Source of the DNA: Macrostomum lignano
Lineage: Eukaryota
Assembly: GCA_002269645.1 (NCBI GenBank)
Contig: NIVC01001581.1
Location: forward strand, 201,533 to 265,532
Direction: 5' to 3'
DNA: 64,000 bases
In this document: positions 1 to 64,000 of the stretch, one piece after another
Position numbering within the stretch: the stretch's first letter is position 1
How the letters are laid out: each line of letters opens with the position of its first letter
Made by a program: the position numbers and the translations under genes
The notes under the pieces: model-generated
Database searches by the model: none
What the model was told of the DNA's origin: nothing
The model's input: only the letters and a program-made list of their open reading frames with translations

Positions 1-31
<31 letters not shown>

Positions 32-149
32 GTTTGTCTGTCTGCCTGCCTGGCTGGCTGCCTGTGTCGAATTTATCAAAGAAAATCGCGTCTCTGCGAA
101 TAGCTTTCCTCTTTATAATTTCTTTGTTAAGGTAAACAGGCAATCACGA

Positions 150-372
150 GAAATTTCTTGCGGGAAAATCTTTCTGCTGGAAAAAGTCTGTGCGGGGAAA
201 ATTCGTGCGGGAAAATCTCGGCGGTAAAAGCTCGGCAGGAGAATCTCGTGCGGGGAAAGCTCCTGCGGCAAATTTTCGTCGCGGGAAAAACTCGCTGCGG
301 GAAAATCTCGTGCGGGAAAAACTCGTGCGGGGAAAGCTCGGCGGGAAAAATTCCTGCGTGAAATTCTCATAG
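150..372 (+). repeat. Degenerate tandem array of GCGGGAAAA-type motifs in the MZB1-like intron
   Basis: About a dozen variants of (t/c)gcggg(g)aaaa spaced roughly 18-20 bp apart. Confidence 0.7.
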
Positions 373-417
373 ACCCGGCACCAGTCTGGATATGTAGATC
401 GGACTCATTAATCTTAC

Positions 418-1579
418 CTGGCAGGCATTTTTCCACCACCCTGAATGATGCCAGGCTCGTCCTGTCTCAGATTCAGGCCTGGACCAACCATTCTCAGAGA
501 GCCGCCTACCTCCTTTACAGCATAGCTGAAAGTCCACAGTGTGAGTTAGGGAGTTTTTTATTTTGATATTTAAAACAAACAAAAAATCAATGTGTTTTCA
601 CAGTTATGCAAACAAAAACTCACTCATCATTCTTGGCACTGCAAACTCCTTCGAAAGCGTCTAGTAAATCTGACTCTTTTACTCTGCCCTGGGACCTGGC
701 CTTGTATTTTTCATATAAGTTGAAGAACTTTGTGTAGATCTGCGGGGGTGTTATGAGTGAGATGAATAAGGCAATTGAATGAATTGAAAATTCATGACCT
801 AATCAAATTGGAACTGGCAGTTAGAAGCATTTGTTATTAAACCTAAAATAATTTATTGAAGCAATTAGATTAAGTTAACATCAAACTGAATATTCTTTAT
901 TTTAATTTAAGTATCTGACCTAGCTATCCTAAATAAACATCTGTAGTTTGTTTTTATTTGTTATTTCCTATAGTAATAAGATAGTTCAAGTTGTATAAGG
1001 AGAATAAAGGTTAAAATATGAATTTATTTCTGACTAATGTGATTCTACATACAAATAATATCTTTTATATTAAAAATATATTCACTATATTACAATATTT
1101 AATCTCTAAGATCCTTAATATACTATCTTTTATCTTTAAAAAATAATGATTTTAGCATGCTATAATATCAATAATTATTAGAATATATGGAAAATGCAAG
1201 AGGCAAAATGAATTAGGCAAAAAACAAATGAAAATATCTGTCTCAAATCATAATAGATACTAATTTCGAGCTAAAATACAAAATAATTTTTTTAAACAAG
1301 TAGTGACAGCATCAGACTGGGTCTTACTTGATAAGAAACGGCTATGCAGCCATCACATTTCAAAGACTGGGGAAAGAAAAGTGACTCCTGCTCTTCTTCT
1401 GACAGTTGCGGTGTCTTGAAAGAAAATTTCTTTAGTCCGGGTGGCACATTTGTTGGGTCCATTCCCTCTGGAAGCTCATCTGGACTGACGTCACTTTCTT
1501 CCATTTCACACATGACCATGGGTGCAAATAGGACTAAGCTTATCAGAATGACTCCAAAAGAAAAATTAATAAGTTCCAT
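418..1579 (-). CDS. MZB1: MZB1/pERp1-like ER protein (saposin-like, canopy-related); 3 exons visible, 3' end lies off the window
   Basis: Exons 1579-1328, 739-624 and 525-418 have GT-AG ends and consistent phases (0, 2, 2). Translation: signal peptide MELINFSFGVILISLVLFAPMVMC, then TPQLSEEEQESLFFPQSLKCDGCIAVSYQ/IYTKFF...DAFEGVCSAKND/DYAVKEVGGSLRMVGPGL...QGGGKMPAR. This is collinear with MZB1 motifs recalled from memory (PQLDDEE...LRCDACRAVAYQ; DYGVREV...RLTGPGL; GGPWPTRL). Confidence 0.85.
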
Positions 1580-2289
1580 TGTTAGAGAAGTACGTTTCTT
1601 ATAGCACAAAAAATGATGTGACTACGCAATAATTATCTAAAATGCGTTGATTGGACTTATTAAAGTTAATTTAATAGACAATTAAAATTACAAATTGAAT
1701 CCCAATGAAGGGTCATTAGAGCTGGCAAAACGCTAGTGGACAGGCTTTAGTGTTGGCAAAATTTTATGGAAAAATAAAAATATAAACATTATTTTAAGCT
1801 TTTGAAACTTTGGGTTCATTATTGTAGTCTTTAGAAGAAATTAATACAATTGTTTTGTAAAACTTTGTTTTATATTTTAGGGGATTAAAAAATGAACCCG
1901 AAAATGTACATAGATGTATATGAAGATCATGATATTACAATATTACATGTATATGATATTTTAGCTCAGCTCAGCCTCAGAGTAAATATTTGCAGCCTTT
2001 GGTATCTTGATAATTTCAGCTTTAGTACTTATTAGTCATCGAATATTTTTTCAGTCTAATGGACAACTAATATCTCCGTAAAGCAAAATACTGTACATTA
2101 ATTTGTGACTGTACATGCAATTTAACATGTGTTTATTAATACGTACGATAGGCGATAGCTATTAATTAAATGTAGAGCTTAAATGTAGATTCTGACGCCT
2201 TGACTTAATGCATTTGGTTGGGTTACTAGGTAACGGGTTGCTTGATAACGGGTACGTCACAAGGGTGGAGTGAACGAGCATTGGCAAAT

Positions 2290-2350
2290 CCCCCATAGCT
2301 TTTACTGGGGGGACAAGTTCCCCCCTTCCCCCCTGGTGGCGACGCCCCTG
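2290..2350 (-). mobile_element. Solo terminus of the hAT-like MITE family found at 47799-48192
   Basis: Its reverse complement (caggggcgtcgccacc...tccccccagtaaaagctatggggg) matches the left end of the 47799 element. Confidence 0.6.
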
Positions 2351-2649
2351 GTCCATCAACCAATTAATAGTTAAGGATGTAGAAAATGCTTTAACTACAC
2401 TATCTACTACATTTGTACACAATGTACGAGTACATGTACAGCTGTATACATGCACATGTAGCTACAGAAAAAACTGCACTGTACATGTACATGAATAAAA
2501 TAAGGTATTTTGAATATTTTATATACATAGAAACTAACTATAAGGTCTATAAACTAAATAAAGTAAATCCGTGTGTGGCTGTCAGAAACAGTCACCCCAA
2601 GGCTTGCAATTTGGCTGATCCACATGCAGCCTCCTTTGTTGCACTGCCC

Positions 2650-2890
2650 AAAAGCCTCTCCAGTCCTCCCACAGCCTCCCCACCCAGTCACCCCACAGCC
2701 TCTCCAATCACCTCACAGCCTCTCCAATCACCCCACAGCCTCCCCAGTTACCCCACTGCACAGTCCCCCTATCACCGAATAGCCTCTCCAATCACATAAA
2801 AGACTCTCCAATCACCTCACAGCCCCCACAAGCACCCACAGCCTCCTCAATCGATCCGACAGTCCCCCCTAAGACCGCACAGCCTCCTAT
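2650..2890 (+). repeat. Degenerate ~20-bp C-rich minisatellite (cacagcctctccaatcaccc)
   Basis: Visible repeated units. Confidence 0.65.
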
Positions 2891-3552
2891 AGAATTTTGT
2901 ACAGGACAACACTAAAAAACCCTTATGTATTTAACATGTATCATTCAAACTTTCATAATTAATTCAACCAATGCAAGATGTTGCGCCTGTACATGTATCC
3001 TTAAACGATAGTTTACGCGAGAATTTATTAGCTGAAAATTTCACACGAATCATACTATAAATATAAGCTACATGTAGTTAATACTATTTATACAAACTGG
3101 TCAGTTACACAACCAATTTATTAACACACTGCAGTCTGATGAGTTTTATAGATAAAAACTCACACATTTCGCAAAAGTATAGCCATGTTAAGACATGCTG
3201 TCAGCTCCTACTTTTTGTAAACAACCCACTTCCTGTGGCAACAAACACTTCTGGCCATTTCAAAGCGGCGTTCAGTGCCGAAGCAGGAAACTCTCATTTG
3301 CCTGTATTATTCACGTTAACTGCAGCCAAGTAAAAGCCCACGCTTTAATTCTGCAATGCGGATTGGCTTGGAAGCAGGACACGAAAATTCTGAGAAGAGG
3401 TGGGCGGGCAGAAACGACTGACTTCAATCAAGTTGTCACAAAGGTGGCTAAGGATGAATATAAATTTACTAGCCGTATAATTTTAACTTCATTCAAAAGC
3501 CGTTAAGCAAACTGAGACTAGTTTTTGTTAAGCAATTAGTAATTCACAAAAA

Positions 3553-4303
3553 ATGTCGGCCGAATTCCAAGTGGGTCTTCTTGGTTGCTTCAACGATTGC
3601 GGTAATAATCTTATTAAGTTAATTATTTTATAAGTATGATTTCTTAATCTCATTCAACTAAGCCATTCGGAAGAAGAAAGCTATACACACAGAATTTTTT
3701 GTTTAATTGCACACATTCGCGTAGATTAAGACTGGAGGCTACGATTGAGGTGGTTTAGCTGCAATGTACGCACTCGCGCTAATAGTTAATTGCTCGCGTA
3801 GATTTAGTCCAGGGCTGTGATTGAACTGGTTTAACTGCAATGTACGCACTCGCGCTAGTCAATTGTTCGCGTAGATTAAGACTGGGGGGACTGTGATTGA
3901 AGTGGTTTAGCTGCAATGTACGCACTCGCGCTAGTCAATTGTTCGCGTAAAGTTAGGTCCGAAAGCTGGTTTGAACTGTCATGTACACTCGCGCAGACCC
4001 GTTTTTTACTTGCTCATTATAGGCCTTTGCGTCCTGACCTACTTTGTTCCTTGCTATACTTTCGGCAAGAACGCGGAAGCCGTTGGGGAGAACTGCATCC
4101 TGTGCGGCTTCGGGATCTGCTGCGGTCTAGGCTTCATTCTGGGTCCGATCGTGCGCGGAAAAATTCGCGAGAAGCAAAATATTCCTGGCAGCTTCATCAC
4201 TGACTATTGCATCTGGTTTTTCTGTGCATTCTGCGCCTTGGTGCAGGAGGCTCAGGAGGTAAAAAGCTTCGGCGGATACGGCATGGCTGTCGAGAGAGAG
4301 TAA
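3553..4303 (+). CDS. PLAC8: PLAC8/cornifelin-family Cys-rich protein, copy 1
   Basis: Exons 3553-3601 (MSAEFQVGLLGCFNDC) and 4023-4303 with a phase-1 GT-AG intron. Translation continues GLCVLTYFVPCYTFGKNAEAVGE...RGKIREKQNIPGS...CAFCALVQEAQEV...ERE*, the PLAC8 pattern (GL-x-x-C-x-x-D-C ... PC ... CALxQE). Confidence 0.92.
3745..3995 (+). repeat. 76-bp tandem repeat (x3 plus a partial unit) in the PLAC8 copy 1 intron
   Basis: gcaatgtacgcactcgcgcta recurs at 3761, 3837 and 3913. Confidence 0.85.
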
Positions 4304-4589
4304 AATGAAGCGGAAATCGTTAATAACTGCAACTAATAATATGACACACAGTTTATATTTGATTATTATGCTACTGTTTCTATAGAAGAAGTAGTGCAGG
4401 TTGTGTTTCGCCCAAAAATGTATAAAAATTTCACAAATAAACACATCTAATAATGACACGAATCGATGCAAAAAAGCATTGAAACCGAGTTTCTCAATAC
4501 TAATTAAATTACAGCGACTTTTTCAAATTTTACTTCAAATTGTGGCCATTGGGCAGCAGCTATACTCTAATTTGTAAATTAATGTACTC

Positions 4590-4828
4590 GGCGCCCACCA
4601 AGAGACAGGGGCGCCCACCAAGACACAGGGGCGCCCACCAATTCACAGGGGCGCCCACCAAGACACAGGGGCGCCCACCAAGACACAGGGGCGCCCACCA
4701 AGAGACAGGGGCGCCCACCAAGACACAGGGGCGCCCACCAAGACACAGGGGCGCCCACCAAGACACAAGGGCGCCCACCAAGACACAGGGGCGCCCACCA
4801 AGACACAGGGGCGCCCACCAAGACACAA
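4590..4828 (+). repeat. 20-bp minisatellite (ggcgcccaccaagacacagg)
   Basis: About 12 near-perfect units. Confidence 0.95.
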
Positions 4829-5071
4829 GTAGAGACCGGATAGCGTCAGAGAGCAGTGTCTACTTCACTGTCTAGTTCTATTACAAGCTATCTCTATCTG
4901 CATCAGCGGTGAAATAAGAAGTAGCTACTGATGAAAATGCACTAAGCGACTTCTTAAAAAATGATAATAAAAGCCAGCCTCGCACACAGCCTTACCTCTG
5001 CAAATTTCACATTTTTTTTGTCCTTCAAGAAAGCGCAGAGTCTGCTTCGCTTTGGAAATTGAACCCACCCT

Positions 5072-5119
<48 letters not shown>

Positions 5120-5446
5120 AACGGACTTGAACATAACTCTCTGCAAAATATAAGCTGTTTGGTATTATCGCGAGTACAATACTGCAATCCAGTTTATTCA
5201 GCCTCCACAGCATACTGCACCGTCAGCTTTGTGAAACTTCGAATATTTTGAAGCATTCTGCGTTACAATTAAAGTGTATGCCATCGTCGAAAATATATAA
5301 TTGATAAAAGATAATAATGATCGTTAAACAGACTGTTTGCTAGAAGTCACACGGCGAGACTAAAAGGGATGAAGGTCATTTTTATCAGTTGGTTACTGTA
5401 CCAATTTGATGTTTTTCAGTCCGAAAATATACAAAAAAAGTTTTCT

Positions 5447-6958
<1,512 letters not shown>

Positions 6959-7249
6959 TTAAGCCCAGATCTCTGGTTAAGATCTCCATGCCCAGTTCAA
7001 TGCTGGGTCAGGCCTGAGGCGGTGTGTGCCAGCTCGATGGCACACGCCACCTCTTCATTACAGAAAGAAAGCAAAATTCTAAGCGGGGGCTTTCAGAGGC
7101 GGCCTGCATGCAGAGTCGCAGGGTTTGAGTCGGGTGGGTAAGGGAGGGAGCTGACTGAGATGGTATAATATTCAAGCTCGGGTAGCCCAGGCGCTCAAAG
7201 CAGTTTAAAATTTCGACAGCCGTAAGTTTCTCGCATCTGTTTCGCAGAC

Positions 7250-8299
7250 ATGAATGTGCCGACAAAAGAGTTTCAGCACGGCCTGTGCGGCTGCCTGGAT
7301 GACTGCTGTAAGCTCGCACATTTACCTTTAGATTACAATTACAATTAGATGTATAGATTGATGTCTAGATACACAATTAGATATATACTCGTAGATTGGT
7401 GTCTAGACACACAGTTAGATATATAGATTGGTGTCTAGATACACAACTAGACAGATAGATGATCTAGATATATATCGGTGTCTAGACACACAATTAGATA
7501 TATAGATCCGTGTCTAGATACACAATTGGATATATATTGGTGTCTAGACACACAATTGGATATATAGATTGGTATCTAGATACACAATTGGATATATATC
7601 GGTGTCTAGACACACAATTGGATATATAGATTGATGTCTAGATACACAATTAGATATATCGATCGGTGTCTAGATGCACAATTAGATATATAGATTGGTG
7701 TCTAGATGCACAATTATATATATAGATTGGTGTCTAGATGCACAATTGGATATATAGATTGGTGTTTAGATGCACAATTAGATATATAGATTGGTGTCTA
7801 GATGCACAATTAGATATATAGATCGGTGTCTAGATGCACAATCGGATATATAGATTGGTGTCTAGATAGATCCCCAATTACGAGTACAGGTAAATGCCTG
7901 GCTTTATGCCTAGGTGAATGTTTAGACATAGAGATAAATGCATGTAGATTTCTATTAATAGCTACATGTAGATCTAAACACATCCCTGAAGCAACTGCAC
8001 CCCAATGCGGGCCCGCAGCCATCTGCATCATCACCTATTTCTGCCCCTGCTACACCTTCGGCCGCAACGCTGAGGCTGTTGGCAGCAGCTGCTGCCTCTG
8101 CGGCCTCGGCCTCATTCTCGGCTTCGGCTGCATCATCGGGCCGATGATTCGCGGAAAAATTCGCGAGCGTCAGGGCATCGATGGCAGCTTTTGTAAGGAC
8201 TGGTGCATCTGGCTCTTCTGCGGCTTCTGCGCTCTCGTGCAGGAGGCTCAGGAGGTCAAATCCTTCGCCATCAGGGCTCAAAGCATCGAGCGAGAATAA
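7250..8299 (+). CDS. PLAC8: PLAC8/cornifelin-family protein, copy 2
   Basis: Exons 7250-7307 (MNVPTKEFQHGLCGCLDDC) and 8019-8299, with the same phase-1 intron as copy 1. Translation continues SICIITYFCPCYTFGRNAEAVGS...CALVQEAQEVKSF...ERE*. Confidence 0.92.
7345..7870 (+). repeat. ~32-bp minisatellite (tatatagattggtgtctagatacacaattaga) in the PLAC8 copy 2 intron
   Basis: Visible tandem units. Confidence 0.9.
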
Positions 8300-8382
8300 G
8301 CGGATATTTAATGAAAAAACTTCCTGCTTTATTTTAATTAAAAAGTTTTTATTAAATTTAAATTCGCGCTAAAATGATGATC

Positions 8383-8602
8383 TAGCAGGTTTTACCGAAA
8401 AAATACTTGGTACATTACAGAGATAGGAGGTTTTCATTTTATCAGCACAAGGATTGTTATTGCTTTTGATAAGAGGCAGACCCAATGTTCATCTTTTAAT
8501 ATATCTTGCCTTTCTTATATGTTTGCCTGCTATCAAAAGCAATAACAATTTTTGTGCTGATAAAATGAAAACCTCCTATGTATTTTCGGTAAAAGCTGCC
8601 TA
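8383..8602. mobile_element. MITE-like fold-back element with long imperfect TIRs and TA flanks
   Basis: Outer arms gcaggttttaccgaaaa / ttttcggtaaaagctgc and inner ~49-bp arms ataggaggttttcattttatcagcacaa...gcttttgata / tatcaaaagc...ttgtgctgataaaatgaaaacctcctat. A related fragment lies at about 24035-24120. Confidence 0.7.
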
Positions 8603-9314
8603 ATAATATTTTCTCCAAGAAACCTAGCTTCCGTCCTACTTGAGTAGTCCTTGGATCTCAGCCAGCTAAACTATAGTTTAAAGTCGTGTTTAGCTAGAGA
8701 ACGTCGTTAGTTTGCGCGAATTCAAACTATAAATCATTAATATGTTTACTCGAAAGCCTTTTATTAAGTGACCAACTTTATTTCACCCAATACTGTACGT
8801 CTAATTTTTATAGCAAGTTCATGCATTATTATTAAAATAATAATTGTTACAATATTACTTGTTAAAATACTGAGGATAGCGACTGTTTTAGGTCGAAATG
8901 TATAGTAATCAAAAGTGTGATTTTTAGCCATTTTTATATTTCAATCAATATCCAATTATTAATCTCAATTTTAAATGATAAATGCTTGTTTAAAAAGCAC
9001 CTGTTGTAGCTGTTCGTTTTCTTGAACTAAAGGTGTTTTGCCATCAGTAATGGACACATTATATAGGCTATACCTTATTGCAAAAGTTTGTTTCATACCT
9101 GTCCTTGAGAGGCAAATAACACCATTTTTGGTTCTATAATAATGCTTTTCAATGCTCAATCTTTTATCGGCTGACTGTCAGGGGGGGACAAATTTAATGA
9201 TCAATTATAGCTATATCAGTATCAATTAGGTCGACTACCTTTCGTCAAATTCGTCTCTATCAGTTAAATGATCCTAATTAAATACACCCATGCCAATACA
9301 TCCATAAATGGTCT

Positions 9315-9707
9315 TACACCCGTGTCTATCAGGTGAATGGTCCTAATTACACCCGTGTCTATCAGGTGAATGGTCATAATTACACCCGTGTCTATCAGGT
9401 GAATGGTCATAATTACACCCGTGTCTATCAGGTGAATAGTCATAATTACACCCGTGTCTATCAGGTGAATGGTCATAATTACACCCGTGTCTATCAGGTG
9501 AATGGTCCTAATTACACCCGTGTCTATCAGGTGAATGGTCATAATTACACCCTTGTCTATCAGGTGAATGTTCCTAATTAAACCCGTGTCTATCAGGTAA
9601 ATGGTCCTAATTACACCCGTGTCTATCAGGTGAATGGTCATAATTACACCCGTGTCTATCAGGTGAATGTTCATAATTACACCCGTGTCTATCAGGTGAA
9701 TGGTCAT
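9315..9707 (+). repeat. 39-bp minisatellite
   Basis: About 10 units of acacccgtgtctatcaggtgaatggtcataatt-type sequence. Confidence 0.95.
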
Positions 9708-10049
9708 GTGAAGTCATGTCACATGAATCATGTGAAAGGACTTTAATTTAAACTGCGTTTAGCACAGGAGAATGTAATTAAATCCAAAAACCTTTTGAAC
9801 CAAGAAAAACAGAAAATTTACCTGAGATAGCATCATAGCACCTTTGAACTACTTGACTGCATTAAACAACAAACGAGTGCAGTTGGCCATTTTATCCCCA
9901 AATCCTCTTTAATTAGTGTCGTCAAAACTCCATTGGCTGAGATGCGACACCAGGACGCCAGGGCAAGAGTCTATAAAATGAGCACTTTGATCAATCATGC
10001 ATTGTTGCCCTGCGAGCCAACTTCTGTAATGCGATATTCAAAAGTCATC

Positions 10050-10666
10050 ATGTCTACAGCTACAGATACAAGCTTAAACATTACCATAGCAACCAGTGAT
10101 CGAGTTTTAAGCGAAGTAACAGCGAATCTATTCATAGCCTGGCTAAGCGTAGCCATGGCGATTGGCGTCGTTAGCAACCTGATAGTCTTAGCAACGATTC
10201 TGACCTCCAAGAGCTCGTCAATTCGCACTGCCAGTGGATTTGCATTCGTGGCAAATCAGGCCATTGTAGACCTGCTGGTGCTGGTCATTGCTGCTCCCGA
10301 GATTGCAGTCTGCTTGTCGCGCGACTGTCTCTTCGAGCTGGGAGGCAGCGCTGGAATGCCAGGTTGCCAGGCGCTGGGATTCGCTGTGATGCAGTTGCTG
10401 GAGTGCAGCCTGTGCGGCACCGCTCTGCAGGCTGTCAGTCGCTACCTGCTGATTGCTGGCAGCGCTGGCGGCGGGCAGCGGACGTTCCTGAAAGTGTTCG
10501 GCAGTCGTCGGGCTCTGGCTGGTTGGCTGGCCGCGGTCTGGTTGCTGCCGGCTGGGCTTGCAGCGCCTCCCCTGCTGGGATTCGGGAGGTTCGATCTGCT
10601 TTGTGTCCTGTTTGTGTGGGGAGTTCTTAGCTGAACTACTGATGGGGAATCGCGTTGAGGGATAGC

Positions 10667-10749
<83 letters not shown>

Positions 10750-11757
10750 GAGACAGAGAGAGAGGTAAGGATAGTGGTAGGTGACGGACAGAGGTAGACA
10801 AGGATAGAGAGAGGTTGCGATAGTGGTAGGTGACAGAGATAGAGAAGGACAGAGAGAGGTTGGGATAGTGGTAGTGATGGAGGTAGACAAGGATAGAGAG
10901 AGAGAGGTAGGGATATTGGTAGGTGACGAACGGAGGTAGACAGGGATAGAGAGAGAGGTAGGGATAATGATAACTGATGGAGGTAGACAAGGATAGCGAG
11001 AGGTAGGTAGCTTGGATATTGGTAGTTGGTAGGTGACGGAGGTAGACAAGAATAGAGAGAGAGGTAGGGATAGTGGTAGGTGACGGAGGTAGACAAGGAT
11101 AGAGAGAGAGGTAGGGATAGTGGTAGGTGACGGAAGTAAACAAGGATAGAGAGAGAAAGGTAGGGATAGTGAGTTGACAGAGGTAGACAAGGATAGAGAG
11201 AGACGTAGAGATGTGGAGAGGCAGAGAATCGATAGAAAGAGAAGACCACGGTGAAGCAACTCCAGTAAAGAATATCTAACAAGCAGAACGCCGAAAATTC
11301 ATACAGGTACGCGTACAACTCAGCATTCGGCACCTGCTTGTTCGCCTGGGCAGACAAACTGAGCTACTATTACGTACTGGTATTCGGCTGTCTGGCCGTC
11401 GGTTTGCCCTCAATCGCGACTTCCCTCGGTAGCTATGTGGGGATTTTCCTCACGTTCCATCGGTCCAGAATGAGATCGATGGAAACTGGAAATAATGCTT
11501 CATCAAACGAATCCAGTCGTCTAGCCCGCAGTCTGTTCGTCACCTGGTGCTGCTTTCTAATTCTGTGGGGTCCGGTGATTCTGGTCACCCTGATTGGCGG
11601 TCTGGGGCAGCCTGCTGTACCTGTGCCTGTTACCCGAGCTCTGTTTCTCATGGCCCTCAGCAACAGCGCCGCTAATCCGGCTATTCTGCTGGCGATGAAC
11701 AGCAGACTGAGAGACGAATTCTTAGCGCTGATCGGCCGGTCAGGGACTGCACGATGA
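10050..11757 (+). CDS. Orphan rhodopsin-like (class A) GPCR, loosely melatonin-receptor-like, ~329 aa
   Basis: Exons 10050-10588 and 11307-11757 with a phase-2 intron join as ...LLGFGR|YAYNSAFGTCLF. Seven hydrophobic segments; TM1 SN, TM2 NQAIVD, TM3 Cys and SRY, TM4 W, ECL2 Cys, TM6 WGP, TM7 NSAANPAIL; N-glycosylation site NIT. The start codon choice is uncertain. Confidence 0.85.
10660..11215 (+). repeat. (GA)n plus compound purine-rich minisatellite filling the GPCR intron
   Basis: Visible repeats. Confidence 0.9.
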
Positions 11758-11934
11758 GCTATCTATTTATGATCTGTCCGTGATCTAAATTACAACGCTA
11801 GACGGAGACTGAGAGGGTAGAAAGAGAGAGAGGGAGAGAGGAAGATACTAGAGACAAAACAGATGCACAAGAGATGGGAGAGACTGGAGAGAAACAACAA
11901 AGAAATCTACGAGTGTCAGACTCTAAAGAGAGGC

Positions 11935-13545
11935 AAATTTGAGTAGAGACACAGTGAGATTTGAGTAGAGACACAGTGAGATTTGAGTAGAGACACAGTG
12001 AGATTTGAGTAGAGACACAGTGAGATTTGAGTAGAGACACAGTGAGACTTGAGTAGAGACACAGTGAGACTTGAGTAGAGAGACAGTGAGATTTGAGTAG
12101 AGACACAGTGAGATTTGAGTAGACAGTGAGACTTGAGTAGAGACACAGTGAGATTTGAGTAGAGACACAGTGAGACTTGAGTAGAGACACAGTGAGACTT
12201 GAGTAGAGAGACAGTGAGATTTGAGTAGAGACACAGTGAGATTTGAGTAGACAGTGAGACTTGAGTAGAGACACAGTGAGATTTGAGTAGAGACACAGTG
12301 AGACTTGAGTAGAGACACAGTGAGACTTGAGTAGAGAGACAGTGGATTTGAGTAGAGACACAGTGAGATTTGAGTAGACAGTGAGATTTGAGTAGAGACA
12401 CAGTGAGATTTGAGTAGAGATACAGTGAGATTTGAGTAGACAGTGAGATTTGAGTAGACAGTGAGATTTGAGTAGAGACACAGTGAGATTTGAGTAGAGA
12501 CACAGTGAGACTTGAGTAGAGACACAGTGAGACTTGAGTAGAGAGACAGTGAGATTTGAGTAGAGACACAGTGAGATTTGAGTAGACAGTGAGACTTGAG
12601 TAGAGACACAGTGAGATTTGAGTAGAGACACAGTGAGACTTGAGTAGAGACACAGTGAGACTTGAGTAGAGAGACAGTGAGATTTGAGTAGAGACACAGT
12701 GAGATTTGAGTAGACAGTGAGACTTGAGTAGAGACACAGTGAGATTTGAGTAGAGACACAGTGAGACTTGAGTAGAGACACAGTGAGACTTGAGTAGAGA
12801 GACAGTGGATTTGAGTAGAGACACAGTGAGATTTGAGTAGACAGTGAGATTTGAGTAGAGACACAGTGAGATTTGAGTAGAGATACAGTGAGATTTGAGT
12901 AGACAGTGAGATTTGAGTAGACAGTGAGATTTGAGTAGAGACACAGTGAGATTTGAGTAGAGACACAGTGAGATTTGAGTAGACAGTGAGATTTGAGTAG
13001 AGACACAGTGAGATTTGAGTAGAGATACAGTGAGATTTGAGTAGACAGTGAGATTTGAGTAGAGACACAGTGAGATTTGAGTAGAGACACAGTGAGACTT
13101 GAGTAGAGACACAGTGAGACTTGAGTAGAGAGACAGTGGATTTGAGTAGAGACACAGTGAGATTTGAGTAGACAGTGAGATTTGAGTAGAGACACAGTGA
13201 GATTTGAGTAGAGATACAGTGAGATTTGAGTAGACAGTGAGATTTGAGTAGAGACACAGTGAGATTTGAGTAGACAGTGAGATTTGAGTAGAGACACAGT
13301 GAGATTTGAGTAGAGACACAGTGAGATTTGAGTAGACAGTGAGATTTGAGTAGAGACACAGTGAGATTTGAGTAGACAGTGAGATTTGAGTAGAGACACA
13401 GTGAGATTTGAGTAGAGACACAGTGAGACTTGAGTAGAGACACAGTGAGACTTGAGTAGAGACACAGTGAGACTTGAGTAGAGACACAGTGAGACTTGAG
13501 TAGAGACTGCAGTGAGATTTGACTACAAAGTGAGATTTGAGTAAA
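11935..13545 (+). repeat. 22/18-bp satellite (gagtagagacacagtgagattt and variants) with higher-order structure
   Basis: About 1.6 kb array with recurring ordered variants (ctt/ttt, 18-bp deletion units, gtggattt marker). Confidence 0.95.
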
Positions 13546-14032
13546 GAAACAGTTAGAGTTGTCACAGACGCATAGAGAGAAGCTTAAAAGGTTGCATTAC
13601 CATATTTGAAAGAGCAGGTAAATTTGGGCTAACAATTTTGCGAGCGACACAACTTGTGTCAGACACACGAGCTAGGCTGGGTGAGGAATGATGGAAAAAG
13701 GAGTACGTGAGGCTGTATGGACTTAACGCTGCTCTTCATCTACACACAGACACATACACACACCATTGTTTGCAAATCAACATTTTTTAATCTTTTTCAC
13801 AACAAAAAACGGTTAAAATGTGCATCTAAGCTACTGAACTTTGACCAATGTGAGTAGGAACTTCCGTTTATTTTCGGCACTAATATGAAGCGTCAAGAGC
13901 AGTTGCATTCTAGCAATTGTGTCATGTCCTTTTGATGAAATTTGCTTGAATTGAGTAACTTTGTGGGATGTCTCGCTGTACGATCGGAACGTACAATAAC
14001 AGAAGGTAAGAAATTCTCATTGAGGACTTCTA

Positions 14033-14818
14033 CACCTTTTTACCTTCTATTTTTTAAAATCTGCACTCAATATTGACATTTTTGCATTCAATTTTGACAG
14101 TCTGTGGCATCGATGATCAGTTTGCCAAGTTGTATTACGTTCTGTATGGCAGGTCCGCGATTCAACGCCAAAGTTAGCGACGACGACAGGAAGCCGGTTA
14201 ACCCAGTAATTAACCGGTTAATATTACTGCCCATGAGAATGGTGGTGAATTTTTTCACCTGGCTCGTACCTTGTGGATCAAAAGAACCACAGCGTATGCC
14301 GTTGTTAGGAGTGGACGAGTAGAAAAGCTGCCAAATGGAAATCAGACGTTCGATCAGCTCGTTCAGATCAGATTCAATCAGGACATGCTGGCGTTCATGA
14401 AGAACTCGATTGAGACAAATCCCAATATTGCTCTGGCAAGGACCTGGGATCAGCGAACACTCGCCGGGGCGATTGGCCAGGATCTGAGCTATAGTTGCCA
14501 CTTTTGGATGCACTCAGTCAAAAATGGATGCACATGCAAGTTTTGTTCCATAGACGGCGAGACAAAGGCACTATTTTGTAACCCAGTGTCAAAATTGAAT
14601 GCACTTTGTCAAAATTGGTTGTTTAATTGTTTAATAATTGTAAAATTGTTTAATAAAGGTTGGAGCTCGTCATTTTCGGTTGAAATTTGTCACTATTGCA
14701 TTTGGGTTTGTCAAAATAGGTTGAACATTTCTACAAGCGATGGCACAGACTGTCAAAATTGAATGCCAAGATGTCAATATTGAGTGCAGATTTAAAAAAA
14801 AATAGAAGGTAAAAGGTG
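14033..14818 (+). mobile_element. Internally deleted Tc1/IS630-like DNA transposon with ~80-bp TIRs and TA target duplication
   Basis: TA|caccttt...tgacagtctgtggcatcg (14033-14112) and cgatggcacagactgtca...aaaggtg|TA (14738-14818). The interior encodes an HTH-like remnant: VSDDDRK.. / ITAHENGGEFFHLARTLWIKRTTAYAVVRSGRVEKLP...FNQDMLAFMKNSIETNP. No DDE domain is present. Confidence 0.8.
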
Positions 14819-16074
14819 TAGTGGTGCTTGCAGGTCGTGGTGACAGCAGTCCGCATCTGACTCAGTTTTGATGCCTTATTAGCCAGACAAGGACGCTGCT
14901 CTGGGTTTTCTTAGAAATGAGCTGTCGTATCACATTTAGTATGCTGACTAGCCATTTAGCCCCCCCCCGGGTCAAGAAAAATTCTGGAGATCATGAGAAA
15001 TGCACCGCTTACGAAATTTGAAATTAGAATACGAAAAATTCTCGACATTTGCGCACTGACCCTTGAAATCATTATTCATGCAGTGCAATAAATAACACAT
15101 AGAACGTTTAACAAAAGACTCACTAGTAGAGCCAGTAGAGGACGCACATCTATAATGCGATATTTCTGATGCGCGTTCCTTTCGAAGAAGTCCAGTTGTC
15201 CTTTGAAGAGGTCCAGTTACTGAAATACAAATCAAGCCTCGTAGCGCCCTGTACGAAGCGTGATTTACAAGCTTAAATAACCGGCGTTACGTTCGTTACT
15301 ACGAGTATAAGCAGAACGGAACGATCAATTGACGGAGGTGGCCTCTCTTGTCCTATCGAATAAAATTCAGTAAAAAGGCTGCTCAAACCGTCAAACTCGA
15401 GAAAATGGAGCAAATTTGCCTTTTTTCAGCTGTCTCTATAATACGAGCCAGATTTTTCTTGTCTCAAAATTGTCTGCGTTAAAAATTCTTCGTGTTACGA
15501 ACTTTATTGCATCATTAGACGCCGGAATTGTACATGGGATTATCGAATTTTTTACTCGGCATCAAAATTTTTAGGAGGCTCTTTGTTCTAAACTGCAATT
15601 GTTTTGCATGTGTTTTTCAAAAAGTTAAGACTACATAAACTCATAAGACATCATTGCCAATTGCCTGCGACAAAGTCGGTGCATGATTAATTCAGGACAT
15701 TGTCGCGTCCTTAATTTGTTAATTTATTGGTCAAAGTCGAACAGAGGTTGCCTCGATACTCAATAGTGCAAGCAAAAAGTGCAAGCAGCTCTTTAGTTTC
15801 CGACTCTATTGGTTTGCTCAAAGACAGATCTAAGCTGGTATTGGTTTGAACTCTTGGAATTGGGATAGGCGCTGGGAACACAAAATATTCTTGGGACTCT
15901 GTGATATTTTTTTTGACTCGATTTGACTTGAAGCGCTGCAGAACCAACAAAAATTCTGGACAAAAAACTTTACTGAGAATTGGATAAAACACTTTGCAAA
16001 GTCTAGACAACTGCAGCGATTCTGGGACTTGTTAATTCGATACGTGAGTCCAGTATTGCGTTCGAGTGAGCTGC

Positions 16075-18359
16075 TCAAAACTCGATGAAGTCCTCCGGCT
16101 GGTCAGCGTAGAACTCGTTGGCCTCGTCCTCGAATCCGGGCATGTCGATCCCGCTGGCGGCTCGCTCGCCGTTCAGAAGCATCTGTTTCATCATGCGGTC
16201 CATGCGGTCCATCTCGCGGTTCATCTCGCGGAAGACTCGTTCGGTGCCGGGCACGGTAGCGGAGGCGGCCATCACGCTAGACGGGGCCAGGTCCCACAGC
16301 TCGCCGCTGGTGTAGCACATCCTGCTGCCGTCCTTGCCGACATCGTCAGCTCGAATCCAGTACATCATGTAGAAGTTGCACATCTCGTCCTTCTGGGTAG
16401 CGCCGATGCTCACGTCCTTGTCGCCGGTGTTCTCCATGACGCACTTGGCCGCCAGCATGTCGCCAGGCCTGATGACGCCGCTGCCGTTCACTGGGTAGAA
16501 CATCTGGGGCATCTGCGGATTGGCCGAACCGATGAGGCTCCAGTGGCCGTCGCGAACGCGGTAGCCGCTCACCACGCGACCGTGGCTGTGGGTGTGCGTG
16601 CGGAAAGCGAACGGGTGCAGTGTGGTCTGGCCGTCGTAACTGCAGCTCGTCTCCATGTGCGTCACCGAGTGCGCCGGGATAACACCGTCAGTTAGTGAGA
16701 TGTGCACACCGCCGAGTTTCGGCGACGGAGTCGTCTGGTAGGTCATTTTCACGCCGGAGTTGTCCTTCAGGCTGGGGTTCTTGACGAAATCGGAGGCCTG
16801 CGTTTGGGGAGAGGTTGATTTTTTCTCATATTTGATGTCTCTCTTATCTCTGAATAGTGTTCCTCCACGATATTTGATGTGTCCCTCTACGATCTTGATG
16901 TGTCCCTATACGATCTTTGATGTGTCCCTCTACGATCTTGATGTGTCCCTATACGATCTTTGATGTGTCCCTCTACGATCTTGATGTGTCCCTATACGAT
17001 CTTTGATGTGTTCCTCTACGATCTTGATGTGTTTCTCTACGATATTGATGTGTTTCTCTACGATATTGATGTGTTTCTCTACGATATTTGATGTGTCCTT
17101 CTACGATCCTTGATGCGTCCCTCTACGATCTTTGATGCGTCCCTCTACGATCTTTGATGTGTCCCTCTACGATCTTGAGGTGTCCCTCTACGATCTTGGA
17201 TGTGTCCCTCTACATCCTTGATGCGTCCCTCTACGATCTTTGATGCGTCCCTATACGATCTTTGATGCGTCCCTCTACGATCTTTGATGCGTCCCTCTAC
17301 GATCTTTGATGCGTCCCTCTACGATCTTTGATGCGTCCCTCTACGATCTTTGATGCGTCCCTCTACGATCTTTGATGCGTCCCTCTACGATCTTGGATGT
17401 GTCCCTCTACGATCTTTGATGTGTCCCTCTACGATCTTGGATGTGTCCCTCTACATCCTTGATGCGTCCCTCTACGATCTTTGATGCGTCCCTCTACGAT
17501 CTTTGATGCGTCCCTCTACGATCTTTGATGCGTCCCTCTACGATCTTGGATGTGTCCCTCTACGATCTTGGATGTGTCCCTCTACGATCTTGATGTGTCC
17601 CTCTACGATCTTGATGTGTCCCTCTACGATCTTGGATGTGTCCCTCTACATCCTTGATGCGTCCCTCTACGATCTTTGATGCGTCCCTCTACGATCTTTG
17701 ATGCGTCCCTCTACGATCTTTGATGCGTCCCTCTACGATCTTGGATGTGTCCCTCTACGATCTTGATATTTCTCTACTCAGATTTTATCTTTTCTCTTTG
17801 ATGTTTGTCTTTACGATTTTCGACTTCTGCTTTCTAACGTCGAATAGCATTATAAATTCAAAAGACTTACCTTCTTATAGTGCACCTGCACGACTAGCCA
17901 GGGCAGGTCAAAGCCGGGCCCAACGCCAAAAGTCACACCGTCGGGCAGCTGCAAAGCCGGAGCGTCCATGGCGTAGGCGTAGATGATGCGGGTGTCGCTG
18001 GCGCACTGAGGCGCCTGCTTGTAGGTTTTATCACCGGCAGCTCCCTCCGACTTGGTGAGCATCTCGCCGCAGTTCCAGACTTTCTCGGTGGCCGAGCCGG
18101 GCTCCTTGCAGGCGGTCAGGATGATGTGGTGAGCGTGTCCGGACTGATGCTGCGGATTGAAGGCCCGGATGTAGCGGTTCTTGTCGAGTTTCACAGCCGT
18201 GCACAGGTAGGTGTCCTCCTGCTTGGGCGACACGCCCGGCATCAAAAGGTCCATGACGTTGCTGTCGCTGGCGGCCGGTGCCGAAGCCACCGAGGTCAGC
18301 ACCAGCGGCATCGCCAGCAGCGAGCACACGGCCGCAATGTTCACTAGTAGAGGCGTCAT
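16075..18359 (-). CDS. PHM: Peptidylglycine alpha-hydroxylating monooxygenase (monofunctional PHM), ~403 aa
   Basis: Exons 18359-17871 and 16797-16075 with a phase-0 intron. Signal peptide; CuH ligands GHAHHIIL and VQVHY; CuM ligands RTHTHSHG and DEMCNFY; PQMFYPV motif. The stop comes with no PAL or TM domain. A probable 5'UTR intron lies at 18528-18378. Confidence 0.95.
16860..17765 (+). repeat. ~22-bp minisatellite (ctacgatctttgatgcgtccct) in the PHM intron
   Basis: Visible tandem units. Confidence 0.95.
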
Positions 18360-19091
18360 GCGCAAGGTACTCGGCCTCTGTAATATGTTGGACCGTGTGT
18401 GTAATGTCAGATAAGTGCTGCAGTGTATAGAGTTTATACAGTCGTATTTATCTTTAACTGTAGCGTCTTATCAGCTGACTCTATAGACAGATATATTCCT
18501 ACATGCGCTCGCGAGATTAAAAGCTTACCTTCTAAAAACTTTACGTTCAAGTTCCGACTTCAGCAGTAGGAAACAATCGGAGCGGTAGGTGCGCGCTGTG
18601 CTCTCAGGCAGAAACCTATGCAGTCGGTTTCAGCTGAAAAATTTCGGAATTGAATTAAGCAGCGGATAAGCGAAGGGAAGGGGAATTCCTGGTGCAGCGG
18701 CTTTTGTGGATTTTGCGCTAGGCGGGGTTGGCTCGGGTGGAGAGGATGCTTGCACAGCGTAGGCCTCTTCGACAGTGAGGAGCTCCCAGTATTGAGAGAG
18801 AGGGGAGAAGCACTGAGTGAGCTCCTTCTCCTTTGCCTCCTGCATCCCAGCCCAGCTTCCCAAATCTCTCCCCAGCCTCAGATCGATAAATTTCTCTTAT
18901 CTCGGGGATGTGGGGGGAGAAGGGAGGAGCTGCAACTGCAGGGACTTCCGCCGACGGCGGGAGGGCAGGGACGGGGGCGATTGACACGAACGGCCTTAGT
19001 AGCATGGGAGAACTTCGCCTGATCGGGATGGGATGGGAAGACTTGGGAATTGAGGATGAGAATGGAATGAGGAAGGCTGTTCTCCTCTCGG

Positions 19092-19122
<31 letters not shown>

Positions 19123-19227
19123 CCTCCTCTACGTCCCTGGGGAGCAGTTGCCACGCCAACCTTTCGGCCTCATCTCCCACAGCCTCCTCTCCTTCATCAC
19201 CTAACTCTCGCCCCGTCCCGAGTCCTC

Positions 19228-19293
<66 letters not shown>

Positions 19294-20222
19294 ACGCTTC
19301 CCGTGTCTCCCATCTCAGCCCAAATATGGAGAACAAAAAAATGGAAAGTAATGAAACAGGAGGGGCATGGCAGGGTTCTGTACGAAAAATCTACCTAGCA
19401 ACCATATAGATAATTTGAGAGGCAAGCAACGAGGATTAGAGACGAGTCGTATTTGATGTGCTCTCTGTTCTCTAGCACACGCCCATGGACTTCTAATCCT
19501 ATAGCTTGGAGAGGAAATCTAGTATTCAAAATCATGTATTCAAGACTTTTTGGTTAGTCAAGACAGAAAATCAATAAAAATAAAGCCAGAAAAAAAGCCC
19601 AAGGAGTTCGAAAGTTCTAGGAATCTGGCGATACTCTAGTCTAACTATCATGGTGTACTAAAACTAGACTCTGGAAAGGGTTCTCTTCATATTTCTATTC
19701 CGAAATGCTACCCGAAAAGACACCGATCCCGAATCAAAGAATTTCTTGACCTGGAGTTGTCCAGCGCAAAGAATTAGCTTTTGAAAACCCTCTTTGAAAG
19801 GTTCTAAAGATGAAACCAGCTAATTACAACTATATAAGTTGGCTAAGCGGGACACAGAAAAATGAAATAAAATGAATATGATTTATGATTTTGTAGAAAA
19901 AAATCTTTGAAGAAGTAATAAGTTTTGTAGAAAAAATTAAACAAAAAACAATACAAAATTATAAGTGAACAAAGGATGTAGGCAACATCGCAACAATATT
20001 ATCACAGTAATATCACAAAAAATAGAAAATAAAACTCGATAAATTTTTCTACAGTTGCTACTTACAGTAAGCAGAATGAATATCTTTAATACCAACAAGA
20101 ACGCAAAAAAGTGCTGCATAGGTATTCAACTCACCAAAATCGCATGCCGCAAACTAAAAGTACATTTTATCACCTTTATTAAAAATATAATCGATCGGTC
20201 CAATTTTCTGACCTTAGGAATA

Positions 20223-23200
20223 TTACAGCTCGCTTTCCTGTAACTCAGGTGTTATCTCTTCATACCCGCCGCCAGCTTGCCTTTCATTTTCGGCTTCGTT
20301 TGAAGTTGCCGCCGCAGACGCCGCCGCCAACTCTTGATCGTTTGAAGTTGCCGCCGCAGACGCCGCCGCCAACTCTTGATCGTTTGAAGTTGCCGCCGCA
20401 GACGCCGCCGCCAACTCTTGATCGTTTGAAGTTGCCGCCGCAGACGCCGCCGCCAACTCTTGATCGTTTGAAGTTGCCGCCGCAGACGCCGCCGCCAACT
20501 CTTGATCGTTTGAAGTTGCCGCCGCAGACGCCGCCGCCAACTCTTGATCGTTTGAAGTTGCCGCCGCAGACGCCGCCGCCAACTCTTGATCGTTTGAAGT
20601 TGCCGCCGCCCGATGCTCCACAAGCCGTTTCGGCGGCAGCGGCGGCGCCCTGAACACTGGCGGCGACTCGCGACCGATCACGTTGTTGTAGGTGTCCTCA
20701 TTGCCGTTTCTAGGCAGCGACTGCACCTGATTTATTATGACAGTATCACTAGTAATCTTAGGTCCCGTTGGCAACAAATAAAGCTAAAATCTCTTCTATA
20801 AAAAAGTTTTTAACGCAAGAAGCCTTGTAAAATTACCATTGTTGTTTCTTAGAAATTAGAAAAGGCGTCAAGTTAGCTCGTATCTTGTCTAAGACATCCG
20901 CATCTCCATTGAGTCATGGCATCTCAGCAACTCCCCATTGAGCCAATTGGCATCTCAGCAACTCCCCATTGAGCCAATTGGCATCTCAGCAACTCCCCAT
21001 TGAGCCAATTGGCATCTCAGCAACTCCCCATTGAGCCAATTGGCATCTCAGCAACTCCCCATTGAGCCATGGCATCTCAGCAACCCCCCATTGAGCCAAC
21101 TGGCATCTCAGCAACTCCCCATTGAGCCAATTGGCATCTCAGCAACTCCCCATTGAGCCAATTGGCATCTCAGCAACTCCCCATTGAGCCAATTGGCATC
21201 TCAGCAACTCCCCATTGAGCCAATTGGCATCTCAGCAACTCACCATTGAGCCAATTGGCACCTCAGCAACTCCCCATTGAGCCATGGCATCTCAGCAACT
21301 CCCCATTGAGTCAATTGGCATCTCAGCAACTCCCCATTGAGCCATGGCATCTCAGCAACTCCCCATTGAGCCAATTGGCATCTCAGCAACTCCCCATTGA
21401 GTCAATTGGCATCTCAGCAACTGAACCTTAAAGCTCTCACAAGAATTTGGTTACTTGCTCAACTATAATTTCTAATTTGTTTTGGGCTAAGTGAGACACA
21501 GTCAAATCAAAACACAAACCTTGGCATATTGCGCCTCGGCGTCCTCATACGGACAATCTGCTCCAGAACCGATGTGCAAGCCGGCAACGGAGTAAGCGTA
21601 CGAGGCATTGTCAATGCTGATCGCTGACGAGTGCCCTGTTCGGTTCGATTGAGTCAGATGGTCAACGCTACGACCCTCGGCGGCTTGGTGACGACGGCTC
21701 CTGATCAACCGGTAGGCAAAGAAGACCACCACGGCAGCAATGGCCAGCAGCAGAGCGGGCACAAGCAGCCCGACCAGCAATCGGTTGTTATTGGCAGCTG
21801 ACAGTTCCGCTTCCGTCTGGTAGCGCGAGGTACAATTGACACCGGACCAGCCGATGGTGCACAGACAGGTGAAACTGCCGTGCAGGTTGCGGCATACCTG
21901 ACTGCCGTCGGTTTTGCAGGGTCTGTCTGTACTGGCTGAGCACTCGTCGATGTCCTGCTCACAACGGGGTCCGCTAAATCCTTTTGCGCACTGACAGGTG
22001 AAGTTACCTGAGAAAGAAATTGATGCTTGATCTGAGTGGTCCAAGAAGTTTTATCTAGGTACTTTTTCCGCCACTGTTACAACACTTTGCAGGTGATTTT
22101 GAGGCTACATGTTTCATGTTGTTGCATCGACTTGCGGTAGGTTTCTGAGGCTACATGTTGTTCATTGACTTGCTGGAGTTTTCTGAGGCTACATGTTGTT
22201 CATTGACTTGCTGGAGTTTTCTGAGGCTACATGTTGTTCATTGACTTGCTGGAGTTTTCTGAGGCTACATGTTGTTCATTCACTTGCTGGAGTTTTCTGA
22301 GGCTTCTTGTTTTGTGTTGGTGCATCGACTTGCAGTAGGTTTCTGAGGCTACATGTTTCATGTTGCTGCATCGACTTGCGGGAGGCTTCTGAGGCCACAT
22401 GGTGAATGATTTTTGTACAATTCTGAGCCTATATGCTACACTACCTTCGTATGTACATGCATTTATTTAAAATCTAGTTTTCATCAGGTTTGCATTAGCC
22501 TACCTGGAGGCGAGTTCACACAGGTGCCACCATTGAAGCAAGCGTTGGTGAGTTTGCATTCGTCAACATCCTCAGTGCAGTTTTTCCCCGTCCATCCAGC
22601 CAAGCAGTGGCAGCTGTAGGTGCCAAACTGGTTGCGACAGGCGCTGGCATGTTGGCAAACTGGCGGCGAGGCCGCGCACTCATCGATGTCCGACTCGCAG
22701 AAGGTGCCGTTGAACCCGGCGGAGCAGCTGCAACCTCCGGCGCCTGTGCCGGGAATGCAGGTACCGTTGTTGCGACACGGAGTATCCGGCGAGTCGCAGG
22801 CTGACAGTTTTGTCTCGCATGTTGGGCCTAATTTTAGGCGAAGTATTAGAAAATCAGCTCAAATGCCATTGTGCTACTATCAGTAATATGCATCAAAGTT
22901 GCTCACCTCCCCACAGACCGACGCATTCGCAAGCGAATCCCGAGTCCAAGTTGGCGCACGTGCCGCTATTTTTGCAGGGAGTTCGGCTGGCACAGTAGGT
23001 CTGACGGCACGAGCTGACTGGATCGTAGGCTGCAGAATCATTAAGTTGTAGTAATGATATTTTATGTAATTTGTGCGTGCTCACAGATTCTAGTGTGGTG
23101 ATAAAGCCCCTGGTGCTAAAGCCAATGGTGCTAAAGTACATGGTGCAAAAGCCCTTGGTGATAAAGCCCCTGGTGCTAAAACCTCTGGTGATAAAGCTCC

Positions 23201-26200
23201 TGGTGCTAAAGCCTCTGGTGCTAAAGCCTCTGGTGATAAAGCCTGGCCTTTACCCAAGCGGAGCTTCTGAACCTTCAACAGGTGGCTCCAAATGATTATG
23301 GGTAATGGACACCCTGTTGCAAATTTCCCTGATGTCTTTGGTCAAGCCTCAGCTGCTGGGCATCCTCAGCAAGTCTGTCACCACCACGACGCCGTCGGCT
23401 CCTTCAACGTGTGACGCCAAGGTGCTATGCATATACCCGAAGAAGGCTTTTCATCGTACACACCCTCAACATTTTAGACCCGAAGAGGAATATATTATAA
23501 TGTTATATATGCTCTGGTGTGTGCTCACAGATTCTGATGTGTGCTCACAGATTCTGGTGTGTGCTCACAGATTCTGATGTGTGCTCACAGATTCTGATAT
23601 GTGCTCACAGATTATGGTGTGTGCTCACAGATTCTGGTGTGTGCTCACAGATTATGATGTGTGCTCATAGATTCTCTGATGCGTGCTCACAGATACTGAT
23701 GTGTGCTCACAGATACTGATGTGTGCTCACAGATTCCAATGTGTGCTCACAAATTCTGATGTGTGCTCACAGATTCTGATGTGTGCTCACAGATTCTGGT
23801 GTGTGCTCACAGATTCTGATGTGTGCTCACAGATTCTGATATGTGCTCACAGATTCTGGTGTGTGCTCACAGATTCTGGTGTGTGCTCACAGATTCTGAT
23901 GTGTGCTCACAGATTCTGATGTGTGCTCACAGATTCTGATGTGTGCTCACAGCAGAGCACAAACTTTGCCAGCCGGAAAGACAAGGACTACTCAAGTAGA
24001 AGTAGGAAAACTTTAGGAGGCAAGTCTTTTCGAAGAACAGAGATATGAGATTCTTATTTTTTAGCACAAAAATTAACTACTGCTTTCGATAGGAGGCCGA
24101 CCCAATGTTTTCATCTTTTGTCTCTGATATTTTTGCCTTAGTTATACTTATAGATTTACTAATATTCAAAGAGTTTTCGTTTGGAAAATTATAGGATTTA
24201 ATATTAATTATCTTTGTGTTTGCTGCAACAGAGGCTGCCACTGACTCACTGGGTAGACAGAGCTTGCCACCGGCAGGGCTGCAGGTGTAGTGTCCCGACG
24301 AACCGTCATTGCCTGCCACGCAGTACTTGGTACAATCGGTTGAGTAGAAATTTTCTAAACAGGCCACAGATATTTGCAGTGTAAGCCTGCGTCGAAGAAA
24401 GAGAAGAGCTCTTAGTAAGGTATGTTGCCTGTCGGAATACAGAAACTACGCTAGCACAAGCGCAATATTAGCTGTCTGCAGTCAATTCAAATCTCAAAAT
24501 GCATTTTTGGTTTTGGCTTTGCACTGAGAATTTTGCATACAACTTATTGCTTACTGTGGAGAGAATTAAGCTGAAAAGGACTTGCTTTGCCATAGTCTAT
24601 GGTACAGCCAAGGAGTATTGAGGTCGCCTAGTATAGAGTGCCAATAAGGATGAAAATCTAGGCGACCTCAATACTCTTTGGGTACAGCCCATTCGAAAAA
24701 CTGCGAGAGATGCTGGGGCCCCGGTGCTAAAGCCCCTGGTGCTAAAGCCCCTGATGCTAAATCCCCTAGTGCTAAAGCCCTTGGTGCTAAAGCCCTTGGT
24801 GCTAAAGCCCTTGGTGCTAAAGCCCCTGGTGCTAAAGCCCCTGGTGCTAAAGCCTCTGGTGCTAAAGCACCTGGTGCTAAAGCCAATGGTGCTAAAGTAC
24901 ATGGTGCAAAAGCCCCTGGTGCTAAAGCCAATGGTGCTAAAGTACATGGTGCTAAAGCCTCTGGTGATAAAGCCCCTGGTGCTAAAGCCCCTGGTGCTAA
25001 AGCCTCTGGTGATAAAGCCCCTGGTGCTAAAGCCCCTGGTGCTAAAGCCTCTGGTGATAAAGCTCCTGGTGCTAAAGCCTCTGGTGCTAAAGCCTCTGGT
25101 GATAAAGCCCCTGGTGCTAAAGCCCCTGGTGCTAAAGCCTCTGGTGATAAAGCTCCTGGTGCTAAAGCCTCTGGTGCTAAAGCCTCTGGTGATAAAGCCC
25201 CTGGTGCTAAAGCCCCTGGTGCTAAAGCCAATGGTGCTAAAGTACATGGTGCAAAAGCCCTTGGTGATAAAGCCCCTGGTGCTAAAACCTCTGGTGATAA
25301 AGCTCCTGGTGCTAAAGCCTCTGGTGCTAAAGCCTCTGGTGATAAAGCTCCTGGTGCTAAAGCCCACTGGCCTTTACCCAAGCGGAGCTTCTGAACCTTC
25401 AACAGGTGGCTCCAAATGATTATGGGTAATGGACACCCTGTTGCAAATTTCCCTGATGTCTTTGGTCAAGCCTCAGCTGCTGGGCATCCTCAGCAAGTCT
25501 GTCACCACCACGACGCCGTCGGCTCCTTCAACGTGTGACGCCAAGGTGCTATGCATATACCCGAAGAAGGCTTTTCATCGTACACACCCTCAACCTTTTA
25601 GACCCGAAGAGGAATATATTATAATGTTATTTTTGCTCTTAAAATTATTAGTATGTTAATAGGCAAGTTGCTTTGTTTATTGAACTATAAAATTGAATTA
25701 AAACTAAAAGGCCAACTCACGTAGCTCCGGACAAGCCGTCGGGATTCAGTCGAACTTCTTTGACGTTTCGGAAGTCTCCATTGAGTCCGGCAGTTCCCAG
25801 GAATGTGTACACGAATGTGCCCATATAGTCCCAGGCGCCTATTGGGTCGAAATCGTCCACCTTCACATGGATTGTGAACCGGCCCTGTAGCAGGGACAGT
25901 GAGTTGCTAATCTATTAATATATAAAGGATTGCTAATCTATAGCCATATCTGCTGGGTGAAGGAACAGAATGGATTGCTAATCTATAGCCATATCTGCTG
26001 GGTGAAGGAACAGAATGGATTGCTAATCTATAGCCATATCTGCTGGGTGAAGGAACAGAATGGATTGCTAATCTATAGCCATATCTGCTGGATGAAGGAA
26101 CAGAATGGATTGCTAATCTATAGCCATATCTGCTGGGTGAAGGAACAGAATGGATTGCTAATCTATAGCCATATCTGCTGGGTGAAGGAACAGAATGGAT

Positions 26201-27988
26201 TGCTAATCTATAGCCATATCTGATGGGTGAAGGAACAGAATGGATTGCTAATCTATAGCCATATCTGCTGGGTGAAGGAACAGAATGGATTGCTAATCTA
26301 TAGCCATATCTGCTGGATGAAGGAACAGAATGGATTGCTAATCTATACTCCGGACTCTGGCAGCTCACATCATATTTGTCTCGTTGGATCTCAAGCGGGT
26401 TGGCAACATCGACCACTTTGTTGCCGAAGTATACGTCATTTTGATCCGAGGCGCGGTCAGTCGTCCAGGAGTTCGAACGGCTGCAGGTGTTTGGATCAAT
26501 TTAGACAGCTGCCTTCTGCATCTACTCAAGCAGGCATGAGTTGCTACTCAACTTTGTGCAGCTCTTCTAGTGTTTCCTCTGAGCTACTCTTTTGCACTCT
26601 GGAGAGTACTCTACTCTACTCTACTCTACTCTACTCTACTCTACTCTACTCTACTCTACTCTACTCTACTCTACTCTACTCTACTCTACTCTACTCTACT
26701 CTACTCTACTCTACTCTACTCTACTCTACGCTACTCTACTCTACTCTACTCTACTCTACGCTACTCTACTCTACTCTACTTTACGCTACTCTACTCTACT
26801 CTACTCTAATATACTCTACTCTACTCTACTCTATTCAACTCTCTATCCCTCATCCAGTTTCACCCACCGATCGGGAGATGAGATAGTGATGGAGAACTTA
26901 GGATCGCAGGCGTTATTCCAGGGATCGCAGTCAGCTCCAGCTGCATCCCTGCCATTGGGATTCGAATAGCTGATGAAGAGGACTCGGATTTTGACGCCAG
27001 CTGAGACGCCTGAAAAAAAAGACTGGGGGAGCGAAAGAGGTCTTTTATAGTTTCAATAAAACTGCTTTTGAAAGACTTAGGCTACGAGCGTACTTGTTTT
27101 ATTAATTTTTTAGTTATTTAGGAGTCACTCTGAGAATCACTCTAGGATTCACTCTGGGATTCACTCTGGAATTCACTCTGGGATTCACTCTGGGATTCAC
27201 TCTGGGATTCACTCTGGGATTCACTCTGGGATTCACTCTGGGATTCAGTCTGGGATTCACTCTGGGATTCACTCTGGGATTCACTCTGGGATTCACTCTG
27301 GGATTCACTCTGGGATTCACTCTGGGATTCACTCTGGGATTCACTCTGGGATTCACTATGGGATTCACTCTGGGATTCACTCTGGGATTCACTCTGGGAT
27401 TCACTCTGGGATTCACTCTGGGATTCACTCTGGGATTCACTCTGGGATTCACTCTGGGATTCACTCTGGGATTCACTCTGGGATTCACTCTGGGATTCAC
27501 TCTGGGATTCACTATGGGATTCACTCTGGGATTCACTCTGGGATTCACTCTGGGATTCACTCTGGGATTCACTCTGGGATTCACTCTGGGATTCACTCTG
27601 GGATTCACTCTAATAAGATTCACTCTGGACTTTTGTACTGAAAGCACTTTACCCAAGAAAGTTAAATCTAAATTTATGATTCAAATCAAAGTAGCATTTA
27701 CAACACTTACAAAAACTGTAACTATGATGAAGACGAAGACTATAGATTTCGCTGTCCATGCAGTAATGAGAAATCTGCTAGACATGCTCACTAAGTATCA
27801 CAGGTGTTGATACTTCAGTCTTTTATAAAGCAACAACTTAGCAAGCCAAAGTAAATAGAGATGGCTTGTGGGACTCATGCCAAGTGAGTTTCTTTACACA
27901 CACAACCAAGCAGAGACACTATTAATAATGCTTTGCTGAGGAGCGCGTGTTTCAGTTGAGGCTGCAATGTACATCCAGCAATGAACAT
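20223..27988 (-). CDS. Delta-like Notch-ligand-family type I membrane protein (SP-C2/MNNL-DSL-5xEGF-TM-long tail), ~694 aa
   Basis: Nine phase-consistent GT-AG exons: 27988-27898, 27009-26868, 26480-26369, 25884-25721, 24386-24250, 23029-22907, 22827-22504, 22007-21520 and 20726-20223 (2085 nt in total). C2-like N-terminus (IRVLFISYSNPNG...CDPWNNACDPKF; FTIHVKVDDFD); DSL (CLENFYSTDCTKYC...GHYTCSPAGGKLCLP); five EGFs, three with D(I/V)DEC; TM LLVGLLVPALLLAIAAVVVFFAY. Exon 1 is the least certain. Confidence 0.88.
20298..20608 (-). repeat. Coding 42-bp tandem repeat x7 (AAATSNDQELAAAS) in the Delta-like cytoplasmic tail
   Basis: Seven identical in-frame units inside the terminal exon. Confidence 0.95.
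20900..21422 (+). repeat. 31-bp minisatellite (intronic)
   Basis: ctccccattgagccaattggcatctcagcaa units. Confidence 0.95.
22100..22400 (+). repeat. 38-bp minisatellite (intronic)
   Basis: ctgaggctacatgttgttcattgacttgctggagtttt units. Confidence 0.85.
23103..23506 (+). repeat. ~400-bp local duplication of 25209-25630
   Basis: Near-identical sequence: a 15-bp array fragment plus a unique block from ggcctttacccaagcgg to gaggaatatattataatgttat. Confidence 0.9.
23512..23952 (+). repeat. 20-bp minisatellite (gtgtgctcacagattctgat)
   Basis: Visible tandem units. Confidence 0.95.
24609..24680. mobile_element. 72-bp micro-MITE: 23-bp TIRs and 8-bp TSD (GGTACAGC)
   Basis: ggtacagc|caaggagtattgaggtcgcctag-26 nt-ctaggcgacctcaatactctttg|ggtacagc; the TIRs have 1 mismatch. 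Confidence 0.75.
24720..25365 (+). repeat. 15-bp minisatellite (ggtgctaaagcccct)
   Basis: Visible tandem units. Confidence 0.95.
25925..26347 (+). repeat. 45-bp minisatellite (intronic)
   Basis: About 9 units of ggattgctaatctatagccatatctgctgggtgaaggaacagaat. Confidence 0.95.
26606..26832 (+). repeat. (CTACT)n pentanucleotide microsatellite
   Basis: Visible. Confidence 0.95.
27140..27612 (+). repeat. 12-bp minisatellite (gggattcactct)
   Basis: Visible. Confidence 0.95.
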
Positions 27989-28204
27989 TGATGAGGCGAA
28001 CGCGTGCCGACTCTGTTTACCGCTGCGGAAAATACGAGCGCACTTGTGTGCTTTTTATTAGCATTTGATGACCGCGTGTGCGAGGGGCAACGCGCTGCGT
28101 TTGTTCTTGTCTTTGCGTTGCCTGTCTGTTCCTGTTTGACCACCCCACTGCCCTGCCTGCTCGTTTCAGATGCGCCCTCTGATCTTGCTTTTCAGCTGTG
28201 CTCA

Positions 28205-28642
<438 letters not shown>

Positions 28643-29351
28643 TTTTAATAAATATAATGCGCATTAAAAGGCTATGAATCCTACTAAGTGTAAGTAATAC
28701 ATCTTGTATCCGACGCTATTATATTTTAATGCAGAAAGAAATATTAAAGTATAAACTAAGCGCATTCAACGAAAATTTCTGACTTTTTTGTTGAGTCTTA
28801 TTGAAATACTCTAAAGAAAATTGAATATCATAATGCTGGTACTGATTAGCAAGAACGCATCCCGATCGCCACGAGGAAAAAATTCACAACTCCGCTACAA
28901 GGCATTAAGACCAGAATCTTTATCTTAAAAAAACACAGAGTGAAAAACTGACCTAAACTCAGTGAGCAGCGAGAGGGTTAGACCGTGCCAAGCGAGTGAG
29001 CACTTGCTAGATTCTGATGAATAGCGAGCAAGGTTGAGAAATTGAAAACGGACTGACAGAGAGAGGCTCAGGTCGGGCAGAGAGGAGAGAACAGAGGCGA
29101 GAAGGCGAAGGTGCGTCAGGTGGCCGAGCGCACAGAAAATACCAGGGCAAGTACGCATACTGGCTGGCAGCAAAAAACGCACGGACTGGTCTAATTGATG
29201 ATAGAAAAATGAAGTGTAAAGCGCTGCAAAGCGAGGTGCCAACCTTGATAAGTTGAGCTTCAGGTATAGTGTGCCAATGCAGTCCGGGGGCATTGAGCCA
29301 TAGGAATTATGATTTTCTAGCTAATCAAAATAGCATCATCAAATCTTTGTC

Positions 29352-50458
<21,107 letters not shown>

Positions 50459-51654
50459 ATCAGTAGGCCAGCTTTTTACCCTCAATTGTTAAACTTGCAT
50501 GCCAAATTAAAGTCAATCCGACCCAATCAAGCTGATAAAGTTCGCAGTGATTAAAAAACTCATATTAGTAACTTAAAATCATACAGAGCTTCTATAACTT
50601 ATGAAACATTTCATGCATCCTCGCTACTACTATGACCAGTAGTTTATCTAACTCCCTGACAGTTTTTATTATACATTTACAGTAGAAGTCGAGGGTAAAC
50701 AATGTTTTTAAAACCAGGCGTCTTCCTTTACTATTATTTAACCATATCTGTGTACTGTTTCAAATTTGGTTTTGTAAATGTTTTCTACTTGCTGAATCGT
50801 ACTTCCACGATTGATTTCGAATTCTTATCGATTATGAGTTTGTTTTAACCAATCGAATTGTAGCTTAAGTATATTAGAAACAAAAGTTTTAACAAAAAAA
50901 TTGACAGTAGAAAATTGTCTGATAAATAAAAAATTATCTCGACCTGGCCTCCTTTCTGCGCTGCTAGAGATTCGTACATCTTGAATTTTGATACTGGCTT
51001 AATTTTAGTCATTAATACTCCTAATTTTACTGCATGCACTAGTTTTCTCTTGCTGGGTCAACGATTTAACCATTTTCTACCCCCAACTGCTCCTTATTGG
51101 CTGGCTCGACTTTCCTATCTTTCCTATTCCCAACTGTTCCCTAATTGGCTGGCTCAACTTTCCAATATTTTCCTACCCCTAACTGATCCCTAATTGGCTG
51201 GCTCAACTTTCCAATATTTTCCTACCCCTAACTGATTGGCTGGCGCTCGTACTTCCTCTGAATCTTGACTCTTGCATCTCTAATAGATTTATTAGTTGCT
51301 TTATTTTAGTACATAAATTGACAATTTCTGTGTAATCTTATCGCCTTTGAAAATATTATTACAACATTTCTGAAGCAGTTGACTATATAAGTTAGTTCAA
51401 AATACAAAAAAACACGCAATTGATACAAATTTCGCTGGAGACAGGATTTTTATTGCAAAGCAATCATCCAAACGTATTAGCGAGAAAAAACTTTTCCGTT
51501 TTATAGGAATCTCAAGGTGATCGGTGTGTTTAGCTGAAATTTTATGAACAGGCTGAAATGATATGTAATCATGCTTAAGTGAGGTTTCAGTGCAATGCAT
51601 TTTACCTGGTATTGTAAAAGTCTTTCATATTTTTTTGAAAAAAAAACGGTTTCC

Positions 51655-51990
51655 CTTTCAGTTCAGTAGCTAAAAATAATGTGACTCACGACTGAAATGT
51701 CGGGAGTTCGATTCTCAACCCGGTCGGAATAATTTGTGTCCTTGAGCAAGACACTTAACTCTGCATTACTTCAGTTCACCCAGCTGTAAAATGGGTGCCA
51801 GCATTGGCTGGGGGCAATTAAGGCTGTGTGCAACCCCCCAGTCCTTGGACTGAGCAGCAGCCGTACGCAGCCTTCAGCGTACGCAGCTGGGAGTGACTTG
51901 GTAGAGGCGTAAACAACGGGCTATTAGTGCAAACCGTAATGTACGAGTATATTAACCAGGGCCATAGAGAATGTACATTTCAGGCTTAGG
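51655..51990 (+). mobile_element. tRNA-derived SINE with a CORE-like central domain
   Basis: B-box-like agttcgattct (51705-51715) is followed by tgtgtccttgagcaagacacttaactctg...tcagttcacccagctgtaaaatggg, which resembles the MIR/CORE consensus as recalled (tgtgaccttgggcaagtyacttaacctctctg...ctcagtttcctcatctgtaaaatggg). Boundaries are approximate. Confidence 0.7.
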
Positions 51991-52160
51991 CTGGAACACC
52001 GGGGAAGGCAATAAAATTGGGCTGCGTGTCTGGGGTAAGAGATTTTGTGTGGAACGACGCGCCAGGAGGGGTCCAGCTCGGGTTAAAAGAGCAATAAACA
52101 AGTCCTTGTCCTGTCTTGTCTTCTTGGGTGACCTGTCTAGTTTTTACAGGTTCTCATGTC

Positions 52161-53775
52161 TCAACAATCGTTAGTTGGCTGAAAGTTGGCTACCTTCCAG
52201 TACATGACGCCGAAACACAGGGCGGTCATGACGCAGGATGCCGTGCCGACGACTCGTTCAACAACGCTAGCGGCCACGTGCCACTGGACTGCGCGCAGCT
52301 GGTTCAGCCAGTCGATCCGTCCAGAGTCTCGCAGAAACTGACGCGACGCTTGCAAAATCTGGCGCTCTTTAGCTTCGAGCAGATCACGCGGCTGCTCGCT
52401 AGACGAAGCTGCCTGACGCAGAAGTTCGACTTCATCCTCGGAGTCTAACTCGTTGATTTTGGAGCGCTCTACGTAGCGACGGTAATTGGCTAGGCTGGTG
52501 AGTTCTCGCTCTGACAGGACGGGGGATGAGAGAATCTGTTTGTCCAGCCAATCAGCAAACAGCTGGGGTAGAGAAAGTGGCTGTTGGTTCAGCCAGCCAA
52601 GATAATCAGCAATTCAGCATGGGTTAGAGATACTCTGTTGAGCCAGCCAATCAGCGAATAGCTGGGGTGAGAGAGAGCCTTTGTTTCGCTAGCCAATCAG
52701 CGTCCAGCTTTAGACAGAAGGAGACTCTGTTGGGCGACAAGCACAAGTATAAATATAATTAAATACTCAAAATAGCGTACCTCCGCACGCAATGATAATG
52801 CGTTTAAGCAGTCCCGACGGCCGATGCCGATAGCTGACCAGTTTCAGCGACATCACCGACGAAGCCGTTGCTACGCTGGCGTTGACCATCCCCATAGCAA
52901 CCAGCGAGCTTAGTATAGCAACAGAATCCGATGTAGTTGGCAACTTGTTAACCAACAGAGTAGAATAGATAGAGAATGTAGTCATCATGCTCATGCAGAA
53001 CGTGACCTTCTCCCCGGAGCTGAACGGCACCCAGTAAGAGAAAAAGGTCACGCAGATGAAGACCAGAGTTGGCAGGGCAACATTTACCAAATAGAAGACA
53101 GAGTGCCTGCGCATGCAGATGTACACGATCACTTCGCTGAACGCGTTCGCTAGCAGAGGGTAGCTGGTGAGGTTTCTGCCCAGCCAGACTCGAGTGACAT
53201 TCCATTCTCCGTGCTGGATGCTGAACTCTTTCAGCACCGGCTTCATGCTGGGATGGACCCGGAGGTCCAGCTGGGACATGTCGTAGGTCCAGCTGGCGAA
53301 TTTCAGGCTGCAGAGCTGCCTGGGATAGAATATAATAGAATAGAACACAATAGAATAGAATAAAATAGAATAGGAAAAACTAAAATAGGAATCTACCTAT
53401 CAAAAGGGAACAGAGTCAGATCCACAGCGCAGTGGCTCTTTGAAGTGACGGCGGGCATCCATTTAATCGTACCGTTGCTGCTGATTGACACCGAAATATC
53501 GGTGGGAAAATACCCCACATAGTCTCCGGCTGTGTTCCGCTCCTGCCAATGGCCAGGTTGAATTGCTGGCTGTTAACTGACTGACTGACTGACTGACTGA
53601 CTGACTGACTGACTGACTGACTGACTGACTGACTGACTGACTGACTGACTGACTGACTGACTGACTGACTGACTGACTGACTGACTGACTGACTGACTGA
53701 CTGACTGACTGACTGACTGACTGACTGACTGACTGACTGACTGACTGACTGACTGACTGACTGACTGACTGACTG

Positions 53776-53818
<43 letters not shown>

Positions 53819-54249
53819 ATCTAACTAACTGACTCACTAACTAACTAACTCACATCAAAGCCAAGAATCTGTGTCAGCGATGCAGCAAAGTACACTATGA
53901 CAGGCACAGACGCATTGTACACGGGCCTCGAGTCCGGGGTGCAGGACTCTCTGATCATGTCGAACACCGTGTGCTCATAGTTCATGTGGCCGCCGCTGCC
54001 GCCTCCGCTAGCCGTGAGGTTCACCTCGTTAGTTGCAGCTTCATCGTCCCAGCATCCGTTGGCTGATGACGAAGCGCCGAAAATTTGGCGTCTCTGCTGT
54101 TCCAGCAGCCGCTGCCTCATTAGCAGTCTCTGCTGCTGCTGTCGCTGCAGCTGCCTGAGTCGATGATGCTGAGGGCTTGCCCAGCCTCCGTGCTGCATCA
54201 ACACGCATGCTATGAGCAGCAGCAGAAGCGGCAACTGTTTTGTTTCCAT
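52161..54249 (-). CDS. Divergent nicotinic-acetylcholine-receptor-like Cys-loop channel subunit (non-alpha), ~476 aa as assembled
   Basis: Exons 54249-53854, 53542-53397, 53319-52781 and 52510-52161 (phases 0, 2, 1). Signal peptide; RPVYNAS; Cys-loop CAVDLTLFPFDRQLC; loop B FASWTYD; EWNV; no vicinal CC in loop C; M1 YLVNVALPT; SGEK M2; M3; M4 QWHVAASVVERVV. Confidence 0.9.
53575..53850 (+). repeat. Compound (CTGA)n/(CTTA)n/(CTAA)n microsatellite filling intron 1 of the channel gene
   Basis: Visible. Confidence 0.95.
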
Positions 54250-55729
54250 GCCTTGAAAAGAAGACGAAGCGAACAAATAAACTGCTCAGGTAGAGGAGAT
54301 ATCTGCTGCGAGATCGGAAATAGAATGGAAATATATGTATGTGAGCTGCAGTCCATGGATTACTATATGGATTGAGAGTCTGGAATGGAAAGCGCGGTGC
54401 TCTTACCATTGAGCCTAGGCTCAATTCCAATTGCAATTGTCACATTAATTTGGGTTTAAATTGGAATCTCGGCTTGGCTCTGCTCGTGCAATTAACGCCC
54501 AGCTTGAGGTCCAACCCCCAAAGCACAGTGAAGTGTACATTGCCTAACGATAAATAAATTTAGGGCGCCGCTGTACGCTTCTGTGTGAGTGTGTGCCTGT
54601 GCGTATGACTGCGTACGTATCCGCGCGCTTGTGTGCCTGCTCAGGGGAGTCGGCGGAATGAGCAGCTTATTCGTAATTAGAGTCAATTCTTTTTCCTATA
54701 ATGTTGAAAGAATCGAAATGCACGTAGCTCGTAACAAAGATTATCTACCTATCGCATCTTTCAATCCAACGCAATATTTTGAAGAGGATGAATCGAAGAG
54801 AAGCAACTCCAGATCCCTTCCTTATAAGGCGTCCTTAGCCCAGCAGGGGTAAGGAATTGGGGATTTTCTCAATCTACTACCGCGCCTCGCTTCCAAGCTC
54901 TTCCTCCCCCTATTGGAACTGGCCAGAAGCCGAAATCAGAATTCCTCACTGATCTCATTACTCTTGCGGCAGCAGCTCAAATCAGTCAGGACGGTCTCTT
55001 GTCGCTGGATTTATCTTATTTTTTCTCCCCTCTCTTCCTAGTGCTCCCCGAAGCATTTCCTCAATCCCTACTAGTCAATCTGCCTGCTCAAAGAACGCTA
55101 AATCTAGGGTAAGCTCACAGCCTTCATAAGTTCCATGCACCTGCCATACATTGCAGCCCTCGTAGAGACAGACAGTTTCTGTCCCTTCCACGGAAGTCGA
55201 TCATTTTTTTGATTAATTACTCTTCTTTTCCGGGAAATAGCGTCTGTCTCGATCGCTCCTTAGGGCCCTTCGTTGCCCAGCTATAAATATTTTTTTATAC
55301 CGAATCAATTTTTGTCCAAGCAATTTGACCTTTAGAATCTAGGACTCGAATATAAGCCTCTGCACGAATACTAGCTAAAAAAGATTAGCAGTTTTACTTG
55401 GCGCGTAAATTTAGCAAAAAAATCTTAATGAGACGCCCAGTACTGAGTAGCTTAGGCATCAGAATTTATTCAGAAAATTCGTTGAAATTTTTGAGTTTGA
55501 AACAGTTTTTTTATTAGAGATGGGCAACGCTCACAACAAGGTTTGTGTTTCTTAACGATTTTGCACTGCGCTTAAAGGGTTTTTGCCATAGACAAGATCG
55601 GTCGAGAATAATACACTACAGAAAGAGGAACAGCTGAAATTCGGCCGGAACCCCATTTTGGGTGAACAAACACTCAGAGTTGCTTCTTAAGTTCTATCAG
55701 TTGCTTCTTCTTTTCTTCCAATCTCACCC

Positions 55730-56170
55730 TGATAATGCTCCAATCTCAACCTGATAGTGCTCCAATCTCACCCTGATAATGCTCCAATCTCATCTGATAA
55801 TGCTCCAATCTCACCCTGATAATGCTCCAATCTCACCCTGATAATGCCTCCAATCTCAACCTGATAATGCTCCAATTCAAACCTGATAATGCTCCAATCT
55901 CAACCTGATAATGCTCTCAATCTCACCCTGATAATGCTCCAATCTCACCCGGATAATGCTTCAATCTCACCTGATAGTGCTCCAATCTCACCCTGATAAT
56001 ACTCCAATATCACCCTGATAATGCTCCAATCTCACCTGATAATGCTCCAATCTCACCCTGATAATGCTCCAATCTCACGCTGATAATGCTCCAATCTCAA
56101 CCTGATAATACTCCAATATCACCCTGATAATGCTCCAATCTCACCCTGATAGTGCTCCCATCTCAACCTA
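55730..56170 (+). repeat. 22-bp minisatellite (ctccaatctcaccctgataatg)
   Basis: Visible. Confidence 0.9.
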
Positions 56171-56187
56171 AGGCTCATATTAAGTGT

Positions 56188-56690
56188 AAACAGAGCTGAC
56201 AGTATAACAAACAGAGCTGACAGTATTACAAACAAAGCTGACAATATTACAAACAGAGCTGACAGTATCACAAACAGAGCTGACAGTGTTACAAACAGAG
56301 CTGACAGTATCACAAACAGAGCTGACAGTGTTACAAACAGAGCTGACAGTATCACAAACAGAGCTGACAGTATCACAAACAGAGCTGACAGTGTTACAAA
56401 CAGAGCGTCGTTATTACAAACAGAGCTGACAGTTTTACAAACAGAGCTGACAGTATTACAAACAGAGCTGACAGTGTTACAAACAGAGCGACAATTACAA
56501 ACAGAGCTGACAGTTTTACAAACAGAGCTGACAGTGTTACAAACAGAGCTGACAGTGTTACAAACAGAGCTGACAGTATTACAAACAGAGCTGACAGTGT
56601 TACAAACAGAGCTGACAGTTTTACAAACAGAGCTGACAGTATTACAAACAGAGCTGACAGTGTTACAAACAGAGCTGACAGTATTACAAA
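56188..56690 (+). repeat. 21-bp minisatellite (acaaacagagctgacagtrtt)
   Basis: Visible. Confidence 0.9.
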
Positions 56691-56751
56691 TGGATCTGAC
56701 AAACTCGAATAGCAAAATCAATGTACGATTACAAAAGTACTCAGATGTCCA

Positions 56752-57615
56752 CTAGCGCGCCAGACCAAAGAAGCTGTTGATGCAGAATGCGTCAGGAATC
56801 GATGGTCGAGTGTAAAATACCCCATTAGACACTTGCTCTGGCGGAACGAACGCCTACTTCGAGAAGAACACTCCGCTGTCGATGGCCGCCGATGTGACAC
56901 CCACTTCAACGAACTCCGTCGAGTTGAACGACACAGTTGTTGGATAAGTGCTGAAATCTGAAAAATTCAAAGCAGCTCCTCCCGCTTGAGCTGACCAGCC
57001 ACGTGAGTCCCTGCTGCAGATTCGTGAACTCCACGTTCTCCAGCCACATCTTGGACGACACACCGTGAGCTTGGCTCCCTCGCTGCTCCACTTCACATTC
57101 TCCGACATCCACTGCTGCATCTGGCCGCACACCAGGTTGCTCCTGCTGGCCTCCGCATCGTCGCTCATCACCCAGACGGCCCTCAGCTTTGAGCCCGCAC
57201 CCAGCATGAGCCTCCTGCTCAAGGTGAGGAACTTGGCGGCTCTGGCATTGGCGAATGCGGCACAGCGGCGGGACTGCGGGCTCTCTGCGGCAGCGAGTCC
57301 ATCGATGAGCTGGCGCACTGCGGTGTGTTGAAAGAGCGAGCACTGGGCGGTGTCCGAGTTGAACTGGGCCACCAGCAGGCCGTTCGAGCCTTCGAGAACG
57401 CAGTCGAGGCCGGAGCCCGAAGGCCTCGCCCACAGCGCCAGCGAGTCGCTCAGGCAGCTCTGCGTCTCCAGACGGCGTCACGAAGGGCGACAGCCGCAAC
57501 CGGCGGGCCGGGCAGTCAGGCAGCCAAGAGGACAGCGAGCAGAGCTCGGGCTGGAAATCGCACTAAAAAAACACTGACACGGCTGCCTACCTGAGAATTG
57601 AATGTTGGTCAGCAT
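56752..57615 (-). pseudogene. Probable pseudogene of a secreted Cys-containing protein (PAN/apple-like and C-type-lectin-like spacing)
   Basis: ATG 57615, a 40-nt phase-1 GT-AG intron (57590-57551), then the signal peptide MLTNIQFSARALLAVLLAA*LPGPPVAAVAL with TGA at 57518-57516. A frameshift near 57470 leads into SCLSDS...LDCVLEGSNGLLVAQFNSDTAQCSLF. An in-frame TAG at 56856-56854 is followed by further protein-like sequence (AFVPP...AFCINSFFGLAR*). The domain call is tentative. Confidence 0.45.
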
Positions 57616-57767
57616 TTCTTTGCTTTATTCTCTGAATCAGGAGCTTTGCGATGTTTGGCTGGACAAAAAATTGAATGTCTCTTTGATTTATGCTGAGCAC
57701 TGAGCACTGCTGCAGCTGTTCTGTGCACCAATCATGTTGTCATCGGGAAATTTAATTGCAGACGGTT

Positions 57768-58310
<543 letters not shown>

Positions 58311-58749
58311 GGGAAACATGTAGACAGTAGTTTTTAGCAAGAAATTCGATAAATTTCAACATGCTTAATTTACTTTTCTTGACTACTTCTGCAAAGCTAC
58401 TATAAGTAGAGTGTTCAGCGCCAGACCGAAGAGAACGTTTATCGAATTTGTTTTTCTGCTTAGCAACTGTGTTTTAATGGGACTCTCGCTCACGCCTGTT
58501 GCGCTTTTACGAGTACTGTGCCATTATTGCAGCTGTTGTGCAGTCCTAATTGCAGAAGTATTTTGGCTTTATAGGATGGAGGATTCAATCAGCGGGGATT
58601 TTAAAAGAGTCGCAGCTGCTAAGCTTGTGCAGCTAATACACGGATTAGATTAGAAAGCCGGAAGCATGCGTTGAATAGTTGCCCGATTTAGTTAGAAACT
58701 GTCTCTTGTTTTTTGTGTAAAAACGGACTTGATGAAAAATTTACAACTA

Positions 58750-59340
58750 TTCTGGGGGCGCCATCTTGGGGGCGCCACCATTGGGGCGCCACCCTGGGTT
58801 GCGCCATCCTGGGGGGGCATCATGGAGGCACCATCTTATAAGGGCGCCATCCTGGGGGGCGCCATCCTGGGGACGCCATCCTGGGGGGTGCCATCCTGGG
58901 GGACGCCATCCTGGGGGCGCCATCCTGGGGGCGCCATCCTGGGGGCGCCATTCTGGGGAGCATCATCTTATAAGGGCGCCATCATGGGGGCGCCATCTTG
59001 GGGGGCGCCATCTTGGGGGGGGCATCATGGAGGCACCATCTTATAAGGGCGCCATCCTGGGGGGCGCCATCCAGGGGGATGCCATCATGGGGGGCACCAT
59101 CATGGGGAGCGCCATTATGGGGGCGCCATCCTGGGGAGCGCCATCCTGAGGGCGCCATCCTGGGGGGCACCATCTTATAAGATCTTATAAGGGCGCCATC
59201 CTGGGGGATGCCATCCTGGGGACGACATCCTGGGGGCGCCATCCTGGGGGACGGCATCCTGGTGGCGCCATTCTGGGGGGCATCATCTTATAAGGGCGCC
59301 ATCATGGGGGCGCATCTTGGGGGGGCGCCATCTTGGGGCG
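58750..59340 (+). repeat. Degenerate ~14-16-bp minisatellite (ggggcgccatcctgg)
   Basis: Visible. Confidence 0.88.
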
Positions 59341-59347
59341 CTATATA

Positions 59348-60606
59348 TTAGGGTGAGCCAAAAGTTTCCGGAATTTGAACAATTTAAAACTATAACAAAT
59401 AGTGTCAAGAACAAACAGTTTATAGCGATGTGATGTAGTTGCCATTCAAGGCCCTGACCCTCTCCCATCTTGCTGGCAATGCCTCAATCCCCTCCCTCCA
59501 GAAGCTCGCAGGCTTTGAATCAATCCATTTCTGCACTGCCTGCTCCACATGTTGCTTGTTGGCGAACCGCTGTCCATCACAAAAGCTCTGGAGAGACCTG
59601 AACACATGATAGTCGCATGGCGAGAGGTCTGGTGAGTATGGTGGGTGGGGCAAAACACTGTAGCCCAGGCTTGCCAGCTTGGCCTGGGTGAGTCTTGCTT
59701 TGTGAAGCCGCGCAATGTCGAAGAGGAGCACCTTGTCGCGGTGCCCCGGGCACACGGATCGCAGCAAACGGGCGATCTGCTCCAGTTCGCTGCAGATCAC
59801 CTCCGCGTTCACAGCCATGCCATGCGGGATGACCTCCCAGAAAACAGGGCCAGACGAGCAGAACCAGAGAGAGAGCAGCTCCTTGCCGCAGTGGGCGTTC
59901 CGCATTGGGCAGCTGGGTGGTTCTTCAGAAGCATCGACCCAGACGGCTGATGTGCTTGGGTTCTCATAGCAGACCCACTTCTCGTCTTGAGCGATTATCG
60001 ACTTGAGAAAGTTTGGCGAACCGGCATAGCGAAGATTCGAAGTTGCCACATCCACCCTGGCTCTCAGCTGCTGAGGTGTCAGCTCATGGGGCACCAGAGT
60101 TGGCTTCTTCGGCACCTTGTCCGCAGCATGCAGGCTCCGCCGGACCGTGCCACAGGACACCCCAGTAGCGGCTGACAACGCTGTAGTCCGGAGTGTCCTC
60201 AAGGGCTTGGAGAACGGCATCGCCATCAGCAGCAGGGGGTCGGCCTGACCTCGGCTTGTCCTTCAGCTCATAGTTCTCCTCAGCAAAGCGAGAGAACCAC
60301 TCGTACACCGACGACTTTGAGGGTGCATGTGGGCCCATCAGCTGCAACAACTCGCGATGTGCCTCGGCTGCTTTGCGTCCCGCATGAAAGTGGCTGAGCA
60401 GAATTGCTCGCCATTCAGTTCTTGGCAGTTCCATTGGATGCGTTTGCTGGCTTAAGTAGGCAGGGTCTGGGAAACTGAGCGATGTTAAGCTAAAGAGTGA
60501 TGATAAGGCTGGCCAACAGCATAGTAGATGGTTGCTGCTTTTAAGCTTTTCCATAGACAAAAATTAACTAAAAGTTCGATTCTAAAAAACTTTTGGCTCA
60601 CCCTAA
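59348..60606 (-). mobile_element. Mariner (DD34D) transposon, full length 1259 bp
   Basis: TA|ttagggtgagccaaaagttt ... aaacttttggctcaccctaa|TA, i.e. TIRs with a TA TSD; the transposase lies inside. Confidence 0.95.
59420..60434 (-). pseudogene. Mariner transposase with a single frameshift (~60200)
   Basis: ATG 60434 gives MELPRTEWRAILL...VYEWFSRF...LKDKPRSGRP (HTH). A second frame gives LVPHELT, AQDEKW, LFDIARLH and HPPYSPDLSPCDYHVF, with 34 residues between the 2nd and 3rd Asp. Confidence 0.9.
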
Positions 60607-61319
60607 TATCTTTGGAGTGGCATTATCTGGGAGCGCCAGGTTGGAGGCGCCACCTGAGGGCAGTTATTAGTTTCCAATCCAATTGAAGAGACTATCTAAA
60701 CTAGAAGTCCATGACTGTCACACATTCAATGCAACTACAATACCGTAGTTGCATGCGGGCGGAGGCCATGAGAGGAGCGATATGAGAGATCGAGGAAGTG
60801 AAATCGGCTTGGCCTGCAGTTCTTTCAAATCCTCAATAATCATATTTGGCGGGCCAATAGTTAAAGAAACCCAAAGCAGCAATGCTTTGCGAGAAGAAGA
60901 GAGTATTAAACACTTAGAAGTTTATCAGCCTATGAAGCGGTTGGTTAATTTCTTTTAACACCCCGGGCAATATCTTTTTCTCTGTGTCCCAGCCATTGCT
61001 GCGGTTTGGCTTTTTGTCATAATTTGTGAAAGTGTTTATTGCCATTTTTTTACGACCAAGCCTGGCAGACGGCCGCTAAGTTAGTGCCTTCTTTTTTACT
61101 CCACTGAGCCGCTCCGCGACTGCAGGCGTGTTGGCATTTACTCAATAAGTTTCGCTTAAGCTCGGTTTATTTTCCCTTTTAAGAGGCCGACAGTTTCAAT
61201 AGTTATAAGCTCACAGAGCCTCCACAATTATATTTTATTTGCAAGTCGCTTTCTCCTGCGAAGCTTGGCGTAATTTTGTAGACTGAAAGCATTTGCATAT
61301 CTCAAAACTGAATTTACTA

Positions 61320-61855
<536 letters not shown>

Positions 61856-63169
61856 GTGACTAGCATAACAGAATTATTTATAATTATTGAAATTGCTCAT
61901 CCGAGCGACAACTCAAACGAATGACCCGTGGGAAAATCGACATTTTATTGGCCAGTTTCGATGCGCTATGAATTCGATTTCAGCTCGGGTCATTAATAAG
62001 CCACCGATTAGACATTGACATCGGCCTGGCCCTAATTTATGAGTGTCACTGCAGCTCACTGGCAGTAGCAGAGACTATGACATCTAATACCCGAAATGAC
62101 AAATCATTTTATTCAATTGAGTCAGACTTTAAAAGATAGTCCTTATTGTTTTGTTCTGTTTTCTGTTGCTTGTTTGTTGTTGTTTGTTGTTTGTTGTCTG
62201 TTGTTTGCTATATGCTCTTTGTTCTTTGTCGTTTGCAACGACCACTGAAGTCACTTAAGTAGTCCTTGTTCGTTTGTTGTTTGTCGTTTGTTGTATGTTG
62301 TTTGTTGTTTGTTTGTTTATTGTTGTTTGTTGTCTGTTGTTTGTTGTCTGTTGTTTGTTCCTTCTTGTCTGTTGTTTGTTCCTTGTTGTCTGTTGTTTGC
62401 TTTATGTTATTTGTTATTTGTTTGTTATTTGTTGTTTGTTGTTTGTCGCTGCTTGCCTGCTTTGGTTACTGTTGAAAACTGGCTATCATTGGTTTCTCAT
62501 CCCCATCAGTTCCAAGCCGAACTCCCCAATTCGTCTTAATTATAGCTTGGCCCACTCCAAGGATAGCTTGCAGTTAATGCTTAGCACTGATTGGATTCTT
62601 ATATTTTGGTGCAGGCGGCTTGACCCGTCGCGACTCATAGTCTTTGCATTAAATTAGTCTCAAAGCTTCTGACAGTCAGGGGGCAGCAGCCGAGAGTCAG
62701 GGGGGATATGGAAGAGGCCACTCAGCGATAAAAACTCTATCAAAACCGACTCAGAAAAACACAGGGCTTGAGCTCTCAAGATTGGATGACGCTGCTATTG
62801 CTCGTAAGGAGAAGCTGGGCAGCCGGGATGGCGGGGGATTCTGGGCAATCAACTCCATCATTTCTCTTATCCGGTTTCATTTCGCCTCGGAGGCCCTGAC
62901 CTCCATTATGAAGATATTAATGCAATTAAGCTTGGGCTCGACTTTAGCCCTGCGATATCGGAGACCCGCAGTTCTTGTCCATCCTTGATGTTTGGCATTG
63001 GAAAACCCCCAAGGCTTGATGTACATGCCGGACATTTAGAAAGTCGGGCCGCTGTGTGAGCCCGTCTGTCTCTACACTACAAAATATTAGGGGCTTGCTG
63101 AGTTTGCAGGGATGCAGGGTTTGAGAAATGAAGAGTTGATTTGAGGAATGAAAGGCTTGTTGAAGGGAG

Positions 63170-63870
63170 GAAGGTTTGGAAGAATGAAGGGTTGGAAGAA
63201 TGAAGGGTTGGAAGAATGAAGGGTTGGAAGAATGAAGGGTTGGAAGAACGAAGGGTTGGAAGAATGAAGGGATGGAAGAATGAAGGGTTGGAAGAATGAA
63301 GGGATGGAAGAATGAAGGGTTGGAAGAATGAAGGATTGGAAGAATGAAGGGTTGAAAGAATGAAGGGTTGAAGAAATGCAGGGTTGGAAGAATGAAAGGT
63401 TGGAGAAATGCAGGGTTGGAAGAATGAAGGGTTGGAAGAATGAAGGGTTGGAAGAATGAAGGGTTGGAAGAATGAAGGGTTGGAAGAATGAAGGGTTGGA
63501 AGAATGAAGGGTTGAAAGAATGAAAGGTTGGAGAAATGCAGGGTTGGAAGAATGAAGGGTTGGAAGAATGAAGGGTTGGAGAAATGCAGGGTTGGAAGAA
63601 TGAAGGGTTGGAAGAATGAAGGGTTGGAAGAATGCAGGTTGGAAGAATGAAAGGTTGGAGAAATGCAGGTTGGAAGAATGAAGGATTGGAAGAATGAAGG
63701 GTTGAAAGAATGAAGGGTTGGAGAAATGCAGGGTTGGAAGAATGAAGGGTTGGAAGAATGAAGGGTTGGAAATGCAGGGTTGGAAGAATGAAAGGTTGGA
63801 GAAATGCAGGGTTGGAAGAATGAAGGGTTGGAAGAATGAAAGGTTGGAGAAATGCAGGGTTGGAAGAATA
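63170..63870 (+). repeat. 16-bp minisatellite (gaagaatgaagggttg)
   Basis: Visible. Confidence 0.92.
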
Positions 63871-64000
63871 TGAAGTTGGAGAATTGCATGGAAATGAAGA
63901 TTTGGATGAATAAAAATATACTAGCGCTGATATTTGACGAAATAAAAGTAAAGCAATTAAAAAGCCTCGAGTGTTTCGCAAATGCTACCCAGTTGTTACA

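Follow-up and report, generated by a model that had tools for sequence, protein, structure and literature searches.

A divergent nAChR-like gene of Macrostomum lignano with a shortened ligand-binding ectodomain

The window analysed here, a stretch of 64,000 nucleotides of Macrostomum lignano DNA, carries on its minus strand (54249..52161) a Cys-loop receptor gene of four exons and 476 codons, as read from the sequence and its translation. The anatomy of the gene can be laid out in full, the size and position of a loss in its ectodomain are defined, the lost piece is absent from the window, and several conserved sites depart from those of the relatives. With slightly better than even confidence (roughly 0.55), we regard it as a divergent, lineage-specific nAChR-like gene with a real in-frame deletion of 141 nt in the ectodomain, most likely a relic or else a non-binding subunit.

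The coding frame has no stops and no frameshifts over 1431 nt, and all introns are of the GT-AG type. The features of the gene are as follows.

53854..54249, minus strand: exon 1, 396 nt, 132 codons, with the start codon, the signal peptide (METKQLPLLLLLIACVLMQHGGWA), a Gln/Arg-rich low-complexity stretch, the alpha1 helix and the beta1 strand; the last codons are ACA CAG ATT CTT GGC TTT GAT (TQILGFD), phase 0
53543..53853, minus strand: intron 1, 311 nt, GTGAGT...TTGGCAG
53576..53850, no strand assigned: tetranucleotide microsatellite, (ACTG)68.8 on the plus strand (TRF, 97% matches)
53397..53542, minus strand: exon 2, 146 nt, starting GAG CGG AAC ACA GCC GGA GAC TAT (ERNTAGDY) and ending in phase 2 within the Arg181 codon; ERN is followed by TAGDYVGYFPTDISVSISSNGTIKWMPAVTSKSHC (beta5-beta6, the first Cys of the Cys-loop, FPFD)
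53531..53536, minus strand: deletion junction, Asn135 (AAC, 53536-53534) and Thr136 (ACA, 53533-53531), between which the 47 missing codons belong
53320..53396, minus strand: intron 2, 77 nt, GTAGAT..CCCAG, mainly (ATAGA)n
52781..53319, minus strand: exon 3, 539 nt, with the second Cys of the Cys-loop, loop B Trp191, loop C, M1, M2, the M2-M3 linker and M3
52511..52780, minus strand: intron 3, 270 nt, GTACGC..GTCAG, with a repeat of about 48 nt present three times (core GCCAGCCAATYAG)
52161..52510, minus strand: exon 4, with the cytoplasmic loop, the pre-M4 motif (QWHVAASVVERV; EWxxxAxVxDR is the consensus among relatives), M4 and the stop codon TGA (52163-52161)

Membership of the family is well defined. 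The protein matches the Pfam domains Neur_chan_LBD (2.7e-25) and Neur_chan_memb (PF02932; 3.7e-8, 34.3 bits against a cut-off of 28.1), and its best sequence matches in the PDB are alpha4, alpha7 and alpha3 nAChR (1e-31 to 1e-33). In the AF2 model the four transmembrane segments M1-M4 are predicted as helices 167-190, 196-219 and 229-256 together with a long C-terminal helix, and Foldseek with this model returned nAChR chains as top matches (TM about 0.7). The pLDDT of 84, with 60-77 at the junction, comes from a model built with an alignment and does not test folding stability; it was given no weight either way on function. The Cys-loop, C170-AVDLTLFPFDRQL-C184, has its two Cys 13 residues apart around the (F or Y)-P-(F or Y)-D core, and the protein agrees with its relatives at both Cys and at the F, P, F, D and Q, whose columns are conserved in 83-91 of the 91. 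At position -1' of M2, Glu284 in G-E-K (Glu in 89 of 91 relatives) provides the signature of cation selectivity. The nearest matches are nAChR-like proteins of bivalves, annelids, cephalopods, gastropods and rotifers, with 24-38% identity, the nearest relatives being spiralian. No relative closer than 38% was found among the 8797 matches of an exhaustive search of the protein collection; word-indexed protein searches gave one Owenia match (22% identity) and nothing further. The best protein matches of the neighbouring PHM gene, too, are no higher than 52-55% identity.

Once intron 1 is spliced out, TQILGFD at the end of exon 1 runs directly into ERNTAGDY at the start of exon 2. Among the best 150 of the 8797 matches, 90 anchor pairs could be used to count the spacing between these two points: the anchors lie 44-50 residues (mode 46-47) further apart in 84 of the 90 relatives, and none has zero extra residues. 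Two exceptions with shorter spacing (P0164, P0147) were inspected and are visibly mis-spliced gene models. The shortfall of about 47 residues is thus far beyond chance. In the phmmer alignment to the PDB, residues 106-136 correspond to residues 25-55 of human alpha4 and residue 151 already to alpha4 residue 116, so that 15 residues of the window protein stand for 61 in human alpha4; likewise, the match to Neur_chan_LBD covers only profile positions 103-215 of 216. What is absent is 46-47 residues of the beta-sandwich (beta1-beta10 with WxPD), including two near-invariant Trp and W-x-P-D; in the relatives' 47-residue consensus this stretch contains the Trp of loop D, the WxPD motif and the Tyr of loop A. 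The first-pass annotation had claimed just this loss, of about 47 residues with the loop D Trp and the WxPD/loop A segment, and the phmmer alignment, the anchor spacing and the consensus bear it out. It had also held that the 311-bp intron cannot conceal an exon. This stands: the intron consists almost entirely of microsatellite, and a search with a profile built from 79 relatives for the absent piece found no copy of it in six frames of the 64 kb (best score E 0.65, within a tandem repeat at 63.6 kb). A tblastn search of the window with the protein returned only the channel gene itself, which is therefore single copy there.

Outside the gap, the protein departs from its relatives at further sites. 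Loop C has Leu236-Leu237 where 76 of 91 relatives have Cys-Cys, so the vicinal Cys of an ACh-binding subunit are lacking. The aromatic box is incomplete: it has Trp191 in loop B and Tyr234 in loop C, with Phe241 at the second of the two loop C positions, and the Tyr of loop A (from LYN) and the Trp of loop D fall within the deleted segment. In the pore, position 9' is Thr294 (52982-52980), with Leu in 83 of 91 relatives and Thr in none. The missing loop C cysteines and the polar gate, both pointed out in the first-pass annotation, are therefore confirmed. Other nearly invariant sites have changed as well, namely 16' (Leu to Thr301), 20' (Glu to Asn305) and the M2-M3 Pro (to Ala315). Of the 29 conserved columns beyond the gap, 23 match and 6 have drifted; the median of the relatives is 97% over all 34 columns.

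The position of the break follows from the three residues ERN. In the profile of the 79 relatives, aligning ERN with the EKN columns yields +9.9 bits and aligning it with the LYN columns -0.7 bits, a difference of about 10.6 bits. Because ERN fits the EKN columns so much better, the break is placed at Asn135/Thr136, in unique, non-repetitive DNA 9 nt into exon 2 and outside the repeat-filled intron. The HMM alignment continues through the exon junction D/ERN, and residues 106-136, which span exons 1 and 2, match the profile with 19.6 bits (E 3.8e-8). A fast MAFFT alignment set the YFPTD encoded by exon 2 against the WxPD columns; this placement was rejected in favour of the collinear one (TAGDY..FPT..SSNG against NADDY..MPT..SSDG), in which more positions match and the spacing to the Cys-loop is kept. 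The score difference and the HMM alignment thus favour the earlier proposal that ERN equals EKN and that the loss is a clean Asn-to-Asn event in frame. That the event lies inside an exon holds for the remodelled structure of the window gene only. In five spiralian relatives the lost piece is a discrete unit of 155 nt that begins in phase 0 and ends in phase 2: one 155-nt exon in Capitella, 45+110 nt in Lottia, Sinanodonta and Dreissena, and 45 nt plus a fused larger exon in Rotaria. The introns of the window gene are few and none is at an ancestral position; intron 2 interrupts the Cys-loop, a position absent from the relatives mapped.

Intron 1 lies one codon 3' of the intron at x/DEKN, which all five mapped relatives have. 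The (ACTG)n array makes up 275 of its 311 nt; 3 nt precede the array on the 5' side and 33 nt follow on the 3' side. In the sense of the gene the array reads (GTNA)n, with a few GTTA/GTGA units, about 10 GTAA and about 55 GTCA, and is followed by the unique 33-nt tail TTAACAGCCAGCAATTCAACCTGGCCATTGGCAG. Arrays of this kind are ordinary in the window, 36% of which is tandem repeats. The donor is the consensus GTGAGT, TTAAC, about 30 nt 5' of the acceptor, could plausibly serve as the branch point, and the polypyrimidine tract is weak. The frame running into exon 2 meets a TAA 10 codons 5' of the acceptor. An acceptor 27 nt upstream was considered and rejected: the added PAIQPGHWQ is unlike the missing motif, and TAA ends the frame just 5' of it. 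Short repeats at the ends of intron 1, as a repair footprint, came down to a 3-nt GAG, which is not significant.

A course of events that would account for these data begins with an intron-remodelled copy of an nAChR-like gene, from which the present gene probably descends. A deletion of 141 nt, possibly by slippage or microhomology at two Asn codons, would have joined the Asn of D-E-(K/R)-N at the end of beta1 to the residue after L-Y-N. It would have removed strands beta2 and beta3, the intervening loop and the WxPD/loop A strand, and with them the Trp of the complementary face (loop D), the Tyr of the principal face (loop A) and one side of the beta1-beta2 loop, through which binding is coupled to the pore. 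Due to the deletion and the drift at near-invariant sites, the product is expected to have no canonical agonist site on either face and no normal coupling interface. A simple one-step deletion is insufficient, since intron 1 is offset by 3 nt from the otherwise universal x/DEKN site and adjoins the deletion, the junction being 9 nt from this repeat-filled intron.

The gene is most likely a recently disabled relic of a fast-turnover family. Its intact frame and the exactly in-frame loss speak against a relic, being equally expected of a tolerated or selected variant. If translated and folded, the product would be a non-binding subunit that may co-assemble with, or retain, full-length partners, by analogy to dupα7 (CHRFAM7A). 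In dupα7 the beta1-beta2 loop and some of the binding site are missing, and the protein acts as a dominant negative, largely from the ER (PMC8998457).

The first-pass annotation preferred a functional shortened subunit and suggested an ACh-independent channel or a dominant modulatory subunit; this is speculation, and a relic is at least as likely. According to such a neofunctionalised reading, the shortened ectodomain folds, reaches the membrane and forms or joins channels needing no acetylcholine, either as a leak or constitutive cation channel aided by the polar 9' and 16' pore or gated by a non-orthosteric stimulus. We consider it unlikely. The open frame, signal peptide, Cys-loop, loop B Trp, -1' Glu, M1-M4 and pre-M4 motif are all retained, the deletion is exactly in frame, and AF2 models what remains with confidence. 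The Thr at 9', unseen in the 91 relatives, is also in line with it: polar 9' residues favour opening, as known from mutagenesis of alpha7 and the muscle receptor. Orphan nAChR-like receptors that ignore ACh do occur in annelids and cephalopods (PMC10338036). However, the known orphan and chemotactile receptors have the whole beta-sandwich, whereas here two inner-sheet strands, the WxPD core, the beta1-beta2 coupling loop and the M2-M3 Pro are gone. The confidence of the model is no measure of stability and dips at the junction, and no relative with the same shortened architecture was found among the best 150 of the 8797 matches.

Doubtful to a greater degree is a related reading, a pruned Cys-loop subunit which keeps signal peptide and beta1, is without beta2-beta4, is expressed and folds with a reduced ectodomain, either conducting without orthosteric agonist, aided by the polar 9' and 16' pore, or tuning its full-length partners. 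Here intron 1 would have arisen, beside the deletion, from the tetranucleotide array, with GT and CAG splice signals contained in the repeat units themselves.

Somewhat less probable again is genuine loss of one or more whole exons by recombination or slippage between microsatellites in the two flanking introns, with ERN a diverged LYN and a fused, repeat-filled intron left behind. Nearly all of intron 1 is a single array with GT and CAG signals in its units, and the lost piece has roughly the extent of one ancestral exon unit, both as such a loss would have it. Yet both flanking introns would have to sit at non-ancestral sites (D/E and V/L), and E-R would be needed at the strongly conserved L-Y, where the chance of E-[KR] is about 0.008 from background frequencies; the profile difference of 10.6 bits counts against it as well.

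The alternative left in the first-pass annotation, that assembly dropped an exon at the satellite, is disfavoured by our data and we think it very unlikely. In such an assembly or haplotype artefact, one or more exons for the 47 residues would have been set between two similar microsatellites, which the assembler collapsed. The coincidence of the exon 1/2 junction with a 275-nt tetranucleotide array would suit this, and so would the discrete exon unit in relatives, with introns close to the same points. The missing residues, however, map to Asn135/Thr136, a site in unique sequence 9 nt past the intron, and an exon put back into the intron would give D-[X]-ERN, leaving ERN on the LYN columns which it fits poorly (-0.7 against +9.9 bits). 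Loss of a 155-nt unit would moreover shift the frame, as it runs from phase 0 to phase 2, and the frame is kept. Collapse of the 275-nt array is itself unlikely because the assembly resolves a perfect (ATAG)378 array of 1512 nt, and the window contains no N. Least probable of all is a wrong gene model, with intron 1 retained (..GFDVS-stop, a fragment of 134 residues) or another acceptor used (e.g. AACAG/CCA), since, despite the weak polypyrimidine tract, a repeat rich in GT and CAG sites and an in-frame alternative acceptor 27 nt upstream, the donor is consensus with a plausible branch point, no alternative brings back any missing motif and the 47 residues are absent under any splice choice.

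The reading of a deletion in a drifting nAChR-like gene has parallels in known systems. Among the closest are the lophotrochozoan nAChR-like genes described by Jiao et al. (2019; PMC6896357), which are lineage-specific and intron-poor; the best matches lie in this group (24-38% identity). As in the window gene, introns are few and non-ancestral and signatures of the ACh site are lost. Many members of that family are unexpressed, truncated or without a Cys-loop, and the mollusc expansions are intron-poor with novel introns, many genes being unexpressed and pseudogene-like and some LBDs defective (PMC6896357). The window gene differs in that it is single copy in the window, with no tandem array and nothing closer than 38%; a clean internal loss of beta2-beta4 with the rest intact is not described in that paper. 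Dupα7, a partial CHRNA7 duplicate without exons 1-4, shares the loss of part of the agonist site and of the beta1-beta2 loop with retention of the Cys-loop and all transmembrane segments, and a PDB entry containing it (9qto) is among the phmmer matches. The segment lost from the window gene corresponds to vertebrate exons 3+4 (45+110 nt), a structure also seen in Lottia, Sinanodonta and Dreissena. In contrast to the window gene, which retains its own signal peptide, alpha1 and beta1, dupα7 is without all three and has foreign FAM7A sequence; it also has a known full-length partner, whereas no partner gene lies within the window. The two are of independent origin. The orphan nAChR-like receptors (PMC10338036; the Alpo-type PDB entry 8bx5 is among the phmmer matches) belong to the nAChR-like branch, have a loop C without vicinal Cys and do not use ACh as agonist. 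Unlike the window gene, which is without half of the orthosteric pocket, they have the full ten-strand ectodomain with loops A and D and bind other ligands in that pocket.

For annotation, the gene is a warning that an intact frame and a strong Pfam match can mask the loss of half a binding site. A repeat-filled intron one codon off a deeply conserved site and 9 nt from a deletion may be of interest for intron gain. If expressed and active, the gene would reveal what share of the ligand-binding sandwich can be shed by a pentameric channel that still assembles, and would be an invertebrate counterpart of human dupα7 that arose independently. Mainly, the locus exemplifies turnover within a fast-expanding receptor family.

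The channel gene, encoding an nAChR-like Cys-loop subunit, was modelled by reading the minus strand and testing splice combinations. It has four exons and a CDS of 1431 nt (476 codons) with a single, terminal stop:

54249..53854, minus strand, exon 1, 396 nt, ending ..TQILGFD
53853..53543, minus strand, intron 1, 311 nt, GTGAGT..CAG
53542..53397, minus strand, exon 2, 146 nt, starting ERNTAGDY
53396..53320, minus strand, intron 2, 77 nt
53319..52781, minus strand, exon 3, 539 nt
52780..52511, minus strand, intron 3, 270 nt
52510..52161, minus strand, exon 4, 350 nt, stop codon included

The exon ends, the 311-nt intron and its microsatellite are thus present as the first-pass annotation had described them; TRF assigns 275 nt of intron 1 to an (ACTG)68.8 array (53576..53850). 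Residues 24-55 of the product (54090-54180, minus strand) form a Gln/Arg-rich low-complexity stretch, HHRLRQLQRQQQQRLLMRQRLLEQQRRQ, between signal peptide and alpha1 helix, with no counterpart among the aligned relatives.

A total of 56 tandem-repeat arrays (e.g. 5447-6958, 28206-28643, 57768-58311, 61318-61855) make up 36% of the window. Seven have tetranucleotide units, one of them a perfect 1512-nt (ATAG)378, and the non-coding DNA, all three channel-gene introns included, is mostly tandem repeat. A repeat of about 48 nt with the core GCCAGCCAATYAG occurs in three copies in intron 3 (52528-52714) and in four inverted copies just 3' of the gene (51072-51245), so that inverted arrays bracket the last exon; the window holds 12 matches against 1.0 expected. 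Other coding sequence in the window is as follows:

16075-16752 and 17850-18365, minus strand, exons of PHM (peptidylglycine alpha-hydroxylating monooxygenase), Cu2_monooxygen N- and C-terminal domains
59420-60560, minus strand, Mariner/Mos1-type transposase, two overlapping ORFs (HTH_48, 60084-60560; Transposase_1/DDE_3, 59420-60226)
3971-4303, 7826-8299 and 9933-11757, plus strand, further coding pieces
21502-22044, minus strand, further coding piece
39091-42479, plus strand, further coding piece

The PHM gene reaches a top identity of only 52-55% in a collection of 5.8 billion clusters, and the transposase is probably a frameshifted, dead copy. The further pieces include two PLAC8-family ORFs, an EGF_CA plus transmembrane exon, a rhodopsin-type GPCR with GA-rich, repeat-filled sequence between its two halves, and several I-set immunoglobulin exons in a row, one 707-codon ORF among them.

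The window protein matches Neur_chan_LBD (2.7e-25) and Neur_chan_memb (3.7e-8) in Pfam, and the closest solved structures by sequence are the human alpha4, alpha3 and alpha7 nicotinic subunits (1e-31 to 4e-33). An AlphaFold2 model with 65 relatives as input has a mean pLDDT of 84, its top Foldseek matches being nAChR chains (TM about 0.7). When 1.84 billion representative proteins were searched exhaustively, 8797 relatives were found, all at <=38% identity, the named top ones being nAChR-like proteins from bivalves, annelids, cephalopods, one gastropod and rotifers. Word-indexed protein searches found no closer relative, and no paralogue was found within the 64-kb window. The gene stands alone as a fast-evolving member of the spiralian-type nAChR-like expansion. 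Several of the best-scoring relatives, P0002 (Mactra antiquata), P0003 (Tegillarca granosa) and P0006, are annotated as proteins of 580-1075 residues in which a partial nAChR-like unit recurs two to four times in tandem; they resemble tandem arrays fused into single gene models.

The proposed loss of about 47 ectodomain residues is borne out by three comparisons. The Pfam LBD match covers only profile positions 103-215 of 216. The phmmer match is split, window residues 106-136 corresponding to alpha4 25-55 and residue 151 to alpha4 116, with 15 residues between the blocks versus 61 in alpha4. When the beta1 and post-gap segments were anchored separately in the best 150 of the 8797 relatives, the spacing between anchors exceeded that of the window protein by 44-50 residues in 84 of 90 pairs (mode 46-47); none of the 90 pairs had zero extra spacing. 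The two shorter-spacing cases inspected, P0164 and P0147, still have beta2, and their gene models are visibly mis-spliced. The consensus recovered from relatives is 47 residues long. By established nAChR and AChBP structure it spans strand beta2, which carries the loop D Trp, then the beta2-beta3 loop, strand beta3 and finally the WxPD/loop A strand, the loop A Tyr being last.

Nor is the piece hidden elsewhere in the window. Intron 1 has only 36 non-repeat bases, and a profile HMM of the 47 residues, run with filters off against all six-frame stop-to-stop fragments of at least 10 residues, did not find it in the 64 kb (top match E 0.65, a tandem repeat at 63.6 kb), in keeping with the claim that the intron has no room for an exon. 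Read back into intron 1, the exon 2 frame is closed by a TAA ten codons upstream of the acceptor. Use of an alternative in-frame acceptor, 27 nt further upstream, would insert PAIQPGHWQ, a sequence unlike any part of the missing piece.

The break was positioned by mapping the exon structures of five relatives onto their own genomic DNA. The missing piece is encoded as follows:

Capitella P0041: one 155-nt exon, DEKN...LYN + 2 nt, phase 0 to phase 2
Lottia P0017: 45 + 110 nt
Sinanodonta P0013: 45 + 110 nt
Dreissena P0170: 45 + 110 nt
Rotaria P0161: 45 nt + larger exon, downstream intron lost

The 45 + 110 arrangement is that of vertebrate exons 3 and 4. All five carry a phase-0 intron directly 5' of D in DE(K/R)N. 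In the window gene, D is the final codon of exon 1 and ERN are codons 1-3 of exon 2, followed without an intron by TAGDY, the NADDY motif after LYN. Since E-R-N scores +9.9 bits against the E-K-N columns versus -0.7 bits against the L-Y-N columns (79 relatives), and the profile alignment runs unbroken through ..QILGFDERN (19.6 bits), ERN is the EKN preceding the lost segment. The missing stretch of 141 nt, i.e. 155 minus 12 nt (DERN) minus 2 nt (completing Thr136), belongs between Asn135 (53536-53534) and Thr136 (53533-53531). The break within an exon put forward in the first-pass annotation is thereby sharpened to the interior of exon 2, 9 nt inside it and in unique DNA.

Alignment with 91 relatives revealed further departures.

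Conserved sites at which the window protein departs from 91 relatives
M2 9': Thr; relatives Leu 83/91, Thr 0/91
M2 16': Thr; relatives Leu 58/91
M2 20': Asn; relatives Glu or Asp 79/91
M2 13': Ile; relatives Val 79/91
M2-M3 linker: Ala315; relatives near-invariant Pro
Loop C tip: Leu-Leu; relatives Cys-Cys 76/91

The polar gate and the lack of loop C cysteines reported earlier are both seen here. The ectodomain still has the two Cys-loop cysteines and FPFD, as well as the loop B Trp and the first Tyr of loop C; M1 retains its Pro, M2 its -1' Glu, and the pre-M4 motif is kept. Of 34 columns conserved in at least 85% of relatives, a recount places five inside the deleted segment; the window protein matches 23 of the 29 outside it, at the very bottom of the range of the relatives, whose median match is 97% over all 34. 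Five of the six mismatched columns lie in M2 or the M2-M3 linker, i.e. pore and coupling interface.

With beta2, beta3 and the WxPD strand gone, the principal face of the subunit has no loop A Tyr and the complementary face no loop D Trp. Half of the beta1-beta2 loop, the contact to the M2-M3 linker, is missing too, and the linker is without its Pro. A canonical agonist-gated receptor is excluded. A young relic whose frame is still open is the likeliest reading. If translated, its closest precedent would be human dupα7 (CHRFAM7A, a partial CHRNA7 duplicate), which is missing the beta1-beta2 loop and some of the binding site, is largely ER-resident and lowers alpha7 currents (PMC8998457). It is possible that the gene encodes an ACh-independent channel, as first suggested: polar residues at 9' and 16' would favour opening, judging by established mutagenesis of 9'. 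In Alpo4 and the chemotactile receptors of cephalopods, however, the known nAChR-like receptors that are ACh-insensitive, the sandwich is complete (PMC10338036), unlike here. Collapse of the assembly, with an exon dropped at the microsatellite, is unlikely, because such an exon would fall between D and ERN, the wrong site, loss of the ancestral 155-nt unit would shift a frame that is intact, the window contains no N bases, and arrays far longer than that of intron 1, such as the perfect 1512-nt (ATAG)378, were evidently resolved.

None of the three introns occupies a position seen in the five spiralian relatives (L001-L005), and the x|DEKN, LYN phase 2 and PLI phase 1 (M3) introns common to most or all of these are absent. 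Exactly this pattern is described for expanded mollusc nAChR genes, which are reported to be retrocopies with one or two novel introns acquired afterwards; many show little or no expression and some have a defective LBD (Jiao et al. 2019, PMC6896357). In the simplest history, exons 2-5 would have been continuous in an intron-remodelled copy, which then lost 141 nt in frame between two Asn codons via microhomology or slippage. A simple one-step deletion does not account for the site of intron 1, exactly one codon 3' of the x|DEKN phase-0 intron of all five relatives, or for the deletion lying only 9 nt from intron 1. One complex repair event is conceivable, as is birth of intron 1 from the (GTNA)n array, whose GTAAGT and CAG units resemble splice signals.

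The channel gene adds a new member, defective-looking, to a known family. A functional 'pruned' subunit is an outside chance, and would be the more interesting outcome if true.

Follow-up and report, generated by a model that had tools for sequence, protein, structure and literature searches.

Does this locus encode a Cys-loop receptor subunit whose pore gate is polar by nature, and does the subunit still work as a channel? The 9' leucine ring of the second transmembrane helix (M2) is the textbook hydrophobic gate in ligand-gated ion channels of the pentameric type (pLGICs), and a polar residue at 9' is the standard laboratory route to hypersensitive, slowly desensitising or spontaneously open receptors. 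A first-pass annotation of the window (the whole stretch of DNA analysed here, 64 kb in length) reported threonine at 9' and 16' of one M2 helix and proposed that the subunit may form or modify a leaky or non-desensitising cation channel. On the sequence evidence, we regard the observation itself as solid and unusual. The functional proposal is undercut by a lesion in the extracellular domain (ECD) of the same gene.

A divergent subunit gene of the cation-selective branch

Frame reading and a script check yielded a cation-type Cys-loop subunit gene at 54249-52161 of the minus strand, with four exons that sum to 1458 nt (485 codons), GT-AG boundaries at 3/3 introns and 0 internal stops. Exon 1 (53854..54249, minus strand; 396 nt) begins at an ATG at 54249 and closes on a GTGAGT donor. 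It specifies a signal peptide, a Gln/Arg-rich extension of ~65 aa that derives from CAG-type repeats, the alpha1 helix and the beta1 strand (RPVYNASVPVIVYFAASLTQILGFD). Intron 1 (53570..53853, minus strand) is made up, nearly throughout, of an (AGTN)n/(ACTG)n tetranucleotide array and ends in the acceptor ttaacag. Exon 2 (53397..53569, minus strand; 173 nt, PAIQPGHWQERNTAGDYVGYFPTDISVSISSNGTIKWMPAVTSKSHCAVDLTLFPFD) supplies beta5-beta6 and the first half of the Cys-loop with its first Cys, while exon 3 (52781..53319, minus strand; 539 nt) carries the second Cys, loops B and C, and the helices M1, M2 and M3. Reverse-complement translation of 52779-53321 gives a single open exon that contains RRHSVFYLVNVALPTLVFICVTFFSYWVPFSSGEKVTFCMSMMTTFSIYSTLLVNKLPTTSDSVAIL and runs from the second Cys of the Cys-loop (RQLCSLKFASWTYD) to M3. 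The last exon (52161..52510, minus strand; 350 nt including the TGA stop) follows an acceptor with a good pyrimidine tract (ctcatcccccgtcctgtcag) and contributes a short intracellular loop together with the MA helix and M4 (WHVAASVVERVVGTASCVMTALCFGVMYW).

The base composition of the coding sequence resembles that of neighbouring coding exons, GC3 (0.67) being far above GC2 (0.43). No second pLGIC gene or paralogue was found by tblastn in the 64-kb window, where the gene is single-copy, and an Rfam scan of the same 64 kb returned no match. The window contains kilobase-long pure repeat arrays and no Ns. A neighbouring PHM gene finds its best matches in arthropods and fish, at only ~50% identity.

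Membership of the family is supported by several comparisons. Pfam recognises both the ligand-binding domain (PF02931, Neur_chan_LBD; E 4.4e-24, 85.5 bits against a cut-off of 26) and the membrane domain (PF02932, Neur_chan_memb; E 2.7e-8, 34.8 bits against 28.1), and exon 3 matches human nAChR alpha4, alpha7 and beta2 and 5-HT3A in the PDB with E-values of 1.7e-19 to 1e-15. The signature loop, C-AVDLTLFPFDRQL-C, has 13 residues between its cysteines, includes an FPFD motif and spans the exon 2/3 junction. In an AlphaFold2 (AF2) model built with a multiple sequence alignment (MSA), four transmembrane helices, M1-M4, lie at residues 264-286, 293-315, 322-352 and 412-478 with pLDDT of about 85-94, and a Foldseek search with this model returned alpha7, alpha4beta2 and muscle nAChR and 5-HT3A as top matches. 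Such an MSA-based model is informative on the canonical transmembrane domain (TMD) and not on the folding of a truncated ECD; a single-sequence AlphaFold model reached a pLDDT of 41.5 and was uninformative.

At the cytoplasmic end of M2 the protein reads SSGEKVT, with Glu at -1' and no Pro insertion at -2', and the top sequence and structure matches are cationic receptors in every case. The assignment to a cation-type Cys-loop subunit made in the first-pass annotation is accordingly borne out by the Pfam domains, the PDB matches and the GEK motif. In loop C, YPLL takes the place of the CC (Y-x-C-C) found in 81% of relatives and, as this vicinal Cys pair is absent, the subunit is of the non-alpha type. 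The other agonist-site elements are unevenly preserved: loop D is lost and loop A degraded, and loop B, encoded in exon 3 as KFASWTYD, keeps its Trp. By these comparisons we place the gene as a very divergent non-alpha member of the nicotinic/5-HT3 cation-selective branch.

Pore residues and their rarity among relatives

The M2 helix with its flanks (GEKVTFCMSMMTTFSIYSTLLVNKLPTTSD, from Gly -2' to Asp) occupies 52926..53015 of the minus strand. The first-pass annotation had located it at 52940-53030, within ~15 nt of this position, and the M2 string that it quoted agrees exactly with the translation. In the HMMER alignment to human alpha4 (5kxi_A; E 1.7e-19), M2 GEKVTFCMSMMTTFSIYSTLLVNKLPTTS aligns without gaps through M1-M2-M3, and its register is anchored by GEK on the cytoplasmic side and by P-x-TS on the outer side, the spacing between them being identical to that of alpha4. 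A gap-free fit to alpha7 had also been claimed. The alpha7 M2 given in support is identical to that of two alpha7-like proteins, P0056 and P0103 (Puntigrus, Thamnophis), both of which align to the window M2 without gaps, so that this claim holds as well.

In this register the pore-facing codons, all on the minus strand, read Glu -1' (53012-53010), Thr 2' (53003-53001), Ser 6' (52991-52989), Thr 9' (52982-52980, ACT), Ile 13' (52970-52968), Thr 16' (52961-52959, ACT) and Asn 20' (52949-52947, AAC). The remaining assignments include Lys 0', Met 7', Met 8', Thr 10' and Tyr 14', and the Pro that relatives carry in the M2-M3 loop is Ala in the window protein. The alpha4/alpha7-like alignment and the codons together confirm Thr at 9' and 16' and Asn at 20', and the cation-selective Glu -1', said earlier to be kept, is indeed present within GEK. 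Both ACT codons lie two substitutions away from every Leu codon; neither Thr can therefore be explained by one base-call error. Two of the three hydrophobic gate positions (9'/13'/16') are thus polar within a cation-type pore, and 9' carries Thr in place of Leu or another hydrophobic residue.

How unusual these residues are was judged from relatives of exon 3. Searched exhaustively with HMMER, 1.84 billion cluster representatives yielded 3957 matches, and 172 M2 segments were taken from the best 150. In these segments position 9' is Leu 153 times, Val nine times, Ile five times, Met three times and Phe twice, and is never polar; the 19/172 departures from Leu are all to V, I, M or F. Position 16' is far more variable (L98, M19, Q17, T16 and others in the same 172 segments from the best 150 relatives), as is position 20' (E95, D46, N10 and others), and Glu occupies -1' in 165/172. 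The earlier description of the M2 residues as unusual consequently survives in part. Judged by this survey, Thr 9' alone is a real outlier (0/172 polar), and Thr 16' (16/172) and Asn 20' (10/172) are ordinary family variation of a kind seen in invertebrate subunits. We dropped the latter two as remarkable features, since both occur in 6-9% of relatives.

The protein as a whole is also isolated. Among the 3957 matches from 1.84 billion representatives, no relative exceeded 34% identity or had an E-value better than 4e-28. A word-indexed homology search of exon 3 against 5.8 billion clusters gave 89 candidates, 0 of them significant, public assemblies had no exact record of either the exon 1 or the exon 3 open reading frame (ORF), and a metagenome scan for exon 3 relatives produced 141 pattern matches, 0 of which were confirmed. 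Cluster, public-assembly and metagenome searches together revealed no orthologue, paralogue, transcript or second haplotype. To our knowledge, no natural polar-9' subunit has been characterised. The literature we searched held no description of one, and this is absence of evidence only.

An incomplete extracellular domain in a constrained gene

As assembled, the gene encodes a protein with a hole in its ECD, a lesion that the first-pass annotation had overlooked. Compared with relatives, 42 well-occupied ECD alignment columns are absent and ~40-50 codons have no exon; the loss takes in the beta1-beta2 coupling loop, beta2 with loop D, WxDxxLxW, beta3 and most of loop A (WxPD), with the column motifs xxTxxxWxxx, DxxLxWNxxxYGGxxxxxxPxxxIWxPD and IxLY. 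Exon 1 ends in ...LTQILGFD, at the ancient VDE|KNQ intron position known from vertebrate nAChR gene structure, and exon 2 starts with PAIQPGHWQERNTAGDY, the counterpart of ...WxPDxxLYNxADGxF. The Pfam ligand-binding domain match covers only profile positions 103-215 of 216, and the protein has no complete ten-strand beta-sandwich. The AF2 model with MSA falls below a pLDDT of 50 at residues 137-143, the exon junction, compared with ~90 in the TMD.

In place of the missing block stands intron 1, 284 bp long, whose tetranucleotide array (68.8 copies, 97% match) touches coding sequence on both sides. The GTGAGT donor runs into the array, and the ttaacag acceptor is without a pyrimidine tract. A further in-frame acceptor, ttggcag, is available 30 nt downstream, and splicing of exon 1 to exon 2 over the array is in frame with either. 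None of the missing sequence (W.D..L.W, WxPD, KNQ) appears in any of the six frames of the 64-kb window. Because the ECD columns are lost and an array stands in their place, a normally folded, ligand-gated subunit from the gene as assembled is doubtful, and the deletion suggests that this copy is no longer a normal subunit. In-frame splicing over the array and the otherwise flawless ORF are equally compatible with a gene still in use.

The rest of the protein bears the marks of constraint. When the window protein was compared with the consensus of an alignment with 38 relatives, it agreed in 24/27 of the columns that are at least 90% conserved (89%), in 53% of those conserved at 70-90%, in 33% at 50-70%, in 21% at 30-50% and in 10% of those below 30%. 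Graded retention of this kind, as read from the alignment, is the signature of long-term purifying selection on the pLGIC fold. At the same time, in another alignment the protein differs from the consensus at 14/45 of the columns with 80% conservation or more, where the median is 3, which exceeds every complete relative examined, and in the alignment with the 38 relatives its consensus identity is the lowest of 39 sequences. The mismatches at conserved sites are mostly conservative (F>Y, L>V, T>S, L>M, V>I, D>E), the non-conservative changes being L9'T, the loop C Cys pair, the M2-M3 loop Pro>Ala and the loop A motif.

When neutral decay of the coding sequence was simulated with indels included, 16% of runs still had an intact ORF at 0.01 substitutions per site, 2.8% at 0.02 and 0% at 0.05. 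Neutral drift of the gene is thus limited to about 0.02 substitutions per site or less. Frameshifts, premature stops and lost splice sites are all absent, and the sole lesion is the in-frame loss in the ECD. Since the ORF is intact, any death of the gene must be recent, and the M2 oddities would be older than that death. The scenario that the first-pass annotation had set against its own proposal, in which the M2 residues reflect relaxed selection in a dead gene, is unlikely, because the ORF is intact and the conserved columns are retained by grade (24/27 of the most conserved). The graded retention suggests that the polar pore was once functional.

Several readings of the lesion must be weighed against the one we favour, a recently crippled copy of an accessory subunit. 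The gene may be complete in the animal, one or more exons having been lost by assembly collapse between two (ACTG)n arrays or on the sequenced haplotype, a possibility that we take seriously as a minority view and that corresponds to the first-pass proposal. The product would then be a full-length non-alpha accessory subunit in which Thr 9' and Thr 16' may, by analogy, bring easier opening, slow desensitisation or leak. The four exons are undamaged, their splice sites match the consensus, conserved sites are retained by grade, the exon 1 donor sits at the ancient phase-0 VDE|KNQ position, and with the ttggcag acceptor the missing block becomes a clean phase-0 to phase-0 exon unit between repeats. 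Thr 9' is a genuine outlier, and in alpha7 the L9'T substitution (L247T) reduces desensitisation dramatically (PMC3281115, PMC4548482). Against this, a long-read assembly is suggested by the pure kilobase arrays and the lack of Ns, and such an assembly would ordinarily span a 275-bp array; moreover, the 64 kb hold no trace of the missing coding sequence, and the cluster searches found no orthologue.

Alternatively, the truncation may be real and tolerated, with a product that co-assembles and acts as a modulatory or dominant-negative subunit while adding a polar ring position. We consider this distinctly unlikely, even though either acceptor gives an in-frame splice over the array and AF2 models the TMD with high confidence. 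The precedent is human dupalpha7 (CHRFAM7A), which is intact from the Cys-loop to M4, as the window gene is, and has likewise lost part of the ligand-binding domain: it is without the N-terminal 146 ECD residues and is a negative regulator of alpha7 by co-assembly (PMC8196834, PMC8998457, PMC11176066). The PDB matches include a chain of this type (9qto_A, CHRNA7 exons 5-10 plus FAM7A). The two differ in origin and in form. In dupalpha7, the product of a partial duplication and a fusion, all that lies N-terminal of exon 5 is gone and Leu 9' is retained, whereas in the window gene the signal peptide, alpha1 and beta1 survive and a microsatellite intron stands in for the beta2-beta3/loop A block alone. 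With beta1 kept and beta2-beta3 gone, the lesion is an internal hole in the inner sheet and not an N-terminal truncation, and the ttaacag acceptor lacks a pyrimidine tract.

A third reading holds that this family member is no longer a ligand-gated channel of the plasma membrane and serves an intracellular or non-neuronal role, with a permanently hydrated pore or as a scaffold. Agonist-binding elements are gone on both faces (the loop C Cys pair and loop D, with loop A degraded), the Gln/Arg-rich N-terminal extension is unusual, and orphan invertebrate subunits that do not respond to classical transmitters exist, among them Alpo4 of Alvinella (PMC10338036). The window subunit resembles Alpo4 and members of the expanded lophotrochozoan nAChR families in being highly divergent, with a cation-type pore and non-canonical residues, and genes of these groups have few introns and are frequently expressed at low levels or not at all (PMC10338036, PMC6896357). 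Alpo4 is nonetheless opposite in kind, its gate being tighter and more hydrophobic through Met at 16', and the window gene is single-copy in 64 kb, unlike the lophotrochozoan tandem arrays. The pore also keeps the hallmarks of a cation channel (GEK, Thr 2', Ser 6'), and we hold this third reading to be quite improbable.

Finally, an old pseudogene whose Thr 9', Thr 16', Asn 20' and further oddities arose by neutral decay is scarcely credible and was rejected on ORF integrity and graded conservation: the excess of mismatches at conserved columns, the lowest consensus identity, the ECD loss with its missing WxPD, the M2-M3 Pro>Ala change and the want of any relative above 35% identity speak for it, but 1458 nt without stop or frameshift, wholly intact splice sites, the rarity of such survival in simulation, the mostly conservative replacements among otherwise retained columns and the GC3 excess shared with neighbouring coding exons all speak against it.

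A polar gate in a proposed accessory subunit and its significance

The explanation that we prefer, to which we give close to even chances, is that the gene is a lineage-specific accessory subunit that evolved a polar gate and is represented here by a recently crippled copy. The polar pore would have arisen under purifying selection as a working feature of an accessory (structural) subunit. Within a heteropentamer, each Thr 9' would weaken the 9'/13'/16' hydrophobic girdle that keeps the closed pore dry; Labarca et al. 1995 are said to have found that L9' substitutions in a heteropentamer contribute about equally each. By analogy with L9'S/T mutants, a weaker girdle would bring higher agonist sensitivity, slower deactivation and desensitisation, and more unliganded opening. 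An intact version of this non-alpha subunit, having no binding elements of its own, would then lower the gating barrier of its host receptor. A recent microsatellite-associated deletion, fixed or allelic, may subsequently have removed the ECD block, leaving a subunit in which a complete beta-sandwich, or coupling of ligand binding to the pore, would be impossible. This copy is probably freshly disabled rather than a working leaky channel. Two features bear on the mechanism in their own right: the M2-M3 Pro is replaced by Ala, so that gating may differ unpredictably, and the beta1-beta2 coupling loop is gone.

The nearest functional models are the accessory nAChR subunits of the alpha5/beta3 type and divergent invertebrate non-alpha subunits. 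The window subunit shares with them GEK and Glu -1', the Cys-loop, the loop B Trp and four transmembrane helices, as well as the lack of a full agonist site of its own. A departure from Leu at 9' is in itself familiar in this group, beta3 and alpha5 carrying Val there. The window subunit differs in its polar 9' residue, in the absence of ~42 ECD columns and in an identity of at most 34% to any known subunit; like beta subunits, it has no Cys pair.

For the effect of the residue itself the closest comparison is with the engineered L9'T/L9'S mutants (alpha7 L247T; the muscle and alpha4beta2 L9' series), which place the same residue at the same position. Such mutants desensitise far less and are more sensitive to agonist (PMC3281115, PMC4548482; the rule in PMC4485021). 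Lower hydrophobicity at 9' generally stabilises the open state, raising sensitivity and unliganded opening and slowing deactivation and desensitisation, with the exception of ELIC L9'A, in which deactivation is faster (PMC4485021). The mutants are single changes in a canonical subunit, however, whereas the Thr 9' described here is natural and is accompanied by other M2 changes, by Pro>Ala and by a truncated ECD. Given so many co-occurring changes, the mutant phenotype is not simply transferable.

A leaky or non-desensitising channel, as first proposed, is by this analogy plausible, and the proposal is partly supported: it is weakened both by the ECD loss and by the ordinary status of Thr 16' and Asn 20'. 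That a natural subunit polar at 9' and 16' is expressed and assembles, whether full-length or in the manner of dupalpha7, and gives a standing leak or a non-desensitising receptor appears to us rather unlikely.

The practical significance of the locus is moderate and uncertain, the ECD being crippled in the sole copy found. As an event in a repeat-rich genome, the microsatellite-linked loss offers an example either of repeat-driven gene erosion or of the origin of a truncated modulator. A natural leaky or non-desensitising subunit, if confirmed as such, would give the classic L9'T gain-of-function mutation its first counterpart in nature. If Thr 9' did evolve under selection, it would provide a ready-made natural 'reporter' subunit and would show nature tuning, or abandoning, the hydrophobic gate.

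Repeats within the channel gene

The repeats of the divergent nicotinic-type (Cys-loop) subunit gene reach into both its introns and its coding sequence. Intron 1 (53570-53853) is taken up almost wholly by 68.8 copies of a tetranucleotide, in a pure (ACTG)n array whose units themselves provide GT and AG dinucleotides (GTAAGT-like and CAG-like, respectively). This microsatellite may be serving as an intron, or substituting for one after the loss of coding sequence. Intron 2 is likewise mostly repeat, in this case (ATAGA)n at 53325-53388. Separately, intron 3 (52511-52780, minus strand) carries four to five copies of the unit CTGATTGGCTGG, which is similar to an inverted CCAAT box; these copies are candidates for either a minisatellite or a regulatory cluster.

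Within exon 1, CAG/CTG-type repeats form the coding basis of a Gln/Arg-rich stretch of ~65 residues at the mature N-terminus of the subunit (54060-54180, minus strand). This stretch, RLRQLQRQQQQRLLMRQRLLEQQRRQ, is predicted to be helical, and the AF2 model renders it as one long helix with a pLDDT of about 85-92. A helical N-terminus of this composition is unusual among Cys-loop subunits.

Neighbouring genes

Several further genes share the window with the channel. Two PLAC8-family ORFs (Pfam PF04749) lie in tandem on the plus strand at 3935-4300 (E 1e-18) and 7814-8296 (E 3e-17). They are followed, also on the plus strand, by a rhodopsin-type GPCR (7tm_1) split over two ORFs, 9831-10631 and 11269-11754, the second of which matches positions 135-259 of the 7tm_1 profile. 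Between the two ORFs is a low-complexity, repeat-encoded region, falling roughly where the third intracellular loop would be placed.

On the minus strand, a PHM-like gene encodes copper type II ascorbate-dependent monooxygenase N and C domains (16078-16905 and 17853-18467), and looks monofunctional because its C-terminal ORF stops shortly past the PHM domain. Its closest matches, arthropods and fish among them, are only ~50% identical, and the protein collections searched therefore contained neither this species nor its near kin. Calcium-binding EGF repeat exons followed by a transmembrane segment (21505-22858, minus strand; weak Delta/Jagged-type EGF match) appear to belong to a membrane protein that is either Notch-ligand-like or of the EGF-repeat kind. 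Finally, titin/obscurin-like immunoglobulin I-set domain exons span 39052-42476 on the plus strand, lying on either side of an Ala/Ser/Thr/Lys-rich open frame of 707 residues (39836-41956).

Transposon remnant and repeat load

A mariner/Tc1-type transposase remnant with Pfam Transposase_1 and DDE_3 domains is present at 59423-60563 (minus strand). The repeat load of the window is exceptionally high, and includes pure micro- and minisatellite arrays on a kilobase scale at 5396-7007, 11801-13596, 57697-58355, 61231-61896 and 62947-64000, with no Ns anywhere in the sequence. Pure arrays of this length, uninterrupted by Ns, suggest that the sequence comes from an animal with a very repeat-rich genome and was assembled from long reads.
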